A stretch of 64,000 bases of DNA from an uncultured Bacteroidales bacterium. GTDB lineage: Bacteria > Bacteroidota > Bacteroidia > Bacteroidales > CAIXZF01. Shown here in pieces: positions 1-64,000 of the stretch. The notes below the pieces were generated by a model, which saw only the letters and a program-made list of their open reading frames with translations, searched no databases and was not told the origin of the DNA. Within the stretch, counting starts at the first letter, position 1, and every line of letters starts with the position of its first letter. The DNA lies in contig CAZSQJ010000011.1 in the NCBI GenBank assembly GCA_964608665.1, positions 2,744 through 66,743 of the forward strand. The letters run 5' to 3'. Position numbers and translations under genes: made by a program.

Positions 1-817
1 CAGCCTCCCTATCCTCGGGCATGTGATCCACAACAACAGGGATACCCAGATCGTGGTGGCCAAATATCCCAGGTCGTCCATCGCGGAATCCTTCCGCTCG
101 GTACGAACCAACCTGCAATATCTGGGTAAGGGCAGTGATAAACTTAAAATACTGGTAACCAGTACTATGGTATCAGAGGGTAAAACCTTTGTTTCGATCA
201 ACCTTTCTTCCGTATATGCCCTGAACGGAAAAAAAACAGTGTTGCTCGGCTTCGATCTGCGCAAGCCAAAGATTTACAAGGACTTTGGTCTTTCCAACGC
301 AAAGGGGATCAGTACTTTCCTGATCGGGCAGGCAAGCCTGGAGGACATCATCCAGTCGTCACCGGTGGAGAACCTCGACATGATCATGGCCGGCCCCATC
401 CCTCCCAATCCGTCGGAACTGATCTCATCAGAAAAGTGTAAAGAATTTTTCGGCCTGTTGTCGGAGCGTTACGACTTTATCATCATCGACACGCCGCCGG
501 TCGGGCTTGTTACGGATGCTTTCCTGCTGATGGCGCATTCCAACATCAATGTATTTGTCACGCGGCAGCATCACACCAATAAAAAAGTATTCGCATCCAT
601 TATCCGCGATATGGAACTGAGGAAGCTTCCCAACCTGACCATCCTGATCAACGATGTGAAACTCGGAAGCAAGGGTTACGGGTTCAGTCACGGCTCAGGC
701 TATGGTTACGGCTATGGTTACGGATACGGTTATGGTTACGGGTATGGCTATTATGCGGAGGATAAGGAAGCGGATGAGGCCGGGAGAGGATGGAGGCGCT
801 GGTTTTCGCGCGGATAA
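1..817 (+). CDS. wzc: Polysaccharide co-polymerase / bacterial tyrosine autokinase (Wzc/CpsD-CapB family), C-terminal part; 5' end outside the window
   Basis: AESFRSVRTNL motif, Walker A-like TSTMVSEGKT, Walker B IIIDTPP, and a C-terminal Gly-Tyr autophosphorylation cluster. The listed ORF start (23) is internal. Confidence 0.9.
   Translation, partial: SLPILGHVIHNNRDTQIVVAKYPRSSIAESFRSVRTNLQYLGKGSDKLKILVTSTMVSEGKTFVSINLSSVYALNGKKTVLLGFDLRKPKIYKDFGLSNAKGISTFLIGQASLEDIIQSSPVENLDMIMAGPIPPNPSELISSEKCKEFFGLLSERYDFIIIDTPPVGLVTDAFLLMAHSNINVFVTRQHHTNKKVFASIIRDMELRKLPNLTILINDVKLGSKGYGFSHGSGYGYGYGYGYGYGYGYGYYAEDKEADEAGRGWRRWFSRG
698..754 (+). repeat. Coding hexamer repeat GGN-TAY x9 encoding the (Gly-Tyr)9-Tyr cluster of Wzc
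   Basis: ggc tat ggt tac ggc tat ggt tac gga tac ggt tat ggt tac ggg tat ggc tat tat; third codon positions vary synonymously. Confidence 0.9.
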
Positions 818-837
818 ACCGGGGGGGAGCAGGAATC

Positions 838-1743
838 ATGGGAAAACAGATATTGAAACACTTACGTGAGCTGGAGGCCGAGTCGGTCTTTGTGATAAGG
901 GAGGTGGCAGCCCAGTTTGAGCGGCCCTGCCTGTTGTTTTCGGGCGGCAAGGACTCGATCGTGCTGACTCACTTGGCGCGCAAGGCTTTCTGGCCGGCTC
1001 GGCTGCCTTTTCCGCTGCTGCACATCGATACCGGGCATAATTTTCACGAAACGCTCGAATACCGTGATAATCTGGTGAAAGAAATTGGGGCAAGCCTGAT
1101 CGTCGGGCATGTCCAGGAATCCATAGACAAAGGCAGGGTGACGGAGGAAAAAGGTTACAATGCCAGCCGGAATGTATTGCAAACCGTGACATTGCTTGAT
1201 ACCATCGGACATTATAAATTCGATGCGGCCATGGGTGGTGCACGCAGGGACGAAGAGAAGGCCAGGGCCAAGGAACGTTTCTTTTCTCACCGGGACGAGT
1301 TCGGACAATGGGATCCGAAAAATCAGCGGCCGGAGCTGTGGAACCTGTTCAACGGGAAGAAACACATGGGGGAGCATTTCAGGGTGTTTCCCATCAGCAA
1401 CTGGACAGAGATGGATATCTGGCAGTATATCCTGCTGGAGCAGATTCCCATGCCAAGTCTGTATTTCACCCACAGGCGCGAGGTGTTTTACAGGGACGGG
1501 GTATGGCTGGCCACGGCTCCCTTCATGATGCGCAAGCCTGAAGAGACTGCGGAAGTACGAACAGTCAGGTGCCGCACCATTGGCGATATTACATGTACCG
1601 GGCTAACGCTTTCCGAGGCCAACTCGGTGGAAGACATCATTGCGGAAACGGCTGCCACCAGGGTGACAGAAAGGGGATCCCGCTTTGATGACAAGCGGTC
1701 GGAAGCCGCCATGGAAGACAGAAAGAAAGAAGGCTACTTTTAA
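838..1743 (+). CDS. cysD: Sulfate adenylyltransferase subunit 2
   Basis: LLFSGGKDS PP-loop, HIDTGHNF, GGARRDEEKARAKERFFS and C-terminal MEDRKKEGYF. Start placed at ATG 838. Confidence 0.97.
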   Translation: MGKQILKHLRELEAESVFVIREVAAQFERPCLLFSGGKDSIVLTHLARKAFWPARLPFPLLHIDTGHNFHETLEYRDNLVKEIGASLIVGHVQESIDKGRVTEEKGYNASRNVLQTVTLLDTIGHYKFDAAMGGARRDEEKARAKERFFSHRDEFGQWDPKNQRPELWNLFNGKKHMGEHFRVFPISNWTEMDIWQYILLEQIPMPSLYFTHRREVFYRDGVWLATAPFMMRKPEETAEVRTVRCRTIGDITCTGLTLSEANSVEDIIAETAATRVTERGSRFDDKRSEAAMEDRKKEGYF

Positions 1744-1753
1744 AGAAGGGGAT

Positions 1754-3040
1754 ATGACAGGACAGGAATTTTCGGGCAAAGCCTATCTGGACATGGAACT
1801 GCTGAGGTTCACCACGGCCGGCAGCGTGGACGACGGTAAAAGTACCCTGATCGGAAGATTGCTTTATGACAGCAAGTCCATTTTCGAGGATCAGCTCGAA
1901 GCGGTAAAAAAAGCCAGTATTCAGAAAGGAAGCGGATATATCAACCTGGCGCTGCTCACCGACGGGCTCAGGGCAGAAAGAGAACAGGGGATCACCATTG
2001 ATGTGGCATACCGCTATTTCGCCACTCCCAAACGCAAGTTCATCATCGCAGATACACCCGGCCATATTCAGTACACCAGGAATATGGTTACCGGCGCTTC
2101 CACCGCCAATGCCACCATTGTGCTGATCGACGTTCGCAACGGCGTTACGGAGCAGACCCGCCGGCATACCTACATAGCCCACCTGCTGGGTATTCCCCAC
2201 CTGATTATCTGCATCAACAAGATGGATCTTGCAGGGTACAGCCAGGAACCCTACGAAGGTATCCGTTCAGCCATGACGGAGTTCACGGCGCAACTTGGAT
2301 TCCGTGATGTGCAATACGTTCCGATCAGCGCCCTTGCAGGCGACAATGTGGTGGAGGGTTCCGCAAACATGCCCTGGTACGGTGGAGGGACGCTGATGCA
2401 AATCCTGGAAACCATAGATGTCACTTCCGACCATAACTTCACCGATGCCCGTTTCCCGGTTCAGTACGTGATCCGGCCCATGAGCGATGAATACCACGAT
2501 TACCGGGCCTATGCCGGCAGGGTTACCGGAGGGGTATTCCGGAAAGGCGACGAGGTGGTGGTACTCCCTTCGGGCTTGCGCAGCCGTATCCGGTCTGTTG
2601 ATTTTTACAAAGCGTCCCTGCCAATGGCTTTCCCGCCCATGTCGGTAACCCTTACGCTCGATGACGACATCGACATCAGCCGGGGTGACATGATCGTGAA
2701 ACCTGACCATATGCCCGTTGCCGGCCAGGACCATGAGGTTATGCTATGCTGGTTCAACCCCAGACCCATGCGCCCGGGAAACAAATACATCCTCAGGCAC
2801 GCCACTTCCGAAGTCAAAGCCCTGATCAAAGACATCAACTATAAAGTCAATGTCAATACCCTCGACCACATCAGTGCTTGTTCAGAGCTGAACATGAACG
2901 ACATTGCCTGTGTCAGCCTGAAAACAACCAGGCCTCTTTATTACGATCCATACCGACGCAACAGGATTACCGGGAGTGTGATCCTGATCGATGAAGCCAC
3001 CCACGAAACCGTGGCGGCAGGAATGATCCTTTGTACTTAA
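1754..3040 (+). CDS. cysN: Sulfate adenylyltransferase subunit 1 (GTPase), not fused to APS kinase
   Basis: [42 protein letters not shown] and terminal TVAAGMI. About 428 aa, so no CysC domain. Confidence 0.96.
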
Positions 3041-3060
3041 TCCATAAAGCCATCAAAAAC

Positions 3061-4260
3061 ATGTACGGGAAATTCAAAGACTATCTGAAACAGGAGCTCG
3101 AAAAGATCCATGATGACGGGCTCTACAAGGAGGAACGCATCCTTACCACTCCCCAGGGCGTGCATATCAAGACGAGCCTGGGACTCGACGTACTGAACTT
3201 CTGTGCAAACAACTACCTGGGACTGTGCAACGACCCGCGAACCATGGCAGGCTCCAACATGGCCTTCTTCCGCTGGGGCTTCGGCATGGCTTCCGTCCGC
3301 TTTATCTGCGGTACACAGATGGTACACAAAGCACTGGAGAAAAAAATAAGCGAATTCCTCGGCATGGAGGACACCATTCTGTTCTCTTCGGCATTCGATG
3401 CCAACGGAGGAGTGTTTGAACCGCTTTTCGACGAGTACTCCGCCATCATCTCCGACGAACTCAACCATGCGTCTATCATCGACGGGGTGCGGGTTTGCAA
3501 GGCCCAGCGTTACCGTTACAGGAACAACGACATGGATGACCTTGAGGATAAGCTGAAACAGGCTAAAAACGCTTTGTTCAGGATCATCGTCACCGACGGG
3601 GTTTTTTCCATGGACGGCATTATTGCCCAGGTTGACAAGATCTGCGACCTGGCCGACAAATATGATGCCCTGGTGATGGTGGACGACTCTCATGCCACGG
3701 GTTTTGTGGGGCCCACCGGAAGAGGCACGCATGAATTCTGCAATGCCATGGGAAGGGTGGATATCATTACCACTACCTTCGGCAAGGCCCTGGGCGGAGC
3801 ATCGGGCGGTTGTATCTCAGGACACAGTGAGATCATCGAGTTTCTCAGGCAGCGTTCCAGGCCGTATTTGTTTTCAAACTCTCTGGCGCCTCCCATTGCG
3901 GGAGCCACCCTGGAGGTGCTGAACCTGCTTTCCGACAGCCAGGATCTCATCAATAAACTGAACGAAAATACCCGTATGTTCCGCCAGGGTATTGAGAAAG
4001 CCGGGTTCAGGATCGTGCCGGGCACGCATCCCATCACACCCGTGCTCTTCGGGCATCTGCCCAATGATGCGGCCATTGCCCAGCAGTTTGCAGCGGAACT
4101 GCTCAATGAAGGCATTTATGTCATTGGTTTTTCCTACCCTGTGGTTCCCCGCGGAAAGGCGCGCATCAGGGTGCAGATCAGTGCAGCACACAGCAAAGAC
4201 AATATTGCTTTCGCGATCGAGAAATTCGTGAAAGTGGGAGCGAAGCTCGGAGCGATATAG
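3061..4260 (+). CDS. kbl: Glycine C-acetyltransferase (2-amino-3-ketobutyrate CoA ligase)
   Basis: [42 protein letters not shown] (PLP lysine) and [11 protein letters not shown]. Confidence 0.95.
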
Positions 4261-4263
4261 AAA

Positions 4264-4324
4264 ACACGTGAGTACATGTGCACGTGTGCCCATGACGTGA
4301 TGACTTGGGGACGTGAGAACGTGA
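4264..4324. repeat. Degenerate octamer tandem repeat (consensus NNAC[G/A]TG[A/T]), about 8 units, directly after the kbl stop
   Basis: acacgtga gtacatgt gcacgtgt gcccatga, then a phase shift, then tgacgtga tgacttgg ggacgtga gaacgtga. Confidence 0.65.
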
Positions 4325-4369
4325 GGTGATTTTTTTTCTGAACCCTTTTCCATTATATAAAAAATGCAG

Positions 4370-4377
4370 TATGTTTG
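4370..4377 (+). promoter_or_regulatory. Bacteroidota -7 promoter element (TATGTTTG) of the TetR gene
   Basis: Matches TAnnTTTG, 28 bp upstream of ATG 4406. Confidence 0.55.
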
Positions 4378-4405
4378 CAGTGTTAATTTTATATACTGCT
4401 GTTAG

Positions 4406-5002
4406 ATGGACAAAAAAGATTTGCAACAGGCACGGATGAGATCCTATTTCATCGATGCCACCCGGGAAATTTTAAAGGGCGAAGGACTTAAGGCTTTGAG
4501 TGTAAGAACAATAGCCGAAAGGGCCGGATATTCTTACGCGACCATGTACCACTATTTCAAAGACATCAGGGAACTGATATTTTTGTGTGTACAGGACTTT
4601 CAGGCGGAATGTACCGCATATGTGCAGGAGGAGACAAAGGATATTGTCAGGGGTGATGATCTGTTGAAGGGCTGCAGCATTGCCTTCATGAAGTATTTTA
4701 TTCAGTACCCGGGGATATTTGAGTTGTTTTACCTGGAAAAGATGAATGCCATCGGGGGTCAGAAAGACATTGCCGTTTCCATTCACGGTTTTCATGACCG
4801 GCTTTGTGAGGAAGGATGGAAAAGGTGGGTGGATGAAAACAAGTCAGGGCGGCAGGAGGTGGAACGCATGCAGGCAAGACTGAAATATGCGGTTACCGGC
4901 ATGTTGTTGTTTTACCTGAACCGTCGTCAGCCGGAAAACTGGGAAGAGATGCATTCGCGGATGCATGCAGTCGTGGAAGACTGCCTGTCAGCGCTGTCAT
5001 AA
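4406..5002 (+). CDS. TetR/AcrR family transcriptional regulator
   Basis: N-terminal HTH LSVRTIAERAGYSYATMYHYF; 198 aa. Confidence 0.9.
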   Translation: MDKKDLQQARMRSYFIDATREILKGEGLKALSVRTIAERAGYSYATMYHYFKDIRELIFLCVQDFQAECTAYVQEETKDIVRGDDLLKGCSIAFMKYFIQYPGIFELFYLEKMNAIGGQKDIAVSIHGFHDRLCEEGWKRWVDENKSGRQEVERMQARLKYAVTGMLLFYLNRRQPENWEEMHSRMHAVVEDCLSALS

Positions 5003-5037
5003 AAAAAGGCCGGTGATCACCATATGCTTCACCGGCC
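5001..5037 (-). terminator. Intrinsic terminator between convergent tetR and hsp20 (U-tract on the minus strand)
   Basis: aaaaaaa followed by stem ggccggtga / tcaccggcc. Confidence 0.7.
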
Positions 5038-5058
5038 CATTTCAGGGTGCAAGGCTCC

Positions 5059-5484
5059 TTAGCCGATCCTGATCTCTTTTTTCGGTTTTTCCTTTGCTTC
5101 TTCTTTCTTGGGAATCCCGATCTGCAGCACACCGTCTTTGTGGATGGCTGTGATCTTGTCTACATCGGCTGTGCCGGGAAGCGTGAAGGAACGGGTGAAG
5201 CTGCAGTAGCTGAACTCCCTGCGCATGTACTTCTCATCCTTTTCTTCCTTGTTTTGTTCCTTCTCAGAAGAAATGGTAAGCACATTGTTGTGCAGGTCGA
5301 TTTTCATGTCTTCTTTGGCAAGACCCGGAGCTGCGACTTCAATACGGTAGGCATCCTTCCCTTCAACAATATTCACGGAAGGAGTACTTATACCGGTCTG
5401 AAAGTCGAACATTTCATCCATCAGGTTGCGGCCGAAAAACTCATCGACCAGGCTTGGCATCGATTTTCTCAACATCGGTAACAT
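5059..5484 (-). CDS. Small heat-shock protein, Hsp20/alpha-crystallin family
   Basis: PSVNIVE, IEVAAPGL, RREFSYCSFTRSFTLP, DGVLQIGIPK. Confidence 0.95.
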   Translation of the reverse strand: MLPMLRKSMPSLVDEFFGRNLMDEMFDFQTGISTPSVNIVEGKDAYRIEVAAPGLAKEDMKIDLHNNVLTISSEKEQNKEEKDEKYMRREFSYCSFTRSFTLPGTADVDKITAIHKDGVLQIGIPKKEEAKEKPKKEIRIG

Positions 5485-5637
5485 GGTTTTTCCTCCTTTT
5501 TATTGGTTAAACACTGTGAAACATTTTTCAAAGAAAATACCATTACCGGAAAATCTGAAGAATTGTCAGTACAACTGCTTGTCAGCAAGGTGCTTAACTG
5601 TCGTAATGGCAGTTTTCTGACAGGTCCGGATTACAGG

Positions 5638-6834
5638 TCAGCGGCGGGGTTTTCTGAAGGATTGGCCGCTGTGTTTCTTAAAGGGCTCATAGGCAGGAGT
5701 TTCTCCGAAACGGACGGGGACTGCAGCTTTGTAAACCGCTTTGCCCAGGAGTTTTTCAATTTTAGCGAAGTATTGTTGTTCCTGTTGGCCAATGAGGGTC
5801 ATGGCGACTCCTTCGGACTGTGCCCTGGCGGTTCGGCCGATGCGGTGGATATAGTCCTCACCCTCATGTGGCACATCCATATTCACCACCATATCAATAT
5901 CTTCTATATCAATTCCGCGCGACAGCACATTGGTGGCCACCAGCACTTTCAGTGTCCTGTTTTTGAAAGCCATCAGCACTTTCTCCCTCGCCTGCTGGTC
6001 GAGGTCGGAATGGATTTCACCGGCCTGCAGTCCCAGCCGTTTTAATTCACGGGTGAGGGATTTAGCTTTCTCCTTGGTGGAGCAGAATACGAGGATACTT
6101 TTATCCCTTTTTTCTCCGAGCAGGTGCACCAGCAGCGGTATTTTCTGCTTTTCGTTCACTACATAAGCGATCTGGAGGACACGGTCGGCTGCTTTGGCAA
6201 TGGCGATACTGACCTCCAGGGGATTTTTAAGGATTTTTTTGGCCAATTCTCTGATCTCCCTGGGCATGGTTGCCGAGAACATCATGGTTTGCCTGTCTTC
6301 CGGCAGATAGGAAATTATTTTCATGATATCTCCGTAAAATCCCATGTCGAGCATACGGTCGGCCTCATCGAGGATGAGGTATTTCAGGCTTCCGGCCTTC
6401 ACATAATCCATCATCAGGTGGGCGATCATGCGGCCGGGTGTGCAGATCACCACATCGGTACCGCGGGTGAGGGATTCCATTTCGCGGCCGAAGGCAGCCC
6501 CGGCGGTTCCCCCGTAAACGGCAATGGAGCTCAGGTGCGTAAAATAGGACAGGGCGTCCATATGCTGGTCTATCTGCTGGGCGAGCTCGCGGGTAGGCAC
6601 GATGATCAGGCAATGGATATTGCCGGCAACATGGGGTTCGGACAGCATGCGGTGCAATACCGGCAACAAAAAGGCAGCCGTTTTGCCGGTACCGGTCTGT
6701 GCCGAAGCAATCACATCCCGTCCGCCGAGTATGGCCGGGATGGCCTGTTCCTGCACCGGAGTCGGGATTTCATAACCCATGGCGGCAATGCCTTCCATCA
6801 GGGCAGGGGCAAATCCGAATTCGTCGAAAGTCAA
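5638..6834 (-). CDS. DEAD-box RNA helicase (RhlE-like)
   Basis: Q motif PTPVQ, AQTGTGKT, PTRELA, TPGR, DEAD, SAT and HRIGRTAR. TTG start. Confidence 0.95.
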   Translation of the reverse strand: MTFDEFGFAPALMEGIAAMGYEIPTPVQEQAIPAILGGRDVIASAQTGTGKTAAFLLPVLHRMLSEPHVAGNIHCLIIVPTRELAQQIDQHMDALSYFTHLSSIAVYGGTAGAAFGREMESLTRGTDVVICTPGRMIAHLMMDYVKAGSLKYLILDEADRMLDMGFYGDIMKIISYLPEDRQTMMFSATMPREIRELAKKILKNPLEVSIAIAKAADRVLQIAYVVNEKQKIPLLVHLLGEKRDKSILVFCSTKEKAKSLTRELKRLGLQAGEIHSDLDQQAREKVLMAFKNRTLKVLVATNVLSRGIDIEDIDMVVNMDVPHEGEDYIHRIGRTARAQSEGVAMTLIGQQEQQYFAKIEKLLGKAVYKAAVPVRFGETPAYEPFKKHSGQSFRKPRR

Positions 6835-6947
6835 TGAAAAAGGTGTTAAGGATATGGGTCAAAGGTCAGAAAAAGTTTTGGAACCACGGCGTATTCTTCG
6901 GAAAAACAGCTTCACTCCATACTTATAGCGTATCTTCGTACACACGA

Positions 6948-7559
6948 ATGAACCACCCGGCCGGTCACAGCGATACGAATCCGGATCTTCCGCTTCGCCA
7001 AAGGACAGATGAAGCGATCTATCAGGGCTATCTTGAAAGCGGAGATCCGGCCATGGCGGAGGAACTGTATAAGCGTTACCTCCACCTGGTGCTGGGCGTT
7101 TGTTATAAATACCTGAAAGACAGGGAAGAAGCCCGTGACGCCTGTATGCAGGTGTTTGAGCAGTTGCTGGTAAAACCGCATCGGACAGCGATCAGGAGTT
7201 TCAGGGACTGGCTGTTTATTATCACCAGGAACCACTGCCTGATGCTGCTGCGGAAAGCCAGTACCAGGGAAAGGTATCTCGGGGCAAGATTTCATGAGTT
7301 GCAGGCTGAAATTATGGAATCTGCTGCCCGCCTGCATCTTTATGATGCAGATGAGCAGGAAAAAAGGCTTTCACTGCTGAGGTCGGCCCTGGCACGCCTG
7401 CCGGATGAACAAAGGACCTGTATTGAATTGTTTTACTATGAAGACCTCTCTTACCAACAGATCAGCGAACAGACGGGATACGGGCTCAAACAGGTGAAGA
7501 GCTGCCTGCAAAACGGCAAAAGGAATTTGAAAATCCTCATGAACCATGGAAAAGCATGA
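6948..7559 (+). CDS. ECF (sigma-70 family) RNA polymerase sigma factor
   Basis: Region 2 (DREEARDACMQVF...FRDWLFIITRNHCL) and region 4 (LPDEQRTCIELFYYEDLSYQQIS...VKSCLQNGKRNLK). Start placed at ATG 6948. Confidence 0.92.
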   Translation: MNHPAGHSDTNPDLPLRQRTDEAIYQGYLESGDPAMAEELYKRYLHLVLGVCYKYLKDREEARDACMQVFEQLLVKPHRTAIRSFRDWLFIITRNHCLMLLRKASTRERYLGARFHELQAEIMESAARLHLYDADEQEKRLSLLRSALARLPDEQRTCIELFYYEDLSYQQISEQTGYGLKQVKSCLQNGKRNLKILMNHGKA

Positions 7560-8691
7560 AAGCGGACCAGATTATTTTTCTCCTTCGGGCTGTCTGACCC
7601 GTGAGGGGATGCAGGCTGTGGTTACGGGGAATCTGGACAGCAGCATGCGGGAACAGGTCGAAAAACATCTTTCGGAATGCGAATTCTGCCGCCTGGCCAT
7701 GGAAGGAACACTTTCGTTTGTTGAAGATCACGGCACAGCCGCCTGGGAACAGGATCTGGCCAGTGCAGACAGCCTGGCAGGAGTACTTGTTCCGGGTGCG
7801 CCTCCTGAAACAGTATCAGTTAGTGGCAAACGGAGGCACAATGTGATCTGGACCAGTGTGGCCGTTGCCGCCACCATTGTGCTCTTTCTGGGTCTTGCCT
7901 ATGTTATCCGTTTGTGGCTGCCAATACAGCCTGAACAGCTTGCACAACAGACCCCGCCGCAAGAAGCAGTCGAAATCCCCCCTCCCGTTATGGAAGATCG
8001 TCAGGAACCGGCAGAGGCAAGGCCTGCAGAACAGGAAGCGCCGGGTCCTGGCCCTGCTGCCGCCACAACTGCCGGCATCCGGGAACACAGGATCCCCGTC
8101 GAGGCTTCCGAACAGGAAACTCCCATTCCTGACACGGTCGCACTGACAACGGATCCGTTGCTTTTCCATAATATTACGGCAAGTCAGGCCCCTCAGGCAA
8201 GCGCCTCATACGGCGGTTTTCAAAACACCGGTTCCGGCACGGCCATGAATACGGTACAGCCGGACCAGGTGGTAATCACTTCTGAATCCAAATCTGTGAG
8301 TCAGGAGCATATCAAGGCTGTTTCAGTCATGGAAAAGAAAGCCCTGAAAGAAGAACAGCTTAGCCAGGATGATGCTCCCGCGGTTTTTTATCTTGTGGAA
8401 GAGATGCCCTCATTCCCAGGCGGGCAGGATTCGTTGCAGGCCTTCCTGAACCGCAATATCCGCTATCCGCTTCAGGCACGGGAAGCAAAACTCAGCGGGA
8501 CCGTCCAGCTGAGTTTTGTGATCGACCGCAAGGGCAGGATCAGGGATATCACTGTTTTAAAAGGTATCGGGATGGCTTGCGATGAAGAAGCCATCAGGGT
8601 GGTGAAAAACATGCCCCGCTGGCACCCAGGAAAACAGGCAGGGAAAACGGTCGATGTCCGTTTCACCCTGCCTGTCCGTTTTGAATTATAA
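7546..8691 (+). CDS. Membrane-anchored zinc-binding anti-sigma factor fused to a periplasmic TonB C-terminal domain
   Basis: ZAS motif HLSECEFC (HxxxCxxC), one TM helix (VIWTSVAVAATIVLFLGLAYV), Pro/Glu/Ala-rich linker, and TonB_C (MPSFPGG...IRYP..ARE....GTVQLSFVIDRKG...LPVRFEL). Start overlaps the sigma stop. Confidence 0.85.
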   Translation: MEKHESGPDYFSPSGCLTREGMQAVVTGNLDSSMREQVEKHLSECEFCRLAMEGTLSFVEDHGTAAWEQDLASADSLAGVLVPGAPPETVSVSGKRRHNVIWTSVAVAATIVLFLGLAYVIRLWLPIQPEQLAQQTPPQEAVEIPPPVMEDRQEPAEARPAEQEAPGPGPAAATTAGIREHRIPVEASEQETPIPDTVALTTDPLLFHNITASQAPQASASYGGFQNTGSGTAMNTVQPDQVVITSESKSVSQEHIKAVSVMEKKALKEEQLSQDDAPAVFYLVEEMPSFPGGQDSLQAFLNRNIRYPLQAREAKLSGTVQLSFVIDRKGRIRDITVLKGIGMACDEEAIRVVKNMPRWHPGKQAGKTVDVRFTLPVRFEL

Positions 8692-8704
8692 ATGCTGTCC
8701 GTGC

Positions 8705-11086
8705 CTAAACTGCCTCAAACCTGACGGGCAGCGTCATCTTCACCCTTAACGGTTTTCCATGTTTCAATGCCGGTTTCCATTTCGGCATTCTTTTCACAAG
8801 TCTTATTGCCTCTTCATCGCATCCGGATCCCAGTCCCTTCTCCACCTTCACCTCACTGAGGCTGCCATCAGCATTCACATAGAAACTGACATAAACCACA
8901 CCTTCCAGCCCCTTCCACCTGGCAGCATCCGGGTATTTCAGGTTGATCCGGAAATATTCCTGCATGGCAGCCTGTCCGCCGGGAAATTCTGGACCATCCT
9001 CACATGTGAAAAGAAAAGAATCTGTTGCTGTTTGAGATTCTTCTTTTACTTCAGCCGTACGCACCTCTCTCTGCACTTGTGTATCCGGGCTTAGCTGCGG
9101 TGCACAATATTTCATATGATTTGTCCCCTGCACAGGAGATGCCGCAGTGCTCTGAACGATACCCATGCCACCACCCACTGCGTAATTACTGACGCCTTCA
9201 GGGAGGGGCAGGGGCTGGGTGACCGTGGTCAGTTGTCCTTCTTTGTTTCTCACCTCACTGTCGATGGCAACAAATGAAGTGAAGCGGGTGAGCAGGTTAT
9301 AACGCAAACCGGTCTCAGTGATCTGCTTAGCCACAGTTTGTTCATCCTGCTGACCCGAGGCAATGCCGTAATCGTCGAGGTAACGGATACGTTCCCTGGC
9401 CCAGAGATACCGCAGGGCAAGGTTATCCCGGCCCGAAGCATCGGCGAGCGGCAGATTTGAATGCCAGGGCCCTTCGCCGTTTGTCCCGTTCAGGGTAATG
9501 GCTGCATGATCCGTCATGTTCCGGTATTTTCCGAAAACCACCACCGGACGTTCGGAGAATACATCCGGGATGCTGAGGGGTTCCACATCATAAGGCTCAA
9601 AACCCTGGTAACTGAGTCTGATTCCCGTCAGCACGGGATGCTGCACATATTCCATAAAGGCGGCAGCCTTATCCTCAGCCTCTTCCCGGCGGGTCACCAC
9701 AAAAGCCTGTCCCATACCGGCATGGGCGATCCCCTCGATCAGGTAACGGTTCACTGCCGATCCGATGCCAAAGGCGAAGAAATTGGCCCTGTTGAGGTTG
9801 TTGCGGATCAGGTTGAAAGCTTCCTTTTCAACGCTGACGTACCCGTCGGTGGCAATCACGAAGGTACGCGACAGATTTTCAGTACCTTCCAGGGCGAGGG
9901 CTTTTTTGAGGGCCGGCAGTAATTCGGTTCCTCCCCCTCCCTGCTGTCTCCCGATGAAAGCCACTGCAGCGGAGATATTGGCGGAAGTAGCCTGCACGGA
10001 AGCAGGGGAATACAAAGCAGAACCACCGGCAAATAAGACTACATTGAAGCGATCTGACGCATTCAGGCTTTTCAGCAGTTTTTCCATCAGTTTTTTTGAA
10101 ATTTCGAGTGGAAAGCCGTGCATGGAACCACTGATATCGACGATGAACACATACTCGCGGGGCGGTACCTGCCGGGCATTCACTGCTGCGGGCGGATACA
10201 CGGCAGCAAGAAAGAAGTTTTCATCTTTCCCTTCGTACCGGAGGACACCGCTTTGCAGGCCGGCACCGCTCAGGCGGTACTGAAGGATGAAATCCCTGTT
10301 TCCTTCCCTGCCGGAAGCATCCTTCAGCCTGAGTTCCGCTTCTGTCCGGCTCTTATAATCCGCATCGATTTTATGGGAGGTACATTTCAGTCCGCTCAGT
10401 GGTACACCGGCATTGATCCTGCAATGGATGCCGAAACTGTAAAAAGGCGCCGTCCCTTCGGTTGTAAAGGGATTGGCAATCCACTGGTCATCGCGGCTGG
10501 CAAGCATTGCAGGCTGATTCGAATACCTGGGTCCCACCACCGTCGGAAACACAAACTCATACAGGCCTTTTTCGGGAATGATCATCTCGGTATAATCCAG
10601 TTCAACCCGGATCTCTTCACCGGGCATGATATTGGCCACATTCATCTGAAAAACATTCGGCCGTTGCTGCTCAAGCAGCGAAGCACCCTGTCCGGCCGAT
10701 TTTGCCTGTTCATATTCCCGGCGCGCTTTTTCCCTTTCCCTGATACCGGCCTCAATGATCCTTTCCCCTATCACCATCCGCATCCCGTGCACAGCCGCCC
10801 TCGTGGAAGCCGGAAAAACGTAAATCGCCTCGATTGCCTGTTTCCCTTCGTTCTTGTAGACCTGCTTCACTTTTACCGCCGCGATCAATCCCAGGATTTG
10901 CACCTCGGCATCCGTGGATTTCAACGGCATCTGCTCTGTCCCGGAATAATCCGACTGAATAAAAAAATAAGGCGACAATGTTTTATCACCCGCACCATCT
11001 GCCGGCTGCACCTTTCCCTGTCCGTATGCGGACATCAGGCTGCACACCAGCAATACCAACACATTCACTTTCAATTTTGTCTTCAT
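8705..11086 (-). CDS. Exported VIT + von Willebrand factor A domain protein with a C-terminal TonB_C domain
   Basis: Signal peptide MKTKLKVNVLVLLVCSLMSAYG, VIT (IEAIYVFP...AAVHGMRMVIGER), VWA MIDAS DISGS...GGT...TDG, LTRFTSFVAID, and C-terminal PEFPGG...LKYP.AAR..GLEGVVYVSFYV...LPVRFE. Confidence 0.85.
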   Translation of the reverse strand: MKTKLKVNVLVLLVCSLMSAYGQGKVQPADGAGDKTLSPYFFIQSDYSGTEQMPLKSTDAEVQILGLIAAVKVKQVYKNEGKQAIEAIYVFPASTRAAVHGMRMVIGERIIEAGIREREKARREYEQAKSAGQGASLLEQQRPNVFQMNVANIMPGEEIRVELDYTEMIIPEKGLYEFVFPTVVGPRYSNQPAMLASRDDQWIANPFTTEGTAPFYSFGIHCRINAGVPLSGLKCTSHKIDADYKSRTEAELRLKDASGREGNRDFILQYRLSGAGLQSGVLRYEGKDENFFLAAVYPPAAVNARQVPPREYVFIVDISGSMHGFPLEISKKLMEKLLKSLNASDRFNVVLFAGGSALYSPASVQATSANISAAVAFIGRQQGGGGTELLPALKKALALEGTENLSRTFVIATDGYVSVEKEAFNLIRNNLNRANFFAFGIGSAVNRYLIEGIAHAGMGQAFVVTRREEAEDKAAAFMEYVQHPVLTGIRLSYQGFEPYDVEPLSIPDVFSERPVVVFGKYRNMTDHAAITLNGTNGEGPWHSNLPLADASGRDNLALRYLWARERIRYLDDYGIASGQQDEQTVAKQITETGLRYNLLTRFTSFVAIDSEVRNKEGQLTTVTQPLPLPEGVSNYAVGGGMGIVQSTAASPVQGTNHMKYCAPQLSPDTQVQREVRTAEVKEESQTATDSFLFTCEDGPEFPGGQAAMQEYFRINLKYPDAARWKGLEGVVYVSFYVNADGSLSEVKVEKGLGSGCDEEAIRLVKRMPKWKPALKHGKPLRVKMTLPVRFEAV

Positions 11087-11295
11087 GGCATTAGATTTTT
11101 TGTGATTAGAATGATTTTCCGCCCCAAAAGGCTTAACATGAAGATGCGGGAAGCTGCTTTTTTCCATAAGGTGCCAGGGAAGGATTGCCGGTTGAATCAA
11201 GGTGCAAGGTTATGGATGTTTCCCTGCACTCTATGAATGCATGATGAATCTCAGGAATAAGGTTCTTTGTATTATCGACTGTAAAATATTAATTT

Positions 11296-11303
11296 TACCT
11301 TTG
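11296..11303 (+). promoter_or_regulatory. -7 promoter element (TACCTTTG) upstream of the mevalonate operon
   Basis: TAnnTTTG match in the AT-rich divergent intergenic region. Confidence 0.5.
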
Positions 11304-11407
11304 GACGAATTCAATATCATGCAATGAGATGATGTTTTGTTTATTAATTTTATATTTTCATTAAACATTATTCAAGCTGAGGCGTTATATCACATAAAAT
11401 ATGCAAA

Positions 11408-12406
11408 ATGGAAACCCGCAAGCATGATCACATTGAGCTGGCATTTTCCTCACGGACGGGAGGAGCACAAGCCGACAGCCGTTTTGATTACGAACCCATG
11501 GCGGGTGTGATTCCTGATCCGGCCTGGGAGCCGTTCAGTTTTCTTGGGAAAACCTTGCGACTTCCCATGTGGGTTTCGAGTATGACGGGAGGCACGGCAC
11601 TTGCAAGGACGATCAACACCAACCTGGCCAGGGCATGCAGGGAGTTCGGTATGGGAATGGGTCTCGGAAGTTGCAGGATATTGCTGCAAGACCGGTCTCA
11701 TCTGCAGGATTTCGATATGAGGGAGATCATCGGGGATGCGCTTCCGCTATACGCCAATATCGGCATTGCCCAACTTGAAGAAATGGCTGCACAGGGAACC
11801 TTTCAGTCGCTCACAGACCTGGTAGGAACCCTGAGGGCCGACGGTCTCATCATCCATGTGAATCCCATGCAGGAATTTTTACAGGAAGAAGGGGACCGGC
11901 TGCGGGTACCGCCACTGGAGACCATAGAAACATTTCTTGATGAGACAGACATAAAGGTGATAATCAAGGAAGTAGGGCAGGGTATGGGGCCGGACAGCAT
12001 CCTGAAAGTCATGCATTTGCCTATTGAAGCATTTGAATTCGGGGCTTTTGGCGGAACGAACTTCAGCAAACTGGAATTGCTCAGGGGTGATCCCGCAAAG
12101 TCGGATCTGTATGAAGCCATGGCCAATACGGGACACACGGCTGCATGGATGCTGAAAGAAGTGAACCGGCTGCATAATGAGGGGCATTATCTGCGTTGCC
12201 GGCAACTGATCATTTCAGGGGGGATCCGGTCTTTTCTCGACGGTTATTACCTGATCTCCAACAGCAAACTGCCGGCTGTCTTTGGTCAGGCCTCGAATTT
12301 CCTTAAATACGCCCGTAACGACTACAACGAACTCAGGCAATTTATTGAAGAACAGATCAGGGGATTGTCATTTGCCAGGGCTTTCCTGGTACCAAAAGCA
12401 TTGTGA
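11408..12406 (+). CDS. fni: Type 2 (FMN-dependent) isopentenyl-diphosphate isomerase
   Basis: RKHDHI, SSMTGG, MGLGS, ANIG, IHVNPMQE, IKEVGQG, GGTNF and SGGIR. Confidence 0.92.
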   Translation: METRKHDHIELAFSSRTGGAQADSRFDYEPMAGVIPDPAWEPFSFLGKTLRLPMWVSSMTGGTALARTINTNLARACREFGMGMGLGSCRILLQDRSHLQDFDMREIIGDALPLYANIGIAQLEEMAAQGTFQSLTDLVGTLRADGLIIHVNPMQEFLQEEGDRLRVPPLETIETFLDETDIKVIIKEVGQGMGPDSILKVMHLPIEAFEFGAFGGTNFSKLELLRGDPAKSDLYEAMANTGHTAAWMLKEVNRLHNEGHYLRCRQLIISGGIRSFLDGYYLISNSKLPAVFGQASNFLKYARNDYNELRQFIEEQIRGLSFARAFLVPKAL

Positions 12407-13710
12407 TGAAAGGGAACATTATCAAGGGGTTTTCCAGGCTCGATGAACAGGAAAAGCGCAGGATGGTTTCCGGGCTTTGCGTGCATCCGGAAGAGGCGGC
12501 CAGAACGATGGAACAGATGCTTTTCACGGATGAGAAGCTTCGTGAGAAGTTCATGGATCTCAGTGAGAACACCATCAGCAGTCATCATCTTCCATACGGT
12601 ATCGCCCCGAATTTTGTAATCAACGGCAACATCTTCCATGTGCCCATGGTGATCGAAGAGAGCTCGGTTATTGCTGCAGCGGCGAGTGCCGCACGTTTCT
12701 GGGCAGAGCGGGGCGGATTCCGCATCACCGACCTGAGTGCCACGAAAGTGGGCCATGTTTATTTCCGCTGGTTCGACAATCCTGCGCTGCTGAAGGAAAA
12801 ATGGACGGTGATCAGGCCACAGTTGTTACACAGGCTGAAGGACTTCACCGCCAACATGGAAAGGCGCGGCGGGGGTGTCAGCAAGCTGGAGCTAATCGAC
12901 GACACCGCCAGGATCGACATGTTGTTCAGGCTGAAAGCTTCCTTCGAAACCGTTGACTCCATGGGAGCCAACTTCATCAATACCTGCCTGGAAGAACTGG
13001 CCAGGGGACTGTCTGAGATGCTGAATGCGGATATGGATGCCGACAGGCAGCCCTGTCAGGTAGTGATGGCCATTCTGAGCAATTACACCGATGAATGTAC
13101 CGTAACAGTGGAGATCGGTTGTGAGAAGAAAGCCCTCAAGGGGATCACGGGAGGCCTCCCGGTGGATGAGTTCACTGACAAAGTGGCGCTTGCCTACGAG
13201 ATCGCATCAAAAGACGTTTACCGGGCCACCACACATAACAAAGGGATCATGAACGGCATCGACGCCGTGCTCATCGCCACCGGAAACGATTTCAGGGCAG
13301 CCGAAGCTGCTGCCCATGCCTATGCAGCCCGGACCGGCAGGTACCAGGCGCTCAGCTGGTGTACCACAGAAGACAATGCATTGTTTATCAGGCTCCGTCT
13401 TCCGCTTTCCGTGGGAACAGTGGGCGGAATCACCAACCTGCATCCACTTGCAAAACTGTCATTGGAGATTCTGGGTAACCCGAATGCCAATGAGTTGATG
13501 GGGATAGTCGCTTCGGTGGGACTGGCCAGCAATTTCGCGGCTGTTCAGAGTCTTGTGACCACAGGCATACAAAAAGGACATATGAAGCTGCACCTGACCA
13601 ATATCCTCAATATTCTGAATGCGAATCCGCAGCAAAGAACCGAAGCCCTTGCACACTTCGAGGGAAAGACAGTCAGTTTTGCCGCCGTGAAAACGTTTCT
13701 GAATGTCTGA
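12406..13710 (+). CDS. mvaA: Class II HMG-CoA reductase
   Basis: EN motif (SENTIS), PMVIEESSV, DSMGAN, THNKGIMNGIDAV, GTVGG and GIQKGHMKLH. Confidence 0.92.
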   Translation: MKGNIIKGFSRLDEQEKRRMVSGLCVHPEEAARTMEQMLFTDEKLREKFMDLSENTISSHHLPYGIAPNFVINGNIFHVPMVIEESSVIAAAASAARFWAERGGFRITDLSATKVGHVYFRWFDNPALLKEKWTVIRPQLLHRLKDFTANMERRGGGVSKLELIDDTARIDMLFRLKASFETVDSMGANFINTCLEELARGLSEMLNADMDADRQPCQVVMAILSNYTDECTVTVEIGCEKKALKGITGGLPVDEFTDKVALAYEIASKDVYRATTHNKGIMNGIDAVLIATGNDFRAAEAAAHAYAARTGRYQALSWCTTEDNALFIRLRLPLSVGTVGGITNLHPLAKLSLEILGNPNANELMGIVASVGLASNFAAVQSLVTTGIQKGHMKLHLTNILNILNANPQQRTEALAHFEGKTVSFAAVKTFLNV

Positions 13711-14620
13711 ATCCACAACATACCAGGCAAACGGCAAGCTGCTGATCAGCGGGGAGTACCTGGTGCTTCACGGGGCGCTTTCCTTTGCACTGCCGCTCAG
13801 GTTCGGGCAACAGATGCAAATCAGCACTGCCGCGGGACCGCTGATCCGCTGGACCAGCTCCGATCCTCACGGAACATGGTACCGGGCAGAATTCAGTCTT
13901 CCCGGTCCTGTAAAGGAGAACCTCAGCAGGGAAGACCGTTTCATCATGCGCCTGCTGGAAGCTGCCGGAGGGCTGAACCCGGATTTTGCAGCAAGGATTC
14001 AGGGCACGGAAGTGACCGTTGATGCCAATTATCCGGTGCAATGGGGACTTGGCAGCAGCTCCACCCTGATCTACCTGGTTGCCTGCTGGGCCGGCATCAA
14101 TCCGTTTCGCCTGTTCCATATGGTTTCAAGAGGTTCAGGCTATGATCTTGCCTGTGCCGGGAGATCCAATCCGCTGCTTTATTCGCGTAAGGGAGAAGCG
14201 ATCATGATCCGGGATATCGCAGCCGGAAGGGCCGTTCGCCAAAATGCCCTTTTCGCCTGGCTTGGGAACAAACAATCCTCCGATACAGAGGTTGACCGCT
14301 TTCTGGTGGAAGCCAGTCCCTCTCCCACCGACATTGCCCTGATGGATTTGCTCACACTGAAGATTGCCACCGCGGATAGGGCAGAGGAGTTGCAGGAACA
14401 TATGTTGCGGCATGAATCATTGCTTGCGCGTATCCTGCAACGTGAACCGCTCTCGGCCAGGCTCAGTGATTTTCCGGGAACTGTCAAATCGCTTGGTGCC
14501 TGGGGAGGAGATTTTGCCATGTTTGTCACAGATCAGCCAAAAGAAGCCGTGCTGCCCTGGTTCACAGAAAAAGGGATTTTTCCGGTATTCACTTTCGACG
14601 AAATCATTGCACAGAAATGA
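13703..14620 (+). CDS. GHMP kinase of the GYDIA-type family, probable phosphomevalonate kinase
   Basis: GKLLISGEYLVL, WGLGSSST, GSGYDLAC and KSLGAWGGDF; lies inside the mevalonate operon. Confidence 0.8.
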   Translation: MSESTTYQANGKLLISGEYLVLHGALSFALPLRFGQQMQISTAAGPLIRWTSSDPHGTWYRAEFSLPGPVKENLSREDRFIMRLLEAAGGLNPDFAARIQGTEVTVDANYPVQWGLGSSSTLIYLVACWAGINPFRLFHMVSRGSGYDLACAGRSNPLLYSRKGEAIMIRDIAAGRAVRQNALFAWLGNKQSSDTEVDRFLVEASPSPTDIALMDLLTLKIATADRAEELQEHMLRHESLLARILQREPLSARLSDFPGTVKSLGAWGGDFAMFVTDQPKEAVLPWFTEKGIFPVFTFDEIIAQK

Positions 14621-15714
14621 CGGCATCACCACTTCGCATATATCAAAGCAAAACAGGCTGGATGCATGATGCCGGGCCCCTGTCGGCGGCCTGGGAATCA
14701 CCTTCCAACATTGCTCTGATCAAATACTGGGGAAAAAAGCCGGGACAGATCCCGGCCAATGCATCCCTGAGCCTGACGCTTTCAAAAGCCAGGACTATCA
14801 CACGGATGACAGCCACTGCAGACATGCATCATCCCGGGATAAGGACGGTAAACGGGGAAGCGGAACATCCGTTCCGGCACAAACTGGATCAGCTGCTGGA
14901 AAAACTCGCCGGGGAAATCCCCCTGTTGAAGACCCTCAGCCTTGATATTGAAACAGAAAACAGCTTTCCCCACTCGGCAGGGATTGCCTCATCAGCTTCC
15001 GGCATCAGCGCCTTTATCCTTTGTCTGCTTGAAATTACGGGGGAATACCTTGGGCTCAGTCCTGAGCATGAGACCTTTTTCAGGGCTGCCTCCTATGCTT
15101 CCCGCATTGGATCGGGCAGTGCATGCAGATCGGTTTACGGCGGCCTTACTGTCTGGGGAAGGCATCCGGCCATCGAAGGGTCTTCGGATTTTTTCGCTAT
15201 CCCTGCCGGCGATGTGGCACATGCACGTGCAGAGGACTGGTGCGACACCATCCTGGTGGTTTCCTCCAGACCCAAGTCACTGGCCAGCAGCCTGGGACAT
15301 CACCTGATGACAGGACATCCCTTTGAGCAGGGTAGGTACCTTCAGGCTGGCCAAAACCTGGAAGCACTGCTTGAAGCCATGCAGCAAAATCAATTTGAAC
15401 GCATTGCCGCGATCACCGAGTGCGAGGCGCTCAGCCTGCACGGCCTGCTGATGACATCTCATGAACAGGGACTGTTGTTGCTGCCCGGAAGCATTGAGAT
15501 CGTGCACCGTATCCGCCAGGCAAGGAAAGAAGGATTACCCGTGTTTTTCACCATAGACGCGGGTCCAAACATTCATCTCCTTTATCCGGCAACGGCAAAG
15601 CAAGCAGTAGCAGGCTTCTGCCGTGACCGGCTTCTTGAATTCTGTGAAAACAATTACCATATTGATGACCACGGAGGTTCCGGTCCGCGCAGCCTCCGGC
15701 AAAAACCAGCCTAA
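14617..15714 (+). CDS. mvaD: Diphosphomevalonate decarboxylase
   Basis: PSNIALIKYWGK, NSFPHSAGIASSASG, RIGSGSACRS and FTIDAGPNIH. Confidence 0.93.
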   Translation: MTASPLRIYQSKTGWMHDAGPLSAAWESPSNIALIKYWGKKPGQIPANASLSLTLSKARTITRMTATADMHHPGIRTVNGEAEHPFRHKLDQLLEKLAGEIPLLKTLSLDIETENSFPHSAGIASSASGISAFILCLLEITGEYLGLSPEHETFFRAASYASRIGSGSACRSVYGGLTVWGRHPAIEGSSDFFAIPAGDVAHARAEDWCDTILVVSSRPKSLASSLGHHLMTGHPFEQGRYLQAGQNLEALLEAMQQNQFERIAAITECEALSLHGLLMTSHEQGLLLLPGSIEIVHRIRQARKEGLPVFFTIDAGPNIHLLYPATAKQAVAGFCRDRLLEFCENNYHIDDHGGSGPRSLRQKPA

Positions 15715-15716
15715 AT

Positions 15717-16676
15717 ATGCTAACACAGGAGCATTTCTACTCAAAACTCTTGCTCTTCGGAGAGTACTCCATTCTGTTCGGATCTTCGGCGCTGAGTATC
15801 CCTTACAGCCAGTTCCAGGCCGAATTGAGTTTTATCCGCGACGACAAATACACCGCCCTCGATAAAGCAAGGCACAGCAATTCCCTGATGAAGGAATTCC
15901 TGGCCTACCTTGGGAATGACTGGCCCGAAGCCGGGAACCACCTTGATCTTGCAAGGTTCCGCTACGACCTTGCCGAAGGTTTGTACCTTGAATCGACCAT
16001 TCCGCAGGGTTACGGACTGGGATCTTCCGGAGCGCTTTGTGCCGCAGTGTACCACAGGTACACCCTTCACAAAACAGGGGTTTCCATTCCGACTCCCGCC
16101 ATGATCAACGAATTGCGGAGCATTTTCGCAAAGATGGAGTCTTTTTTCCATGGCCGGAGTTCAGGCATCGATCCCCTGGCCATTTACCTGAAGTCGCCAC
16201 TGTATGTCAATCCTGACGGAAAGCCGGAGATCGTAGGTATTCCCAGAAACTGGAACGACAAGCCCAGCGGCATTTTCCTGATAGACACCGGGCATTCAGG
16301 AAAAACCAGCAGTTTTGTGCCGGATTATCTGAAACTCTTTGCCCCGGAGGGCAGGCTATCGGAAACGGGAGCACAACTGGTACATCTGAACAACCTTGCC
16401 ATCGAAAGCCTGCTGACTGCTGAAATGCAGACATTCTGGAAAACCCTATCCGCACTGTCGGCTTTCCAGTTCAGTCACATGCAGAGCGTGATCCCCCGCA
16501 GCATGGACAACTGCTGGCAGGAAGGCCTGGCTTCCGGGGATTACAGTATGAAGATCTGCGGATCGGGAGGCGGCGGGTTTCTCACGGGATTTGCCCCCGA
16601 TTACAACAAAGCCCGCATACACCTGAAATCCTCCGGAATCCGGACGATCCCGGTATTTTTGGCAGGCCAGGATTAA
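15717..16676 (+). CDS. mvk: Mevalonate kinase
   Basis: SKLLLFGEYS, IPQGYGLGSSGA, FHGRSSGIDP and KICGSGGGG. Confidence 0.88.
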   Translation: MLTQEHFYSKLLLFGEYSILFGSSALSIPYSQFQAELSFIRDDKYTALDKARHSNSLMKEFLAYLGNDWPEAGNHLDLARFRYDLAEGLYLESTIPQGYGLGSSGALCAAVYHRYTLHKTGVSIPTPAMINELRSIFAKMESFFHGRSSGIDPLAIYLKSPLYVNPDGKPEIVGIPRNWNDKPSGIFLIDTGHSGKTSSFVPDYLKLFAPEGRLSETGAQLVHLNNLAIESLLTAEMQTFWKTLSALSAFQFSHMQSVIPRSMDNCWQEGLASGDYSMKICGSGGGGFLTGFAPDYNKARIHLKSSGIRTIPVFLAGQD

Positions 16677-16696
16677 TAACACATACCCCCTTCAAT

Positions 16697-17770
16697 ATGC
16701 GGATCATTCCCTTCCTTATTCAGAGCTTGTTGCTGCTGGCAGGCACACTGGCCGGTGCCCAGGTCCCTCCGGGTTATTACGATCCCGCTGCAGGCCTCAC
16801 AGGGCAGGCCTTGCTGAATGCCCTTCATTCGATCATAGACGATCACACCCAGGTGTCTTACGGCAATTTATACACGCATTTCGCCGGTACCGACAGGAAA
16901 CCCGACAACAGCGTATGGGATATGTATTCCGACCTTCCTTCCGGGCTGCCTCCATACATATATTATTATAATTCGGGGGATGAGTGCGGCAATTACACTG
17001 CCGAAGGGGACTGTTACAACAGGGAGCACAGCTGGCCCAAAAGCTGGTTTGGAGGTGACATCTACCCCATGTACTCCGACCTTTTCCACCTGTATCCGAC
17101 GGACGGTTATGTAAACAACAAGCGTGGCAACCTGCCGTACGGAACGGTTTCAAATCCTGACTGGACATCGCTTAACGGAAGCAAGGTGGGCCCGTGCAAC
17201 GCTTCCGGCTATGGGGGTGATGTGTTTGAACCTATCAACGCCTATAAGGGAGACTTTGCCAGAACGTATTTTTATATGTCGGTGCGTTATTCCGGAGAAG
17301 ATGCTTCCTGGCCCGGAAGCGACATGACCCAGGGTGCCCAGCTCAAGGCATGGGCACTGAACCTGCTGATGCAGTGGCACGCCCAGGATCCCGTTTCGCA
17401 AAAGGAAACCGACAGAAACAATACCGTTTACCTTATCCAGCAAAACAGAAATCCGTTTATCGACAATCCGGCCTATGCAGACCTGATCTGGGGGCCTGCA
17501 GGCATTGCAACACATCTGGACGTTGCCAGTCTCAGGCTGTTTCCAAACCCGGTCACTTCCATGTGCCACATCGTGGTTCAATCTCACAATAATCAGGAAA
17601 TCCGCGGTTTAGATCTTACGGATGCCTGCGGTCGAATTCTTATTGCCTGTCATCAGGAAGGGAATATCCCACGGGAAATCTCCCTCGATAATCTTGAAAA
17701 CGGACTTTACCTCGTCAGGGTGACTTTAGATCACGGCCAGTACCTGTACGGAAAAATCGTGAAAGAATAA
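16697..17770 (+). CDS. Secreted endonuclease I family nuclease with a T9SS C-terminal sorting domain
   Basis: Signal peptide, NREHSWPKSW, SDLFHLYPTD, NNKRGNLPY, KGDFAR, RNPFIDNP, and CTD LFPNPV...GLYLVRV......KIVKE. Confidence 0.88.
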   Translation: MRIIPFLIQSLLLLAGTLAGAQVPPGYYDPAAGLTGQALLNALHSIIDDHTQVSYGNLYTHFAGTDRKPDNSVWDMYSDLPSGLPPYIYYYNSGDECGNYTAEGDCYNREHSWPKSWFGGDIYPMYSDLFHLYPTDGYVNNKRGNLPYGTVSNPDWTSLNGSKVGPCNASGYGGDVFEPINAYKGDFARTYFYMSVRYSGEDASWPGSDMTQGAQLKAWALNLLMQWHAQDPVSQKETDRNNTVYLIQQNRNPFIDNPAYADLIWGPAGIATHLDVASLRLFPNPVTSMCHIVVQSHNNQEIRGLDLTDACGRILIACHQEGNIPREISLDNLENGLYLVRVTLDHGQYLYGKIVKE

Positions 17771-17773
17771 CTT

Positions 17774-18439
17774 TCAGAACCGGAAAGCCAGTCCGGCCGT
17801 AATTCCAAGCACCGACACAGTGACTTCAGATCCCTTGTATGTATCTGAGAAAGATGGTTTTGTGGAGAAGTAATCCAGGTTCAGACCGAGATCCAGGCTG
17901 GCGGTGGCATGATAGCGCATGGATGCACCCACATCGAAACCGAATCCTGTGGTCTGGTCGCTCTTCACAAGCACGGTACTGTTGTTTTTCCCGGCATTGA
18001 TCTCAGGAGCGGCGACATAGGTCAAGCCTGCCACAGGCCTGAAATCAACCGTAATCTGGTCTCCGGCATCGAAACTCAGCAGGGGTCCTGCCATCAGGGC
18101 ACCGTACACCCAATAGGCGTCATTGTCGTCGGAACCGAGGAGTTCTGCATCAAATTTATTGGCTCCCACCGTCACCAGGGCTGCAAGACCGAAATTCGGC
18201 ATTAACTTATATCCGAAATTGGCAATGTTAATATGCAGTCCGGTTTTTGCTCCGCCGGTCTTGTCGCTGAGAATGTCATCCCCGCCATAGTCGCCCAGCG
18301 GCAGTGAAGGTCCCAGGCTGAAGGCGTAATAACCCTGCGTGTCAGATTTCTTTCCTTTTTTGCCTTTGTACCCGCGTTGGGCTGAAAGACTGTAGCCCAC
18401 CATCAATATTGCCAGTAATAAAAGACTTGCTCGTTTCAT
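17774..18439 (-). CDS. Outer-membrane beta-barrel protein (OmpA-like transmembrane / PorT-like)
   Basis: Signal peptide, alternating amphipathic strands, C-terminal GLAFRF. Confidence 0.7.
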   Translation of the reverse strand: MKRASLLLLAILMVGYSLSAQRGYKGKKGKKSDTQGYYAFSLGPSLPLGDYGGDDILSDKTGGAKTGLHINIANFGYKLMPNFGLAALVTVGANKFDAELLGSDDNDAYWVYGALMAGPLLSFDAGDQITVDFRPVAGLTYVAAPEINAGKNNSTVLVKSDQTTGFGFDVGASMRYHATASLDLGLNLDYFSTKPSFSDTYKGSEVTVSVLGITAGLAFRF

Positions 18440-18470
18440 AGAATATTGGTTTAGTAGTTAAAATGATTTG

Positions 18471-18478
18471 CAAAGATA
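18471..18478 (-). promoter_or_regulatory. -7 promoter element (TATCTTTG) of the beta-barrel gene
   Basis: caaagata on the plus strand, about 30 bp upstream of the start. Confidence 0.55.
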
Positions 18479-18537
18479 ACAGAATCCTTCAGCGAAGCTT
18501 CGCATTCAGCCGGGTCATTCTCAAAATTACCCGCAGC

Positions 18538-19326
18538 TTAGTCCATGGTAAAACCCAGCAGGCCCATCCGCCTTGCATAGGAGATGGCTGCCTGGGTATT
18601 GGGAACATTCAGCTTCCCGATAATCCGCTGCCGGTGTGTATTCACAGTATTCACGCTGATAAAAAGCCTGTCGGCAATCTGCTTACTCAGGTATCCCAGA
18701 GAGATCAGGTGCAGGATTTCCGCTTCACGCCGGGTAAGCAGGCTTTCTTCTTCCTCACTGATATCCCTGAAACTGAATATTTCTCCGTTCCTAAGGTTCA
18801 CCAGGCGGTTTCTGCAGGGAAGGCCGGTATCCTGGTCGGGTGAAATATCCAGCAGGCACAGGGTCAGCCAGGGATGACCGCCGGAATCGAGCTCCATGAC
18901 CATCTTCTGTTCAATAACCCTGACATACTCGTCCTTAGAATTCAGCACCCTGTAATCGGAGATCAGCTTGTGGCTCTTCAACGCTTCCCTGTCAGCTTGC
19001 AAACCATAGCGCAGAAAGATAATGCCTTCCCGCAGCAGAATTTTCAGGTCTTCCGGATGGATTTTGCTGTCGAAATATGTATTTCCCTCACTTTCAGCCT
19101 GTTCTATATCATATCCAAGCAGACTTTCATACTTCCGGGATATGTATATATGTTCCTTACGGTACAAATCGAAGACGGTGACAGAACTTTGCCCCATTGC
19201 ATCCAGCATGTTCAGAAAGGGAAGATGGCGTTCGAATACTGCGTAATCCAACGCTTCTTCCCTGAAAGGGATGGAAGCGAGCAGCTGCATGTGCTGGCTG
19301 TATAGACCGGAGATTTCCTCGTCCAT
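18538..19326 (-). CDS. LuxR-family regulator with an N-terminal PAS-like domain
   Basis: PAS-like KIHPED segment and C-terminal LTRREAEILHLISLGYLSKQIADRLFISVNTVNTHRQRI. Confidence 0.9.
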   Translation of the reverse strand: MDEEISGLYSQHMQLLASIPFREEALDYAVFERHLPFLNMLDAMGQSSVTVFDLYRKEHIYISRKYESLLGYDIEQAESEGNTYFDSKIHPEDLKILLREGIIFLRYGLQADREALKSHKLISDYRVLNSKDEYVRVIEQKMVMELDSGGHPWLTLCLLDISPDQDTGLPCRNRLVNLRNGEIFSFRDISEEEESLLTRREAEILHLISLGYLSKQIADRLFISVNTVNTHRQRIIGKLNVPNTQAAISYARRMGLLGFTMD

Positions 19327-19328
19327 AT

Positions 19329-19346
19329 ATACTGATTTTTCAGTAT
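19329..19346. promoter_or_regulatory. Perfect 7-4-7 inverted repeat ATACTGA-tttt-TCAGTAT, candidate operator
   Basis: Sits between the divergent luxR and TonB-dependent receptor genes. Confidence 0.45.
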
Positions 19347-19413
19347 TGGGTTTAATTGCCGGCTTAGGGACCTTTGCTGCGAAATTACGTGTAAACGGAT
19401 AAAACAGTGTAAT

Positions 19414-21750
19414 ATGCGTTCGATTTTCTTCATTATTTGTTTATGTTGCTCATTTTCAATATATTCTCAAAAGAACATACAGCTAATCAGAGGACGGGTG
19501 ATGGATGCCGAAACGAAAGTACCCTTGCCGGGGGCGATGGTGTTTATTCCCGGGAGTGAACCTTTGCAGGGGACAGTGACTGATCCTGACGGCTATTTTC
19601 GCCTCGGATCCATCGCGGTTGGGCGCTATACGCTTGCGTCCCGTTTCCTGGGTTATGAGACGGCCATCGTACACGACCTTCTGGTAGTTTCCGGTAAAGA
19701 GAGTACGGTGGAGATTTACATGAAGGCGGTGGTGATGCAGGCCGCAGGTGTAGAGATCAAATCACAGGGAAGCAGGCAGGACGCCATCAACGGCATGGCC
19801 ATGTTAAGCGTCAGGCAGATCAGCATGGAGGAGGCGGGCCGCTATGCCGGCGGATTCGATGATCCTTCACGTCTTGCTGCAACATTCGCAGGAGTGGCCG
19901 GTAACCTGAGCAGCAACGGTATCGTAATCCGGGGAAATTCTCCGAGAGGTTTGCTGTGGCAGCTGGAGGGAGTCCCGGTAAACAATCCCAATCACTTCTC
20001 CGATGTCACCACCTTCGGGGGAGGCGGTATTACCGCACTCAGCAGCCAGGTAATCAGCAACTCTGACTTTTTTACGGCCGCATTCCCGGCCGAATACGGC
20101 AATGCCTTGTCGGGAGTCTTCGACCTGAGGATACGGCAGGGAAACCATGAGAAGACAGAAACCACCGTCAAAGCCGGTACCATTGGCCTTGATCTGGCCA
20201 TGGAAGGACCGTTCAGCAAAGGGAACCAATCGTCTTACCTGTTCAATTACCGTTACAGCACCCTTGCCCTGCTGGCTCCCCTGCTGCCGGAACACGGGGG
20301 CTCGGTAAGATACCAGGATCTCTGCTGGAAAACCTTCGCCCGGATTGGCAGTGCGGGTACCCTGAGTTTTTTCGGTCTTGGGTCCACCGACCGCAGCGGC
20401 AGTCTGGCCAGGGAGGACAGCTCGGCTGTACGTTACCCCGAAGACAGGCAAAAAGCGACCTCTATCACCTCAATGGGAGCCATGGGGCTGTCGTACAAGC
20501 ATATCCTGTCCGCTTCATCACTCCTGACCCTCAGCATGAATGCCGCAGGAAACCTGGTTGATTACACGGCTGACTGGTGCAAAACGGATGGTTCCTGTGT
20601 TCCGGCTGAACGTGTCAATTACCGTACCTGGAGCCTGTTCTCCGCCGGCAGTTTCAACCACCGCTTCTCTTCTTCCCTCAGCATGAAAACAGGATTGCAG
20701 TTTCGCAGGATTTATTACAGGGCCGGATTGGGCCACGCGGGTTATGAAGAAAGTTTTATCCAGCTGCTCAGCAGAAGCGGCCACGCAGACCTGTTCCAGG
20801 CATACGCCCAGTCCAGATACTGTTCCGGCAAACAATGGGTGTTCAATTTCGGCCTTTATTTCAGCCACTTCACACTGAACCGGCAATCAGGACTTGAACC
20901 CAGGGCCGGTCTGAGCTGGAATTTCAGTCCTTCCCAGCGGCTGAGCCTGGCATACGGACTGCACAGCCAGACTGAAATGCTGCCGGTTTACCTGGTAAAC
21001 AAAAGCCTGAACGGCCGGATCACCCAACCCAACCGCAAGCTGCCGTTCTCTGCGGCCCATCATGTGGTACTGGCATGGGACAAGACCCTGGACTCCCATA
21101 CGAAACTTAAGACAGAGCTTTACCATCAGGCACTCTTTCATATCCCGGTCATCCCCGGGAGCAGTTTCAGCATGATCAACCTCGACCGGGACTGGTACCT
21201 CGACGAAGCGTTCAGTCCGGAGGGTAAGGGGAGGAATACCGGAATCGACATCACCCTTGAACGGCACATGCACAAAGGATACTACTGTCTTTTCACTGCC
21301 TCGGTGTTTGATTCCAGATACAGAGACGGGAACGGAAGCTGGCGGAACACCCGGTACAACAAACACTGGCTTTTCAACCTGCTGGGCGGAAAAGAGTGGC
21401 AAACGGGCCGTTCAGGGAACAACACCCTCGGGGTGAATGCCCGAATCAATTTCATGGGAGGCGACAGGATGACACCGGTGGACCAGGCTGCCTCGCAACT
21501 AAGGGGTGATGTGGTGTACGATGATTCCAGGGCTTTTTCTTGCAGAAAACCCAATGTGTATTATGCCGACTTTACCCTGAATTACACCAGGAACAAACCT
21601 GCATACAGCAGTACCTGGTCAGTACAGCTGATCAACCTGCTGGGACAGCAGGAAACGAACGGATACCGCTTTAATCTTCAGACACAGTCAGCAGAGCTTT
21701 TCGAAGAAGTGACCATGGTACCCAACATTTCCTTGAAAATCGCTTTCTGA
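19414..21750 (+). CDS. TonB-dependent receptor with an N-terminal carboxypeptidase-regulatory-like domain
   Basis: IRGRVMDAETKVPLPGA, plug RYAGGFDDPSRLA...VIRGNSPRG, C-terminal PNISLKIAF. Confidence 0.9.
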   Translation: MRSIFFIICLCCSFSIYSQKNIQLIRGRVMDAETKVPLPGAMVFIPGSEPLQGTVTDPDGYFRLGSIAVGRYTLASRFLGYETAIVHDLLVVSGKESTVEIYMKAVVMQAAGVEIKSQGSRQDAINGMAMLSVRQISMEEAGRYAGGFDDPSRLAATFAGVAGNLSSNGIVIRGNSPRGLLWQLEGVPVNNPNHFSDVTTFGGGGITALSSQVISNSDFFTAAFPAEYGNALSGVFDLRIRQGNHEKTETTVKAGTIGLDLAMEGPFSKGNQSSYLFNYRYSTLALLAPLLPEHGGSVRYQDLCWKTFARIGSAGTLSFFGLGSTDRSGSLAREDSSAVRYPEDRQKATSITSMGAMGLSYKHILSASSLLTLSMNAAGNLVDYTADWCKTDGSCVPAERVNYRTWSLFSAGSFNHRFSSSLSMKTGLQFRRIYYRAGLGHAGYEESFIQLLSRSGHADLFQAYAQSRYCSGKQWVFNFGLYFSHFTLNRQSGLEPRAGLSWNFSPSQRLSLAYGLHSQTEMLPVYLVNKSLNGRITQPNRKLPFSAAHHVVLAWDKTLDSHTKLKTELYHQALFHIPVIPGSSFSMINLDRDWYLDEAFSPEGKGRNTGIDITLERHMHKGYYCLFTASVFDSRYRDGNGSWRNTRYNKHWLFNLLGGKEWQTGRSGNNTLGVNARINFMGGDRMTPVDQAASQLRGDVVYDDSRAFSCRKPNVYYADFTLNYTRNKPAYSSTWSVQLINLLGQQETNGYRFNLQTQSAELFEEVTMVPNISLKIAF

Positions 21751-21836
21751 GCAAAGGGATCCTGTCAGCACCAACCTTCGGCAGCAGGCGGTACAAGGCC
21801 CCGGCCGGTCCCCGAAGGGCGGAGGATATGATGGTC

Positions 21837-23099
21837 TTAAAGCAGCTGCAGGCGGTTGGCATCCATCCTGATGAAGATGAACAGCATGATAGTGAAGGCG
21901 AACAGGGAGGATCCCCCGTAGCTGATAAACGGCAGGGGGATACCGATCACGGGTGCCAGGCCGATGGTCATGCCGATATTTACCAGGAAATGAAAGAAAA
22001 AAACCGAGGCCACCCCGTAACCGTAGATACGGGAAAAGGCCGATCGTTGTCGTTCCGCCGCATTTAGAATCCTGATAAACAGCCATATAAACAGAGCGAT
22101 CGTCGCAACGGAGCCGATAAACCCCCATTCTTCCCCAATGGTGCAAAAGATAAAGTCAGTGCTTTGTTCGGGCACGAAATTATACTTGGTCTGAGTTCCC
22201 TGCAGAAACCCCTTTCCGGTGAGCCTGCCTGAACCGATGGCGATCTTTGACTGGTTGACGTTATATCCGGCTCCTTTCAGATCCACTTCTTTGCCAATCA
22301 GCACATTGATACGGTCCTTATGGTGCACATCGAGCACATGATGGAAAGCAAAATCGACCGAATACACAAAACCTGCCACCAGCAGGAACAAGCCCAGCAG
22401 GGATAAAATGTCGCGCCTGTTCTTCCTGATCTGCGAAAACCAGATAAACGCGATCAGGGCCAGAAAAGCGATGATGATCCATTTGTCGACCATCAGAGCC
22501 AGAATAAACAGAATGATCACCAGACCGCCGATAATCAGGACATTGCCTGAAAGCCCTTCACGGTAGAGGACAATGATAAAGGCCGTGAACACCAGGGCCG
22601 ATCCGGTATCGTCCTGCAGCAGGATCAGGATTACCGGCAGGCCGATAAGGAAAAAGGTGGTAATGCGGGTGCGGAGGTCTTCCATCCGGATGTTCAGACT
22701 GCTGAGATGACGCGCAATGGCCAGGTTTACGGCAATTTTGGCGAATTCCGAAGGCTGCAGGTCAAATCCGCCCAGGTCTATCCACGATTTCGATCCGCTC
22801 ACCTCTTTACCGATGAACAGGACAAGAAACAGCGACAGGATACTCAAACCATATATCATGAAAGCAAATGCATTGAATACCTTTGGTTCTGTCATCAGGA
22901 TGATCAGGGCCAGCAGGATGGAAACCAGTATCCAGACCATCTGCTTGCCGTAGCGCTGGCTTAGATCAAAAATGCTGTCGTGCTGCTCGTTGAATACGGC
23001 CGCATAGATATTCATCCATCCGAAGAGCACCAGCACCAGGTAGATACCGACTGTAATCCAGTCAATATTCTTAAATATGTTCCGTTCTTCTCTGACCAT
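21837..23099 (-). CDS. rodA: Rod shape-determining protein RodA (SEDS)
   Basis: QPSEFAK, DTGSALVF, GYNVNQSKIAIGSG, PEQSTDFIF and PLPFISYGGSS. Confidence 0.95.
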   Translation of the reverse strand: MVREERNIFKNIDWITVGIYLVLVLFGWMNIYAAVFNEQHDSIFDLSQRYGKQMVWILVSILLALIILMTEPKVFNAFAFMIYGLSILSLFLVLFIGKEVSGSKSWIDLGGFDLQPSEFAKIAVNLAIARHLSSLNIRMEDLRTRITTFFLIGLPVILILLQDDTGSALVFTAFIIVLYREGLSGNVLIIGGLVIILFILALMVDKWIIIAFLALIAFIWFSQIRKNRRDILSLLGLFLLVAGFVYSVDFAFHHVLDVHHKDRINVLIGKEVDLKGAGYNVNQSKIAIGSGRLTGKGFLQGTQTKYNFVPEQSTDFIFCTIGEEWGFIGSVATIALFIWLFIRILNAAERQRSAFSRIYGYGVASVFFFHFLVNIGMTIGLAPVIGIPLPFISYGGSSLFAFTIMLFIFIRMDANRLQLL

Positions 23100-23104
23100 A
23101 GGGC

Positions 23105-24919
23105 TCAGTTACTCATCAGATTTCCTTCTATCATCCTGGTTTCCACATCCTTACGTTTGATTTCCTGCATCAGGTACTTTTCTATCATCAAAAAGGCGAC
23201 CGGGGCAGCCCAGGTGGCTCCGAAGCCGGCGTTCTCCACGATCACCGAGATGGCGATCTTCGGATTGTCTTTCGGTGCGAAAGCAATAAAGATAGAGTGG
23301 TCTTTCCCGTGGGGATTCTGGGCAGTACCGGTTTTCCCGCAGATGGGAATGGAATCCATCTTATAATAATGTGCCGTACCCGCCTCCACCACCTGGTACA
23401 TTCCTTCCACCACAGTTTCAAAGTGCCGGCGGCTTACGGGAATGATGTGCTTTTGCTGAAATTTAGCCTGTTTGTCATCCGGAGTTCCAACGGCACGGAT
23501 AATATGGGGTGTGTAATAATAACCCCTGTTGGCGATGGTAGCCGCCAGATTCGCAAGCTGTAAAGGTGTGGTCAGGATTTCTCCCTGCCCGATCGACAAA
23601 GAAACAATGGTAAGGAAACGCCAGCGGCTTTTGCCGTAAATATTGTCGAAATACTCGTTTTTTGGGATAAAGCCCTTGACCAGGTTTGGGATGTCGGTGT
23701 CGAAGGCGCTGCCGAATCCGAAACTGCAGGTCATTTCCCGCCATTTTGCGTATCCTGCGGCATGATTGGGAAAGGCCCTGTTGTCGAGAATGGTCCGGAA
23801 AACATTGCAGTAATATGCATTGCAGGATTGTGCAATAGATTGTATCAGGTCAAGGGGGCCGGCATGTGCATGACAACCCACATGGATAGGACCCGAGGAG
23901 TATCCCATGGCACAACCGTAGCGTGTTTGAAGGTTGAGTACCCCCTCTTCAAGGCCGATCAGGGCATGTACCAGTTTGAAGGTGGAACCGGGCGGATACT
24001 GTGCCTGTAATGCCCTGTTAAACAATGGTTTAAGACTGTCCTTGGCCAGGATGTTATAATTATGGCTCCGGACACGTCCGACCAACAGGTTGGGGTCGTA
24101 AGTCGGGCTGGTGACCAGGGCAAGGATTTCGCCGCTTTCAGGTTCAATGGCTACCACCGATCCGCGTTTGTTTGTCATGAGCAGTTCCCCGTATTCCTGC
24201 AGTTTCATATCGAGTGAGGCATAGAGGTTTTTTCCCATCACTGCGATGGTATCGTATTTACCATCCTGGAAACTTCCCTGCTCCCTGTTGAACACATCTA
24301 CCATGATGATCCTGGAACCTTTGACACCGCGCAGGATTTCTTCGTAAGATTTCTCAATACCGCTGATACCGATATAATCGCCTGGTTTGTAATAAGGATT
24401 CACTTCGCAGATGCGCGGGCTCACCTCACCCACATAACCCATGGTATGGGCGGCGATGGGTCGGATATACTTCCGGAGCGTACGCGGCTGAACGTAGAAA
24501 CCGGGGAATTTATAGAGTTTCTCTTCCAGAAAACCATATGCTTCCTTAGATATCTGTTTTTCAAAGACCGACGGACGGTAGAGGGAGTATTCCCTGATCT
24601 TCTTCATCCTTTCCCTGAAAGTTTCATGATCGATCCCAATCAGACCGCACAATTCCAGGGTATCGAAATTCCTGGCCTGCCTGGGGATGACCATCAGATC
24701 ATAGGTAGCCTCGTTATATACCAGCAGTTCCCCCTTGCGGTCGTAAACCAGTCCGCGGGCCGGGTACTGGGTGATATGCCGCAGCACATTGTTGTTGGCG
24801 GAGAAATAATAACTCCGGTCGACAATCTGCAGCCAGAACAAACGGAATACAAAGACCAGCCCGGCAATGATGAAAATCATGCTGATGACATACTTCCTCT
24901 TGTTCAGCGCTTTCTGCAC
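23105..24919 (-). CDS. mrdA: Penicillin-binding protein 2
   Basis: PARGLVYDR, YPPGSTFK (SxxK), SCN (SxN) and KTGT (KTG). GTG start. Confidence 0.95.
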   Translation of the reverse strand: MQKALNKRKYVISMIFIIAGLVFVFRLFWLQIVDRSYYFSANNNVLRHITQYPARGLVYDRKGELLVYNEATYDLMVIPRQARNFDTLELCGLIGIDHETFRERMKKIREYSLYRPSVFEKQISKEAYGFLEEKLYKFPGFYVQPRTLRKYIRPIAAHTMGYVGEVSPRICEVNPYYKPGDYIGISGIEKSYEEILRGVKGSRIIMVDVFNREQGSFQDGKYDTIAVMGKNLYASLDMKLQEYGELLMTNKRGSVVAIEPESGEILALVTSPTYDPNLLVGRVRSHNYNILAKDSLKPLFNRALQAQYPPGSTFKLVHALIGLEEGVLNLQTRYGCAMGYSSGPIHVGCHAHAGPLDLIQSIAQSCNAYYCNVFRTILDNRAFPNHAAGYAKWREMTCSFGFGSAFDTDIPNLVKGFIPKNEYFDNIYGKSRWRFLTIVSLSIGQGEILTTPLQLANLAATIANRGYYYTPHIIRAVGTPDDKQAKFQQKHIIPVSRRHFETVVEGMYQVVEAGTAHYYKMDSIPICGKTGTAQNPHGKDHSIFIAFAPKDNPKIAISVIVENAGFGATWAAPVAFLMIEKYLMQEIKRKDVETRMIEGNLMSN

Positions 24920-24929
24920 GGGAGTGAAT

Positions 24930-24955
24930 AAAAAAAGGGGGGAATGATTCCCCCC
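24930..24955 (-). terminator. Intrinsic terminator downstream of the MORN-repeat gene
   Basis: Stem ggggggaat / attcccccc with a 7-nt A-run (U-tract on the minus strand). Confidence 0.7.
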
Positions 24956-25005
24956 GTAAAATTAGTGACAATTCGGATGAGCCTGCAGGCTTCCACGGCT
25001 TTTGC

Positions 25006-25464
25006 CTAATATTTCTTCTCCATGATCATTTTCCCGTTTTCATCCCACATCATCCAGGTACCTTTCTTATCGCCCTTTTCATAAAACATCTCATAACGTT
25101 TCACTCCATTATCATCCCAGACATACCAAAAACCGTCCTTTTTATCGTTTTTATACCCCGCTTCGGCCGTTTTAACTCCCGAGCTGTTCCAGGTGATCCA
25201 GGTGCCGTCTTTCAGCCCCTTTTTAAACGACCTTTGTTCTTTGATCTTACCGTCAGGAAAGAAAAGGGTGGTGATTCCGTCTTCCAGGCCGTTGACAATC
25301 AACCGCTCAGCCACTTTCAAACCCTGCTCATCCGTTTCGGTGAAAGCACCCGTAAACTCCTTTCCGTTCAGGTAATACAACCCGTCTTCCGCCAATTCAG
25401 CCTTTTGAGCTGAGGCAAACAGGGCGCTGCAAAGCAGGAGAGAAAACACAACTATCTTGCGCAT
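25006..25464 (-). CDS. Exported MORN-variant repeat protein
   Basis: Signal peptide MRKIVVFSLLLCSALFASA and repeated G.W..W...G.K.....Y units. Confidence 0.8.
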   Translation of the reverse strand: MRKIVVFSLLLCSALFASAQKAELAEDGLYYLNGKEFTGAFTETDEQGLKVAERLIVNGLEDGITTLFFPDGKIKEQRSFKKGLKDGTWITWNSSGVKTAEAGYKNDKKDGFWYVWDDNGVKRYEMFYEKGDKKGTWMMWDENGKMIMEKKY

Positions 25465-25482
25465 CGGTACTAATTTAAAATA

Positions 25483-25490
25483 CAAAGATA
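25483..25490 (-). promoter_or_regulatory. -7 promoter element (TATCTTTG) of the MORN gene
   Basis: caaagata, 18 bp upstream of the start. Confidence 0.55.
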
Positions 25491-25510
25491 ACAAAACGGG
25501 CAGCACTGGC

Positions 25511-25545
25511 AAAAAAAAAGACAAACCAGCCTGCGGTTTGCCTTT
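25511..25545 (-). terminator. Intrinsic terminator of the carboxypeptidase-regulatory-like gene
   Basis: Stem aaagacaaacc / ggtttgccttt (one G.U pair on the minus strand) next to an A9 run. Confidence 0.65.
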
Positions 25546-25565
25546 GACTGCGAAAGAAACCAGCC

Positions 25566-25916
25566 TTATCTTCCCAGGGTTTCTATCCGGATTTTCAGTT
25601 CGGTGGAGCCGGGAACTACCTGTACCTTTTCGGCTTTCTCCTTATAGGAGATCAGCGTGGTGGTGACTTCATATTCTCCCGGAACCAGGCCGGAAAAGCT
25701 GAAATTGCCGTCCAGGTCGGTATAGGTTTTCAGATTGGTGCCCTGAAGCTGCACTTCGACACCGGCCAGCGATTCGCTGGTCAGGTAGTCAAGAACCTTT
25801 CCGCTGATGGATGATTTCAGGTTGTTTGTATTGGTTTCCTTTTCATTACCTGCTGTCAGCACACCGGAACCGATGAGAAGCATGATGGCCAGAAAGGAGA
25901 AGATTGCTTTTTTCAT
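25566..25916 (-). CDS. Small exported stand-alone carboxypeptidase-regulatory-like domain protein
   Basis: Signal peptide, then ISGKVLDYLTSESLAGVEV....TYTDLDGNFSF..LVPGEY.V...LISY. Confidence 0.8.
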   Translation of the reverse strand: MKKAIFSFLAIMLLIGSGVLTAGNEKETNTNNLKSSISGKVLDYLTSESLAGVEVQLQGTNLKTYTDLDGNFSFSGLVPGEYEVTTTLISYKEKAEKVQVVPGSTELKIRIETLGR

Positions 25917-25937
25917 TGTTGCATAATTTTGATGATG

Positions 25938-25945
25938 CAAAGATA
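25938..25945 (-). promoter_or_regulatory. -7 promoter element (TATCTTTG)
   Basis: caaagata, 21 bp upstream of the start at 25916. Confidence 0.55.
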
Positions 25946-25976
25946 CAGACAGCCTGAGGCCCTTGCGCAAAAGCCC

Positions 25977-26017
25977 ATTTAAGCTTTTATTATCTTTATG
26001 TTAAGCCAATGTTAAGC
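25977..26017. promoter_or_regulatory. 11-bp-phased direct repeats (ATGTTAAGC x2 plus degenerate copies)
   Basis: atgttaagc at 25998 and 26009; atttaagc at 25977 is in the same 11-bp phase. Confidence 0.5.
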
Positions 26018-26043
26018 AAGCCAATCCTGGGAAAGCAGGCTGC

Positions 26044-26598
26044 TCAGCGCTTCTTCACAACAATATCCGGAGTGAGGACGCTGTTGCTGACATTCAGTGC
26101 CCTGTCGCAGATGCTGGCTTCAAAAGCGATGGTGTCGAAGAAGGATAAGGGATTGTTGATGTAAAGTTCGATCGCTATTTCACCCTTGATCGGCTTGGTA
26201 CTGCCTGAATTGGAGAGCGGGGGGATACGGGAGTTGTTGGTAAACGGGAGGTCGATCTTTTTCAGCACGCCGTTTTGCTTTTCATAGTAAGTGATGAAAA
26301 AATTGTAATACCACTGGCTGCCGATATTGAAGGGAGGCAGGGTATCGCCCTGGGTCAGCCCGATATCACCGTCGCCATCGGTAAAACTGATTTTCAATAT
26401 TCCTTTGTTATCGACACCCGTGGCATTTTGTATTTTTGTGAAACTGACGAATTGAATGGCGGGCGTATCGGCAAACTTGTCCTTCTTCAGACAGGAAGCA
26501 AACGGCATGAGCAAGGCAGAAAGCAGCACACCGGCAGCAAGCATCCTCAGTTTGTTCCATATATCAGACAGGGGCAAGGCTTTGATCTTGTGTTTCAC
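26044..26598 (-). CDS. Hypothetical lipoprotein
   Basis: Hydrophobic stretch ending in the lipobox FASC; FTDGDGDIG motif common in Bacteroidota lipoproteins. Start could be 26598 (GTG) or 26544. Confidence 0.65.
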   Translation of the reverse strand: MKHKIKALPLSDIWNKLRMLAAGVLLSALLMPFASCLKKDKFADTPAIQFVSFTKIQNATGVDNKGILKISFTDGDGDIGLTQGDTLPPFNIGSQWYYNFFITYYEKQNGVLKKIDLPFTNNSRIPPLSNSGSTKPIKGEIAIELYINNPLSFFDTIAFEASICDRALNVSNSVLTPDIVVKKR

Positions 26599-26616
26599 TG
26601 TGTAAAATTATAAAAA

Positions 26617-27606
26617 ATGTTCGGGCATCCTCCGGAATATGAAGCGATTTTCAGTATTAAAGCAGAACGGGAATTTAACGATCTGGCCCTTGAAATATTT
26701 CATTATCAGTATCATCATACAGCCATCTACCAACGTTTCTGCAGAGCGCTCGGCCGGGAACCCGGAGATGTGACACATTACAGTAACATTCCATTTCTGC
26801 CGGCCGAATTTTTCAGGACAGAAAAGGTGATCGCCGGGGGGCTGGAAGTACGGCAGGTTTTTCACAGCAGCGGCACCGGCACAGGCAGGCGCAGCACACA
26901 TCACCTGGCCGATCCGGCTCTGTATGAAATGAGCTTCAACACAGGGTTCCGGCTGTTTTACGGCGATCCGCAGGATTATATCATCCTGGCGCTGCTTCCG
27001 TCCTATATGGAACAACAGCATTCCTCCCTGGTGTATATGACCGGAAGCCTGATCCGGCAGACGAATCACCCGGCTTCAGGATTTTATCACCACGATCCCG
27101 GGGCCCTTGCAGGGTTTATCAGGGAATATGACGGCAGCGGACGGAAGTTGCTGCTGGCCGGGGTTAGCTATGCCCTGCTTGACTTTGTCAAAACACAACG
27201 CTTCTGCATCCCCTCCCTGATCGTGATGGAAACCGGGGGTATGAAAGGACGGCAGAAGGAAATCACAAGGGAGGAACTGCACGGGATACTGGGCGAGGGA
27301 TTCGGGATAGCTGCCATTCATTCGGAATACGGCATGACAGAGTTGTTGTCGCAGGCATATTCTTACGGCCGGGGACTTTTCCACAGTCCCCCCTGGATGA
27401 AGGTGCTGATCCGCGACCGTGACGATCCCCTCGGCTGGGTAGCCCCAGGAGAAACGGGGGGAATCAGCATCATCGATCTGGCAAATATGCATTCCTGTTC
27501 CTTCATTGCCACCCAGGACCTGGGCCGGTTAAAGGAAGACGGTTTTGAAGTGCTCGGACGTTACGATCACAGCGATGCCAGAGGATGTAACCTGATGTTG
27601 CCCTGA
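26617..27606 (+). CDS. LuxE/PaaK-like acyl-protein synthetase (acyl transferase)
   Basis: IPFLP, FHSSGTG, SSLVYM, METGGMKG, HSEYGMTELLSQAY, TQDLG and LGRYDHSDARGCN. Confidence 0.8.
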   Translation: MFGHPPEYEAIFSIKAEREFNDLALEIFHYQYHHTAIYQRFCRALGREPGDVTHYSNIPFLPAEFFRTEKVIAGGLEVRQVFHSSGTGTGRRSTHHLADPALYEMSFNTGFRLFYGDPQDYIILALLPSYMEQQHSSLVYMTGSLIRQTNHPASGFYHHDPGALAGFIREYDGSGRKLLLAGVSYALLDFVKTQRFCIPSLIVMETGGMKGRQKEITREELHGILGEGFGIAAIHSEYGMTELLSQAYSYGRGLFHSPPWMKVLIRDRDDPLGWVAPGETGGISIIDLANMHSCSFIATQDLGRLKEDGFEVLGRYDHSDARGCNLMLP

Positions 27607-27651
27607 TGAAGGGGATTTTTATATCTTTCACCCGGAATTAGCAATGACGAT

Positions 27652-29646
27652 ATGACACCATCCCGACAACAACTGAGAAAACCCGGAAACAAAGCCGGTC
27701 AAAACCGTGTGACCAAAATCCCCGGTGCCGGAATGAATACGGACACCACCATCCGGGGAAAAGAAAAGCTGCATTACCGGCTCCTGCTGGTGCCCGTCCT
27801 GCTGATCACAGCACTGGTCATGGGTCCCACACTGAACAATGAATTTATCAAAACATGGGACGACGGCGTGTATGTGACGGATAACATGACCATCACCAAA
27901 CTCAGTGCTGACAACATCAGGCTGATGTTCACCACCCCCGTGAACGGAACTTACGTACCCCTGCCGCTTTTATCCTTCGCCCTGGAATACCACTTCTTCA
28001 AACTCAATCCTTTCCCTTACCATCTGAACAATCTCCTGCTCCACCTGCTGTGTGTATTGCTGGTCTTCCACCTGATGCGCCTGCTGGGACTGAAGCCGTT
28101 ATATGCCGCGTTTGCGGCCTTGCTGGCCGGCATCCACCCGATGCGCCTGGAATCGGTAGCCTGGGTAACAGAACGCAAAGATCTGCTATTCAGCGTTTTC
28201 TATCTTCTTGCCCTGATATCGTACACCTACCAGATCACCCGTGAAACAAGGAAGCGACGGTATTACATCCTCACCCTGGTCTTCTTCGTACTCTCGCTCT
28301 TTTCAAAAATCCAGGCGGTATCGCTGCCGTTGGTACTGCTGCTGCTCGACTGGTACTTCAAACAACCGCTGCGGTGGAAGCTGCTTTGGGAAAAGATCCC
28401 GCATTTCGGGCTGAGCCTCGGGTTTGGACTGGCCGGGATCTTCATCCTTGAAAGAACCGGTTCCCTCGAAATCAATTTTGCCTTTTCACTGAGCGACCGC
28501 CTGTTTTTCGGACTGCACTCGCTGTGGATATACCTTGTAAAGCTGGTATTTCCTTCTCCGCTGAGTATCTTTTACCCCTATCCCATGTCGCCGGGCAAAC
28601 CCCTTCCCTGGGTTTACTATCTGAGCCCGCTTTTCCTGCTGCTGATCGCCTTCCTTGTCTTTCTCACCCGGAAACACAACCGCATGGTGATCTTCGGAAG
28701 CTTGTTTTTCCTGGTCAATATCATGTTCCTGTTGCAGATTCTGGGAGCAGGACAGGCATATATGGCCGACAGGTTCACCTATATCCCTTATCTGGGCCTG
28801 TTCTTTACGGCAGCCTGGGCCCTTCAGTACCTGAGGGAAAAGAAAAAAGATGCCATGCTGGTGCCCGTTGTGGTCATGACAGCGGTTACCCTCATATTTT
28901 CCTATATGACCTTCAGTCGGAGCAAGGTATGGAAGAACAGCGAAACGATATGGACTGATGTGATCAGGAAATTTCCGGGTAAGATCGCCTCGGCCTATTC
29001 CAACAGGGCATCGTATTACAGGGAAACGGAACGCAGGACCCAGGCCTTGCAGGATTACAGCATTGCCATAAGGCTTGATCCCAGCAATGCGGTATCCATC
29101 ATGAACCGCGGCAATCTTTTTTTCGACGAAGGCAGGCTGGATTCGGCATACAAAGATTACAACAGGGCGCTCAAGCTGAATATCAGCAAACTTGAACTGG
29201 ACCTTTTATATGCGAATTTCGGCGCCGTTTACGCAAAACGGCAACAATACGACAGTTCGCTTTATTATCTGAATCTATCGTTGAAACTGGATCCCTTGTT
29301 CCCGACGACATATCTGAACCGCGGGCTCGTATACGAGAACACCGGCAGACATCTGCTGGCCATTGCTGACTACCGGAAATACCTGGAGTTTGAGCCCGGC
29401 GACGACAGGGTATATTCCAGCATCGGAGTGAACTACCAGCATATGAAACGATACGAGGAAAGCATTCCCTGGTTTGAAAATGGTATGAAGGTCAATCCGA
29501 GGTCAGGACTTCATTACAACAACAGGGCATACTCCCACAATGCCCTGGGCCGGACAGACAAAGCCAGGGAAGACATCATCCGGGCGATAGAACTGGGTTA
29601 CAGTGTCAGGCCCGAATTTGCCGCATACCTGGGAGTAACCCCATAA
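27652..29646 (+). CDS. TMTC-like GT-C membrane glycosyltransferase with C-terminal TPR repeats (copy 1)
   Basis: WDDGVYV acidic loop after TM1, HPMRLESVAWVTERKDLL, SKIQAV, ADRFTYIPYLG, W.NSETIW, then TPRs. Confidence 0.8.
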   Translation: MTPSRQQLRKPGNKAGQNRVTKIPGAGMNTDTTIRGKEKLHYRLLLVPVLLITALVMGPTLNNEFIKTWDDGVYVTDNMTITKLSADNIRLMFTTPVNGTYVPLPLLSFALEYHFFKLNPFPYHLNNLLLHLLCVLLVFHLMRLLGLKPLYAAFAALLAGIHPMRLESVAWVTERKDLLFSVFYLLALISYTYQITRETRKRRYYILTLVFFVLSLFSKIQAVSLPLVLLLLDWYFKQPLRWKLLWEKIPHFGLSLGFGLAGIFILERTGSLEINFAFSLSDRLFFGLHSLWIYLVKLVFPSPLSIFYPYPMSPGKPLPWVYYLSPLFLLLIAFLVFLTRKHNRMVIFGSLFFLVNIMFLLQILGAGQAYMADRFTYIPYLGLFFTAAWALQYLREKKKDAMLVPVVVMTAVTLIFSYMTFSRSKVWKNSETIWTDVIRKFPGKIASAYSNRASYYRETERRTQALQDYSIAIRLDPSNAVSIMNRGNLFFDEGRLDSAYKDYNRALKLNISKLELDLLYANFGAVYAKRQQYDSSLYYLNLSLKLDPLFPTTYLNRGLVYENTGRHLLAIADYRKYLEFEPGDDRVYSSIGVNYQHMKRYEESIPWFENGMKVNPRSGLHYNNRAYSHNALGRTDKAREDIIRAIELGYSVRPEFAAYLGVTP

Positions 29647-29680
29647 TCAATTCTTCTGTTCCGGTTTTTAAAAATCGGGC

Positions 29681-29688
29681 TACCTTTG
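29681..29688 (+). promoter_or_regulatory. -7 promoter element (TACCTTTG) of the mce operon
   Basis: TAnnTTTG, 16 bp upstream of ATG 29705. Confidence 0.55.
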
Positions 29689-29704
29689 CACAAATTTTAC
29701 GCTG

Positions 29705-30115
29705 ATGGAACTAACCCACATTGAACACATCGGCATTGCGGTGAAAAGCCTCGAAGAGAGCATCCCCTATTATGAACAGGTGCTGGGGCTTTCATGCTAC
29801 GCCATTGAAGAAGTAGCCGACCAGAAAGTGAAAACGGCCTTTTTCCGGATCGGGCAAACCAAGCTCGAACTGCTGGAATCCACTGATCCTGAAGGCCCCA
29901 TCGGAAAATTCATTGAGAAAAAAGGGGAAGGGGTGCATCATATCGCCTTTGCCGTCAGGGAACTGGAACAGGCACTGCAGGAAACGGCCGCAAAAGGTGT
30001 CCAACTCATCGACCAGACTCCCCGGAAAGGAGCGGAAGGACTGCACATCGCCTTTCTTCATCCGAAATCCACCCGCGGGATACTGACGGAGTTCTGTGAG
30101 GACAAACAACACTAA
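29705..30115 (+). CDS. mce: Methylmalonyl-CoA epimerase
   Basis: [31 protein letters not shown] and IAFLHPKST. Confidence 0.95.
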
Positions 30116-30125
30116 ATCAACGATC

Positions 30126-31685
30126 ATGGAAGAAAACGACCGGATAAAAGAACTGATGGACAAGCGCTCCCAGGCCAAACTCGGGGGCGGGCAAAAACGC
30201 ATCGATTCCCAGCATAAAAAGGGCAAGCTAACGGCAAGAGAAAGGATCGACATGCTGCTGGATGAAGGCAGCTTCGAGGAATTCGACATGTTTGTCACCC
30301 ATACCTGTACCGACTTCGGCCTTGAAAAAGAACACTATATGGGCGATGGCGTGGTAACAGGCTATGGTACCATCGACGGCAGGCTGGTGTATATCTTCTC
30401 GCAGGACTTCACTGTTTTCGGAGGATCGCTTTCCGAAGCATATGCCATGAAGATCTGCAAGGTACTCGACAAGGCCATGAAGGTCGGCGCCCCGGTGATC
30501 GGCATCAACGACAGCGGCGGTGCCCGCATACAGGAAGGAGTGAAGAGCCTGGGAGGTTATGCCGAGATTTTCCAGAGAAATATTCTGGCCAGCGGGCTTA
30601 TCCCGCAGATATCCGCCATCTTCGGGCCCTGTGCCGGCGGAGCGGTGTATTCTCCGGCCCTCACTGATTTTACCATCATGACCCGCAAAAACAGCTACAT
30701 GTTCGTTACCGGTCCCAAGGTGGTGAAAACCGTTACCGGCGAAGTTGTAACGGAAGACGAGCTGGGAGGGGCTACGGTACATGGCACCAAATCAGGGGTC
30801 ACCCATTTTATTGCAGAAGACGAAGAAGAAGGCATCATGTTGATCCGCAAGCTGTTAAGTTATCTCCCTCAGAACAACCTCGAAGATCCTCCCATACAGC
30901 CCTGCACCGATCCCATCGACCGCCTGGACGATGAGCTGAACAGCATGGTCCCCGAAAACCCGAACAAGCCATACGATGTCAAGGACGTCATCCTTTCGGT
31001 GGTTGACTACAGCGAGTTTATGGAAGTACAGCGCCATTATGCCCCCAATATCGTCACCGGTTTCGCGCGCTTTAACGGGATTTCGGTGGGTATCGTAGCC
31101 AACCAGCCCAATTACCTGGCCGGGGTGCTCGACATCAATGCATCGCGCAAGGCGGCACGTTTCGTCCGTTTCTGCGATGCTTTCAATATCCCGCTGGTGA
31201 CCTTCGTCGATGTACCGGGATTTCTTCCTGGCACCGCACAGGAATACGGCGGGATCATCCTGCACGGGGCCAAACTGTTGTTTGCCTATGGTGAGGCAAC
31301 CGTTCCCAAGGTTACCATCGTCCTGCGCAAAGCATACGGGGGCGCTTATGATGTCATGAGTTCCAAACACCTCCGGGGCGACATCAACTACGCATGGCCC
31401 TCAGCCGAGATTGCGGTGATGGGGCCTAAAGGTGCCATTGAAGTGCTCTATCAGAAGAAACTCGCAGAAATCGAAGATCCGGCCGAAAAAGAAGCGTTCA
31501 TCAGGAAACAGGAAGACGATTACAAGGTGAAATTTGCTAACCCTTACAATGCTGCAAGATACGGCTATGTCGACGATATCATCGAACCCCGGAATACAAG
31601 ATTCCGGGTGATCCGGGCACTGCAATCCCTGTCCACCAAAAAAGACCTCAACCCTCCGAAAAAGCATTGCAACATCCCTCTCTGA
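30126..31685 (+). CDS. Acyl-CoA carboxyltransferase (methylmalonyl-CoA decarboxylase alpha / propionyl-CoA carboxylase beta)
   Basis: [52 protein letters not shown] and KKHCNIPL. Confidence 0.95.
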
Positions 31686-31729
31686 CAAGCGGATCAGACT
31701 AACATTGACTGCCTAATACCAGAACTACC

Positions 31730-32170
31730 ATGAAGAAATATAAATTCAACATCAACGGAAATCCATACGAGGTTGAAATAGAAGATCCGGAAGGCACCAC
31801 GGTGGAAGTGACAGTAAACGGAACAACCTATGAAGTGGAACTCGACAAGGCCATCACGGTATCAAAAACGCCGAAACTTGTCAGGCATGCCGCCGTACCT
31901 TCCACGGATTCCGGCCCCCATGATGTGAAAACCAGCAGTCCGGCAGCCCCCAAGGGAAGCGGCAATATCAAATCCCCCCTTCCGGGAACCATCCTCGATA
32001 TTCATGTGGAAAAAGGCGATCAGGTGCGTTTCGGCCAGAAACTCATCACACTGGAAGCCATGAAAATGGAAAATGTCATCAATTCCGACAAAGAAGGGAC
32101 GGTCAGCCAGATACATGTGACAAAAGGAGGCAGTGTGATGGAAGGAGACACCCTGATTACCATCTCCTGA
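31730..32170 (+). CDS. Biotin carboxyl carrier protein
   Basis: MKKYKFNING..YEVEI, Pro/Ala linker, SPLPGTIL and LEAMKMEN biotinylation site. Confidence 0.93.
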   Translation: MKKYKFNINGNPYEVEIEDPEGTTVEVTVNGTTYEVELDKAITVSKTPKLVRHAAVPSTDSGPHDVKTSSPAAPKGSGNIKSPLPGTILDIHVEKGDQVRFGQKLITLEAMKMENVINSDKEGTVSQIHVTKGGSVMEGDTLITIS

Positions 32171-32191
32171 AAAACCGGGCGAAAATCTTGT

Positions 32192-33463
32192 TCAGCCCTT
32201 TTGTAACTTCATCTTTACCAGCCCTATACGGTTCTCGGAGGCCTGGATGATGGTGAACACCCAGGGGTCGATGATGATCTCATCGTCTTTGCCCGGGATG
32301 CTGGAGTGGACGGAAATGATAAACCCGGCCAGGGTTTCATAATCTTCAGATTCGGGGATACCCAGCCTGTATTTGCTGTTCAGGTAATCGATTTCAATCC
32401 TGCCCGAGAAAAGGTATTCATCATGGCCGGTCCGCCGCTCCACCAGCCTGGCCACATCATATTCATCATCGATTTCGCCAAGGATCTCCTCGATAATGTC
32501 TTCCACCGTGACGATCCCGGAAGTCCCACCCACCTCGTCCACCACCACAGCAATACTTTTGCGTTCTTTCAGCATTGCCTGCAGTGCCCTGTTTGCAGGC
32601 ATGGCTTCCGGCATGATCATCACCTCCTTGATGATCTCCTGAATACCGGCAGGCTTTCCGAACAAATCAAACGAATGTACATAACCGGTGATGTTGTCGA
32701 TACTCTGATGATACACCAGGATCTTTGAATGTCCCGATGCCACAGCCAGGCTTATCACGTCAGCGATCGAAGCATCATCCTCCACAGCCCTGATCTCCGT
32801 CCTCGGAACCATACACTCCCTGATCTTGGCATTCCGGAAATCCATGGCATTCTGGAATATCTGTATTTCGGTCCCCTGCTCCCCCTGCCTGCTGGTGGCA
32901 GTGGCTGAAAATTCCTTCAGATAATTGTCAAGGTCAACCATCGAAAACACATAATCCCCTTCGGCAACAGCCACTTTGAACACTTTTCTCAGCAGCCATT
33001 CCGACAAAGCAGTGAACAGGTAAACCACAGGGTATAACAACAAATTGAACAGGTAGGCGGGATAGGTGAAAAACCTGAGCGTTCCGTTGGGATTGATGCG
33101 AAACAGGGTCTTTGGAATAAATTCGCCGAAAATCAGGATGACCAGGGATGAAACCAGGGCCTGCAGGATCAGAATCAATAAGGCATTGTTCAGGATATCG
33201 GGCAGGGAAATACTGAAGAAACCGTAAAGCAGGCGTTCCATCATCAGACCATAGATAACCACCACGATATTGTTGGCAACAAGCATGGAACCGATAAACC
33301 TGGAGGGTGTCCTGGTCAGTTCGGTCAATATCCGGGCATAAGCCTTCCCTTTATTCCTGTCCACCTCGAACTTCAGCTTGTTGGCTGAAATGAAGGCGAT
33401 CTCCAGTCCGGAAAAAAGTGCTGAGAGCAGAACGGTGACGATGATGATTCCGGCATGTTCCAT
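32192..33463 (-). CDS. CNNM/CBS (HlyC/CorC, hemolysin-family) membrane protein
   Basis: SALFSGLEIAF, GEFIPK, ECMVPRTEI, VVDEVGGTSGIVTVEDIIEEI and a CorC-type C-terminus. Confidence 0.9.
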   Translation of the reverse strand: MEHAGIIIVTVLLSALFSGLEIAFISANKLKFEVDRNKGKAYARILTELTRTPSRFIGSMLVANNIVVVIYGLMMERLLYGFFSISLPDILNNALLILILQALVSSLVILIFGEFIPKTLFRINPNGTLRFFTYPAYLFNLLLYPVVYLFTALSEWLLRKVFKVAVAEGDYVFSMVDLDNYLKEFSATATSRQGEQGTEIQIFQNAMDFRNAKIRECMVPRTEIRAVEDDASIADVISLAVASGHSKILVYHQSIDNITGYVHSFDLFGKPAGIQEIIKEVMIMPEAMPANRALQAMLKERKSIAVVVDEVGGTSGIVTVEDIIEEILGEIDDEYDVARLVERRTGHDEYLFSGRIEIDYLNSKYRLGIPESEDYETLAGFIISVHSSIPGKDDEIIIDPWVFTIIQASENRIGLVKMKLQKG

Positions 33464-33474
33464 ATCAGCAGGTA

Positions 33475-34065
33475 TTATTGTCTTTGTTCATCAATGGAAA
33501 AGCTGCCTGTCGGGCGTTTGATCACCCAGTTGTCGAAACTCTGGTCAGACTCAAAACCCTGACCGTACAATACCTTATCCCGTGTGGTGATGCGTACATG
33601 TTCATCGGAAAAGATCCTTGCCTTTCTTTCATCCCATACCAGGTGCTCGGTATGCAGGGTTTCCTTGCGCTGAATACCGATAACCTCCACCTTGTTTCTG
33701 GCTTCCATGATCCTGGTTTTCTCAAAGATAACAGCTTTCTGGCAATGCAGCACCGATTTTTCCACCAAACCCTTGTCATAAAAAATGACATGAACCCCCC
33801 GTGGGAAATCAATATAGGGTTCCTTTCCTCCATATCTCAAAAGGCGCGGACTTTTTAACACGATCCTGGTCTCAGCTGAATCGCTGTAAATGATTTCAAC
33901 ATCGGTTGCGGTTTCCAGGGGAATGGTGTCGGCAGCCATCATTTCCGATACGGTTTTCAGGTCATTCTCACAGGAAAGCATCAGCAGGCAAAGTGCAGGC
34001 AGGAAGAAGGCTTTGGATACCTTTGCCGCCAGGCACCGGTGTAAGCTGAATGCTGAAGCAGTCAT
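33475..34065 (-). CDS. lptC: LPS export ABC transporter periplasmic protein LptC
   Basis: Lipobox LMLSC, IIYSDSA, FPRGVHVIF, LHTEHLVWD and GQGFESDQ. The ATG at 34065 overlaps the upstream stop. Confidence 0.85.
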   Translation of the reverse strand: MTASAFSLHRCLAAKVSKAFFLPALCLLMLSCENDLKTVSEMMAADTIPLETATDVEIIYSDSAETRIVLKSPRLLRYGGKEPYIDFPRGVHVIFYDKGLVEKSVLHCQKAVIFEKTRIMEARNKVEVIGIQRKETLHTEHLVWDERKARIFSDEHVRITTRDKVLYGQGFESDQSFDNWVIKRPTGSFSIDEQRQ

Positions 34066-35375
34066 GGTTTTCGTGCCCTTACGGTGGTATTTTGATAGAT
34101 CCAGCATGTGATCAGAAATTCCTGCCCTTCAGTCATACCTGCCTCCAGAATTTCTTTTTCTTCCGGGAACAGGGCACTGTATTGCCTGATTCGGAAACGG
34201 GCAAGTGAGGAAAGTTCCGGATATTGCTCCAGGGCATCCTGGTATTTTTCAACGGCCAGACAGTAAACCAGCTTGCGGTAATAGTCACTTTTACCGCAAA
34301 AGCCTTTGCTGAGTGCATAGCAATCGCCCTGGATGATCAGGGGATACCCGTCTGAAGGATCAAAAGCAAGTGCATTTGCTGCATGCTGGAAACCGTATGG
34401 GGCGCGGTCTTCCGTACAATTAACCATGGCAGTGAATTGCTGTCCTTTTGCCATGACCAGGGTGTCTCCCGATTTCAGTGCCTTCATCAAAACCGGCATG
34501 GCAAGCTGCGGGATACCCTTACGGGAAAAATACTCTCCAAGCCTGAGCGCATTGGTTGCCGTTGTATCCAGGTCGTACAAACGTTTGGCCAGTTTCAGGT
34601 ACTTGTCGGCAAGCACGCAGGAGTTATCCTCAAGGGCAAGAAGTACCTGCTCCAGCACGGCAGGATTCATGGAGTCCTTTTTCAGAAGATCGTCGAAAGC
34701 AAGCACAACCCTGTCGCATTCAAGGTATTGATGCAGGGCAATGTCCATGGTTTTCACGGCCTCCTGGTGGAGGTTGGCCTGGATGTACTTGTCGGCCAAT
34801 GCACTGGTGAGCATCCGCCTGCAATCGAGATACACCTGCAGGAGTATCGTGGTGTCGAGTTTCCCGGCTTCAGCCATCCGGCAGGCAGTGTTGAAATAGT
34901 TCACCAGGATGGGAGGGCGGGATAAGAAGCCCTCCATGGTAACCGACTTGTTCAGTATCCAGAATGCCTCCTCAAAACGGGTGCTGTCTTTGAGCAGCAG
35001 CTCTACTCCTTTCCGGCCAAGCACATAGCCTTCTCTCCCGAAGTTTTCTATCCTCCTGTCGTATACAAACATCAGGGTATCCAGTAACTGCTTTCTCAAA
35101 TCCTCCTCCCAGGTACGTGCCATCAGGTAATCCAGCATGACGGCCCCTTCCATATAAATCTCCTCCGAAATGGCCGGGCAGGTATGAAACACCTGCTTCC
35201 ACACTGCCAGGGCACCCACCGTGTCGTGCCTGATCAACAAGTCCCTGTAATGTTCCATTTCCTTTACACAGGACAGGCTGTCGGTGCTGCCGGTCTGCGC
35301 CTGTAATTCAAATCCCTGAATGAAAAGGGATAAACAAATGAACACTAATTGAATATACCTTACTAAGCGGTTCAT
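34062..35375 (-). CDS. Exported TPR-like helical protein
   Basis: Signal peptide, CP.....IY..G motif and helical repeats; usual position upstream of lptC in Bacteroidota. Confidence 0.7.
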   Translation of the reverse strand: MNRLVRYIQLVFICLSLFIQGFELQAQTGSTDSLSCVKEMEHYRDLLIRHDTVGALAVWKQVFHTCPAISEEIYMEGAVMLDYLMARTWEEDLRKQLLDTLMFVYDRRIENFGREGYVLGRKGVELLLKDSTRFEEAFWILNKSVTMEGFLSRPPILVNYFNTACRMAEAGKLDTTILLQVYLDCRRMLTSALADKYIQANLHQEAVKTMDIALHQYLECDRVVLAFDDLLKKDSMNPAVLEQVLLALEDNSCVLADKYLKLAKRLYDLDTTATNALRLGEYFSRKGIPQLAMPVLMKALKSGDTLVMAKGQQFTAMVNCTEDRAPYGFQHAANALAFDPSDGYPLIIQGDCYALSKGFCGKSDYYRKLVYCLAVEKYQDALEQYPELSSLARFRIRQYSALFPEEKEILEAGMTEGQEFLITCWIYQNTTVRARKP

Positions 35376-35385
35376 ATCTCCGGAT

Positions 35386-36666
35386 TTATTCGAACTTCTT
35401 TCTGTAAAACCAGGTTTCAAACACAGAAAAACCCAGGCTGAACAAAACATAATTCTCCTGTATGAGATTGTCGGATGTGGTTCCTTTTCTGCCGAACTCG
35501 AAACCGAGATGGACCCGGGACTTTGTCCGGGCCAGGGGTAATCCGAAACCGAGAGTGAATGCCAGGTCGTTCAGTTGCCGGGAGTGCAACTGCAGGTAGG
35601 TTTTGGAATACCTGATCCCGGCTCTGTAACTGATTTTCCGGTAGTAAGCCGAAAGGCTGTTGAAATCGGGGATGTATTGCATGCCCAGGGCAAGATCCAT
35701 GCTGTTTCTGAGGGAATCCTTTTCGCCGAATATCCTGAATCTGCTCCAGTCCTGGAAACGTACGTCAGCCTGTACCATCCATTTATTGGTCCTGCCGACC
35801 GATATGCCTGTACCCCAGGCATCAGGAAGGAAGATCTCACCACGGATGCCGGGACTGTTTTCCACGGTATCCTGCACATAGATGATTCCGGTGCTTCCCT
35901 GCAGGTAAGTTTCCGACAGCAGTGAGCTTTTGGCGGTAATATTCCGGCCGCTGCTGAAAATAGCGCCCGCCGCCAGTTGCAGGTCATTCCTGAGCGTTGT
36001 ATGGTACTGAAGTCCGTAAGTAAACATAAAGTCATTGACGCTGATGTCGTCTTTGACCCTGAAATAGCGCATATAGGCTGAATCGGGAAAGGTCAGGGCC
36101 CTCAGCCTGCTGATGGTTCCGAAAAGGTAAGACACATTGACCCCGGCCGAAAAGGACTTCCCGAACCTGAAAGCATGTCCCAGGAATACCTGGTTAATGC
36201 CGCCAGATCCTTCGTAAAGCCTTACCATCCGGCCGATTGAATCGGAAACGGAGGCGTCGCTCACCTTGTATCCGACCTGGCTGTATGGCAGCAGGCCCAG
36301 GGATGATTTCCACCAATGGGTAACGGGGAATCCGAACAAAAGGTGTTTGATGGTACTGTAGTTAGCTTTCTGTGAAAGGCTTTCGGTTTTCAGTGTCTGA
36401 AAATTGGTGGTGATGGCTCCCTCAAAAACAAAGGAGGTGGTATCGAAGGCTGAATAGGAGGCAGGATTCAGCACATTGACAGTGGCAGCATCCCGGAATG
36501 CGATACCGGCACCTCCCATGGCCATGGTCTGGTTGTTCGACAGCCTGAACAATTCACCGATACCATAGCGGGAATAGGGTGAACTGAGGGGTTGCTGGGC
36601 CTGAACCGCCAGGGAGGGTAAAAGCAACACCAGCAGCATTAAAAAAAGGCAATCACCTTTCCGCAT
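35386..36666 (-). CDS. Outer-membrane beta-barrel protein (FadL/PorV-like)
   Basis: Signal peptide, SSPYSRYGIG, MGGAG and NPASYS; usual position downstream of coaX. Confidence 0.75.
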   Translation of the reverse strand: MRKGDCLFLMLLVLLLPSLAVQAQQPLSSPYSRYGIGELFRLSNNQTMAMGGAGIAFRDAATVNVLNPASYSAFDTTSFVFEGAITTNFQTLKTESLSQKANYSTIKHLLFGFPVTHWWKSSLGLLPYSQVGYKVSDASVSDSIGRMVRLYEGSGGINQVFLGHAFRFGKSFSAGVNVSYLFGTISRLRALTFPDSAYMRYFRVKDDISVNDFMFTYGLQYHTTLRNDLQLAAGAIFSSGRNITAKSSLLSETYLQGSTGIIYVQDTVENSPGIRGEIFLPDAWGTGISVGRTNKWMVQADVRFQDWSRFRIFGEKDSLRNSMDLALGMQYIPDFNSLSAYYRKISYRAGIRYSKTYLQLHSRQLNDLAFTLGFGLPLARTKSRVHLGFEFGRKGTTSDNLIQENYVLFSLGFSVFETWFYRKKFE

Positions 36667-37387
36667 GGTAATCAAGAATTTCATTCAAACCTTTCAACAC
36701 AATGTTTGGGCTTGCAAAGATGCTATTTTTCAGCCGATTCTCAAAAAAGTCTGCATCGCCTCCGCTGAGCACTGCCTGTAATCCGGGATATGCTTCCCTG
36801 TACTGTGTAATCATAGCATCGGTTTCCAGCAGCACCCCCTGCATCACACCCGAAAGGATGCTGTCGCGGGTGTTTTTCCCGGGCAGGCTGAATTGCAGAT
36901 CCGGTTCCAATAACGGCAATTGTCCGGTAAAAGTGTTCATGGCCTGAAAACGCATCCGGATACCGGGTGCAATGCTGCCGCCCAGGTATTCGTCACGGGC
37001 AGTGACCAGATCATAGGTAATGCAGGTACCGGCCACGATCGCCAGCACCGGCTTTCCGGGAAAGAGTGCCCTGGCTCCGACCGCCGCAGCCAGCCTGTCC
37101 CTGCCCAGGGTGGCCGGTGTCTCATACAGGTTCTGCAGGGGAAGCGGCGTCTTCTCATCGAGGATGACCATGCTGCCTGCTTCCCTGAGCGCGTTGATAA
37201 AACCCGGCTCAATACCGGTAACAGCCGAAAGGATGATGCCGGCAAACGGTCCTGCCTTTAAAATTTCCGAAAGCAAGATGGAATGTTCCGCAGTCCGTTC
37301 TGTCCAAACCGTCCTGAGTTGCTTTTCTTCAAACACTCCCGCTTTCACCAGGGTGTTTCCTGCATCAACCGCGAGTTTTTTCACCAT
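36653..37387 (-). CDS. coaX: Type III pantothenate kinase
   Basis: DAGNTLVK, YETPATLGRDR, AGTCITYD, GGSIAPG and SGGDA. Confidence 0.93.
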   Translation of the reverse strand: MVKKLAVDAGNTLVKAGVFEEKQLRTVWTERTAEHSILLSEILKAGPFAGIILSAVTGIEPGFINALREAGSMVILDEKTPLPLQNLYETPATLGRDRLAAAVGARALFPGKPVLAIVAGTCITYDLVTARDEYLGGSIAPGIRMRFQAMNTFTGQLPLLEPDLQFSLPGKNTRDSILSGVMQGVLLETDAMITQYREAYPGLQAVLSGGDADFFENRLKNSIFASPNIVLKGLNEILDYHAER

Positions 37388-37415
37388 AGATAACCTTCGT
37401 AATGAACCTGTCTGA

Positions 37416-37976
37416 TTATAGCCCAAGTTCCTCACTGACGGGGAGCATTGCCCGGATACAAAGTTCGGCAAATTCCGGCAGAGGAATCCCGATCTTTTCA
37501 CATTCAAGGATATTCTCTCTCTTTACTGATGCAGCAAAGGACTTCTCTTTCATCCTTTTTACGACTGAAGCGGGTTTTACGCTTGCCAGTTTTTTATCCG
37601 GATAAACATAGGTAGTGGCGAATATCAGCCCTGTGATTGTCTCCCCTGCCGCCAGGGCGTGCTGAAACAGGGTGCTTCTTTCCCTGCCCGACGACATTTC
37701 GTTGTGCATGGCGATGGCATCGCGCATTTCCGGATCTGTATCATATCCCTCCAGCAAGCCGGCCGTTTTTTGGCCGTGTATATAAGGATCAGCTTCCGTG
37801 ATTTCCACATCCAGGTCGTGAAGCAAACCCGCAAGACCCCATATCTCCGGGTTCTGCGACAGTCTCACGGCAAGGGCACTCATCACGGCCTCCGAAGCAA
37901 GGCAATGCCTGATCATCCCTTCCTGCTTCACATGCTGATGCAATAATTCCAAAGCCTTTTCGCGTGTCAGCTCCAT
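37416..37976 (-). CDS. HDIG-domain metal-dependent phosphohydrolase
   Basis: RHCLASEAVM, AGLLHDLD, SVVKRMKEKSFAASVKRE. Confidence 0.85.
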   Translation of the reverse strand: MELTREKALELLHQHVKQEGMIRHCLASEAVMSALAVRLSQNPEIWGLAGLLHDLDVEITEADPYIHGQKTAGLLEGYDTDPEMRDAIAMHNEMSSGRERSTLFQHALAAGETITGLIFATTYVYPDKKLASVKPASVVKRMKEKSFAASVKRENILECEKIGIPLPEFAELCIRAMLPVSEELGL

Positions 37977-38111
37977 AGCTTTTTTTTGCAAAAATAGCAA
38001 TTCGGCCGGAACGTCTGAACACTGCATGAATCCCTATCTTTGCCCCTGCAGTGAAAACAGGGGGGCAGTGCCGGGAACTGCATCGCCATCCCCGGAAAAA
38101 TATCTGGCAAG

Positions 38112-39434
38112 ATGTCCGACAGCCCTGTCATTGAAAAGAACCACCCGCCCACCATCAGGGCATGGGTCATGTATGACTGGGCCAACTCGGTGTTCCAGCT
38201 CACCATTGCATCAGCCATCTTTCCGGTATATTTTGCAAGCGTCACCATGCGGGAGGGATCCGACAGGATTTCCTTTTTCGGCCTGGAAATCATCAATACG
38301 GTGCTTTATTCATGGACTATTGCTGCGGCCTACCTGCTGGTGGCGGTATTGAGCCCCGGCCTGGGCGCTGTTGCTGATTACACCGGAAGGAGAAAGGCAT
38401 TCATGAAAGGTTTTACCTGGACGGGTGCCGTGGGCTGCGGAATGCTGTTTTTCTTCGGCGATATCCCCATTGAAGCCGGCATGGCGGCCTTTTTCCTGGC
38501 ATGGCTGGGATACGGAGGCAGCCTGGTTTTTTACAATTCCTTCCTTCCGGTAATCGCCGACAGCCGCCACCACGACCATATCAGCGCCCGAGGTTATTCC
38601 ATGGGCTACCTCGGCGGTGTCACCCTGCTCATCATCAACCTTTTATTCATCCTTTTCCCGGCTTTCTTCTTCATCCGCAGTCCTGCACTGCCCTATCAGC
38701 TTTCGTTCCTCACAGTATTTATATGGTGGACGGGATTCGCCCAGATCACATTCAGACACCTGCCGAAATACACCTTCGGAAATCCTCACAGGCGGCACGT
38801 AATCTTGAATGGATACATGGAATTGCTGAAGGTCTGGCGGCAAATCAGGCAATCCCGCAGCATGCTGTTGTACCTGTCCGCTTTCTTCTTTCTGAGCAGC
38901 GGAACGCTCACTGTCATGTTCATGGCTGCCACTTACGGAGAAAAAGAACTCCGCCTGGAGGCACCGGTGCTGATCGGCACCATCCTTTGCATACAACTGC
39001 TCGGGGTAGCCGGTGCCTTTCTGTTTGCAAAGCTTTCAGCCCGTTTTGGCAATATCCGGATGCTGATGGCAGGAAGCCTGCTGTGGGTGATCGTATGTAC
39101 CTGGGCTTACCATATCCGGGGACCGGCCGGATTTATAGCCGTAGCAGCATGTGTCGGGCTCGTCATGGGCGGAACCCAGGCCCTTGCACGGTCAACCTGG
39201 GCGAAAATGCTGCCTGAAACCAGGGATCATACTTCTTACTTCAGCTTCTACGATGTGATGGAAAAGTTATCCACCGTAGCAGGGCTTTTCAGCTTCGGCA
39301 TCATGGAAACACTGACAGGTAACATGAGAAAAAGCGTCCTCAGCGTGGTGGCTTTCTTCACAGCCGCCATGCTCATCCTGGTGATGCTGCAGGCCGGAAC
39401 CGGCAGTCAAAAACCGGTGGCACCGGATCAATAA
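38112..39434 (+). CDS. MFS transporter (UMF1/Atg22-like)
   Basis: AWVMYDWANS, SPGLGAVAD, FYNSFLP, SARGYSMGYLGG and GGTQALARS. Confidence 0.9.
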   Translation: MSDSPVIEKNHPPTIRAWVMYDWANSVFQLTIASAIFPVYFASVTMREGSDRISFFGLEIINTVLYSWTIAAAYLLVAVLSPGLGAVADYTGRRKAFMKGFTWTGAVGCGMLFFFGDIPIEAGMAAFFLAWLGYGGSLVFYNSFLPVIADSRHHDHISARGYSMGYLGGVTLLIINLLFILFPAFFFIRSPALPYQLSFLTVFIWWTGFAQITFRHLPKYTFGNPHRRHVILNGYMELLKVWRQIRQSRSMLLYLSAFFFLSSGTLTVMFMAATYGEKELRLEAPVLIGTILCIQLLGVAGAFLFAKLSARFGNIRMLMAGSLLWVIVCTWAYHIRGPAGFIAVAACVGLVMGGTQALARSTWAKMLPETRDHTSYFSFYDVMEKLSTVAGLFSFGIMETLTGNMRKSVLSVVAFFTAAMLILVMLQAGTGSQKPVAPDQ

Positions 39435-39886
39435 TCCAGCGTCAGGATCCGCCCTTTGGTGAATCCAAAGAAAGCTTCCTTATTGGCAAGCTGTATCCCT
39501 TCCATCAGATCGTCAGGCGTATATCCGGCAAGCTTCAGGCAGGTCGGACAGGCATATACACCCACCCCCTTCTCCAGCAGGGCCTTAATATACACATGAG
39601 CCGGTTCAAAATCCCCAAGCTGCAGTTCCTTTGCATCCTTTACCAGCAGTTCCACCGCGTGGATGTCCATATAAACCATTACATCCCTGTCCTCAGCCAT
39701 CATAGCCGCCATCTTTAACGGCATCAGGGCCCTGTGTGCATCCTGGTATGCCTCAGTAATGTGAATAAACACACCGTCCTTTACCAGAACGGCAGAATCA
39801 GCCGGCATGGATTCACCCACCTGTGTGCTCTGATTGCAGGAAATGCCCATCCAGGCAATTAACAAAAGGAATACGATCTTCTTCAT
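39428..39886 (-). CDS. DsrE/DsrF-like protein with a lipoprotein signal
   Basis: MKKIVFLLLIAWMGISC lipobox, DsrE-like fold with YACPTC. Confidence 0.7.
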   Translation of the reverse strand: MKKIVFLLLIAWMGISCNQSTQVGESMPADSAVLVKDGVFIHITEAYQDAHRALMPLKMAAMMAEDRDVMVYMDIHAVELLVKDAKELQLGDFEPAHVYIKALLEKGVGVYACPTCLKLAGYTPDDLMEGIQLANKEAFFGFTKGRILTLDY

Positions 39887-40031
39887 ACTTTCGTTTTTGA
39901 TAAATTAATACTCAGCGGGAGTAAATATAGTACATTCCTGAATGCAGAAAGTATTATTTTCGCAGCCTGCTTTGCATCAGCCGATGATCATAAGCTGCCG
40001 CCGCTGCCGTTAACGAAGAATATCCTATAAT

Positions 40032-40490
40032 ATGTTAATTATCAATAGCTACGAGGAATTCGCTCAGTTAAAGGGACAGGAACTCGGGGTTTCCGGGTAC
40101 CTGAGGATCACCCAGGAACAAATCAATAAATTTGCGGAAGCCACCCTGGATTTCCAGTGGATCCACCTGGATACCGTAAGAGCAGCGACAGAAAGCCCAT
40201 ATCAGAGCACCATCGCCCACGGTTACCTCAATGTCAGTGTGTTACCCTATCTCTGGGGACAGATCGTGGAGTTCAAAAACGTGAAAATGATGGTGAACTA
40301 CGGGATAGAAAAGCTGAAATTCACCAGCCCGGTGCTTGTCAACGACGAAGTCAGGGTGCGGGCCCGCCTCGAGGATGTGCAGAATCTCAGAGGGATCACA
40401 AAAGCACAGATAGCCATCACCCTTGAAATAAAGGACAAAGCCAAACCGGCACTGGAAGGCCTGATTGTTTTCCTCTATCACTTTGCCTGA
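40032..40490 (+). CDS. MaoC family (hotdog-fold) dehydratase
   Basis: ITQEQINKFAEATLDFQWIH, TIAHGYL and NYGIEKLKF. Confidence 0.92.
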   Translation: MLIINSYEEFAQLKGQELGVSGYLRITQEQINKFAEATLDFQWIHLDTVRAATESPYQSTIAHGYLNVSVLPYLWGQIVEFKNVKMMVNYGIEKLKFTSPVLVNDEVRVRARLEDVQNLRGITKAQIAITLEIKDKAKPALEGLIVFLYHFA

Positions 40491-40643
40491 CAGGCGATTA
40501 GCAATTAACAAACTTTAACAAAAAACAATGGAAACATTTTCCGTTTCTGTTGTTTCCTTGGCGGATTCTGCCGTCCTTTGCAGGCCGGAATCAGGGAGGT
40601 GTTTTCTCCTCGTTTTTAGTAATACAAACCAAAACAAGTGTTC

Positions 40644-41267
40644 ATGGATGATAAGTTTATCGAGATCCTGGAGAAAACCAGGGAGTTGTCTTTCAGGTAC
40701 CCCATCCGCAGGATGACCTTTGAAAAAATTGCCGACAAGCTGGGTGTTTCGCGCATGGAACTGAAATCTTATGTGAAGACAAAAACGGAATTGGTTGAGA
40801 AAGCGCTTGAATTCGAACGTTTCAGCTTCCAGGTGATCTTTCAGAAGCATGATTTTGAGGGTGTGAATGCCATTGACATCCTGTTCACCGTCAGCAAGGA
40901 AATGAGCCGCAGGTTCAGGGACATCAATCCCGCCCTTACCGTTGACCTGAGAAAGTACTTCCCCGAGATTTACCAGAAGCATATCGAAGCCAAATATGAT
41001 TTCATTTTCAACAAAATGAAAATCAATATTGAAAAGGGGATCAGCCAGGGGATGTACCGCAACGACCTGAGTGTGGAACTGGTGGCAAGGCTTTACATGG
41101 CCCGCCTGATGGATATCCATAATCCGGAGCTGTTCCCTCCGGAGATGTTCTCTTTCGAACTGCTGTTCAATTACACCATTGAGAGTTTTGTACGGAGTGT
41201 GGCTACTGCGGAGGGACTGAACTATTTTGAGACCAGAATGAAATGCCTGAAAACAGATGGGAAGTGA
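40644..41267 (+). CDS. TetR-family protein with a divergent HTH (tandem copy 1)
   Basis: MTFEKIADKLGVSR, and a C-terminal GI.QGMYRNDL.VELVARLY segment shared with copy 2. Confidence 0.8.
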   Translation: MDDKFIEILEKTRELSFRYPIRRMTFEKIADKLGVSRMELKSYVKTKTELVEKALEFERFSFQVIFQKHDFEGVNAIDILFTVSKEMSRRFRDINPALTVDLRKYFPEIYQKHIEAKYDFIFNKMKINIEKGISQGMYRNDLSVELVARLYMARLMDIHNPELFPPEMFSFELLFNYTIESFVRSVATAEGLNYFETRMKCLKTDGK

Positions 41268-41895
41268 TATGAAGGACGAAAAGTATGAACGGATACTGAA
41301 TGAGTCGGGAAAGATCTTTCAGACATACGGGATCAGGAATGTATCCATGGATGATATCTGCACCACACTCGGGATCTCCAAGAAGACGCTGTACCAGTAC
41401 GTAGACAACAAGGCAGACCTGATCTTCAAAATCCTTGAGGCACATCACGAGGTTTACCAGCATTTTATCCGGGACCAGATTGCCCGTGGAGGAAATGCCA
41501 TTGACATCATGATGGCGGTGGATTCTTTTGTATGCAGCGAAATGAAAAACTATACCCCCGACAACATCTTCGTTTTGAAGAAATACTACCCGGAGGTTTA
41601 CCAGGCCATTTTTGAGATGAAGCGGAATTCCATCCTGGAAGGCATCACGGCCAATCTGAATGCCGGGATCAGGGACGGACTGTACCGCAAAGACCTGGAT
41701 GTGGATCTGGTAGCCCTGATGTTCGTGAAAAATCTCGAAGAGATCCACCAGCTTGAAATGAGCAGCAGCAACGACAGCAGTTTTGAGAAGATTTTCGAGA
41801 CGATGTACGATCATCATATCCGGGCCATTGTCACTCCTGCCGGTCTCGATTATTATGAAAAGAAAAAAATCAACCACAATAAAGCATACTCATGA
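41257..41895 (+). CDS. TetR/AcrR family regulator (tandem copy 2)
   Basis: Canonical YGIRNVSMDDICTTLGISKKTLYQYV. Start 41257 or 41269. Confidence 0.9.
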   Translation: MGSDMKDEKYERILNESGKIFQTYGIRNVSMDDICTTLGISKKTLYQYVDNKADLIFKILEAHHEVYQHFIRDQIARGGNAIDIMMAVDSFVCSEMKNYTPDNIFVLKKYYPEVYQAIFEMKRNSILEGITANLNAGIRDGLYRKDLDVDLVALMFVKNLEEIHQLEMSSSNDSSFEKIFETMYDHHIRAIVTPAGLDYYEKKKINHNKAYS

Positions 41896-43289
41896 AAAAC
41901 TACATTCTCCTGTTCATCATCCTGCTCTCCTGCTGGTTTACGGGCCGGCTGACCGCCCAGGAAGCCGGAAAGACATTCAGCCTGAAGGAGGCACAGGACT
42001 ACGCACTTAAACACCATGCCACAGCCAGAAATGCAGGAATTGACCTGGAACTTGCGAAGAAGAAGATATGGGAAACCACGGCTATCGGGCTTCCCCAGGT
42101 CAATGCCGCCATATCTTACCAGTATATGCTGGATGTTCCTACCACACTGCTGCCCGATTTCATTACCCCGGCCATCATTGGTGTGAACAAACAATTGTTC
42201 GGACTGGAGCTTATTGAACCCGAACCGCCCATTCAGTACTTCCCGGCCAAATTCGGCACCGAACAAAACCTCAGCCTGCAGGGAACCCTCTCGCAACTGA
42301 TCTTCAACGGACAATACCTGGTCGGATTACAGGCTGCCCGCACTTTTTACCGCTCGGCCGAAAAAAACCTCGAAAAAGCCGGCATTGAAGTCCGTGCCAA
42401 CCTCACCCAGACATATTATATGCTTGCCGTTTTCAAGGAAAACCGGAAACTGCTCTCCAAAACCGTTACATCCGTTGAGCGGACGCTTTTTGAACTGGAA
42501 GAGTCCTATAAGAACGGCCTGGTGGAAGACATTGTGGTAGACCAGATGAAGTACAACCTTGCCAACCTCCGTAATACACTAACCGCAGTAGACGGACAAC
42601 TGGTGGTTGCTGACAAACTGCTGAAGTTCCAGATGGGCCTCGACCTGACGGAAAACATCACCATCACCGACAGTGTCCCTGTGCTGCTCGAAAGCATCAA
42701 CCAGCTTCCCATGGAAGCAGGAACATTCAAGGCAGAAAACCATATCGACTACCGCATCGTGGAAACCGGCGAACAACTCCAGTACCTGAACCTCAAAAAA
42801 GAACAGGCCAATTACCTGCCGGTGCTGAGTGCCTTCTTTACAAGGCAGGAAAACGCCATGCGGGATCAATTCGATTTTCTCGACAAATCCGGGGAATGGT
42901 ATCCCACCACCATCCTCGGGATCAACCTTTCGGTGCCCATCTTCACCAGCGGCATGCAACATGCCAGGGTACAGCAGGCCCGTCTTGAACTGGAAAAGAT
43001 GCGCAACACCAAAAGCCAGGTGAAGCAGGGGCTCAGCCTTGCCGCAGAAGAAGCAAGGATTACCTATAACAATGCCCTGGATAAATTTCTCGCCGAAAAA
43101 GACAACCTCGGTCTGAGCGATAAAATCTACCAGAAAACCCTGATTAAATTCAGGGAAGGGATCGCCAGCAGCACCGAACTCACCCAGAATTACAACCAGT
43201 ACCTTACAAGTCAGACAACCTATTTCAACACCCTGTTCGAGCTGCTGAATGCAAGGATCATGCTCGACAAAGCCTATCAGCAATTTTAA
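41892..43289 (+). CDS. TolC-family outer-membrane efflux protein
   Basis: FSLKEAQDYAL, LPQVNA, YLPVLSAF and LSVPIFTSG. Confidence 0.9.
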   Translation: MKNYILLFIILLSCWFTGRLTAQEAGKTFSLKEAQDYALKHHATARNAGIDLELAKKKIWETTAIGLPQVNAAISYQYMLDVPTTLLPDFITPAIIGVNKQLFGLELIEPEPPIQYFPAKFGTEQNLSLQGTLSQLIFNGQYLVGLQAARTFYRSAEKNLEKAGIEVRANLTQTYYMLAVFKENRKLLSKTVTSVERTLFELEESYKNGLVEDIVVDQMKYNLANLRNTLTAVDGQLVVADKLLKFQMGLDLTENITITDSVPVLLESINQLPMEAGTFKAENHIDYRIVETGEQLQYLNLKKEQANYLPVLSAFFTRQENAMRDQFDFLDKSGEWYPTTILGINLSVPIFTSGMQHARVQQARLELEKMRNTKSQVKQGLSLAAEEARITYNNALDKFLAEKDNLGLSDKIYQKTLIKFREGIASSTELTQNYNQYLTSQTTYFNTLFELLNARIMLDKAYQQF

Positions 43290-43311
43290 ACCGCACTAAC
43301 ACGATACAAGA

Positions 43312-44427
43312 ATGAAAAAGCTATGGATCTTCGCCGGCCTGCTCCTGATGATCGCCGGCTGCAACAACAAACAGGACAAAAAAGCAGAACTGGCCCGGCT
43401 CATCACACAGCGGGAAGCGCTTACGGAACAGATCAACAAACTCCGCCAGGAAATCGCCCTGACGGATTCCACCGTGGATGACACCCGTAGCAAAACCGTT
43501 GTGGTCACAGCCATTCAACCCCGAATCTTTAACCACTTCATTGAAATCCAGGGAAAAGTTGACGGAGATGAGAATATCGGGGTGAATCCCCGGACCGGCG
43601 GTGTGGTTAGCAATATCATGGTGAAAGTCGGCGACCGGGTATCCCGCGGGCAGACCCTCATGGAGCTGGATGCCGAAGTCACCCGCAGATCGCTCGACGA
43701 AGTAAAGGAAAGACTGGCATTTGCAACCACAGTTTACAATAAATATAAAAACCTCTGGGACCAGAAGATCGGATCCGAGATTGAATACCTCAGTGCCAAA
43801 AACAATAAGGAGAGTCTGGAAAGAACGGTGAAAACGCTTGAGGAAACCCTGGAAATGTCGCGCATCGTGTCTCCCATTAACGGCACAGTGGAGGAAATCC
43901 CCGTGAAGATCGGACAGGCCGTATCACCCGGATTCCCTGCCATCCGCGTAATCAACTTTTCCAGGATCAAGGTGGTGGCCGAACTGGCTGAATCCTATGC
44001 CCGAAGAGTGAAAGCAGGCGATGAGGTAAACCTCTATTTTCCCGACTACAACCAGGAAACCTCGGCCCGTATCACTTTCGCCAGCAAATACATCAACCCG
44101 GTGAACAGAACCTTCCAGATCGAAGTCGACCTGAATGAGCCCGGCAACGGATACAAGGCCAACATGGTGGCTGTGGTCAGGATCAACGATTACAGCAACC
44201 CCGCCGCATTTGCGGTTCCTGTTAATGCCTTGCAGAAGTCGGCAGATGGACAGTTCGTTTTCCTGGCCCGGCCCGGCAAAGGCGGGTATGTGGCACATAA
44301 ACAACCCATCAGCATCGGACTTATTTACAATGGATTGGCTGAAGTTACCTCGGGACTGGAAGCAGGCAACCAGGTGATCACCATGGGCTACCAGGATCTG
44401 TATGAAGGACAACCCGTCAGACTCTGA
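43312..44427 (+). CDS. RND efflux periplasmic adaptor subunit (lipoprotein)
   Basis: Lipobox IAGC, lipoyl motifs VKVGDRVSRGQ and SPINGTV, NPVNRTF. Confidence 0.92.
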   Translation: MKKLWIFAGLLLMIAGCNNKQDKKAELARLITQREALTEQINKLRQEIALTDSTVDDTRSKTVVVTAIQPRIFNHFIEIQGKVDGDENIGVNPRTGGVVSNIMVKVGDRVSRGQTLMELDAEVTRRSLDEVKERLAFATTVYNKYKNLWDQKIGSEIEYLSAKNNKESLERTVKTLEETLEMSRIVSPINGTVEEIPVKIGQAVSPGFPAIRVINFSRIKVVAELAESYARRVKAGDEVNLYFPDYNQETSARITFASKYINPVNRTFQIEVDLNEPGNGYKANMVAVVRINDYSNPAAFAVPVNALQKSADGQFVFLARPGKGGYVAHKQPISIGLIYNGLAEVTSGLEAGNQVITMGYQDLYEGQPVRL

Positions 44428-44465
44428 TCCGCTTTCATGAATTTCATCCTCATTAACGCACTGCC

Positions 44466-47400
44466 ATGAAAGAGATCACAGAAAAAGTACGGGAGTTCTT
44501 CGGAACTTCCTGGGCCATCGACAACCGCTCCAGTATTTACGTCCTTACAGTCATCATCACCATCCTGGGACTGTTCAGCTATTTTACCATGCCCAAGGAG
44601 TCGTTCCCCGAAGTGGTGATCCCCACGGTGCTCGTCAGCACTGTATATCCGGGAACATCGCCCCAGGACATGGAAAACCTGGTGACCAGACCCATTGAAA
44701 AAGAACTGAAATCCCTGGCCGACGTAAAAAACATCACCAGCTCCTCCCTGCAGGATTATTCCACAATCGCAGTTGAATTCAACACCGATGTGGAGATACC
44801 CGAAGCCAAACAAAGGGTGAAAGATGCCGTGGACAAAGCCCGTCCGAATCTTCCCAATAACCTTCCCAACGAACCCGACGTCATGGACATCGACCTGTCG
44901 GAATTCCCCATCATGTATATCCAGTTGTCGGGCAATTACGACCTGGACCGCTTGAAGAAATACGCGGAAACTGCCCAGGATAAGATCGAAACGCTCAAAG
45001 AGATCACCCGTGTGGATATCGTTGGTGCCCTCGAAAGGGAAATCCAGGTGAATCTGGATATGTACAAACTCCAGATCGCAAGCCTTACACTGGGTGATGT
45101 GGAAAGGGCCATTGCCAGCGAAAACCTCACCATTTCAGGTGGTAACATGACCACTTACGGAATGAAACGATCTATCAGGGTTGAAGGTCAGTTTAAAGAT
45201 CCCGCTGAGATATCCGATATCGCGCTCCAGTCATCCAGCGGCGCCATGGTGTATATCAAGGATATCGCCACGGTTAAGGACACCTTCAGGGAACAGGAAA
45301 GCTTCTCCCGCCTAAACGGGAAAAACGTGATCACCCTGAATGTGATCAAAAAGAGCGGGGAAAACCTGCTCAATGCTTCCGACCAGATCAAGGGGATCCT
45401 TGATGAAATGAAAATCTCGAACTTCCCTCCTGACCTCGACGTAGTGCTTACCGGCGAACAATCGCGCTATACCAGGAATACCCTGGAAGAACTCAACTTC
45501 ACCATGATCGTTGGCTTCCTGCTCGTGACCCTGGTGCTGATGTTCTTCATGGGCTTCACCAATGCCTTCTTCGTTGCCCTGGCCGTTCCCCTGTCGATGT
45601 TTATCGCCTATATGATCATGCCGGCTCTGGATTATTCCCTGAACATGATGACCATGTTCAGCTTCATCTTTGCCCTGGGGATCATCGTGGACGATGCCAT
45701 CGTGGTGATAGAAAACACCCACCGCATCCATAAATTCCAGCCGGATATCGTGAAAGCCGCCAAATACGGCGCCGGGGAAGTCTTTCTGCCTATCCTGTCA
45801 GGAACCCTTACCACCCTGGCACCCTTCTTTCCTTTGATCTTCTGGCCGGGTATCGTGGGTCAGTTCATGATCTACCTGCCGGTTACCCTGATCATCTCCC
45901 TATTTGCCTCACTCTTCGTAGCTTATTTCATCAATCCGGTCTTCGCGGTTTCCTTTATGAAACATGAATACCACACTATGAAAGATACGGAAAAAAGAAG
46001 AAGGCTCAGGAGAAGTTCCATCCTCTTCCTGGTCCTTGCACTGCTCTTCCACCTGATGCGCTGGCCCGGTATGGGGAATTTCATGATCCTGGTCTTCATC
46101 CTCAACCTCCTGTTCCACCTCTACATCAAAAAGGCCATCAAATGGTTCCAGTCAACCGGCTGGCCGGCCGTACTGAACCTTTACGAAAAACAACTCCGTT
46201 TCTTCCTCAGGGGAAGGATGCCCTACTGGCTGCTGGGCGGCATCTCAGCCCTGTTCTTCCTTGCCTTTGTAATTGCCGGCATGGCCAATCTGAAGGTCAG
46301 GTTCTTTCCCGACAACGAACCCAATAACATCTATGTGATGATCAGCCTGCCGGTGGGTACCGACCAGCTTGTGACCGACAGCATCACCATCGTGGTGGAA
46401 AAAAAGGTGATGGAAGTGCTCGGGGAAGACAATCCCGACGTGGAATCGGTCATAGCCAACGTGGCCCTCGGCGCCGGCGACCCGGAAGGCTTCGACCGCT
46501 CTGTGGCCTCAGAAAAGGGAATGATCACGGTCAACTTCGTGGAACATAAGTACCGCAAAGGACCCAAAACGGAAACCTACCTCGAAAAGATCCGGGAGGT
46601 GGTGAAAGGAATACCTGCGGCCAATATCGTGGTTCAGAAAAACAGCATGGGCCCCCCTACCGGAAAACCCATCAATATCGAGATCAGCGGCGAAGATCTG
46701 CCCGTTCTCATCGCCAATGCGGAAGCATTCCAGAACTACCTTGACTCAGCGCAGATCCAGGGAATCCAGGAACTTAAATCGAACTTCGATCAATACAAGC
46801 CGGAGGTCATCATTAAGATCGACCGCGAAAGGGCCAACCGCGAAGGCATCTCCACCGGCCAGATCGCCATGGAAATCCGTAATGCCGTGTATGGTGCCGA
46901 AGTATCGAAATTCAAAGACGGGGAGGACGAATATCCCATACAGCTCCGCTATGATGAGAAAACGCGTAAAAACGTGGATGCCCTCATCAACCTGAAAATC
47001 ATCTTTATGGATATGGTTTCGGGAAAACTGCGCCAGATCCCGCTTTCCTCGGTGGCGTCCATTCATTACCAGGACAGCTATGGCAGCATCAACCGGAAAA
47101 ACCTTAAAAGGGTGATCACCATTTCTTCGGAAGTGCTCAGCGGTTATACCGCCAATGAGGTGGTTGCCAAGATCAAAACCCTGGCGGAAAGATTTCCCAA
47201 AAGCATGGGCATCGAGATCAAACTGACAGGAGAACAGGAGGAACAGGCCGAAACATCGAACTTCCTCTTCCTGGCCATGATCATATCGATGGGTCTGATC
47301 TTCTTCATCCTGATCACCCAGTTTAATTCCATCGGCAAGGCAATGATCATCCTGAGCGAGGTGGTCTTCTCCATCATCGGGGTGATCATTGGCTACGCCA

Positions 47401-47879
47401 TCTTCGGAATGGACATCTCCATCCTGATGACCGGCCTGGGAATCGTGGCCCTGGGAGGGATCGTCGTAAGGAACGGCATATTGATCGTGGAATTCACCGA
47501 TGTACTGAAGAGCCAGGGACTAAAAACACGCCAGGCGCTGATACAGGCCGGAAAAACCCGTATCACCCCGGTGATCCTGACAGCCACCGCTACCATGATG
47601 GGACTGGTTCCCCTGGCCCTCGGCCTGAACATCAACTTCGTAACCCTGTTTACGGAACTCAATCCGCACATCCACTACGGCGGCGACAATGTGATGTTCT
47701 GGGGTCCGCTTTCATGGTCCATCATCTTCGGACTGAGTTTCGCCACCTTCCTTACACTGATCTTCGTTCCTGCCATGTACCTGATGTATGAAGCCTTCAA
47801 GGTCAGGCTCAGCAGGAGAAGGTCCAATAAGATCTACCGCAGGTTGCAGAAGGGAGAATCCCCCTTTATGTGGGATTAA
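44466..47879 (+). CDS. RND efflux permease (AcrB/AcrD/AcrF family)
   Basis: PKESFPEV, GIIVDDAIVVIEN, GIVVRNGILIV and RITPVILTA. Confidence 0.95.
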   Translation: MKEITEKVREFFGTSWAIDNRSSIYVLTVIITILGLFSYFTMPKESFPEVVIPTVLVSTVYPGTSPQDMENLVTRPIEKELKSLADVKNITSSSLQDYSTIAVEFNTDVEIPEAKQRVKDAVDKARPNLPNNLPNEPDVMDIDLSEFPIMYIQLSGNYDLDRLKKYAETAQDKIETLKEITRVDIVGALEREIQVNLDMYKLQIASLTLGDVERAIASENLTISGGNMTTYGMKRSIRVEGQFKDPAEISDIALQSSSGAMVYIKDIATVKDTFREQESFSRLNGKNVITLNVIKKSGENLLNASDQIKGILDEMKISNFPPDLDVVLTGEQSRYTRNTLEELNFTMIVGFLLVTLVLMFFMGFTNAFFVALAVPLSMFIAYMIMPALDYSLNMMTMFSFIFALGIIVDDAIVVIENTHRIHKFQPDIVKAAKYGAGEVFLPILSGTLTTLAPFFPLIFWPGIVGQFMIYLPVTLIISLFASLFVAYFINPVFAVSFMKHEYHTMKDTEKRRRLRRSSILFLVLALLFHLMRWPGMGNFMILVFILNLLFHLYIKKAIKWFQSTGWPAVLNLYEKQLRFFLRGRMPYWLLGGISALFFLAFVIAGMANLKVRFFPDNEPNNIYVMISLPVGTDQLVTDSITIVVEKKVMEVLGEDNPDVESVIANVALGAGDPEGFDRSVASEKGMITVNFVEHKYRKGPKTETYLEKIREVVKGIPAANIVVQKNSMGPPTGKPINIEISGEDLPVLIANAEAFQNYLDSAQIQGIQELKSNFDQYKPEVIIKIDRERANREGISTGQIAMEIRNAVYGAEVSKFKDGEDEYPIQLRYDEKTRKNVDALINLKIIFMDMVSGKLRQIPLSSVASIHYQDSYGSINRKNLKRVITISSEVLSGYTANEVVAKIKTLAERFPKSMGIEIKLTGEQEEQAETSNFLFLAMIISMGLIFFILITQFNSIGKAMIILSEVVFSIIGVIIGYAIFGMDISILMTGLGIVALGGIVVRNGILIVEFTDVLKSQGLKTRQALIQAGKTRITPVILTATATMMGLVPLALGLNINFVTLFTELNPHIHYGGDNVMFWGPLSWSIIFGLSFATFLTLIFVPAMYLMYEAFKVRLSRRRSNKIYRRLQKGESPFMWD

Positions 47880-47886
47880 CAGCAGA

Positions 47887-49761
47887 TTAAGGCGTTCCGG
47901 TCCCGGCTTCCCGCCCGGAACGCAGCCCTGCCTCCTGCAGAAAACGGATGACATCCGGATTCTCCGGCTGCGCCAGGGACGCCTTCTCCATATATGCGAT
48001 GGATGCTTCCCGGTCAGTGCCGGCAAGCAACAGGCCAAGGTTGTAGTTGGGCTCAAAACGTGCGGGATTGATTGCATGAACCGCCTTCCATGCCCCGATA
48101 CGGTCGCTGATCCCGGGCTGCTTTAAAATCAGTCCAAGGTTGCGGTAAACATTTTCCTCTTCCGGATCGAGCCGCAATATCCTCAGGTAACACTGCAGGC
48201 TGGAATCTGGTTGCTGCAGGTAATCATAGTACACATTGCCCAGGTGGAACCAGGCATCCTGGTAGGCCGGATGAATCTGTACTGCCTTCTGAAGCAGGGC
48301 CAAAGCCCTGGCAAAGTGCTCCCTGCGAACCGCCCCGTCGCGGGTCTGATTCGCCGCCCAGGCATACCACTGACCCGCAATGTTGTTGCTTTTGGCACTG
48401 TTGGAAGAAACCTTCACATCCGTGGTGTAAAGGGTGAAGTCATCCTTCCAGTCGCCATTGCGGTCAATCGCCAGGAAAACATATATTATCAGCACTGCAG
48501 CCAGTACCATGGCAATCACCCGGCCCGCAGGCTTTTTCAGCCGTGCCGCCAACAAGGGCAGCTTTTCAGAAACCAGCCAGGCCGCTAAAACACAGAAAGC
48601 CACCGAAGGCATGAACAGGAAACGCTCCGCCATAAATACCCCCACAGGGAAAAGAATGTTGGATACCGGAAGGATGCCTCCCAGGTAAAAAAGCAGCAGC
48701 CAGGAATATAATTTCTTTTCTTTCAATCCCTTCAGTGAGAAAAACAGCAAAAACAGATACAGTAAAAGGGAAAGCAGGGCCCTTACATCCGTAACTTCCA
48801 ACAGCTGAATATGATACGGATAATAATCCCAGGTCAGCGGATAAGGCACGAACAGCAACTTCACGTACAATCCCAGGGTGAACAGGATGGTCCCGGCTTT
48901 TTGTGAAGCAGTGGCATGGAGGAAAGGATTGTCGAGCAGTTCGGTGGAGGGACCGGATTCAAAACCGCTCAGAACGGCAGTTCTGATAATCAGAAACAGT
49001 GAAAAAGCGGCGAGCATCGGAAGCCAGGCAAGCAATAATTCCCGAACCTTTTTCTCCCTGAAGAACCAGCCTGCAAGGGGGATCAGAACAAGAAAAACCG
49101 CGGCATTTTCCTTCGACAGCAGGGCGATCAGAAATACCGGAAAAACCCACAACAGGAATTGTATCTTCTTGCTGTCGAGATATTTAAAAAACAAGATCCC
49201 ACTCAGCAGCGCGCCTGTAAGGCTGAGGATCTCATCCCTTCCCTTGAGGTTGGCCACCACCTCGGTATGTACCGGATGGGCCAGGAAAAGCAGGGTGGCC
49301 AGCAGCGGAAGGTGATGATACCACCGGCTTTGATCACTGATCTTTAATAATTTGCGAAGGAAAACATAGAGCAGGATACAGCACAGTGCAAACAGGATCA
49401 CATTGAAAAAGTGACTGACATGAGGGTTTTCTCCGAAAAATTCGTATTCAATCGCGAAAGTCACCATGGAAAAGGGGCGGTAACGGCCTCCGGTCAGCAT
49501 AATCTCATTGTCTCCGTAATAACCGGCAAAAAAATGCTTCCCGGACAGGCCGGGTATGCCTTCGAATCCTTCTTTGGTGTATTTGTTTCCCGTAATCACA
49601 TAAAGATCGTCCAGCGCATAGCGGTTGGGGATGGTATTGCCGTAAAAGACAAAACACAGCAACAGGATCACGAGATAGTGGGTGCGTGCGGGATCTTTCA
49701 ACTTTTCTGGAGGTTTCGCTACTTTTGCAGGAGCATGCTTCTTACCGGCCGGCTTCATCAT
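47887..49761 (-). CDS. TMTC-like GT-C membrane glycosyltransferase with a DUF1736-like segment and TPRs (copy 2)
   Basis: YALDDLYVIT.N, YRPFS, HPVHTEVVANLKGRDE, LSKENA, PYPLTWDY, AERFLFMPS, WKDDFTL, then TPRs. Confidence 0.82.
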   Translation of the reverse strand: MMKPAGKKHAPAKVAKPPEKLKDPARTHYLVILLLCFVFYGNTIPNRYALDDLYVITGNKYTKEGFEGIPGLSGKHFFAGYYGDNEIMLTGGRYRPFSMVTFAIEYEFFGENPHVSHFFNVILFALCCILLYVFLRKLLKISDQSRWYHHLPLLATLLFLAHPVHTEVVANLKGRDEILSLTGALLSGILFFKYLDSKKIQFLLWVFPVFLIALLSKENAAVFLVLIPLAGWFFREKKVRELLLAWLPMLAAFSLFLIIRTAVLSGFESGPSTELLDNPFLHATASQKAGTILFTLGLYVKLLFVPYPLTWDYYPYHIQLLEVTDVRALLSLLLYLFLLFFSLKGLKEKKLYSWLLLFYLGGILPVSNILFPVGVFMAERFLFMPSVAFCVLAAWLVSEKLPLLAARLKKPAGRVIAMVLAAVLIIYVFLAIDRNGDWKDDFTLYTTDVKVSSNSAKSNNIAGQWYAWAANQTRDGAVRREHFARALALLQKAVQIHPAYQDAWFHLGNVYYDYLQQPDSSLQCYLRILRLDPEEENVYRNLGLILKQPGISDRIGAWKAVHAINPARFEPNYNLGLLLAGTDREASIAYMEKASLAQPENPDVIRFLQEAGLRSGREAGTGTP

Positions 49762-49827
49762 CGTTAAGATTGTGATGCAATATTATGAATTATTCATAAC
49801 CCGTCCTGCTTCCCTGAACAGCAGTCC

Positions 49828-50997
49828 ATGAAAAACCGCCGCATGAACTTCCTGGTATTTTTTTCCGTCGTATTGCTGATATACGCTTCGGTGAACTATT
49901 ATATCTGGCTGAGGGCATCCCAGGCCCTGGCCTGCACTCCGGGTGTAACACCCTGGTTCACCGGCCTGTTTCTATTCCTGGCCGCCTCCTATGTGGTGGC
50001 CCGGGTGCTGGAAAGGCTGTATTTCTCTTATCTGAGCGATATCCTCACCTGGATCGGCGCTTTCTGGCTGGCAGCCATGCTTTATTTCTTCCTTACGGTG
50101 CTGCTGCTTGATGTAATCCGCCTGCTGCTGCTGCCGGTACCAGGTTTCAGCCTGAAGAGCCTGTCCGGCTACCCGCAGTTGAAATGCATCCTGCTGCTGA
50201 CGGCCGCCGCACTGACGGCCGTCCTTCTTGTGACGGGTTACCAGCGGGCCGTAAGGACCAGGATTAACCGGCTTGAGATTCGTATCCCGGCACGACAGGC
50301 CGAAAGCGATTCCCTGACCATCGCCATGGCATCAGACATTCACCTGGGAACCCTGATCAATGCCCGCAGGCTCCGGGGGCTGGTGCAACAGCTGAACGGC
50401 CTGCAACCCGACATCATCCTGCTGGCAGGCGACATCGTGGACGAAGATCTTGCCCCCGTGATCCGGAACAACCTGGGAGCCGCACTGCTGGAGCTGAAGA
50501 CCCCGCTCGGGGTCTGGGGAATTACCGGCAACCATGAGTATATCGGGGGTGCGGATGAGGCCGTAACATACCTTGAGGCGCATGGCATCCGCATGCTCAG
50601 GGACAGTGCCGTGAAATTAGCGGGAACGGCCTGGCTCATCGGCAGGGAAGACCGCGACAAAGCGCGTTTCACGGGAAAAAGAAGGAAAAGTCTTGAGGAA
50701 CTGCTCGCTGCCACGGACGACTCCCTGCCGCGCATCCTGCTCGATCACCAGCCTTTCGCACTCGACAAGGCAGCCACAGCCGGCATCGACCTGCAGTTCT
50801 CGGGTCATACCCACCATGGCCAGCTCTGGCCACTGTCAGCGCTTACAAACGCAATCTATGAAGTCAGCCGGGGCTACATGCGCAAACAAAACACCCACTT
50901 CTACGTATCGTCCGGCTTCGGAACCTGGGGGCCACCCGTACGGACGGGATCACGGTCGGAAGTGGTGGTGGTGAAGGTCTTTTTTGAAAAAGAATGA
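49828..50997 (+). CDS. Membrane-anchored metallophosphoesterase (YkuE/YaeI-like)
   Basis: SDIHLG, GDIVD, GNHEY, DHQP, SGHTHHGQ and SSGFGTWGPP. Confidence 0.92.
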   Translation: MKNRRMNFLVFFSVVLLIYASVNYYIWLRASQALACTPGVTPWFTGLFLFLAASYVVARVLERLYFSYLSDILTWIGAFWLAAMLYFFLTVLLLDVIRLLLLPVPGFSLKSLSGYPQLKCILLLTAAALTAVLLVTGYQRAVRTRINRLEIRIPARQAESDSLTIAMASDIHLGTLINARRLRGLVQQLNGLQPDIILLAGDIVDEDLAPVIRNNLGAALLELKTPLGVWGITGNHEYIGGADEAVTYLEAHGIRMLRDSAVKLAGTAWLIGREDRDKARFTGKRRKSLEELLAATDDSLPRILLDHQPFALDKAATAGIDLQFSGHTHHGQLWPLSALTNAIYEVSRGYMRKQNTHFYVSSGFGTWGPPVRTGSRSEVVVVKVFFEKE

Positions 50998-51033
50998 GGT
51001 AAGTATGAAGTATGAGGTATGAGATATGAGATG
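50995..51033 (+). repeat. Heptamer tandem repeat (TGARRTA-like) starting at the stop codon
   Basis: tgaggta agta tgaagta tgaggta tgagata tgagatg. Confidence 0.65.
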
Positions 51034-51094
51034 GGTGGGGAAGAAAGGTCGGGATGGCACTTAAACCGGATCTCAGACAGGACAGTACTCAGGG

Positions 51095-51156
51095 AAAAAA
51101 GTGAGAACCAATCTCAGTATTTCTAAGTACTCAAACCAGCTCTCACTCTGTTTTTT
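51095..51156 (-). terminator. Long G.U-rich hairpin plus U6 on the minus strand; terminator or structured RNA downstream of the PIN gene
   Basis: Arms 51101-51119 and 51128-51146 pair at 18 of 19 positions on the minus strand (5 G.U pairs), followed by tttttt. Confidence 0.55.
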
Positions 51157-51285
51157 GGCTCTTCTAATAGATGATACATGCAACTTACAACCCATGATTG
51201 AGTATGGCATAATGTGGAGGTGTCAGCTAAGAAATTAATGAAGGGTTCACCCATTTTTGATTGGACTGTCGCTAAATGAATATTA

Positions 51286-51786
51286 TCAGAACGATTCACC
51301 GAGCCGCCTATACATATCTACAGTATTCACACTCTCAACGCCCAAAGCATTGCAGGCATCAGGGATCTTAATATCTTTTTTACTTTCCGGCTCGCTCTTT
51401 TCCTGAGTAACAACGATTCGGTTTGCAGAATCCGCTAGCGCATATGCAACAACGAATGCATCAGCTTCATCGACATCAAGAAAAACACTTAGTGCCTTCT
51501 GACGGTAATGTTCACTACGTGACATTGCCCATGCGACAACCTGCCTATAAGAATTCAATATAGATTTTGTGTCCTTGAAGAAGTCCGCAGGTAGGTTTTC
51601 AATACACCATTCTCTTAAGGCATCCTCATTTTTGTAGATTTCATTTTCCACCTTGTCAATACTGACTATGAGGCCTCTTTCAGCCAGTTCCCTGACCTTA
51701 TTCCAGAAACTGGTGGCGACATCAAGAGGGTATGTGACTCTATGAGCTTGGATAAAGAAATTACTATCAACAACATACAATGCCAT
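51286..51786 (-). CDS. DUF4411-family PIN-domain protein (putative RNase)
   Basis: YVVDSNFFIQA, V.NEI, ADAFVVAYA, VVTQE and IKIPDAC, with the PIN acidic residues retained. Confidence 0.85.
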   Translation of the reverse strand: MALYVVDSNFFIQAHRVTYPLDVATSFWNKVRELAERGLIVSIDKVENEIYKNEDALREWCIENLPADFFKDTKSILNSYRQVVAWAMSRSEHYRQKALSVFLDVDEADAFVVAYALADSANRIVVTQEKSEPESKKDIKIPDACNALGVESVNTVDMYRRLGESF

Positions 51787-51792
51787 ATAGGT

Positions 51793-52914
51793 TTAGATAT
51801 GTTGAGTAATAAAGGTATGGAAGGTGTCCCCCCTTAGACTTGTCAGCTTGTAAGCATCCCGTACCAGCAACTGTCCTGCATTTAATGCATTTTTAACGTG
51901 TGCAGCAAAGGTCACACTGATTCTTTTTCTGGCTGTTGCATAGAAATTACCACCATCACCCTGGTTTTCTTTTTTAACGAATTCACGAGTGGAATACTCG
52001 TCATAAAAACGATAAAACTGGGATTGGGATATTTTACCAGTATCCAGTGCTCTGCGTGCGATGACTATTTCACTAACTTTAAATGTTCTGGCAGCATATC
52101 TAATGTCAGCTTGCCGAGACCAGACCTCATTAAAAGCATGTGACGGAACCAGAAATTCGGCCGCCACTTTATCACAGAGTATTTCAACAGGGTCATTTGA
52201 AGGTTGTAGCTTCCTGAAATCAAAGCCCGCACTCCGGCCTACCCAGATATGTGCCAGTTCATGAACGATGGTGAACATTTGTGCTGATTTGAAATCATCG
52301 TTGTTGATGAACATGAACGGCGCCATATTGTCGACCAATACGAAACCCCGGCATTCATCCACCGGAATCTTCCGATGTGGGTTGTTCTCCACTACGCCAT
52401 TAAAGACTGTAATAATCCCAACCTCTTCAATTTGCCTGACTAAATGGTCTAATGCGTCTTGCCATGTATTATGAAAGGAAGCCCAATTCTCCTGCAAACC
52501 GAGCGTGGTTCTGATATCGTCAGCAATAGAAACAACGGGATTCTGATGCCCATAACTCCCGACAAACAATAGAGGTGCGAGCCCCTTGTCCCTCAGGTAT
52601 TCCCTTAGCCAGTCCTGACGCTGTTGTAAAATTAAAATAGTATCATATATGTTCAAACTGACCCTATCAGCCGGTGTATTGTTGGTTCGGAAGAAGGGAA
52701 TGGGTAGGCTCTCAATTGGGGGTTCTTTTAACATCAGGTACCCAAATGGCAGATGTACTTTCCGGGAGAAGGCCTCTAACTGGTTAAACGTTGGTTGCTT
52801 CTCGCCATCCAGCCAATCCTTGACATTAGGGTTATTAGCTGTGAATGTTTCGACATCCAAGCCAGCCCTGGCAATTGCCCATTGAATAATATCCGGTGTA
52901 ACGTCTATCCTCAT
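51793..52914 (-). CDS. XRE-HTH + ImmA/IrrE (DUF955) zinc metallopeptidase
   Basis: N-terminal HTH (WLDGEKQPTFNQLEAFS), FTIVHELAH (HExxH), EILCDKVAAEFLVP and FKVSEIVIARR. Confidence 0.9.
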   Translation of the reverse strand: MRIDVTPDIIQWAIARAGLDVETFTANNPNVKDWLDGEKQPTFNQLEAFSRKVHLPFGYLMLKEPPIESLPIPFFRTNNTPADRVSLNIYDTILILQQRQDWLREYLRDKGLAPLLFVGSYGHQNPVVSIADDIRTTLGLQENWASFHNTWQDALDHLVRQIEEVGIITVFNGVVENNPHRKIPVDECRGFVLVDNMAPFMFINNDDFKSAQMFTIVHELAHIWVGRSAGFDFRKLQPSNDPVEILCDKVAAEFLVPSHAFNEVWSRQADIRYAARTFKVSEIVIARRALDTGKISQSQFYRFYDEYSTREFVKKENQGDGGNFYATARKRISVTFAAHVKNALNAGQLLVRDAYKLTSLRGDTFHTFITQHI

Positions 52915-52918
52915 ACAT

Positions 52919-52926
52919 CAAAGGTA
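52919..52926 (-). promoter_or_regulatory. -7 promoter element (TACCTTTG) only 4 nt upstream of the HTH-IrrE start codon
   Basis: caaaggta at 52919-52926; start codon at 52914. Confidence 0.5.
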
Positions 52927-53088
52927 CGTCATTTATACTCGTGTAATGGTTCTGCAACCAGTGATAGGTTGTTTTCCGGTAAATTGTTATATTTCTCACA
53001 TATGGATACCACCTTTGACCTACCAGAGTTGTAATAAAGAAGTGTCCATATCATTTTCTTGTAGTTAAAATAGAATTTATTAAACCTA

Positions 53089-53427
53089 TCAATCCCAAAG
53101 GCACATTGCCCCACTGTTATCGATTTCCATTTTCCCGGAGCACCTCGGGCATGGGCGTCTCTTTCTGCTCCATTTTACCAGATTATCCGGTGAACTGCAT
53201 ATGGGACAGGTATAAAGGTCATCAGCATCAAATAAAAGCAATTCCTTTGCGATGGGTGTGCCTCTTTGAAAAGTAACGCCATTCTGGCCAACAATAACAT
53301 CTACTATCTCCTCGCAGGCTTTACATATGTATGTGTCCACATCCGCTTTCATCCCAAAGTCATGTCCGGCTGAGGTCAGGACGGAATAACCACAGGAGGG
53401 GCATCTATATGTATACTTGTGTCCCAT
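53089..53427 (-). CDS. Small protein with four CxxC pairs (double zinc ribbon), function unknown
   Basis: CPSC, CKAC, CPIC and CPRC in 112 aa; C-terminal LWD. Confidence 0.75.
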   Translation of the reverse strand: MGHKYTYRCPSCGYSVLTSAGHDFGMKADVDTYICKACEEIVDVIVGQNGVTFQRGTPIAKELLLFDADDLYTCPICSSPDNLVKWSRKRRPCPRCSGKMEIDNSGAMCLWD

Positions 53428-53435
53428 ATACGTTG

Positions 53436-54158
53436 TTACTGTAAGGGGGGTAATGGAGAACCCAAACAATCCATCATCATCATTTTCTGCGCTTTATCAC
53501 CATTCTCTCCTCTGTATTTTCTTTTGTCAAGGTTATATTTCCGGCAGGATGGATGCATCAACACAACGATGTCAGCAACAATTCCATTATTAAAAACCAC
53601 ATTTCTTGATACTTGACTTCCGGTAGCATCCAAAGCCGCATAAGTTTTAATTGTTGACCAAGGACTCAGGCTATTGGCGGTACCGGCAAGAAATCCGGCG
53701 ACACTAAGGCCTAATGCCATGATAAGCTTTGGTTTTTGTATGGTTAGCTGCTCAAGAAAAAAGGTCTGGCAGTCCCGGATGAAAAAGGGGTCATCAAAGC
53801 CCGGACTCTTACCGGTAGATTTGCCATACTTCCTGACACCCATGACTGCGTTTGTAAAGAAACAGTGATTCAATTCAATATGTAGCTGGTTTAGAAAGCT
53901 TTCCAGATTACGCCAGGTTCGGGAATTGTCATTTGCGGTGCCTCCCTGTCTTAAATCTTCCTTATACCAATCCAAAGTTCCCCAGTCGTGGCCGAGTACC
54001 ATATAGTCTTTATTTGATATGGTATCGCTGCCATCGACAATACCCTTACCTCCCGGGAAGAATGAACGCCCTTTGATTTCAGCCCGGACTTTAACCATAG
54101 TTTCAGGGTAGGTTTTGATATCATCCAGTTTGTACAACAAAATGCTGAGATCTGTCAT
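53436..54158 (-). CDS. Divergent uracil-DNA-glycosylase-superfamily protein
   Basis: Motif A position MVLGHDWG, CFFTNAV, EQLTIQKPKLIMALG and motif B LMHPS. Confidence 0.75.
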   Translation of the reverse strand: MTDLSILLYKLDDIKTYPETMVKVRAEIKGRSFFPGGKGIVDGSDTISNKDYMVLGHDWGTLDWYKEDLRQGGTANDNSRTWRNLESFLNQLHIELNHCFFTNAVMGVRKYGKSTGKSPGFDDPFFIRDCQTFFLEQLTIQKPKLIMALGLSVAGFLAGTANSLSPWSTIKTYAALDATGSQVSRNVVFNNGIVADIVVLMHPSCRKYNLDKRKYRGENGDKAQKMMMMDCLGSPLPPLQ

Positions 54159-54351
54159 TGGAATGAAGTAAAATAGTGAGTACTCATACGACCACCCGGT
54201 TAACTTACCGAACAATCAGGAAGAACCGGCAAAACACATCAAAGTTAAGAAGATTATTGGGATGGACAAGCAATGCAGACTTCAGTTTCATCATGGTCTA
54301 TTTATCTGGGTCATCCATAAAATTGCTTCACTTTATCGTTAAAATTCAGGT

Positions 54352-54359
54352 TACATTTG
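54352..54359 (+). promoter_or_regulatory. -7 promoter element (TACATTTG)
   Basis: TAnnTTTG upstream of the LEA-2 lipoprotein gene. Confidence 0.45.
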
Positions 54360-54416
54360 TATGGTTATTCTCCCGCCTGGGGCGTTACAAATCGTCTGAC
54401 CATTGAAATCAACATT

Positions 54417-54998
54417 ATGAAAGTTCTTACAGCATTCTTTTTCGCTGCGGCATTCCTGCTGGTCCCGTCCTGCGATGTGGTTAAACAGGCACAGCAGATG
54501 GGGAGCCTGATCAATTGTGATTTTTCCCTGAAAAGTGTGGAAAACATCACCCTCGCCGGGGTCAGTGTTCAGCAGGTACAATCCTTGTCCTCACTCAATG
54601 TGCTTGATGTGGGAAAACTGACCGCGGCTCTGGCCGGAGGGGCACTGCCGCTGTCTTTCACACTGAACGTGCAGGCCAGGAATCCCAATAAATCTGCTGC
54701 CGGTATGAACCGCATGGAGTGGATACTGCTGATCGATGACATCGAAATGACGAAAGGAATCCTGAACCGTAAGATCAACATCCCGGCCAATAACGGGACT
54801 TCTGTCATTCCGCTTCAGATGAACTTCGACCTGAAAAAGGTACTGTCGAACCGCAGCGGCGACGCCCTGCTGAATTTCGCGCTCGGACTGGCAGGTGCCG
54901 GCAACACACCCAGCCGGATCACACTGAAAGCCAAACCCACCATCAGTGTTTCAGGATACAGCCTCGATTATCCGGGCTATATCACCATCACGCCCTAA
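54417..54998 (+). CDS. LEA type 2 / WHy-like lipoprotein
   Basis: Lipobox VPSC, NVQARNPN, MNRMEWILLIDD and IPLQMNFDL. Confidence 0.75.
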   Translation: MKVLTAFFFAAAFLLVPSCDVVKQAQQMGSLINCDFSLKSVENITLAGVSVQQVQSLSSLNVLDVGKLTAALAGGALPLSFTLNVQARNPNKSAAGMNRMEWILLIDDIEMTKGILNRKINIPANNGTSVIPLQMNFDLKKVLSNRSGDALLNFALGLAGAGNTPSRITLKAKPTISVSGYSLDYPGYITITP

Positions 54999-55019
54999 GA
55001 TTCGCTGTGTGTAAGGCTG

Positions 55020-57830
55020 TCAGGGCCTCATGATCACCTCCGTCACATTGCCCTGGCTGAACAGGGTGTGGGCATACTCCCTGATACGGGATGGTTCCAG
55101 CCCATCCACCAGTTCCCCGTAATCATTGATCATGTCAGTGCCGCTGAAGTAATAATCCGTCAGCATGTTGTCCCACCAGTTGTTTTCTTTCAGGTCTTCC
55201 TGCCTCTTTTTCAGAAAATACTCCCTTGCCTTCAGAAGGTCATCTTCCCTGGGTCCCTGCTCCTGCATCAGCCTGATCTCCCGGTGAACGATCCCGGCAA
55301 GCCTGTCGGCCTTCACCGGATCGGTGTCAAACATGACTGTCAGCTTCCATGCCGGCTCCGGAAACTGCTGGATATTCATGGAAACCCTTACGCTGTAAGT
55401 GCCTCCTTCATCCTCCCGGATGGATTCCGTGTACCTGAGTTCCAGACAGTGCCGCAGGGCTGCCGCAAGCATGCGCGACTCCCTGCTGACGGTCGTACTG
55501 CCGTGGTAACAGATCATCACTGAAGTCCGCGGCGTTTCGTTTTCCCGCCTGAAGTCTGCACTCACTTTGCCCCTGGGAGGTCTGATCCCGTCATCACCCG
55601 GTTTTTCCCTTTTCCCCTTTGCCGGAAGACTTGCCAGGTACTTCTCCACCAGCGGTTTTGCCGTTTCCGGATCGACATTGCCTGTCAGCAGTACCGTGAA
55701 ATCACCGGGATCTCCGAATCTTTCGCCATAGATCCGCTGCATTCTTTCCATGTCAATGTCATCGAGGACTTCCGCGGTCAGGGGGATGACTCTCGGGCTG
55801 CGGTTGCTCATCACCACGCTGATGGTATCGCTGAAAGCTTTGCGGGGATTGGAAGAGGCATTTACAAGCTGTGCGCGTTGCTTTTCTTTCCAGATGCCGA
55901 AGTCCTTTGCATCCCATCTTGGTTTGGTGAAATACAGGTGCATCAATTGCAGGGCAGTTTCAAGATCCTTCGGGGATGCACTGCCTGCCAGCAATTCCTG
56001 GTCGGAGCCTATCCCCGGACCGACCCCTGCTTTTTTTCCGGAGAGCATTTTCACCAGACCGGTCTTCGAATAATCACCCAGGCCCATGTCGGCCATAGCC
56101 CTGCTCATCAGTCCGGCTGCCGTAACATCTTCGTCGCGTAACAATGACATGCCGCCGGCGCTGAAAGCTTTTACAAGGATCTCATCCTCACGGAAATCTG
56201 TTTGCTTAATGATCACCCGCATGCCGTTTTCCAGGGTCCATTCCGTGGTTCCCAACAGGTCGTTTTTGGTGATGGCAGCCACCTTCCCCGCTGCAGGCCT
56301 GGTTTCCATCAGACTGCTTCCCTGCAGTTTATCCTCGTAAGGAGCAATATCCGCTGTGCTGAAGCCCGACAGCAGCTCCCTGATCGCCTGCACTCCCGGG
56401 ATGAAGATCCCTTCCTTTTCAGGACCGGTCACGGTAATGATCATGTTGGTGTCCATGATATAGCCCATGGCTGTGCGGTTGATCTCCTCCAGGCTGATCC
56501 CCGGCATCATGTGATTGGCAAACGCATATTCGTATTCGGTCCCCGGAGCGGGCTGACTGTTCAGAAAGCGGCCCAGCAGCGGCCGAAGTAACTCCCTGTT
56601 TTTCCGTTTATTCCTTTCAAGGTATCGCGATTCATAGTTTCGCAGGAGATTGGCTTTGGCCCTTTCCAGTTCAGAGGACGTAAACCCGTGTTTTCTGACC
56701 CTTTCCGTTTCCACCAGCAGGGCTCCCAGTGAAACCAGGGCTTCATTGTTCTTTGCCCTGGCAGAAACGGTAAATGCATCACAGGTCTTCACAAAAGACC
56801 CGTAATAACTGCCCGCACTAATGAAGGGCGGGTTTTCCTGCATGCCCAGTTCGTTCATCCGCTGGCCAAACATCTGGTTGATCAGGCTTCTGACCAGCTG
56901 GGTGCGCATATAGGCATGGTTCCTGGCATGTTCCGGGATGGCAGGATGCTTGTAAATCAGTTCAACACCCGTGCCTGTAGCTTCCTTGTCGGTGGCAATG
57001 CCGATAAGCACGTCATGGTTACCGGGCACCAGATGGGTTTCTTTCATGGTCGGCCCGCTCCTGGCCGGTATCCGTGAAAACAATTGCACGATCTTCATTT
57101 CCATGGTGTCGGGATTAAAATCCCCTGTCACGATCACGGCCTGAAGATCGGGTCGATACCATTTCCCATAGAAATCCCTGATCCTGTCGTGCGGGAAGTT
57201 GCGCAATACGGCAGTATCGCCGATCACATCGCGCCTGGCGTATTTGGACCCTTTAAAAATCACGGGTGCAAGCTTGTTGTTCATTCGTTCCCCGGCAGAG
57301 CCGTACATCCGCCACTCTTCGAGGATTACGCCCCGTTCCTTTTCAATCTCCGCCGGCTCGAACGATACCAGGTGCGCCCAGTCGAACAGTACCAGCAGAG
57401 CGCTGTCGATGATGTTCTCCCGCAGCAGCGGAACATTCGACAGGTTGTAAATAGTCTGCTCAACACCTGTCCCGGCATTCACATTCTGTCCGAATTTCAC
57501 CCCGATGGTGGCCAGGTAATCCAGCATGGTCTTGCCCGGGAAATGCTGTGTTCCGTTAAAAGCCATGTGTTCCGTAAAGTGTGCCAGGCCGTTCTGGTCG
57601 TCTTCTTCATCTATCGCACCAATTTTATTGGCCAGGAAGAACTCGGCCCGGTTTTCCGGGTATTTGTTGGCAATGAGAAAGTACTGCATACCGTTTTTCA
57701 GGATGCCGGATTTTACAGCGGGATCGGGAGGAGGGAAATCATTGAGGTTATATTCCTGGGCACCGAGCCGGCTGATCATGGCAAGGATCACCGCAAGAAC
57801 AGTGAGAAAGCCTGGTCTGATTGTTTTCAT
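55020..57830 (-). CDS. M16 family (pitrilysin/PqqL-like) zinc metallopeptidase, exported
   Basis: Signal peptide, GLAHFTEHMAFNG (HxxEH), ERGVILEEWR, FYGKWYRPD and LENGMRV. Confidence 0.93.
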   Translation of the reverse strand: MKTIRPGFLTVLAVILAMISRLGAQEYNLNDFPPPDPAVKSGILKNGMQYFLIANKYPENRAEFFLANKIGAIDEEDDQNGLAHFTEHMAFNGTQHFPGKTMLDYLATIGVKFGQNVNAGTGVEQTIYNLSNVPLLRENIIDSALLVLFDWAHLVSFEPAEIEKERGVILEEWRMYGSAGERMNNKLAPVIFKGSKYARRDVIGDTAVLRNFPHDRIRDFYGKWYRPDLQAVIVTGDFNPDTMEMKIVQLFSRIPARSGPTMKETHLVPGNHDVLIGIATDKEATGTGVELIYKHPAIPEHARNHAYMRTQLVRSLINQMFGQRMNELGMQENPPFISAGSYYGSFVKTCDAFTVSARAKNNEALVSLGALLVETERVRKHGFTSSELERAKANLLRNYESRYLERNKRKNRELLRPLLGRFLNSQPAPGTEYEYAFANHMMPGISLEEINRTAMGYIMDTNMIITVTGPEKEGIFIPGVQAIRELLSGFSTADIAPYEDKLQGSSLMETRPAAGKVAAITKNDLLGTTEWTLENGMRVIIKQTDFREDEILVKAFSAGGMSLLRDEDVTAAGLMSRAMADMGLGDYSKTGLVKMLSGKKAGVGPGIGSDQELLAGSASPKDLETALQLMHLYFTKPRWDAKDFGIWKEKQRAQLVNASSNPRKAFSDTISVVMSNRSPRVIPLTAEVLDDIDMERMQRIYGERFGDPGDFTVLLTGNVDPETAKPLVEKYLASLPAKGKREKPGDDGIRPPRGKVSADFRRENETPRTSVMICYHGSTTVSRESRMLAAALRHCLELRYTESIREDEGGTYSVRVSMNIQQFPEPAWKLTVMFDTDPVKADRLAGIVHREIRLMQEQGPREDDLLKAREYFLKKRQEDLKENNWWDNMLTDYYFSGTDMINDYGELVDGLEPSRIREYAHTLFSQGNVTEVIMRP

Positions 57831-57850
57831 GGTTGTTCTTTATATGTTTA

Positions 57851-57858
57851 CAAAGATA
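57851..57858 (-). promoter_or_regulatory. -7 promoter element (TATCTTTG) of the M16 peptidase
   Basis: caaagata, 20 bp upstream of the start. Confidence 0.55.
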
Positions 57859-57862
57859 TCGG

Positions 57863-57884
57863 AAACATTTGAATTCAAGTGTTT
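57863..57884. promoter_or_regulatory. 22-bp near-perfect palindrome AAACATTTGAATTCAAGTGTTT, candidate metalloregulator operator
   Basis: One mismatch; lies upstream of the metal ABC operon. Confidence 0.55.
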
Positions 57885-57927
57885 GTTGTTAATATGCGGC
57901 TGTTCTTCCGCAAAAAACAATGATGCA

Positions 57928-58860
57928 ATGAAAAAAGGTATCTTACTTACAGTAATTCCGGGGCTGGTGATGCTTCTCATCGCCGGCTGCAGGCCGGCTT
58001 CAGGCCCCGGGGAAAAGGGCGGCAAACTCAGGGTGCTGGCTACCACAGGGATGATCGGCGACCTGCTGAAGCAGATCGGAGGTGACAGCATCACCGTGGA
58101 TGTCCTGATGGGCCCGGGTGTTGATCCCCATCTTTACAGGGCCAGTGAAGGGGACGTCAGCAGGCTTGGCGGAGCTGACCTTGTTTTTTATCATGGCTTA
58201 CACCTGGAAGGAAAACTGGACAATATTTTTGAACGAATTCAAAGGAGTGGCCGCAAGGTGTTTGCGGTCACCGACACCATCGCGCCTGAACGCCTCATTG
58301 CATCCGGGGAATTTGCCGGAAACTACGATCCGCACCTTTGGTTCGACCTGGATTTGTGGGCCGACATAGCCGCCTATGTCAGCACGATTCTTGAAGGACA
58401 TGACCCGGAAAACAGGGATTATTACCGTGGAAATCTGCAGCGCTACCTGCGGGTGCTCGACACTGCCGATCAGGTGATCCGGGAAATGACCGAAGCTGTT
58501 CCACCGGATAAGAGGGTACTCATTACTGCCCATGACGCTTTTCATTACTTTGGAAGGAATTACGGATTTGAGGTGATCGGCCTGCAGGGTATCAGTACCA
58601 TAGCGGAGGCAGGTGTCAGGGATGTGCAGCAGCTCAGTGCCTTCATCGTTGAAAGGAAGATCCCTGCCATCTTTGTGGAAAGTTCCGTTTCTTCGAGGAA
58701 TATTGAAGCCCTGGTAGCTTCTGTCAACAGCAGGGGAGGGCATGTAAGCCTTGGTGGCAGCCTCTATTCTGATGCACTCGGCAATCCCGGCACTCCCCAG
58801 GACAACCTCGCCGGAATGATCACGTATAATGTCGAAACCATCACCCGGGCGCTTAAATAA
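57928..58860 (+). CDS. Mn/Zn/Fe ABC transporter substrate-binding lipoprotein (TroA/MntA-like)
   Basis: Lipobox [30 protein letters not shown] and LYSDALG. Confidence 0.93.
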
Positions 58861-58867
58861 TATTCCG

Positions 58868-59605
58868 ATGGAAATGAAGTATGCCGTTACTGTCGACGAC
58901 CTGACCGTTGCCTATAAATATAAACCGGTACTCTGGGATATCGACCTGAATATCCCTGAGGGTGTGCTGATGGCCATCGTGGGTCCCAACGGAGCGGGGA
59001 AATCAACCCTGATCAAGTCCATTCTCGACATTGTAAGGCCGGTTGCAGGGAATATCTCCATTTACGGCAAACCATACCGGGAGCAGCGCAGGCTGGTGGC
59101 CTATGTTCCGCAGAAGGGGAGTGTTGACTGGGATTTTCCGACTCATGCCCAGGATGTGGTGAGTATGGGTACTTACGGCAGGCTCGGATGGATCCGCAGG
59201 CCGGGAAGCAGGGAAAAGAAGGCGGCACTTGAGGCCCTGGAGAAGGTTGGCATGCTCGAATTCCGGCATCGTCAGATCAGCCAGTTGTCTGGTGGACAGC
59301 AGCAGCGAATCTTCCTGGCCCGGGCCCTGGTGCAGCAGGCAAGGGTGTATTTTATGGATGAACCCTTCCAGGGGGTGGATGCCACAACAGAAAAAGCCAT
59401 CATTCAGATATTGAAAGATTTGCGTCAGAGCGGCAAGACGGTGATAGTGGTACATCATGACCTTCAGACAGTTCCCGGGTATTTCGACTGGGTTACCTTT
59501 CTGAATGTCAGGAAAGTGGCCACCGGACCCGTGGGGGAGATCTTTAACGATGAAAACCTGGCGAGAACCTATGGCAATCAGTTTAAACCCGACATTCTAA
59601 GCTGA
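58868..59605 (+). CDS. Metal ABC transporter ATP-binding protein (TroB/MntB-like)
   Basis: [26 protein letters not shown] and VHHDL. Confidence 0.95.
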
Positions 59606-59606
59606 C

Positions 59607-60728
59607 ATGGATCCGGTAGAATATCTTTCCCTGCTGTTCAGCGATTATACACTCAGAACGATCAGTCTGGGAACTGCGCTGATGGGCCTTGTGTGCGGGG
59701 TGCTGGGCAGTTTTGCTTTGCTGCGCCGCCAGAGTTTGCTGGGTGATGCTGTTTCTCATGCGGCCCTGCCCGGCATCGTGCTTGCATTCATGATCACGGG
59801 TACCAAAGATCCATGGCTGTTTTTCCTCGGAGCCATACTCAGCGGCCTGGCCGCCGCGGTCTGGATTATCGGTATCAGTGCCCGTACACATCTCAAAACC
59901 GACACTTCTCTCGGGCTCGTGCTTTCCGTTTTCTTCGGACTGGGAATCCTGCTGCTGACCATGGTGCAGCGAAAACCCAATGCCAACCAGGCCGGGCTCG
60001 ACAGTTTTCTCTTCGGACAGGCTGCCACGCTCATGGTTTCCGATGTCATCATGATTGCCATTATCGGCCTGGTGAGCCTGATGCTGGTGGCTGTTTTCTG
60101 GAAGGAATTCAAACTGCTGTCGTTTGATCCGCAGTTTGCGGGTACACTCGGTTTTAAGATCAGGTGGCTGGATATCCTGCTTACTTCCCTTATCGTGGTG
60201 GCTATTGTGCTTGGTCTGCGGACAGTGGGAGTGGTGCTGATGAGCGCCATGCTGCTGGCACCTGCAGCCGCCGCACGGCAATGGACCAACAGCCTGGGAA
60301 CCATGGTGTTATTTGCCGGTGTTTTTGGCGCAATCGCAGGCCTCACCGGAACAGCGCTCAGCACTGTTTCAGATAAAACGGCTACAGGGCCTGTCATCGT
60401 TTTAAGTGCCACCCTCCTGGTCCTGGTCTCGTTTTTGTTCAGTCCGGGCCGCGGGCTGCTGTTCAGGCAGATCCGCCTGGTCCGCAACCGCAAACGCCTG
60501 CGCCTGAACAAAACCCTCGCGGTGATGTATGAGATTGCTTCGGCTCACGAGGAATTCAACCACCCGCATTCCATCAGCATCCTCAATGATTTCAGGGGGT
60601 ACAGTAAAAAATGCCTGCGGGAGCTGGAAGCCAGAAACCTCATCGTCTTGCAGGATAATACCTGGATGCTTACCCGCGAAGGCTACACAAAAGCAGGAAT
60701 GAATAACCCTGAAAGTCAACCGGGATGA
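59607..60728 (+). CDS. Metal ABC permease (TroC/MntC-like) with a C-terminal winged-helix-like tail
   Basis: SLLGDAVSHAALPG, FLFGQAA, SFDPQFA; about 90-aa cytoplasmic tail ending LRELEARNLI......MLTREG. Confidence 0.9.
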   Translation: MDPVEYLSLLFSDYTLRTISLGTALMGLVCGVLGSFALLRRQSLLGDAVSHAALPGIVLAFMITGTKDPWLFFLGAILSGLAAAVWIIGISARTHLKTDTSLGLVLSVFFGLGILLLTMVQRKPNANQAGLDSFLFGQAATLMVSDVIMIAIIGLVSLMLVAVFWKEFKLLSFDPQFAGTLGFKIRWLDILLTSLIVVAIVLGLRTVGVVLMSAMLLAPAAAARQWTNSLGTMVLFAGVFGAIAGLTGTALSTVSDKTATGPVIVLSATLLVLVSFLFSPGRGLLFRQIRLVRNRKRLRLNKTLAVMYEIASAHEEFNHPHSISILNDFRGYSKKCLRELEARNLIVLQDNTWMLTREGYTKAGMNNPESQPG

Positions 60729-61897
60729 GCAATCCACAGATAGAAATACAGCTCATCGCCGTGGTGGTTGCTGCAGCATGCGCCATACCGGGGGTGTTCC
60801 TCGTGCTCCGGAAAACGGCCATGATCAGCGATGCCATCAGCCATGCCATCCTCCCGGGTATCGTCGCCGGCTTCTTCCTGACCAGGGATCTCAGTTCTCC
60901 CTGGCTGGTGCTGATGGCCACCCTGACCGGAATGCTGACGGTGGTGCTTGTGGAAGTGACACATAAAACCGGACTGGTAAAGGAAGATGCCGCCATCGGC
61001 CTGGTTTTTCCGGCCCTGTTCAGTATCGGGGTCATCCTCATCGCCCGTTTTGCGGGTAGTATCCACCTCGATACGGATGTGGTACTCTCCGGGGAGATCG
61101 CTTTTGCCCCATTCGACAGGCTGTATGCCGGAAACACGGATCTGGGGCCAAAATCAATCTGGGTGATGGGAGGGATCCTGCTGATCAGTCTGACATTGCT
61201 GATTGTTTTCTATAAAGAACTGAAGATTAGCACCTTTGATCCAGAACTGGCGGCAACCCTCGGCTTTACACCCGTGCTGCTGCATTACAGCCTGATGCTG
61301 CTCACCTCTGTGACCACTGTAGGAGCATTCGATGCCGTGGGAGCCATCCTGGTGGTGGCCCTGATGATCGTTCCCGCAGGAATTGCCTACCTGCTCACCA
61401 GCAAGCTGAAGACGATGCTTTGGCTTGCCGTGGGTTCAGGCACCTTATCTGCCATTGCGGGGTACTGGCTGGCCCGCCGGCTCGATGGCAGCATCCCGGG
61501 CTCCATGGCCGTGGTACTCGGCCTGTTTTTCCTGCTCACCTATCTGTTCTCATCCCGCCATGGCGTGATCCCCGGTATTTTCAGGCTGAAGAGGCAGAAA
61601 AAGGAATACGCCCTGCTCACCTTCCTGCTCCATATCAAAAATCACAGCGGACCCGGACAGGATCCCGCCGAAAGGGATGTGTCACATCTGAACAGACATT
61701 TCAACTGGAGCGAAAAGACCGCCCGGATGGTGTTGAACCTGGCCGGGAAAAACAACCTGATCCAGATGCAGGATCAGTTCGTTTCCCTTACACCCAAGGG
61801 AGAAACATTCACGGAAGAAGCAGTCGGTGTCATCATCCATAACGAAAAAGCCGCACTGGAAAATATCAAGGGAAGGTTTCTGCTGTTCAGGGGGTAA
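60725..61897 (+). CDS. Metal ABC permease (TroD/MntD-like) with a C-terminal winged-helix-like tail
   Basis: MISDAISHAILPG, TFDPELA, VGAILVV; tail HFNWSEKTARMVL.....NLI......SLTPKG. Confidence 0.9.
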   Translation: MSNPQIEIQLIAVVVAAACAIPGVFLVLRKTAMISDAISHAILPGIVAGFFLTRDLSSPWLVLMATLTGMLTVVLVEVTHKTGLVKEDAAIGLVFPALFSIGVILIARFAGSIHLDTDVVLSGEIAFAPFDRLYAGNTDLGPKSIWVMGGILLISLTLLIVFYKELKISTFDPELAATLGFTPVLLHYSLMLLTSVTTVGAFDAVGAILVVALMIVPAGIAYLLTSKLKTMLWLAVGSGTLSAIAGYWLARRLDGSIPGSMAVVLGLFFLLTYLFSSRHGVIPGIFRLKRQKKEYALLTFLLHIKNHSGPGQDPAERDVSHLNRHFNWSEKTARMVLNLAGKNNLIQMQDQFVSLTPKGETFTEEAVGVIIHNEKAALENIKGRFLLFRG

Positions 61898-62015
61898 GTG
61901 ATTGGATAATAATTAATTAAACATTTATTGATGCTATTAAAACAAGCATTTGAATGCAATGTGTTAAAAATTTCTTAATAAAAAAGTAAAATAGTACCGA
62001 AATACTTTTGATGAT

Positions 62016-62023
62016 TATTTTTG
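62016..62023 (+). promoter_or_regulatory. -7 promoter element (TATTTTTG; a second match TACTTTTG at 62003-62010) upstream of the nos cluster
   Basis: TAnnTTTG matches in the AT-rich intergenic region. Confidence 0.45.
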
Positions 62024-62037
62024 CAAAAAATCTCATT

Positions 62038-62547
62038 ATGCAAACAACAATACCATATTCCGGAAAGAAACGCACGGCTTTGCTGGCAGCCATGTTTTCA
62101 GCTTTGAGCCTGATGATCTCCTGCGGCGGCAGGGAAACGATTACTGAAGAAGCTGCTGAGGCACCCCGGCAGGAAACTGAAGTCAATACGGAGGCCTCCA
62201 TCGCCGACAGTATGACCAACAAGGGGATCGGTCCCGTAAGCCAGGTGGCCCTCGGAGCCCTGGATGCAGGCATGTCAGCCAAAGGGAAAAGCCTTTTCGA
62301 CACCAAGTGTGCTTCCTGTCACAAGCTTGACAGCAAATACGTCGGACCTTCCCTGCAAGGTGTAACCAAACGGCGTACGCCCGAATGGATCATGAACCTG
62401 ATGTTGAATCCGGAGCAGATGATCAAGGAAGATCCCCTTGCCAAGAGTCTTTTTGAAAAGTATCTGGTACCGATGACCTTCCAGAATCTGACGGAAAGTG
62501 ATGCCCGCAGCATCCTGGAATATTTCAGGCAGCAGGACGGTGTTTAG
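62038..62547 (+). CDS. Monoheme cytochrome c lipoprotein of the type found upstream of clade II nosZ
   Basis: Lipobox MISC, CASCH heme motif, VGPSLQGVTKRRTPEWIMN. Confidence 0.9.
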   Translation: MQTTIPYSGKKRTALLAAMFSALSLMISCGGRETITEEAAEAPRQETEVNTEASIADSMTNKGIGPVSQVALGALDAGMSAKGKSLFDTKCASCHKLDSKYVGPSLQGVTKRRTPEWIMNLMLNPEQMIKEDPLAKSLFEKYLVPMTFQNLTESDARSILEYFRQQDGV

Positions 62548-62577
62548 TGTGTTGATCCATTAATAACAAATGATAAT

Positions 62578-64000
62578 ATGAATACAACTGGCCTTTCACA
62601 TTTATTCAGATATTCCGTTCTGGCGGGACTGGTTTTGTCCGTGCTGCTTGGCGGATGCGGGAAGAGGAAGTCATCAGGACTTGGTGACGGTGCGGATGCG
62701 GGAAATGCTGCCCGGGTCTATGTGGCTCCGGGACAATACGATGAATTCTATCTTTTCACCTCGGGAGGCTTCAGTGGCCAGATGGGGGTATATGGTCTGC
62801 CCTCGGGCCGCCTGCTCAAAGTGATCCCTGTTTTCTCCCAGAATCCTGAAAACGGATATGGATACAGTGAAGAAACCAAAGCCATGCTGATGACCACACA
62901 TGGTTTTTCACCCTGGGACGATGCCCACCACCCGGAATTCTCCATGAAGGATGGTCAGCCAGACGGCAAGTGGATTTTTATCAACGGAAACAATACACCG
63001 CGGGTTGCCCGCATCAGCCTTCAGTCTTTCCGGACGGAGGAAATCCTGGAAATTCCGGGTTCTGCCGGTAATCATGCATCCCCCTTTTGCACGGAAAACA
63101 CCGAGTATATCCTTGCCGGTACCAGGTTTGCAGTTCCGCCGGGCAACGATGACGTCCCGCTCAGTTCCTACAAGCAAAATTTTCGCGGGATGATCAGCTT
63201 CATTAAAGTTGATCCTGCCAACGGAGCCATGGATCTCGCCTTTCAGGTGGAAGCCCCCCCCTTCAACTGGGATCTGAGCCATAGCGGGAAAGGTCCTTCA
63301 CACGACTGGGCCTTCTTCAGTTGTTACAATACTGAGGAAGCGCATACCCTGTTGGAAGTGAATGCAAGTCAGCATGACAAGGACTTCATTCTGGCCCTGA
63401 ACTGGAAAAAGGCTGAAGAATATCTCAGCCAGGGCAAGGCGAGTGAAGTGAAACGTCCATATTACCGCAACCGTTTGGATCATGCGACCCATACTGCCGC
63501 ATCGGAGGTGCTGAATTCAGTTAAGGTGCTGAATCCCAATGATTGTCCCGGCATGCTGTACCTGATCCCATGTCCGAAGTCCCCGCACGGATGCGACGTT
63601 GACCCTTCAGGAGAATATATCGTGGGGGGAGGCAAACTTGCTTCCGTCATTCCGGTGTACGCCTTCTCAAAAATGATCAAAGCCATTGAAGGGGCTAAAT
63701 TCGATGGTGATTTTCAAGGAATTCCCATTATCAAATACGAAGAAGCCCTGGCGGGTGAAGTGCAGAAACCCGGATTAGGTCCCCTGCATACGGAGTTTGA
63801 CGGGAATGGCTATGCTTACACATCCATGTTCCTGTCGTCGGAGATCGTGAAATGGAAGATCGGAACCTGGGAAGTGGTCGACCGTGCACCCACCTATTAT
63901 TCGATCGGACATCTCTCCATTCCGGGGGGTGATTCAAGGAAACCTTACGGGAAATATGTGGTGGCGCTGAACAAGATTACCAAGGACCGCTATCTGCCCA
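62578..64000 (+). CDS. nosZ: Sec-dependent (clade II) nitrous-oxide reductase, 3'-truncated by the window edge
   Basis: My translation from ATG 62578: MNTTGLSHLFRYSVLAGLVLSVLLGGC...VYVAPGQYDEFYLFTSGGFSGQ...GLPSGRLLKVIPVFS...WDDAHHP...GNHAS...KSPHGCDV...GLGPLHTEF...VALNKITKDRYLP. No twin-arginine motif. Confidence 0.96.
   Translation, partial: MNTTGLSHLFRYSVLAGLVLSVLLGGCGKRKSSGLGDGADAGNAARVYVAPGQYDEFYLFTSGGFSGQMGVYGLPSGRLLKVIPVFSQNPENGYGYSEETKAMLMTTHGFSPWDDAHHPEFSMKDGQPDGKWIFINGNNTPRVARISLQSFRTEEILEIPGSAGNHASPFCTENTEYILAGTRFAVPPGNDDVPLSSYKQNFRGMISFIKVDPANGAMDLAFQVEAPPFNWDLSHSGKGPSHDWAFFSCYNTEEAHTLLEVNASQHDKDFILALNWKKAEEYLSQGKASEVKRPYYRNRLDHATHTAASEVLNSVKVLNPNDCPGMLYLIPCPKSPHGCDVDPSGEYIVGGGKLASVIPVYAFSKMIKAIEGAKFDGDFQGIPIIKYEEALAGEVQKPGLGPLHTEFDGNGYAYTSMFLSSEIVKWKIGTWEVVDRAPTYYSIGHLSIPGGDSRKPYGKYVVALNKITKDRYLP

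Follow-up and report, generated by a model that had tools for sequence, protein, structure and literature searches.

The closest described relatives of the system analyzed here are the ECF255 sigma factors, a phylum-wide Bacteroidota signalling group that was defined in the 2021 ECF classification (Casas-Pastor et al. 2021, NAR 49:986; bioRxiv 10.1101/2019.12.11.873521 supplementary text). According to the group description given there, the hosts are Bacteroidetes, the sigma factors have two cysteines in region 2, one in region 4 and an extended N-terminus, and the anti-sigma factors, encoded at position +1, have one TM helix, an extracytoplasmic TonB_C domain and usually, but not universally, a CarboxypepD_reg-like domain; a secreted protein with VWA, DUF3520 and CarbopepD_reg domains is encoded at position -1, and the promoter is given as TATGGAT (-35) and GCATCT (-10). 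Contact with the Ton box of a transporter was already proposed as the ECF255 input (Casas-Pastor et al. 2021), so this idea and the pairing of a TonB_C anti-sigma with a VWA neighbour are both part of what is known for the group. Our literature search found no experimental work on ECF255, which is known from computer classification.

The window (the whole 64,000-nucleotide stretch of DNA that was analyzed, from an uncultured Bacteroidales bacterium; GCA_964608665.1 CAZSQJ010000011.1:2744-66743) contains a three-gene cluster whose features are as follows:

6948..7559, + strand: ECF sigma factor, ECF255-like, 203 aa (domain search and group features)
7313..7339, + strand: promoter-like element TATGGAA-N14-GCATCT within the sigma coding sequence (motif search, synonymous-site conservation)
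7546..8691, + strand: zinc-type single-pass anti-sigma with periplasmic TonB_C, 381 aa (domain and topology prediction)
8692..8704, no strand: 13 bp gap separating convergent stop codons (sequence)
8705..11086, - strand: exported VIT-VWA-TonB_C protein, 793 aa (domain search)
11142..11168, - strand: promoter-like element TATGGAA-N14-GCATCT, 56 nt upstream of the VIT ATG at 11086 (motif search)

Every feature of the sigma, the TonB_C anti-sigma and the VIT-VWA-TonB_C protein that the initial annotation had named is present at these coordinates, including the 13-bp gap and the convergent orientation of the latter two genes. The sigma and anti-sigma genes overlap by 14 nt. The convergent TonB_C coding ends form a 38-nt inverted repeat that is 79% complementary (8578-8615 / 8784-8821).

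The sigma factor is of the ECF type with regions 2 and 4 only (Sigma70_r2 6.9e-11, Sigma70_r4_2 1.2e-11, TIGR02937 6.8e-24), and its closest relatives are from Bacteroidales and Lentimicrobiaceae MAGs. Its N-terminus is extended, with 37 residues preceding region 2, and it has a conserved C-terminal motif, VKSxxQNGKRNLK. Region 2 contains Cys52 and Cys97 and region 4 contains Cys158; among 14 sigma orthologues C97 and C158 are invariant and C52 nearly so. The initial annotation had left the ECF group of this sigma to be assigned, and we place it as ECF255-type on the basis of its features, not of the group HMM.

The anti-sigma domain (aa 10-81, with helices predicted over aa 19-81 at pLDDT 84-90) carries candidate zinc ligands C16...H41-x3-C45-x2-C48, which are invariant in 8 homologues (ligand codons nt 7591-7593 and 7666-7689). 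This N-terminus fits the zinc-binding (ZAS) class I, with H-x3-C-x2-C and an upstream Cys, and is predicted to bind zinc; the window protein misses the Pfam zf-HC2 model at E<=0.01, and some orthologues reach that threshold. A single TM helix (aa 97-124, nt 7834-7917) is followed by a linker predicted to be disordered (aa 125-275, nt 7918-8370) and a complete TonB_C domain with its YP motif (aa 304-381, nt 8455-8688; Pfam 2.6e-20) that is 55-61% identical to those of ordinary 220-230 aa Bacteroidota TonB proteins. A weak GltJ match (E 0.0012) falls in the low-complexity linker. TonB_C is the sole periplasmic domain in 16/16 VIT-linked anti-sigmas, and domain searches found no CarboxypepD_reg in the window anti-sigma or in 16/16 VIT-linked orthologues; CarbopepD_reg accompanies TonB_C in 4/5 anti-sigmas linked to CarbopepD_reg-VWA-YfbK_C partners. 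Domain search of the window anti-sigma also found no FecR/DUF4974, and in the gene neighbourhood within the window neither a TonB-dependent transporter nor exbBD adjoins the cluster. We rejected FecR-type cell-surface signalling on these two grounds, the missing FecR/DUF4974 domain and the missing adjacent transporter.

The same topology (TM helix, long flexible linker, complete TonB_C with YP motif) could also belong to a working TonB paralogue coupled to ExbBD, in which case a force cycle on a ligand-loaded transporter would free the sigma. The short TonB that is predicted to be co-regulated in 9 related loci (below) is in keeping with this, but the TM helix lacks His and any SHLS-like motif (which Bacteroidota TonBs may not need), an anti-sigma domain of 80 residues forms the cytoplasmic N-terminus and the neighbourhood contains no exbBD, and we regard a force-driven TonB as improbable.

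The third protein begins with a signal peptide (aa 1-22, ending AYG before Q; nt 11021-11086), followed by a VIT domain (3e-36; nt 10592-10924), a VWA_3 domain (4.4e-17; nt 9683-10150), a tether predicted to be disordered (aa 614-695, nt 9002-9247) and TonB_C (aa 715-791, 3.4e-19; nt 8714-8944). The MIDAS of its VWA domain (D317-x-S319-x-S321, T387, D414; DxSxS at nt 10124-10138) is invariant in 15 homologues and, since no second hydrophobic segment was found in the protein, the earlier description of an exported protein with intact MIDAS and no obvious membrane anchor holds. A longer, TTG-started ORF (to 11200) was rejected as the true start because the promoter-like element at 11142..11168 lies within it. 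Membership in TIGR03788 was likewise rejected, since the match (441.4 bits, over aa 57-661 only) is below the cut-off of 551.65 and the C-terminus is TonB_C and not an LPXTG sorting signal. Among solved structures, those closest to the VIT-VWA core are ITIH4, ITIH1 and PARP4 (PARP4 1e-33; ITIH4 1e-22). In other phyla, Desulfobacterota and Acidobacteriota among them, the C-terminus of VIT-VWA homologues is an AgmX/PglI-type domain (NF033768 up to 1.4e-26), so a VIT-VWA core with a TonB-like tail is a cross-phylum fusion.

Are the sigma/anti-sigma pair and the VIT gene neighbours by accident? Among Bacteroidota, VIT-VWA-TonB_C adjoins an orthologous sigma (38-46% identity) and TonB_C anti-sigma in 13-14 of ~38 species loci, and 2 further close relatives have the same adjacency; the linkage thus extends through three gene orders and at least 15 species, which bears out the co-occurrence of the two TonB_C architectures that the initial annotation had put forward for checking. 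The order is divergent in L001, 2, 7, 10, 13, 19, 22, 23, 27, L028, 29, 36, L164 and the P0031 locus and convergent in the window and L081-83; in L008 the pair lies ~4.5 kb upstream of the VIT gene, and in L014 a truncated sigma lies ~9 kb from it at the locus edge. At 43 loci of other types the orthologous pair was found at none save the mis-binned, truncated L036 (Fisher p=1.6e-4). The canonical CarbopepD_reg-VWA-YfbK_C partner is present in sister loci L108, 126, 136, 140 and 162. In about half of the VIT-VWA-TonB_C loci of Bacteroidota neither the sigma nor the motif is close by, so the VIT protein can do without the circuit. The loci without the pair, and the convergent orientation in the window, are what one would expect if the VIT gene were unrelated to the sigma/anti-sigma pair, but the adjacency persists across many species in three gene orders and the linked genes have a specific promoter motif in common, which makes a chance neighbourhood very improbable. 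As judged from sequence, the cluster is a genuine unit of envelope signalling that is conserved in Bacteroidota, ECF255-type in its features rather than by group HMM.

The promoter-like motif is far more frequent than expected: with at most one mismatch it occurs 163 times in 2.0 Mb, versus 3-8 times in shuffles, and the hits, in sense orientation, precede VIT, short-TonB, CarbopepD-VWA-YfbK_C and A2M-like genes by 30-170 nt. In relatives of the window the same element is found upstream of VIT or short-TonB operons, and it precedes VIT genes that have no sigma within 10 kb (L003, L006, L009). A membrane-anchored short TonB stands under it in some clusters and is predicted to be co-regulated in 9 related loci. 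The 11142..11168 element is therefore a predicted ECF255-type target promoter of the VIT gene, and the sigma dependence of that gene, on which the earlier proposal turned, is upheld in silico to this extent.

These targets are also what would be expected if TonB_C were a passive tether to the outer membrane or peptidoglycan, such that damage causes loss of the tether and opens the anti-sigma to proteolysis, and the output were a periplasmic capture or repair protein. The same promoter precedes alpha-2-macroglobulin-like and YfbK-type VWA genes in sister loci, the core resembles ITIH4, ITIH1 and PARP4, housekeeping or envelope genes flank the cluster in the window, and the C-terminus acts like an anchor that can be swapped, being a sortase anchor in marine proteobacteria and of AgmX/PglI type elsewhere. 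Against such an integrity sensor, we saw no sign here of proteolysis or of binding to peptidoglycan, genes for site-1 or site-2 proteases are not linked, and the membrane-anchored short TonB that some clusters place behind this promoter points to Ton function and not to a mere tether; we consider such a sensor unlikely.

The second copy of the element, inside the sigma gene, sits 207 nt upstream of the anti-sigma ATG in codons for I-M-E-S-A-A-R-L-H-L of the linker between regions 2 and 4. It is present in 88/96 sigma orthologues, in which synonymous positions are fixed while amino acids vary (GAA 88/88, CAT 88/88; at amino-acid-variable codons the third-base T is kept in 95% and the third-base G in 82%), which implies that the anti-sigma has an internal, sigma-dependent promoter. 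In the window sigma no internal in-frame Met follows the element. We thus predict that the element drives the anti-sigma gene. The motif lies upstream of the sigma gene itself in 4/~96 loci. The contigs from two metatranscriptomes are few and all of them cover the anti-sigma (7471-7977, 8353-8508), which is compatible with the model and far too thin as evidence.

The initial annotation had also pointed to the similar TonB_C ends of the two proteins. The C-termini read LPVRFEL and LPVRFEAV and the two TonB_C domains are 48% identical, but this is the generic level for Bacteroidota TonB_C domains and not a special resemblance. The TonB_C domains of anti-sigmas, VIT proteins and short TonBs form no separate clades, and the excess similarity within a locus is modest. 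For 8/14 anti-sigmas the VIT C-terminus of the same locus is among the 3 best of 13-14. In L013 the anti-sigma and VIT C-terminal modules are 84% identical, linker included, and in L013 and L002 the same-locus modules are partly homogenised. Such likeness argues for product feedback, in which the anti-sigma TonB_C binds the VIT protein itself (as a TonB_C heterodimer or through a tether strand) and not an outer-membrane receptor, so that sigma activity would be set by the amount or state of the VIT protein in the periplasm. Anti-sigma and target share one domain type in both sub-branches, and isolated E. coli TonB C-terminal domains are able to dimerise. But the linkers showed no conserved strand for such an interaction (their Ton-box-like strand is not conserved and is predicted to be disordered), the motif also precedes VIT genes far from any sigma, and in sister loci TPR anti-sigmas and their A2M-like targets have no domain in common. 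Product feedback thus seems to us rather unlikely, a little more so than the integrity sensor.

The reading that we prefer, with a rough probability of 0.45, is an ECF255-type envelope signalling circuit in which the anti-sigma senses through TonB_C and the sigma drives the VIT protein and the anti-sigma. Its architecture, conserved linkage, promoter elements and DNA-level selection on those elements are supported in silico. The zinc-type anti-sigma would hold the sigma at the inner membrane, with a TonB-like periplasmic part (a flexible linker of ~150 residues, then TonB_C). Assuming from homology that the TonB_C domains of both proteins bind Ton boxes, that of the anti-sigma would dock by beta-strand pairing on a segment resembling a Ton box in some partner in the envelope, which is most likely a TonB-dependent transporter of the outer membrane, and a change in docking would release the sigma. 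Points against this reading are that neither a transporter nor exbBD adjoins the cluster in the window and that the Ton-box-like strand of the linkers is not conserved. Free sigma would in vivo read TATGGAA-N14-GCATCT at two sites. The first output would be the exported VIT-VWA-TonB_C protein, a binding protein with a MIDAS and a tether of 80 residues; its own TonB_C would carry it to docking sites of that kind, at which it would act and may compete with the sensor. Such competition is hinted at by the docking-domain type that anti-sigma and target have in common and by same-locus C-terminal modules being closer to each other than expected. The second would be the anti-sigma: because the internal promoter would drive only that gene, activation would re-arm the sigma's own inhibitor, giving negative feedback with no visible positive autoregulation. 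A stronger version, which we think doubtful, is a Ton-box docking homeostat in which the anti-sigma as sensor, the VIT-VWA TonB_C protein as soluble effector or decoy and a TonB paralogue in the membrane, which many relatives have, would compete for the same Ton boxes, the sigma inducing the last two as well as its inhibitor.

The analysis makes a predicted ECF255 regulon concrete (a VIT-VWA-TonB_C or YfbK-type VWA protein, short TonB, A2M-like proteins and the anti-sigma), with the unusual wiring of a predicted promoter embedded in the sigma gene. It also offers a first way into the regulation of bacterial VIT-VWA proteins, which are homologous to ITIH and PARP4 and are not known to have a function in bacteria. 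If TonB_C is the sensor, it would be an ECF sigma input route distinct from FecR-type signalling; if the homeostat is true, TonB_C would be a new class of ECF input domain and the embedded promoter a group-wide design with negative feedback only.

How does this locus compare with known systems? In E. coli rpoE-rseABC a sigma-E-dependent rseA promoter inside rpoE raises anti-sigma expression, and a sigma-dependent promoter inside the sigma gene is likewise predicted in the window; the ECF255 element differs in being conserved group-wide at synonymous sites and in having no visible sigma-dependent promoter before the sigma gene (4/~96 loci, above). The FecI/FecR/FecA systems (ECF239/240/243 and relatives) also pair an ECF sigma with an anti-sigma that crosses the membrane once and probably touches a TonB-dependent transporter with its periplasmic end, but the window has no FecR/DUF4974 domain, no adjacent signalling-domain transporter and no transporter in the operon, and the contact would be with the Ton box itself. 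The VIT-VWA core with its MIDAS is homologous to those of eukaryotic ITIH1/4 and PARP4 and of the marine proteobacterial sortase target TIGR03788, which ends in an LPXTG sortase signal where the window protein has TonB_C on a flexible tether. The C-terminal domains of Myxococcus GltG/GltJ and AgmX/PglI, which end the VIT-VWA homologues of other phyla, are TonB_C-related, but the window protein has a canonical Bacteroidota TonB_C and no gliding genes around it. With ECF255 the window shares the Bacteroidetes host, the +1 anti-sigma with one TM helix and TonB_C, the promoter motif (TATGGAA versus the group's TATGGAT; GCATCT), the 2+1 cysteines and the extended sigma N-terminus; a secreted VWA protein is a neighbour here too, though of another architecture and in another position. 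It differs in its zinc-type anti-sigma without CarboxypepD_reg, in a VIT-VWA-TonB_C partner instead of CarbopepD_reg-VWA-DUF3520/YfbK_C, and in the position of that partner (convergent downstream versus -1). The placement of the motif, which precedes the partner gene and also lies within the sigma gene but hardly ever stands ahead of the sigma, is not part of the group description cited above. By these sequence features the window system is not a new kind but a sub-branch of ECF255 in which VIT-VWA-TonB_C replaces CarbopepD_reg-VWA-YfbK_C as the partner; what is new is the linkage through three gene orders, the motif before the VIT gene and the motif inside the sigma gene.

The sigma gene, the TonB_C-ended anti-sigma gene and the VIT-VWA-TonB_C gene (here the VIT gene) were all found exactly as the initial annotation described them, and together they are a real, conserved and coherent three-gene feature, as follows:

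6948-7559, + strand: ECF sigma gene; regions 2 and 4 only (Pfam 6.9e-11 and 1.2e-11; TIGR02937 6.8e-24)
7546-8691, + strand: zinc-type anti-sigma gene, 381 aa; 14 nt overlap with the sigma gene
8705-11086, - strand: VIT gene, 793 aa; ends 13 bases past the anti-sigma stop, on the opposite strand

The residues of the anti-sigma pattern C16...H41xxxC45xxC48 are invariant across eight homologues, and in an AlphaFold2 model a confidently predicted helical bundle at the N-terminus (aa 10-81) leads into a TM helix (97-124), ~150 disordered residues and a TonB_C domain (Pfam aa 304-381, 2.6e-20) that is again confident. In the VIT protein a signal peptide is followed by a VIT domain (3e-36), a VWA domain with the full set of metal-binding MIDAS residues (invariant among 15 homologues), a disordered tether of 80 residues and finally TonB_C (3.4e-19). 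The convergent TonB_C coding ends (8578-8615 and 8784-8821) form a 38-nt, 79% complementary inverted repeat flanking the 13-bp gap, possibly a recombination substrate or a transcript-end hairpin. Rfam and tRNA scans gave no matches, and scans for sigma-70-type promoters and terminators gave matches at chance level only. Beyond the VIT gene lie a contiguous mevalonate-pathway cluster (11408-16676: type-2 IPP isomerase, HMG-CoA reductase, a GHMP-kinase-like protein, diphosphomevalonate decarboxylase and another kinase), conserved in an 84%-identical relative (locus L081), and an endonuclease I gene (16697-17770, + strand) with a type IX secretion C-terminal sorting domain (Por_Secre_tail), from which it follows that the host has a T9SS.

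The predicted promoter element TATGGAA-N14-GCATCT is present in the window, at one mismatch or fewer, at exactly two sites:

11168-11142, - strand: VIT-side copy, ending 56 nt ahead of the VIT ATG
7313-7339, + strand: internal copy, within the sigma gene

Over 164 loci (2.0 Mb) there are 163 such matches, compared with 3-8 in shuffled sequence. Seventy-five lie outside sigma genes; most of these precede candidate target genes by 30-170 nt on the sense strand (VIT, short-TonB-VIT operon, YfbK-type VWA, A2M-like and CarbopepD-Plug genes), and the motif also precedes VIT genes that have no sigma gene nearby (L003, L006 and L009). In sister loci these candidate targets include ~1490-aa alpha-2-macroglobulin-like proteins with zf-HC2/TPR anti-sigma partners (L092:236-4717 and L121:3405-7865) and a 250-aa CarbopepD_reg-Plug protein that resembles the N-terminus of a transporter lacking its barrel (L101:192-944). 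The placement of the motif ahead of the VIT gene here and in relatives thus bears out, in its in silico form, the proposal that this gene is sigma-dependent. It also settles the start codon: the longest ORF reaches back to a TTG at 11200, an extension (11087-11200) that contains the promoter-like element, so the ATG at 11086 assumed by the initial annotation is upheld. Only four matches among ~96 loci lie upstream of the sigma gene in the same direction, and at two mismatches or fewer there is none upstream of the window sigma gene.

The other 88 matches lie within sigma orthologues, always at one constant place, the linker between regions 2 and 4, and almost always on the sense strand; 88 of 96 orthologues carry the element at the position of window 7313-7339. 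Because the 96 orthologues in our codon alignment were picked by patterns elsewhere in the protein, examination of their synonymous sites is not circular.

Codon usage at the internal element in the 96-orthologue alignment
Codon before ATG/GTG: 11 different amino acids; final T in 95%
Glu codon: Glu only; GAA in 88/88 (elsewhere in these genes 67% GAA)
Codon before His: 15 different amino acids; final G in 82%
His codon: His only; CAT in 88/88 (elsewhere in these genes 60% CAT)

Third-position information is 1.15-1.83 bits at the element, against a gene mean of 0.41 bits. In this alignment the pattern shows selection acting on the DNA and not on the protein, and it is read most simply as a sigma-dependent promoter lying within the gene for sigma. 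The window sigma has no in-frame Met between the element and its last residues, so the anti-sigma, which starts 207 nt downstream, is the only complete ORF on the predicted internal transcript. Two metatranscriptomes gave three short contigs that cover only the anti-sigma gene (spanning 7471-7977 and 8353-8508), which fits an internal promoter but is far too sparse to count; no RNA run matching the VIT gene was found. Sigma would then activate the VIT gene through the motif 56 nt upstream of its ATG and the anti-sigma gene through the embedded promoter, so that the circuit would induce its own inhibitor and not sigma itself. We consider this wiring well supported in silico, with a probability of about 0.8.

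Is the pair tied to the VIT gene in other genomes? Scanning the VIT alignment against one genome per species left 80 loci, and in 13-14 of the ~38 Bacteroidota-type loci the VIT gene adjoins a TonB_C anti-sigma gene preceded by an orthologue of the window sigma (38-46% identity), as the annotation's linkage of the two architectures predicted. Loci of other types have no such pair; L036 seems to break this rule, but it is a Bacteroidota locus that is truncated. Nearly all linked loci have the pair upstream of the VIT gene in divergent, not convergent, orientation; the two nearest relatives past the 84%-identical strain (VIT identity 59% and 53%) are also divergent, and nine linked loci have a 222-256-aa membrane-anchored TonB in between that shares an operon with the VIT gene. 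In the window and its 84% relative the sigma/anti-sigma and VIT blocks are exchanged with contact retained. That the genes stay adjacent in three arrangements argues well for a functional link, though not an obligatory one: of the Bacteroidota VIT-VWA-TonB_C loci with enough flank, about half lack such a sigma within 10 kb. A DEAD-box RNA helicase gene (window 5638-6834, - strand) is a recurrent immediate neighbor of this sigma family in distant loci (L164, L022, L103, L109, L114, L142 and L163).

The sigma alignment scan of metagenomes added 80 further loci. The +1 gene in most of these encodes a TonB_C anti-sigma, and the divergent neighbor often encodes a canonical CarbopepD_reg-vWF_A-VWA-YfbK_C protein. 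Where five loci have this partner, four of the five anti-sigmas also contain CarbopepD_reg; VIT-linked anti-sigmas have TonB_C alone (16/16), and in still other relatives the anti-sigma is of zf-HC2/TPR type and its partner an alpha-2-macroglobulin-like protein.

TonB_C domains pair by beta-strand addition with Ton boxes, and by analogy those of this circuit may bind such sites. The initial annotation stressed the similarity of the window's two TonB_C domains, but at 48% identity their likeness is at the generic Bacteroidota level (ordinary TonB proteins of 220-230 aa reach 55-61% identity with the anti-sigma domain), and no class-specific clades of anti-sigma, VIT and short-TonB domains were seen. 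Linker strands considered as Ton-box or plug-start mimics (DQVVITSE in the window anti-sigma, VITAYKVPLEKKSTGYAV in L002) vary between loci and are predicted to be disordered. For 8 of 14 anti-sigmas the same-locus VIT C-terminus ranks among the three best matches, a modest excess. In L013 (anti-sigma 8228-9172, VIT 9914-12115) homogenization is outright, with linker and TonB_C near-identical (84% over 80 aa), and in L002 (7592-8842 and 10420-12765) one segment, V(I/T)(T/S)AYKVP(L/M)EK(K/R)STG, is common to both; these modules look like products of intra-locus gene conversion. Three observations suggest that sensor and output head for the same kind of site, or for each other: in both sub-branches they have a docking-domain type in common, their same-locus C-termini are alike, and many loci place a genuine short TonB behind the same promoter. 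Against a strong docking claim stand the modest size of the excess likeness, the lack of any conserved Ton-box-like strand in the tethers, and searches of the 64-kb window (tblastn, and Pfam on large ORFs) that found neither a further TonB_C nor exbBD nor a transporter. Three rival readings are each unlikely: direct contact between anti-sigma and VIT protein; a passive tether whose state would report on envelope integrity, the output being a periplasmic "capture" protein, which is a little less unlikely than direct contact; and an anti-sigma that transduces force as TonB does, which is very improbable.

The VIT-VWA-TonB_C proteins are a very large family: homology search gave at least 8000 matches, and the best 120 of these have an identical Pfam set, are annotated "TonB family protein" and come from Bacteroidales, Lentimicrobiaceae and Cytophagales. 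Homologues from Desulfobacterota, Acidobacteriota and other phyla, at first read as lacking TonB_C, actually have an AgmX/PglI-type end, a related domain above the Pfam TonB_C threshold (GltG/GltJ-like, with two conserved Cys, in L015, L016, L021, L024, L026, L031-L034, L039, L041 and others), and the fusion of VIT-VWA with a TonB-like tail therefore spans phyla. The TIGR03788 sortase target of marine proteobacteria has a homologous core (the window VIT protein scores 441 bits, under the family cut-off), and among solved structures the core is closest to PARP4 and ITIH4/ITIH1. With tails this varied on homologous cores, the C-terminus acts as an interchangeable module, for anchoring or docking, attached to a VIT-VWA core that is conserved.

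Part of the ECF classification 2.0 supplement (bioRxiv 10.1101/2019.12.11.873521) describes ECF255 as 98% Bacteroidetes, with an N-terminally extended sigma that has two Cys in region 2 and one in region 4, a +1 anti-sigma that has a single TM helix and carries both TonB_C and a CarboxypepD_reg-like domain, and the promoter TATGGAT (-35) / GCATCT (-10); the gene at -1 usually encodes a protein, soluble or secreted, in which VWA and DUF3520 are combined with a CarboxypepD_reg-like domain. Its authors also proposed that the group senses by touching a Ton-box transporter. The window sigma shares the cysteines (C52, C97 and C158) and the N-terminal extension, and with the motif and the TonB_C anti-sigma these place it, on the basis of features, in a putative sub-branch of ECF255, which answers the question of its ECF group to that extent. 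In the literature searched ECF255 appears in one paper, as a class in that classification, and is experimentally untouched; the locus is a good place to begin experimental work on this Bacteroidota signaling family. The central idea of the initial annotation is a hypothesis already published. What is new here is the predicted regulon, the putative promoter that the sigma gene contains, and the way in which sensor and output domains co-vary; the feature as a whole belongs, as a variant, to a group known from computation and does not open a new category.

Follow-up and report, generated by a model that had tools for sequence, protein, structure and literature searches.

Family 1 uracil glycosylases (UNG) carry the motif A sequence GQDPY and the motif B sequence HPSPLS, and the Tyr of GQDPY excludes thymine and 5-substituted bases. 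Families 2 and 3 (MUG/TDG and SMUG1) have a motif A of the form G-[IM]-N-P-G, with a catalytic Asn; in SMUG1 (GMNPG), the small fifth motif A residue lets the enzyme accept 5-hydroxymethyluracil. In family 4 enzymes (UDGa), motif A is GE[A/G]PG and a 4Fe-4S cluster is held by four Cys residues; UdgX contains a KRRIH loop in which His109 cross-links to the abasic site.

Base-excision defence is a recent concept, reportedly dating from 2024 for Brig1 and from 2025–26 for the Dag proteins, Brig2 and Brig3, with each new glycosylase reportedly revealing which phage DNA modification was being read. The active site reported for Brig3 consists of N50-P51-S52 and H125/D127, with N225 as a wedge; by its authors' account the solved fold is AAG-like, yet they also place it in the UDG superfamily. 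Brig1 and Brig2 are UDG-fold glycosylases that each act as a single-gene defence (PMC11078745; bioRxiv 10.1101/2025.10.29.685425). Brig1 excises alpha-glucosyl-hmC and protects against T-even phages, and 42 homologs were found by its authors using PSI-BLAST (PMC11078745). Brig2 provides defence against phages containing 5-(2-aminoethyl)uridine or 5-acetylaminomethyl-dU; it has more than 500 homologs, which occur in Proteobacteria, Firmicutes and Bacteroidetes, in AT-rich regions and regions associated with mobile genetic elements (bioRxiv 10.1101/2025.10.29.685425).

The gene of interest here lies in a 64-kb stretch of Bacteroidales DNA (hereafter, the window), and was singled out by an original prediction as coding for a UDG-superfamily protein with an unusual motif A, GHDWG. 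In this work, we compare the gene, its predicted product and its homologs with the families above.

Results

The glycosylase-like gene is cargo of an islet at a variable hotspot

The gene is a 240-aa ORF that begins with ATG and whose coordinates include the stop codon (Table 1). The ORF and all of its quoted landmarks—GHDWG at residues 56–60, FFTNAV at 100–105, QKPKLIMALG at 141–150 and MHPS at 201–204—are present as originally reported. The database call for the same gene is shorter, at 220 aa, and begins at M21. We prefer the 240-aa start, because homologs align with the longer ORF right from its first residue and L7 is nearly invariant. Metatranscriptome contigs, which may contain DNA, cover the 3' end of the gene. 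Upstream, a full Bacteroidetes-type bipartite promoter was not found, and sigma-70-like sites are no commoner than in shuffled sequence.

The four genes of the islet occupy 3.4 kb with a GC content of 41–45%, versus 47–59% in the flanks. From position 61896 down to exactly 54352, the window is colinear with a related metagenome contig (L055/L056; 85% nucleotide identity, and 87% identity for the adjoining M16 peptidase). At the same site, this relative contains a different islet of 3.5 kb, with a GC content of 31–38%, coding for an MNT-type nucleotidyltransferase (PADLOC candidate PDC-S09), a YcxB-like protein and a T9SS-sorted beta-propeller protein. The synteny break, together with the other islet in the relative, identifies the site as a hotspot of variable content in a Bacteroidota chromosome, with the glycosylase-like gene as part of its cargo. 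The same DNA is found in sludge, digester and soil metagenomes. No tRNA genes occur in the window. Two inverted repeat pairs were considered as boundaries of the islet and rejected: they share the same offset, have the wrong geometry for terminal inverted repeats, and are probably due to chance.

Immediately downstream, the zinc-ribbon gene starts 11 nt past the glycosylase stop codon, and the two genes are probably co-transcribed. A metatranscriptome contig (99% identical, and of the kind that may contain DNA) spans positions 53416–53606, bridging the 3' end of the former gene and the start of the latter, in weak support of this. As a partner at the level of the whole family, the zinc-ribbon protein was rejected; a UDG-like gene is clearly missing upstream of one of its four homologs, and no zinc-ribbon-type neighbour was found at the other 43 loci compared. 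A gap of 174 nt separates the zinc-ribbon gene from that of the M78 peptidase, whose product matches phrog_2439 ("transcriptional regulator") over its full length (2e-47) and also gives an RmrA/CapP-like match in PADLOC (1e-12). The DUF4411 gene follows a further 6 nt on. The M78 and DUF4411 genes are likely to form a two-gene module, either toxin-antitoxin or (defence-)regulator-like.

Table 1. Positions of the islet, its genes and the motif codons of the glycosylase-like gene in the window.
Feature	Position	Strand	Basis
Low-GC accessory islet, four genes, all on - strand	51001..54351	.	GC dip; synteny end at 54352
DUF4411 protein, 166 aa	51286..51786	-	Pfam DUF4411 8e-46; phrog_11126
ImmA/IrrE-type M78 peptidase with N-terminal regulator-like region, 373 aa	51793..52914	-	Pfam Peptidase_M78 7e-14
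Double zinc-ribbon protein, 111 aa	53089..53424	-	Weak Zn-ribbon matches only
UDG-superfamily glycosylase-like gene	53436..54158	-	ORF; Pfam UDG; AlphaFold2 model; Foldseek; 1,333 homolog clusters
Motif B HPS codons (residues 202-204); H202 = candidate leaving-group stabiliser	53547..53555	-	H202 in 156/159; after strand 194-200
CFFTN codons (residues 99-103); N103 = candidate base-reading Asn ("motif 3")	53850..53864	-	N103 in 156/159; aligned with UdgX YVTNAV
Motif A GHDWG codons (residues 56-60); D58 = candidate water-activating residue	53979..53993	-	Reverse complement GGC CAC GAC TGG GGA; after strand 52-56
FFPGGKG codons (residues 33-39), ahead of strand beta-1	54042..54062	-	Near-invariant columns; low-probability hhalign match to "IYPP" of E. 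coli Ung

The protein is predicted to adopt a UDG fold

The 240-aa protein matches the Pfam UDG model PF03167 at 29.4 bits (gathering cut-off 24.3; E = 1e-6). An AlphaFold2 model built on 14 homologs has a mean pLDDT of 91.8 and a pTM of 0.90. In the model, GHDWG and HPS each directly follow a beta strand (residues 52–56 and 194–200, respectively), and this is the standard placing of UDG motifs A and B. The superfamily is recognized by a significant profile match and by an alpha/beta fold in which motif A comes after strand beta-1 and motif B, with its His, after a late strand; the protein has both.

When the model was compared with the PDB using Foldseek, 41 matches were obtained at E ≤ 1e-3, and for many UDG structures the probability was 1.00. 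The 50 best matches listed all carry UDG-fold domains (UdgX, family 4, SMUG1, TDG, one UNG and one phage polymerase), and no AAG entry is among these 50. UdgX and family 4 structures come first (E = 5e-7 to 6e-5), followed by SMUG1, TDG and a UNG, with TM-scores of about 0.5; the matches to families 2 and 3 (MUG/TDG and SMUG1) are weaker, at E = 1e-4 to 3e-3. A search of BFVD gave only distant phage UDG-fold proteins. At the sequence level, a direct search of the PDB with the 240-aa protein gave no match. A profile search of the same database reached family 4 and UdgX at E values of about 0.04–1.5, aligning CFFTN with YVTNAV of UdgX, and C130 with a Cys of the T. maritima family 4 UDG.

The resemblance to UDGs, which is seen in Pfam, the AlphaFold2 model, Foldseek and the homolog clusters described below, is not due to chance. 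The 240-aa protein is very likely a UDG-fold glycosylase, and the fold that had been proposed for it from sequence is the one that structure prediction returns.

A rare and patchy family with a conserved motif set

An exhaustive profile search found 1,333 homologous clusters (defined at 50% identity) at E ≤ 1e-3, of which 895 fall at E ≤ 1e-10 and 382 at E ≤ 1e-30; a word-indexed search found only 13 relatives. The members have a median length of 244 aa, and are mostly metagenome sequences from Bacteroidota, Acidobacteriota and Planctomycetota. The family is rare and patchy: a pattern-limited scan of 185,579 species genomes gave 39 loci, and the clusters mostly consist of 1–5 contigs.

Column counts were made for the window protein plus 158 proteins from the word-indexed and profile searches (n = 159). 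Motif A begins with Gly in 152 sequences; its second position is Q in 95, H in 50 and N in eight, its third D in 134 and N in 22, its fourth F in 121, Q in 14 and W in 13, and its fifth D in 79, G in 42 and H in 19. Pro was not seen at the fourth position in any of the 159 sequences. The commonest form of the motif is GQDFD (41 of 159), and GHDWG is found in four. Motif 3 (CFFTN) has N103 in 156 sequences and F100 in 152. Motif B takes the form HPS-x-R-x-x-N (H202 in 156, P203 in 153 and R206 in 118 of 159), and in the window protein reads HPSCRKYN. A further, family-specific motif, FFPGGxG, lies near the N-terminus; among the 149 representatives with this region, F33, P35 and G39 are each found in all 149, and F34 in 146.

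The GHDWG motif had been described as non-canonical. It is indeed a minority variant, yet it does not represent a wholly new type, given that the family consensus, GQDFD plus HPS, is family 1-like. The G-Q-D and H-P-S residues are those of GQDPY and HPSPLS, and His at the second position is a common variant within the family (31%); GHDWG is therefore best called family 1-like. The identity of this second residue is correlated with that of the third. Asn in place of the catalytic Asp is found solely after His or Asn (H-N, 20 sequences; N-N, two; Q-N, zero; n = 159). Fisher's test of Asn/Asp against the Q and H rows, which ignores kinship, gives p = 3e-11, although the H-N sequences do not resemble one another more closely than the others do. 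The co-occurrence of Asn and His suggests involvement of the motif A His in catalysis.

The prediction that the protein lacks an Fe-S cysteine set holds across the family. The window protein contains four Cys residues, of which only C99 (147 of 159) and C130 (144 of 159) are conserved; with two conserved Cys residues only, a 4Fe-4S cluster is unlikely. Searches with the extra domains of ten fused members (Pfam), with nine members including five of these fusions (NCBIfam) and with one fused domain (PDB sequences) gave a weak hint of YraN (E = 0.085) as their sole result.

Comparison with families 1–4, UdgX, Brig1 and Brig3

The closest described proteins by structure and by profile are family 4 UDGs and UdgX. 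The window protein shares with these its topology, the TN "motif 3", a motif B of the HP type and the helix C..F...Q....P..I..LG, which includes one former Fe-S ligand position (C130). Unlike them, the window family has no four-Cys cluster, no GE[A/G]PG motif and no UdgX cross-linking His, and it is extended at the N-terminus by some 50 residues that include the invariant FFPGGxG. In a profile alignment, the position of UdgX His109 falls on residue 121, which within the family is F (51), A (37) or L (13). The curated NCBIfam models point the same way. The family 4, UdgX and archaeal type-4 models score the window protein and eight other members at 12–28 bits, against cut-offs of 125–250: for the window protein, 18.6 bits versus 125.3 for the family 4 model TIGR00758 (12.7–27.7 bits for the other members), and 18.1 bits versus 189.95 for the UdgX model TIGR03914. 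No other curated glycosylase family in NCBIfam, the UNG model included, was matched.

Family 1 (E. coli Ung, human UNG2) is the nearest by motifs. Besides the motif A and B residues above, the TNAV of the window protein resembles the LNAV of UNG. The two differ in that the Pro-Tyr of GQDPY is replaced by F or W plus D, G or H in the window family, and in that UNG structures rank below those of family 4 and SMUG1 in Foldseek. An hhalign comparison with E. coli Ung gave no significant overall similarity (probability 2.4%) and a single local match, placing IMVLGQDFD on VVILGQDPY and FFPGG on IYPP; the motifs GHDWG and HPSCRKYN are not those of family 1. Families 2 and 3 are set apart by the motif A of the window family, G-[Q/H]-[D/N]-[F/W]-x. 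SMUG1 is structurally similar (E = 1e-4), and the motif A of the window protein likewise ends in Gly, but SMUG1 has a catalytic Asn rather than Asp, its motif B and N-terminal parts are different, and there is no match between the two at the level of sequence.

The Brig1 sequence, taken from the supplement of PMC11078745, matches the window family profile with an hhalign probability of 0.5% (E = 0.11 over 40 columns), and the window protein is thus not a Brig1 family member by sequence homology. In general character the two are alike: each is a UDG-fold protein of about 250 aa that stands as a single gene, lacks an Fe-S cluster and is carried as accessory cargo, and the best structural relatives of Brig1 are also family 4 UDGs. 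However, the motif A of Brig1 is GLNPG, Brig1 has no Pfam UDG match, and its key residues, Y121 and E147, lie in an "NFE" context, in contrast to the TNAV of the window protein. The residues reported for Brig3 have no counterpart pattern in the window protein, a distinction drawn from the published description of Brig3.

The family is, with good confidence, a clade distinct from families 1–6, UdgX and Brig1. Its scaffold is closest to the family 4/UdgX branch, with the Fe-S cluster probably lost, and its motifs have either converged on, or retained, a family 1-like set. The original view of the protein as part of an uncharacterised UDG-superfamily clade is supported by the low NCBIfam and Brig1 scores, and by the lack of any match to the 240-aa protein in PADLOC or PHROG.

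Family members occur in diverse genomic contexts

In an all-against-all BLAST of the neighbours at 44 loci, no conserved partner gene was found beyond core genes that are shared by related genomes. Within two genes on either side of the family member at 38 loci, no Pfam family occurs at more than two loci, and most neighbours are ordinary metabolic or housekeeping genes. Type I restriction-modification methylases are present at two of the 38; at one locus, type I restriction-modification genes and a Schlafen/AlbA_2 protein adjoin the family member.

Several members interrupt adjacent core genes. Three, on Planctomycetota-like contigs, are flanked by gyrB and gyrA in the same orientation, at distances of 4–116 nt, and two of these are accompanied by a DUF433 gene together with an unknown or HNH-HEAT gene. 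In three Saprospirales genomes, the member lies between the genes for the transketolase subunits (tktN/tktC), once along with three small unknown genes. Elsewhere, a truncated copy is found beside two transposases (insertion sequences), near a DUF4145 protein. In the replication/packaging block of one IMG/VR phage-like contig, the genes on either side of a member code for an HNH endonuclease and a ParB-methyltransferase. Viral contigs with a member are few (2 of 2.9 million, in a scan that used a narrow family alignment), and no homologs were found in 50,697 phage and 72,556 plasmid records.

The contexts of the family fit a self-contained, horizontally moving one-gene unit; on their own, they do not separate a defence function from optional repair.

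Discussion

By analogy with D64 and H187 of E. coli Ung, and N89 and H155 of T. thermophilus UDGa (PMC5387724), the conserved active-site residues indicate that the protein is probably catalytically active. We envisage a catalytically competent, single-domain, monofunctional DNA glycosylase belonging to a rare, sporadic and uncharacterised UDG clade, which would work as follows. A pyrimidine would be flipped from the DNA into a pocket stacked by F100 and F101, where N103 would recognise a uracil-type base by its O4/N3 edge. D58 of GHDWG, helped by H57, would activate the attacking water, and H202 of HPS would stabilise the departing base, with R206 or a neighbouring loop filling the gap. An abasic site would result, and a lyase step is not expected. 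The position of the family 1 Tyr is occupied by Gly in the window protein and by Asp in most family members. As the TNAV sequence is like that of uracil-specific enzymes and the Tyr position is small or acidic, the likeliest substrate, judged from motif position, would be uracil or a 5-substituted uracil or thymine derivative. It may be speculated, from the register of the motifs, that an Asp at the Tyr position could pair with the amino groups found on many phage thymidine hypermodifications.

Our preferred explanation, to which we assign a probability of roughly 0.4, is that the gene codes for an active glycosylase on a family 4-like scaffold, carried as cargo of the horizontally acquired islet and acting as a single-gene anti-phage defence. 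Like Brig1 and Brig2, the protein would act on invading DNA, excising a non-canonical base. The defence role itself is put forward tentatively. Family members do occur in defence-like or mobile contexts: the toxin-antitoxin-like pair at the hotspot in the window and, elsewhere, type I restriction-modification genes, insertion sequences, HNH and DUF433 genes and the phage-like contig. Against defence are the scarcity of restriction-modification methylases (2 of 38 loci), the mostly metabolic neighbours and the absence of a PADLOC match and of homologs in the phage and plasmid records, and the gyrB-gyrA and transketolase placements could equally mean stable housekeeping use. It is quite conceivable, if somewhat doubtful, that the protein is instead a back-up or specialised repair glycosylase, acting on uracil or on deaminated or oxidised pyrimidines in host base-excision repair from a poorly conserved genomic position. 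True uracil glycosylases have the same catalytic set (G-Q/H-D, TN and HPS), three members sit closely between gyrB and gyrA, most neighbours at the 38 loci are housekeeping or metabolic, and repair-type enzymes make up other sporadic UDG families, among them UdgX and DR0022-like (PMC10776899, PMC9796141). Yet the family is very patchy and, for a repair gene, rare; the window gene lies in a low-GC islet that is absent from a close relative; one member is found in a phage-like contig; and in several genomes the member interrupts adjacent core genes in the company of toxin-antitoxin-like, HNH or small unknown genes. The original prediction took the accessory location of the gene as an argument against housekeeping repair. 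The location is accessory in the window, by both GC content and synteny, but the argument does not extend to the family as a whole, with its gyrB-gyrA members and metabolic neighbours.

The remaining explanations place the protein closer to known defence systems or to mobile elements. Distant membership of the Brig2 family, which would make the protein a new member of a known defence family, is improbable. Brig2 is itself a single-gene UDG-fold defence protein with a patchy distribution and over 500 homologs, the phyla of these overlap with those of the window family, and its uracil/thymine-type target is the substrate class suggested by the window motifs. However, judged from the sizes of the homolog regions listed in Table S7 of the Brig2 preprint, the Brig2-homolog genes code for about 155–211 aa, and appear 30–50 aa shorter than the window family, with its median of 244 aa and invariant N-terminal FFPGG. 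They also come largely from Pseudomonadota, including the heavily sequenced Vibrio and Pseudomonas, rather than from Bacteroidota, Acidobacteriota and Planctomycetota metagenomes, and no contig name in Table S7 recurs among the 39 genome loci; gene length and taxa are thus indirect signs that the two would form different clusters. A role in serving a mobile element, by conditioning DNA for the element's own replication or exclusion, or as a UdgX-like lesion binder or cross-linker rather than a turnover enzyme, seems very improbable. This would agree with the member in the replication/packaging block of the phage-like contig, with the frequent presence of UDG-fold proteins in phage genomes (seen in the BFVD search), and with UdgX as the top structural match. 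Such a role is at odds with the near absence of members from viral contigs and phage records, with the F, A or L at the His109 position and the low UdgX model score, and with the conservation of the catalytic Asp and His. A more specific form of the defence explanation, which we consider rather unlikely, is that the roughly 1,300 clusters make up a distinct, unnamed UDG family, with a family 4-like scaffold free of the Fe-S cluster, a G[Q/H]D/HPS active site and a unique FFPGGxG element, of stand-alone anti-phage glycosylases directed against a hypermodified thymidine or uracil-type base, independent of Brig1, Brig2 and Brig3, and spreading as a one-gene cassette into hotspots, even into co-transcribed core pairs like gyrB/gyrA.

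The finding is a good, cheap experimental candidate, and not a surprise in kind. A clade with an intact family 1-type catalytic set and an altered "thymine gate" can be tested at low cost; it might read a further modified pyrimidine, and might provide a tool enzyme with which to map that base. Should the protein prove to act simply in uracil repair, the UDG superfamily would nonetheless gain one more family, and a GQD/HPS active site on a family 4-like scaffold would bear on the evolution of catalytic motifs.

Gene content and edges of the islet

The low-GC islet is common to the UDG-superfamily glycosylase gene and a neighboring two-gene unit, in which 6 nt separate an M78 peptidase-regulator gene from the DUF4411 gene downstream of it. 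The two constitute a toxin-antitoxin-like or defence-regulator-like pair. The zinc-ribbon gene starts 11 nt past the stop codon of the glycosylase gene, and its product is rare: only four homologs were found among 5.8 billion proteins. One of these (locus L051) is encoded ahead of an HTH_3 gene, with no UDG-like gene upstream of it in that locus.

On its left edge, the islet carries a run of TATGAGR heptamers, which immediately follows the Metallophos stop codon. All 32 nt of this run recur, with differing flanks, on other contigs in two metagenomes. Two pairs of 18 nt inverted repeats, showing an identical offset, lie either side of the islet. Their geometry does not fit terminal inverted repeats, and for this reason both pairs have probably arisen by chance. 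At the same hotspot, the related metagenome contig L055 carries an alternative low-GC islet, which encodes (i) an MNT-type nucleotidyltransferase (PADLOC PDC-S09), (ii) a YcxB-like protein, and (iii) a T9SS-sorted beta-propeller protein.

Features of the islet and loci of glycosylase family members
Feature	Sequence	Positions	Strand	Details
TATGAGR heptamer run	Window	51001-51032		
M78 peptidase-regulator, then DUF4411 protein	Window	51286-52914	-	ImmA/IrrE-type, 373 aa, with PADLOC RmrA/CapP-like and phrog_2439 matches (M78); 166 aa (DUF4411)
Double zinc-ribbon protein	Window	53089-53424	-	111 aa; two CxxC...CxxC pairs
Inverted repeats, pair 1	Window	50986-51003 / 54426-54443		18 nt
Inverted repeats, pair 2	Window	51082-51099 / 54521-54538		18 nt
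Alternative islet	L055	13500-17000		GC 0.31-0.38; hotspot site at window 54352 leftwards
Family member	L052	7974-8684		31% identity; phage-like IMG/VR contig
Family members between gyrB and gyrA	L045	7729-14662		Same strand
	L046	7849-13339		Same strand
	L050	6400-14066		Same strand
Family members 3' of transketolase N-terminal subunit gene	L002	6279-9712		Saprospirales
	L003	7070-8651		Saprospirales
	L039			Saprospirales

Genomic settings and sequence features of the family

Elsewhere, glycosylase family members occur between core genes. The member between gyrB and gyrA is separated from its neighbors by 35 and 4 nt in L046; in L045 and L050 it is accompanied by a DUF433 gene and either an HNH-HEAT or an unknown gene, and the gyrB of L050 contains an intein. 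Three Saprospirales genomes share the transketolase location, and in L002 the insert, which includes three small unknown ORFs, sits right between the gene for the N-terminal subunit and that for the C-terminal one. The member in phage-like contig L052 is flanked by an HNH endonuclease and a phrog_2308/ParB-methyltransferase block, on a contig that additionally encodes a primase-helicase and an SNF2-type helicase.

Several high-GC members (P0095, P0119, P0131, P0138) share a small, beta-rich N-terminal extension that terminates in "...R-x-ADHP" immediately ahead of the glycosylase domain, and for which no Pfam match was obtained.

Finally, the family alignment (159 representatives, including the window protein) reveals covariation within motif A, at window-protein residues 57-58 (window 53985-53990). 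Asn is observed at the catalytic position 20 times after His and twice after Asn, while none of the 95 cases with a preceding Gln displays it. Since a catalytic-position Asn is seen only after His or Asn, and never after Gln, the alignment suggests that the motif A His plays a catalytic role.
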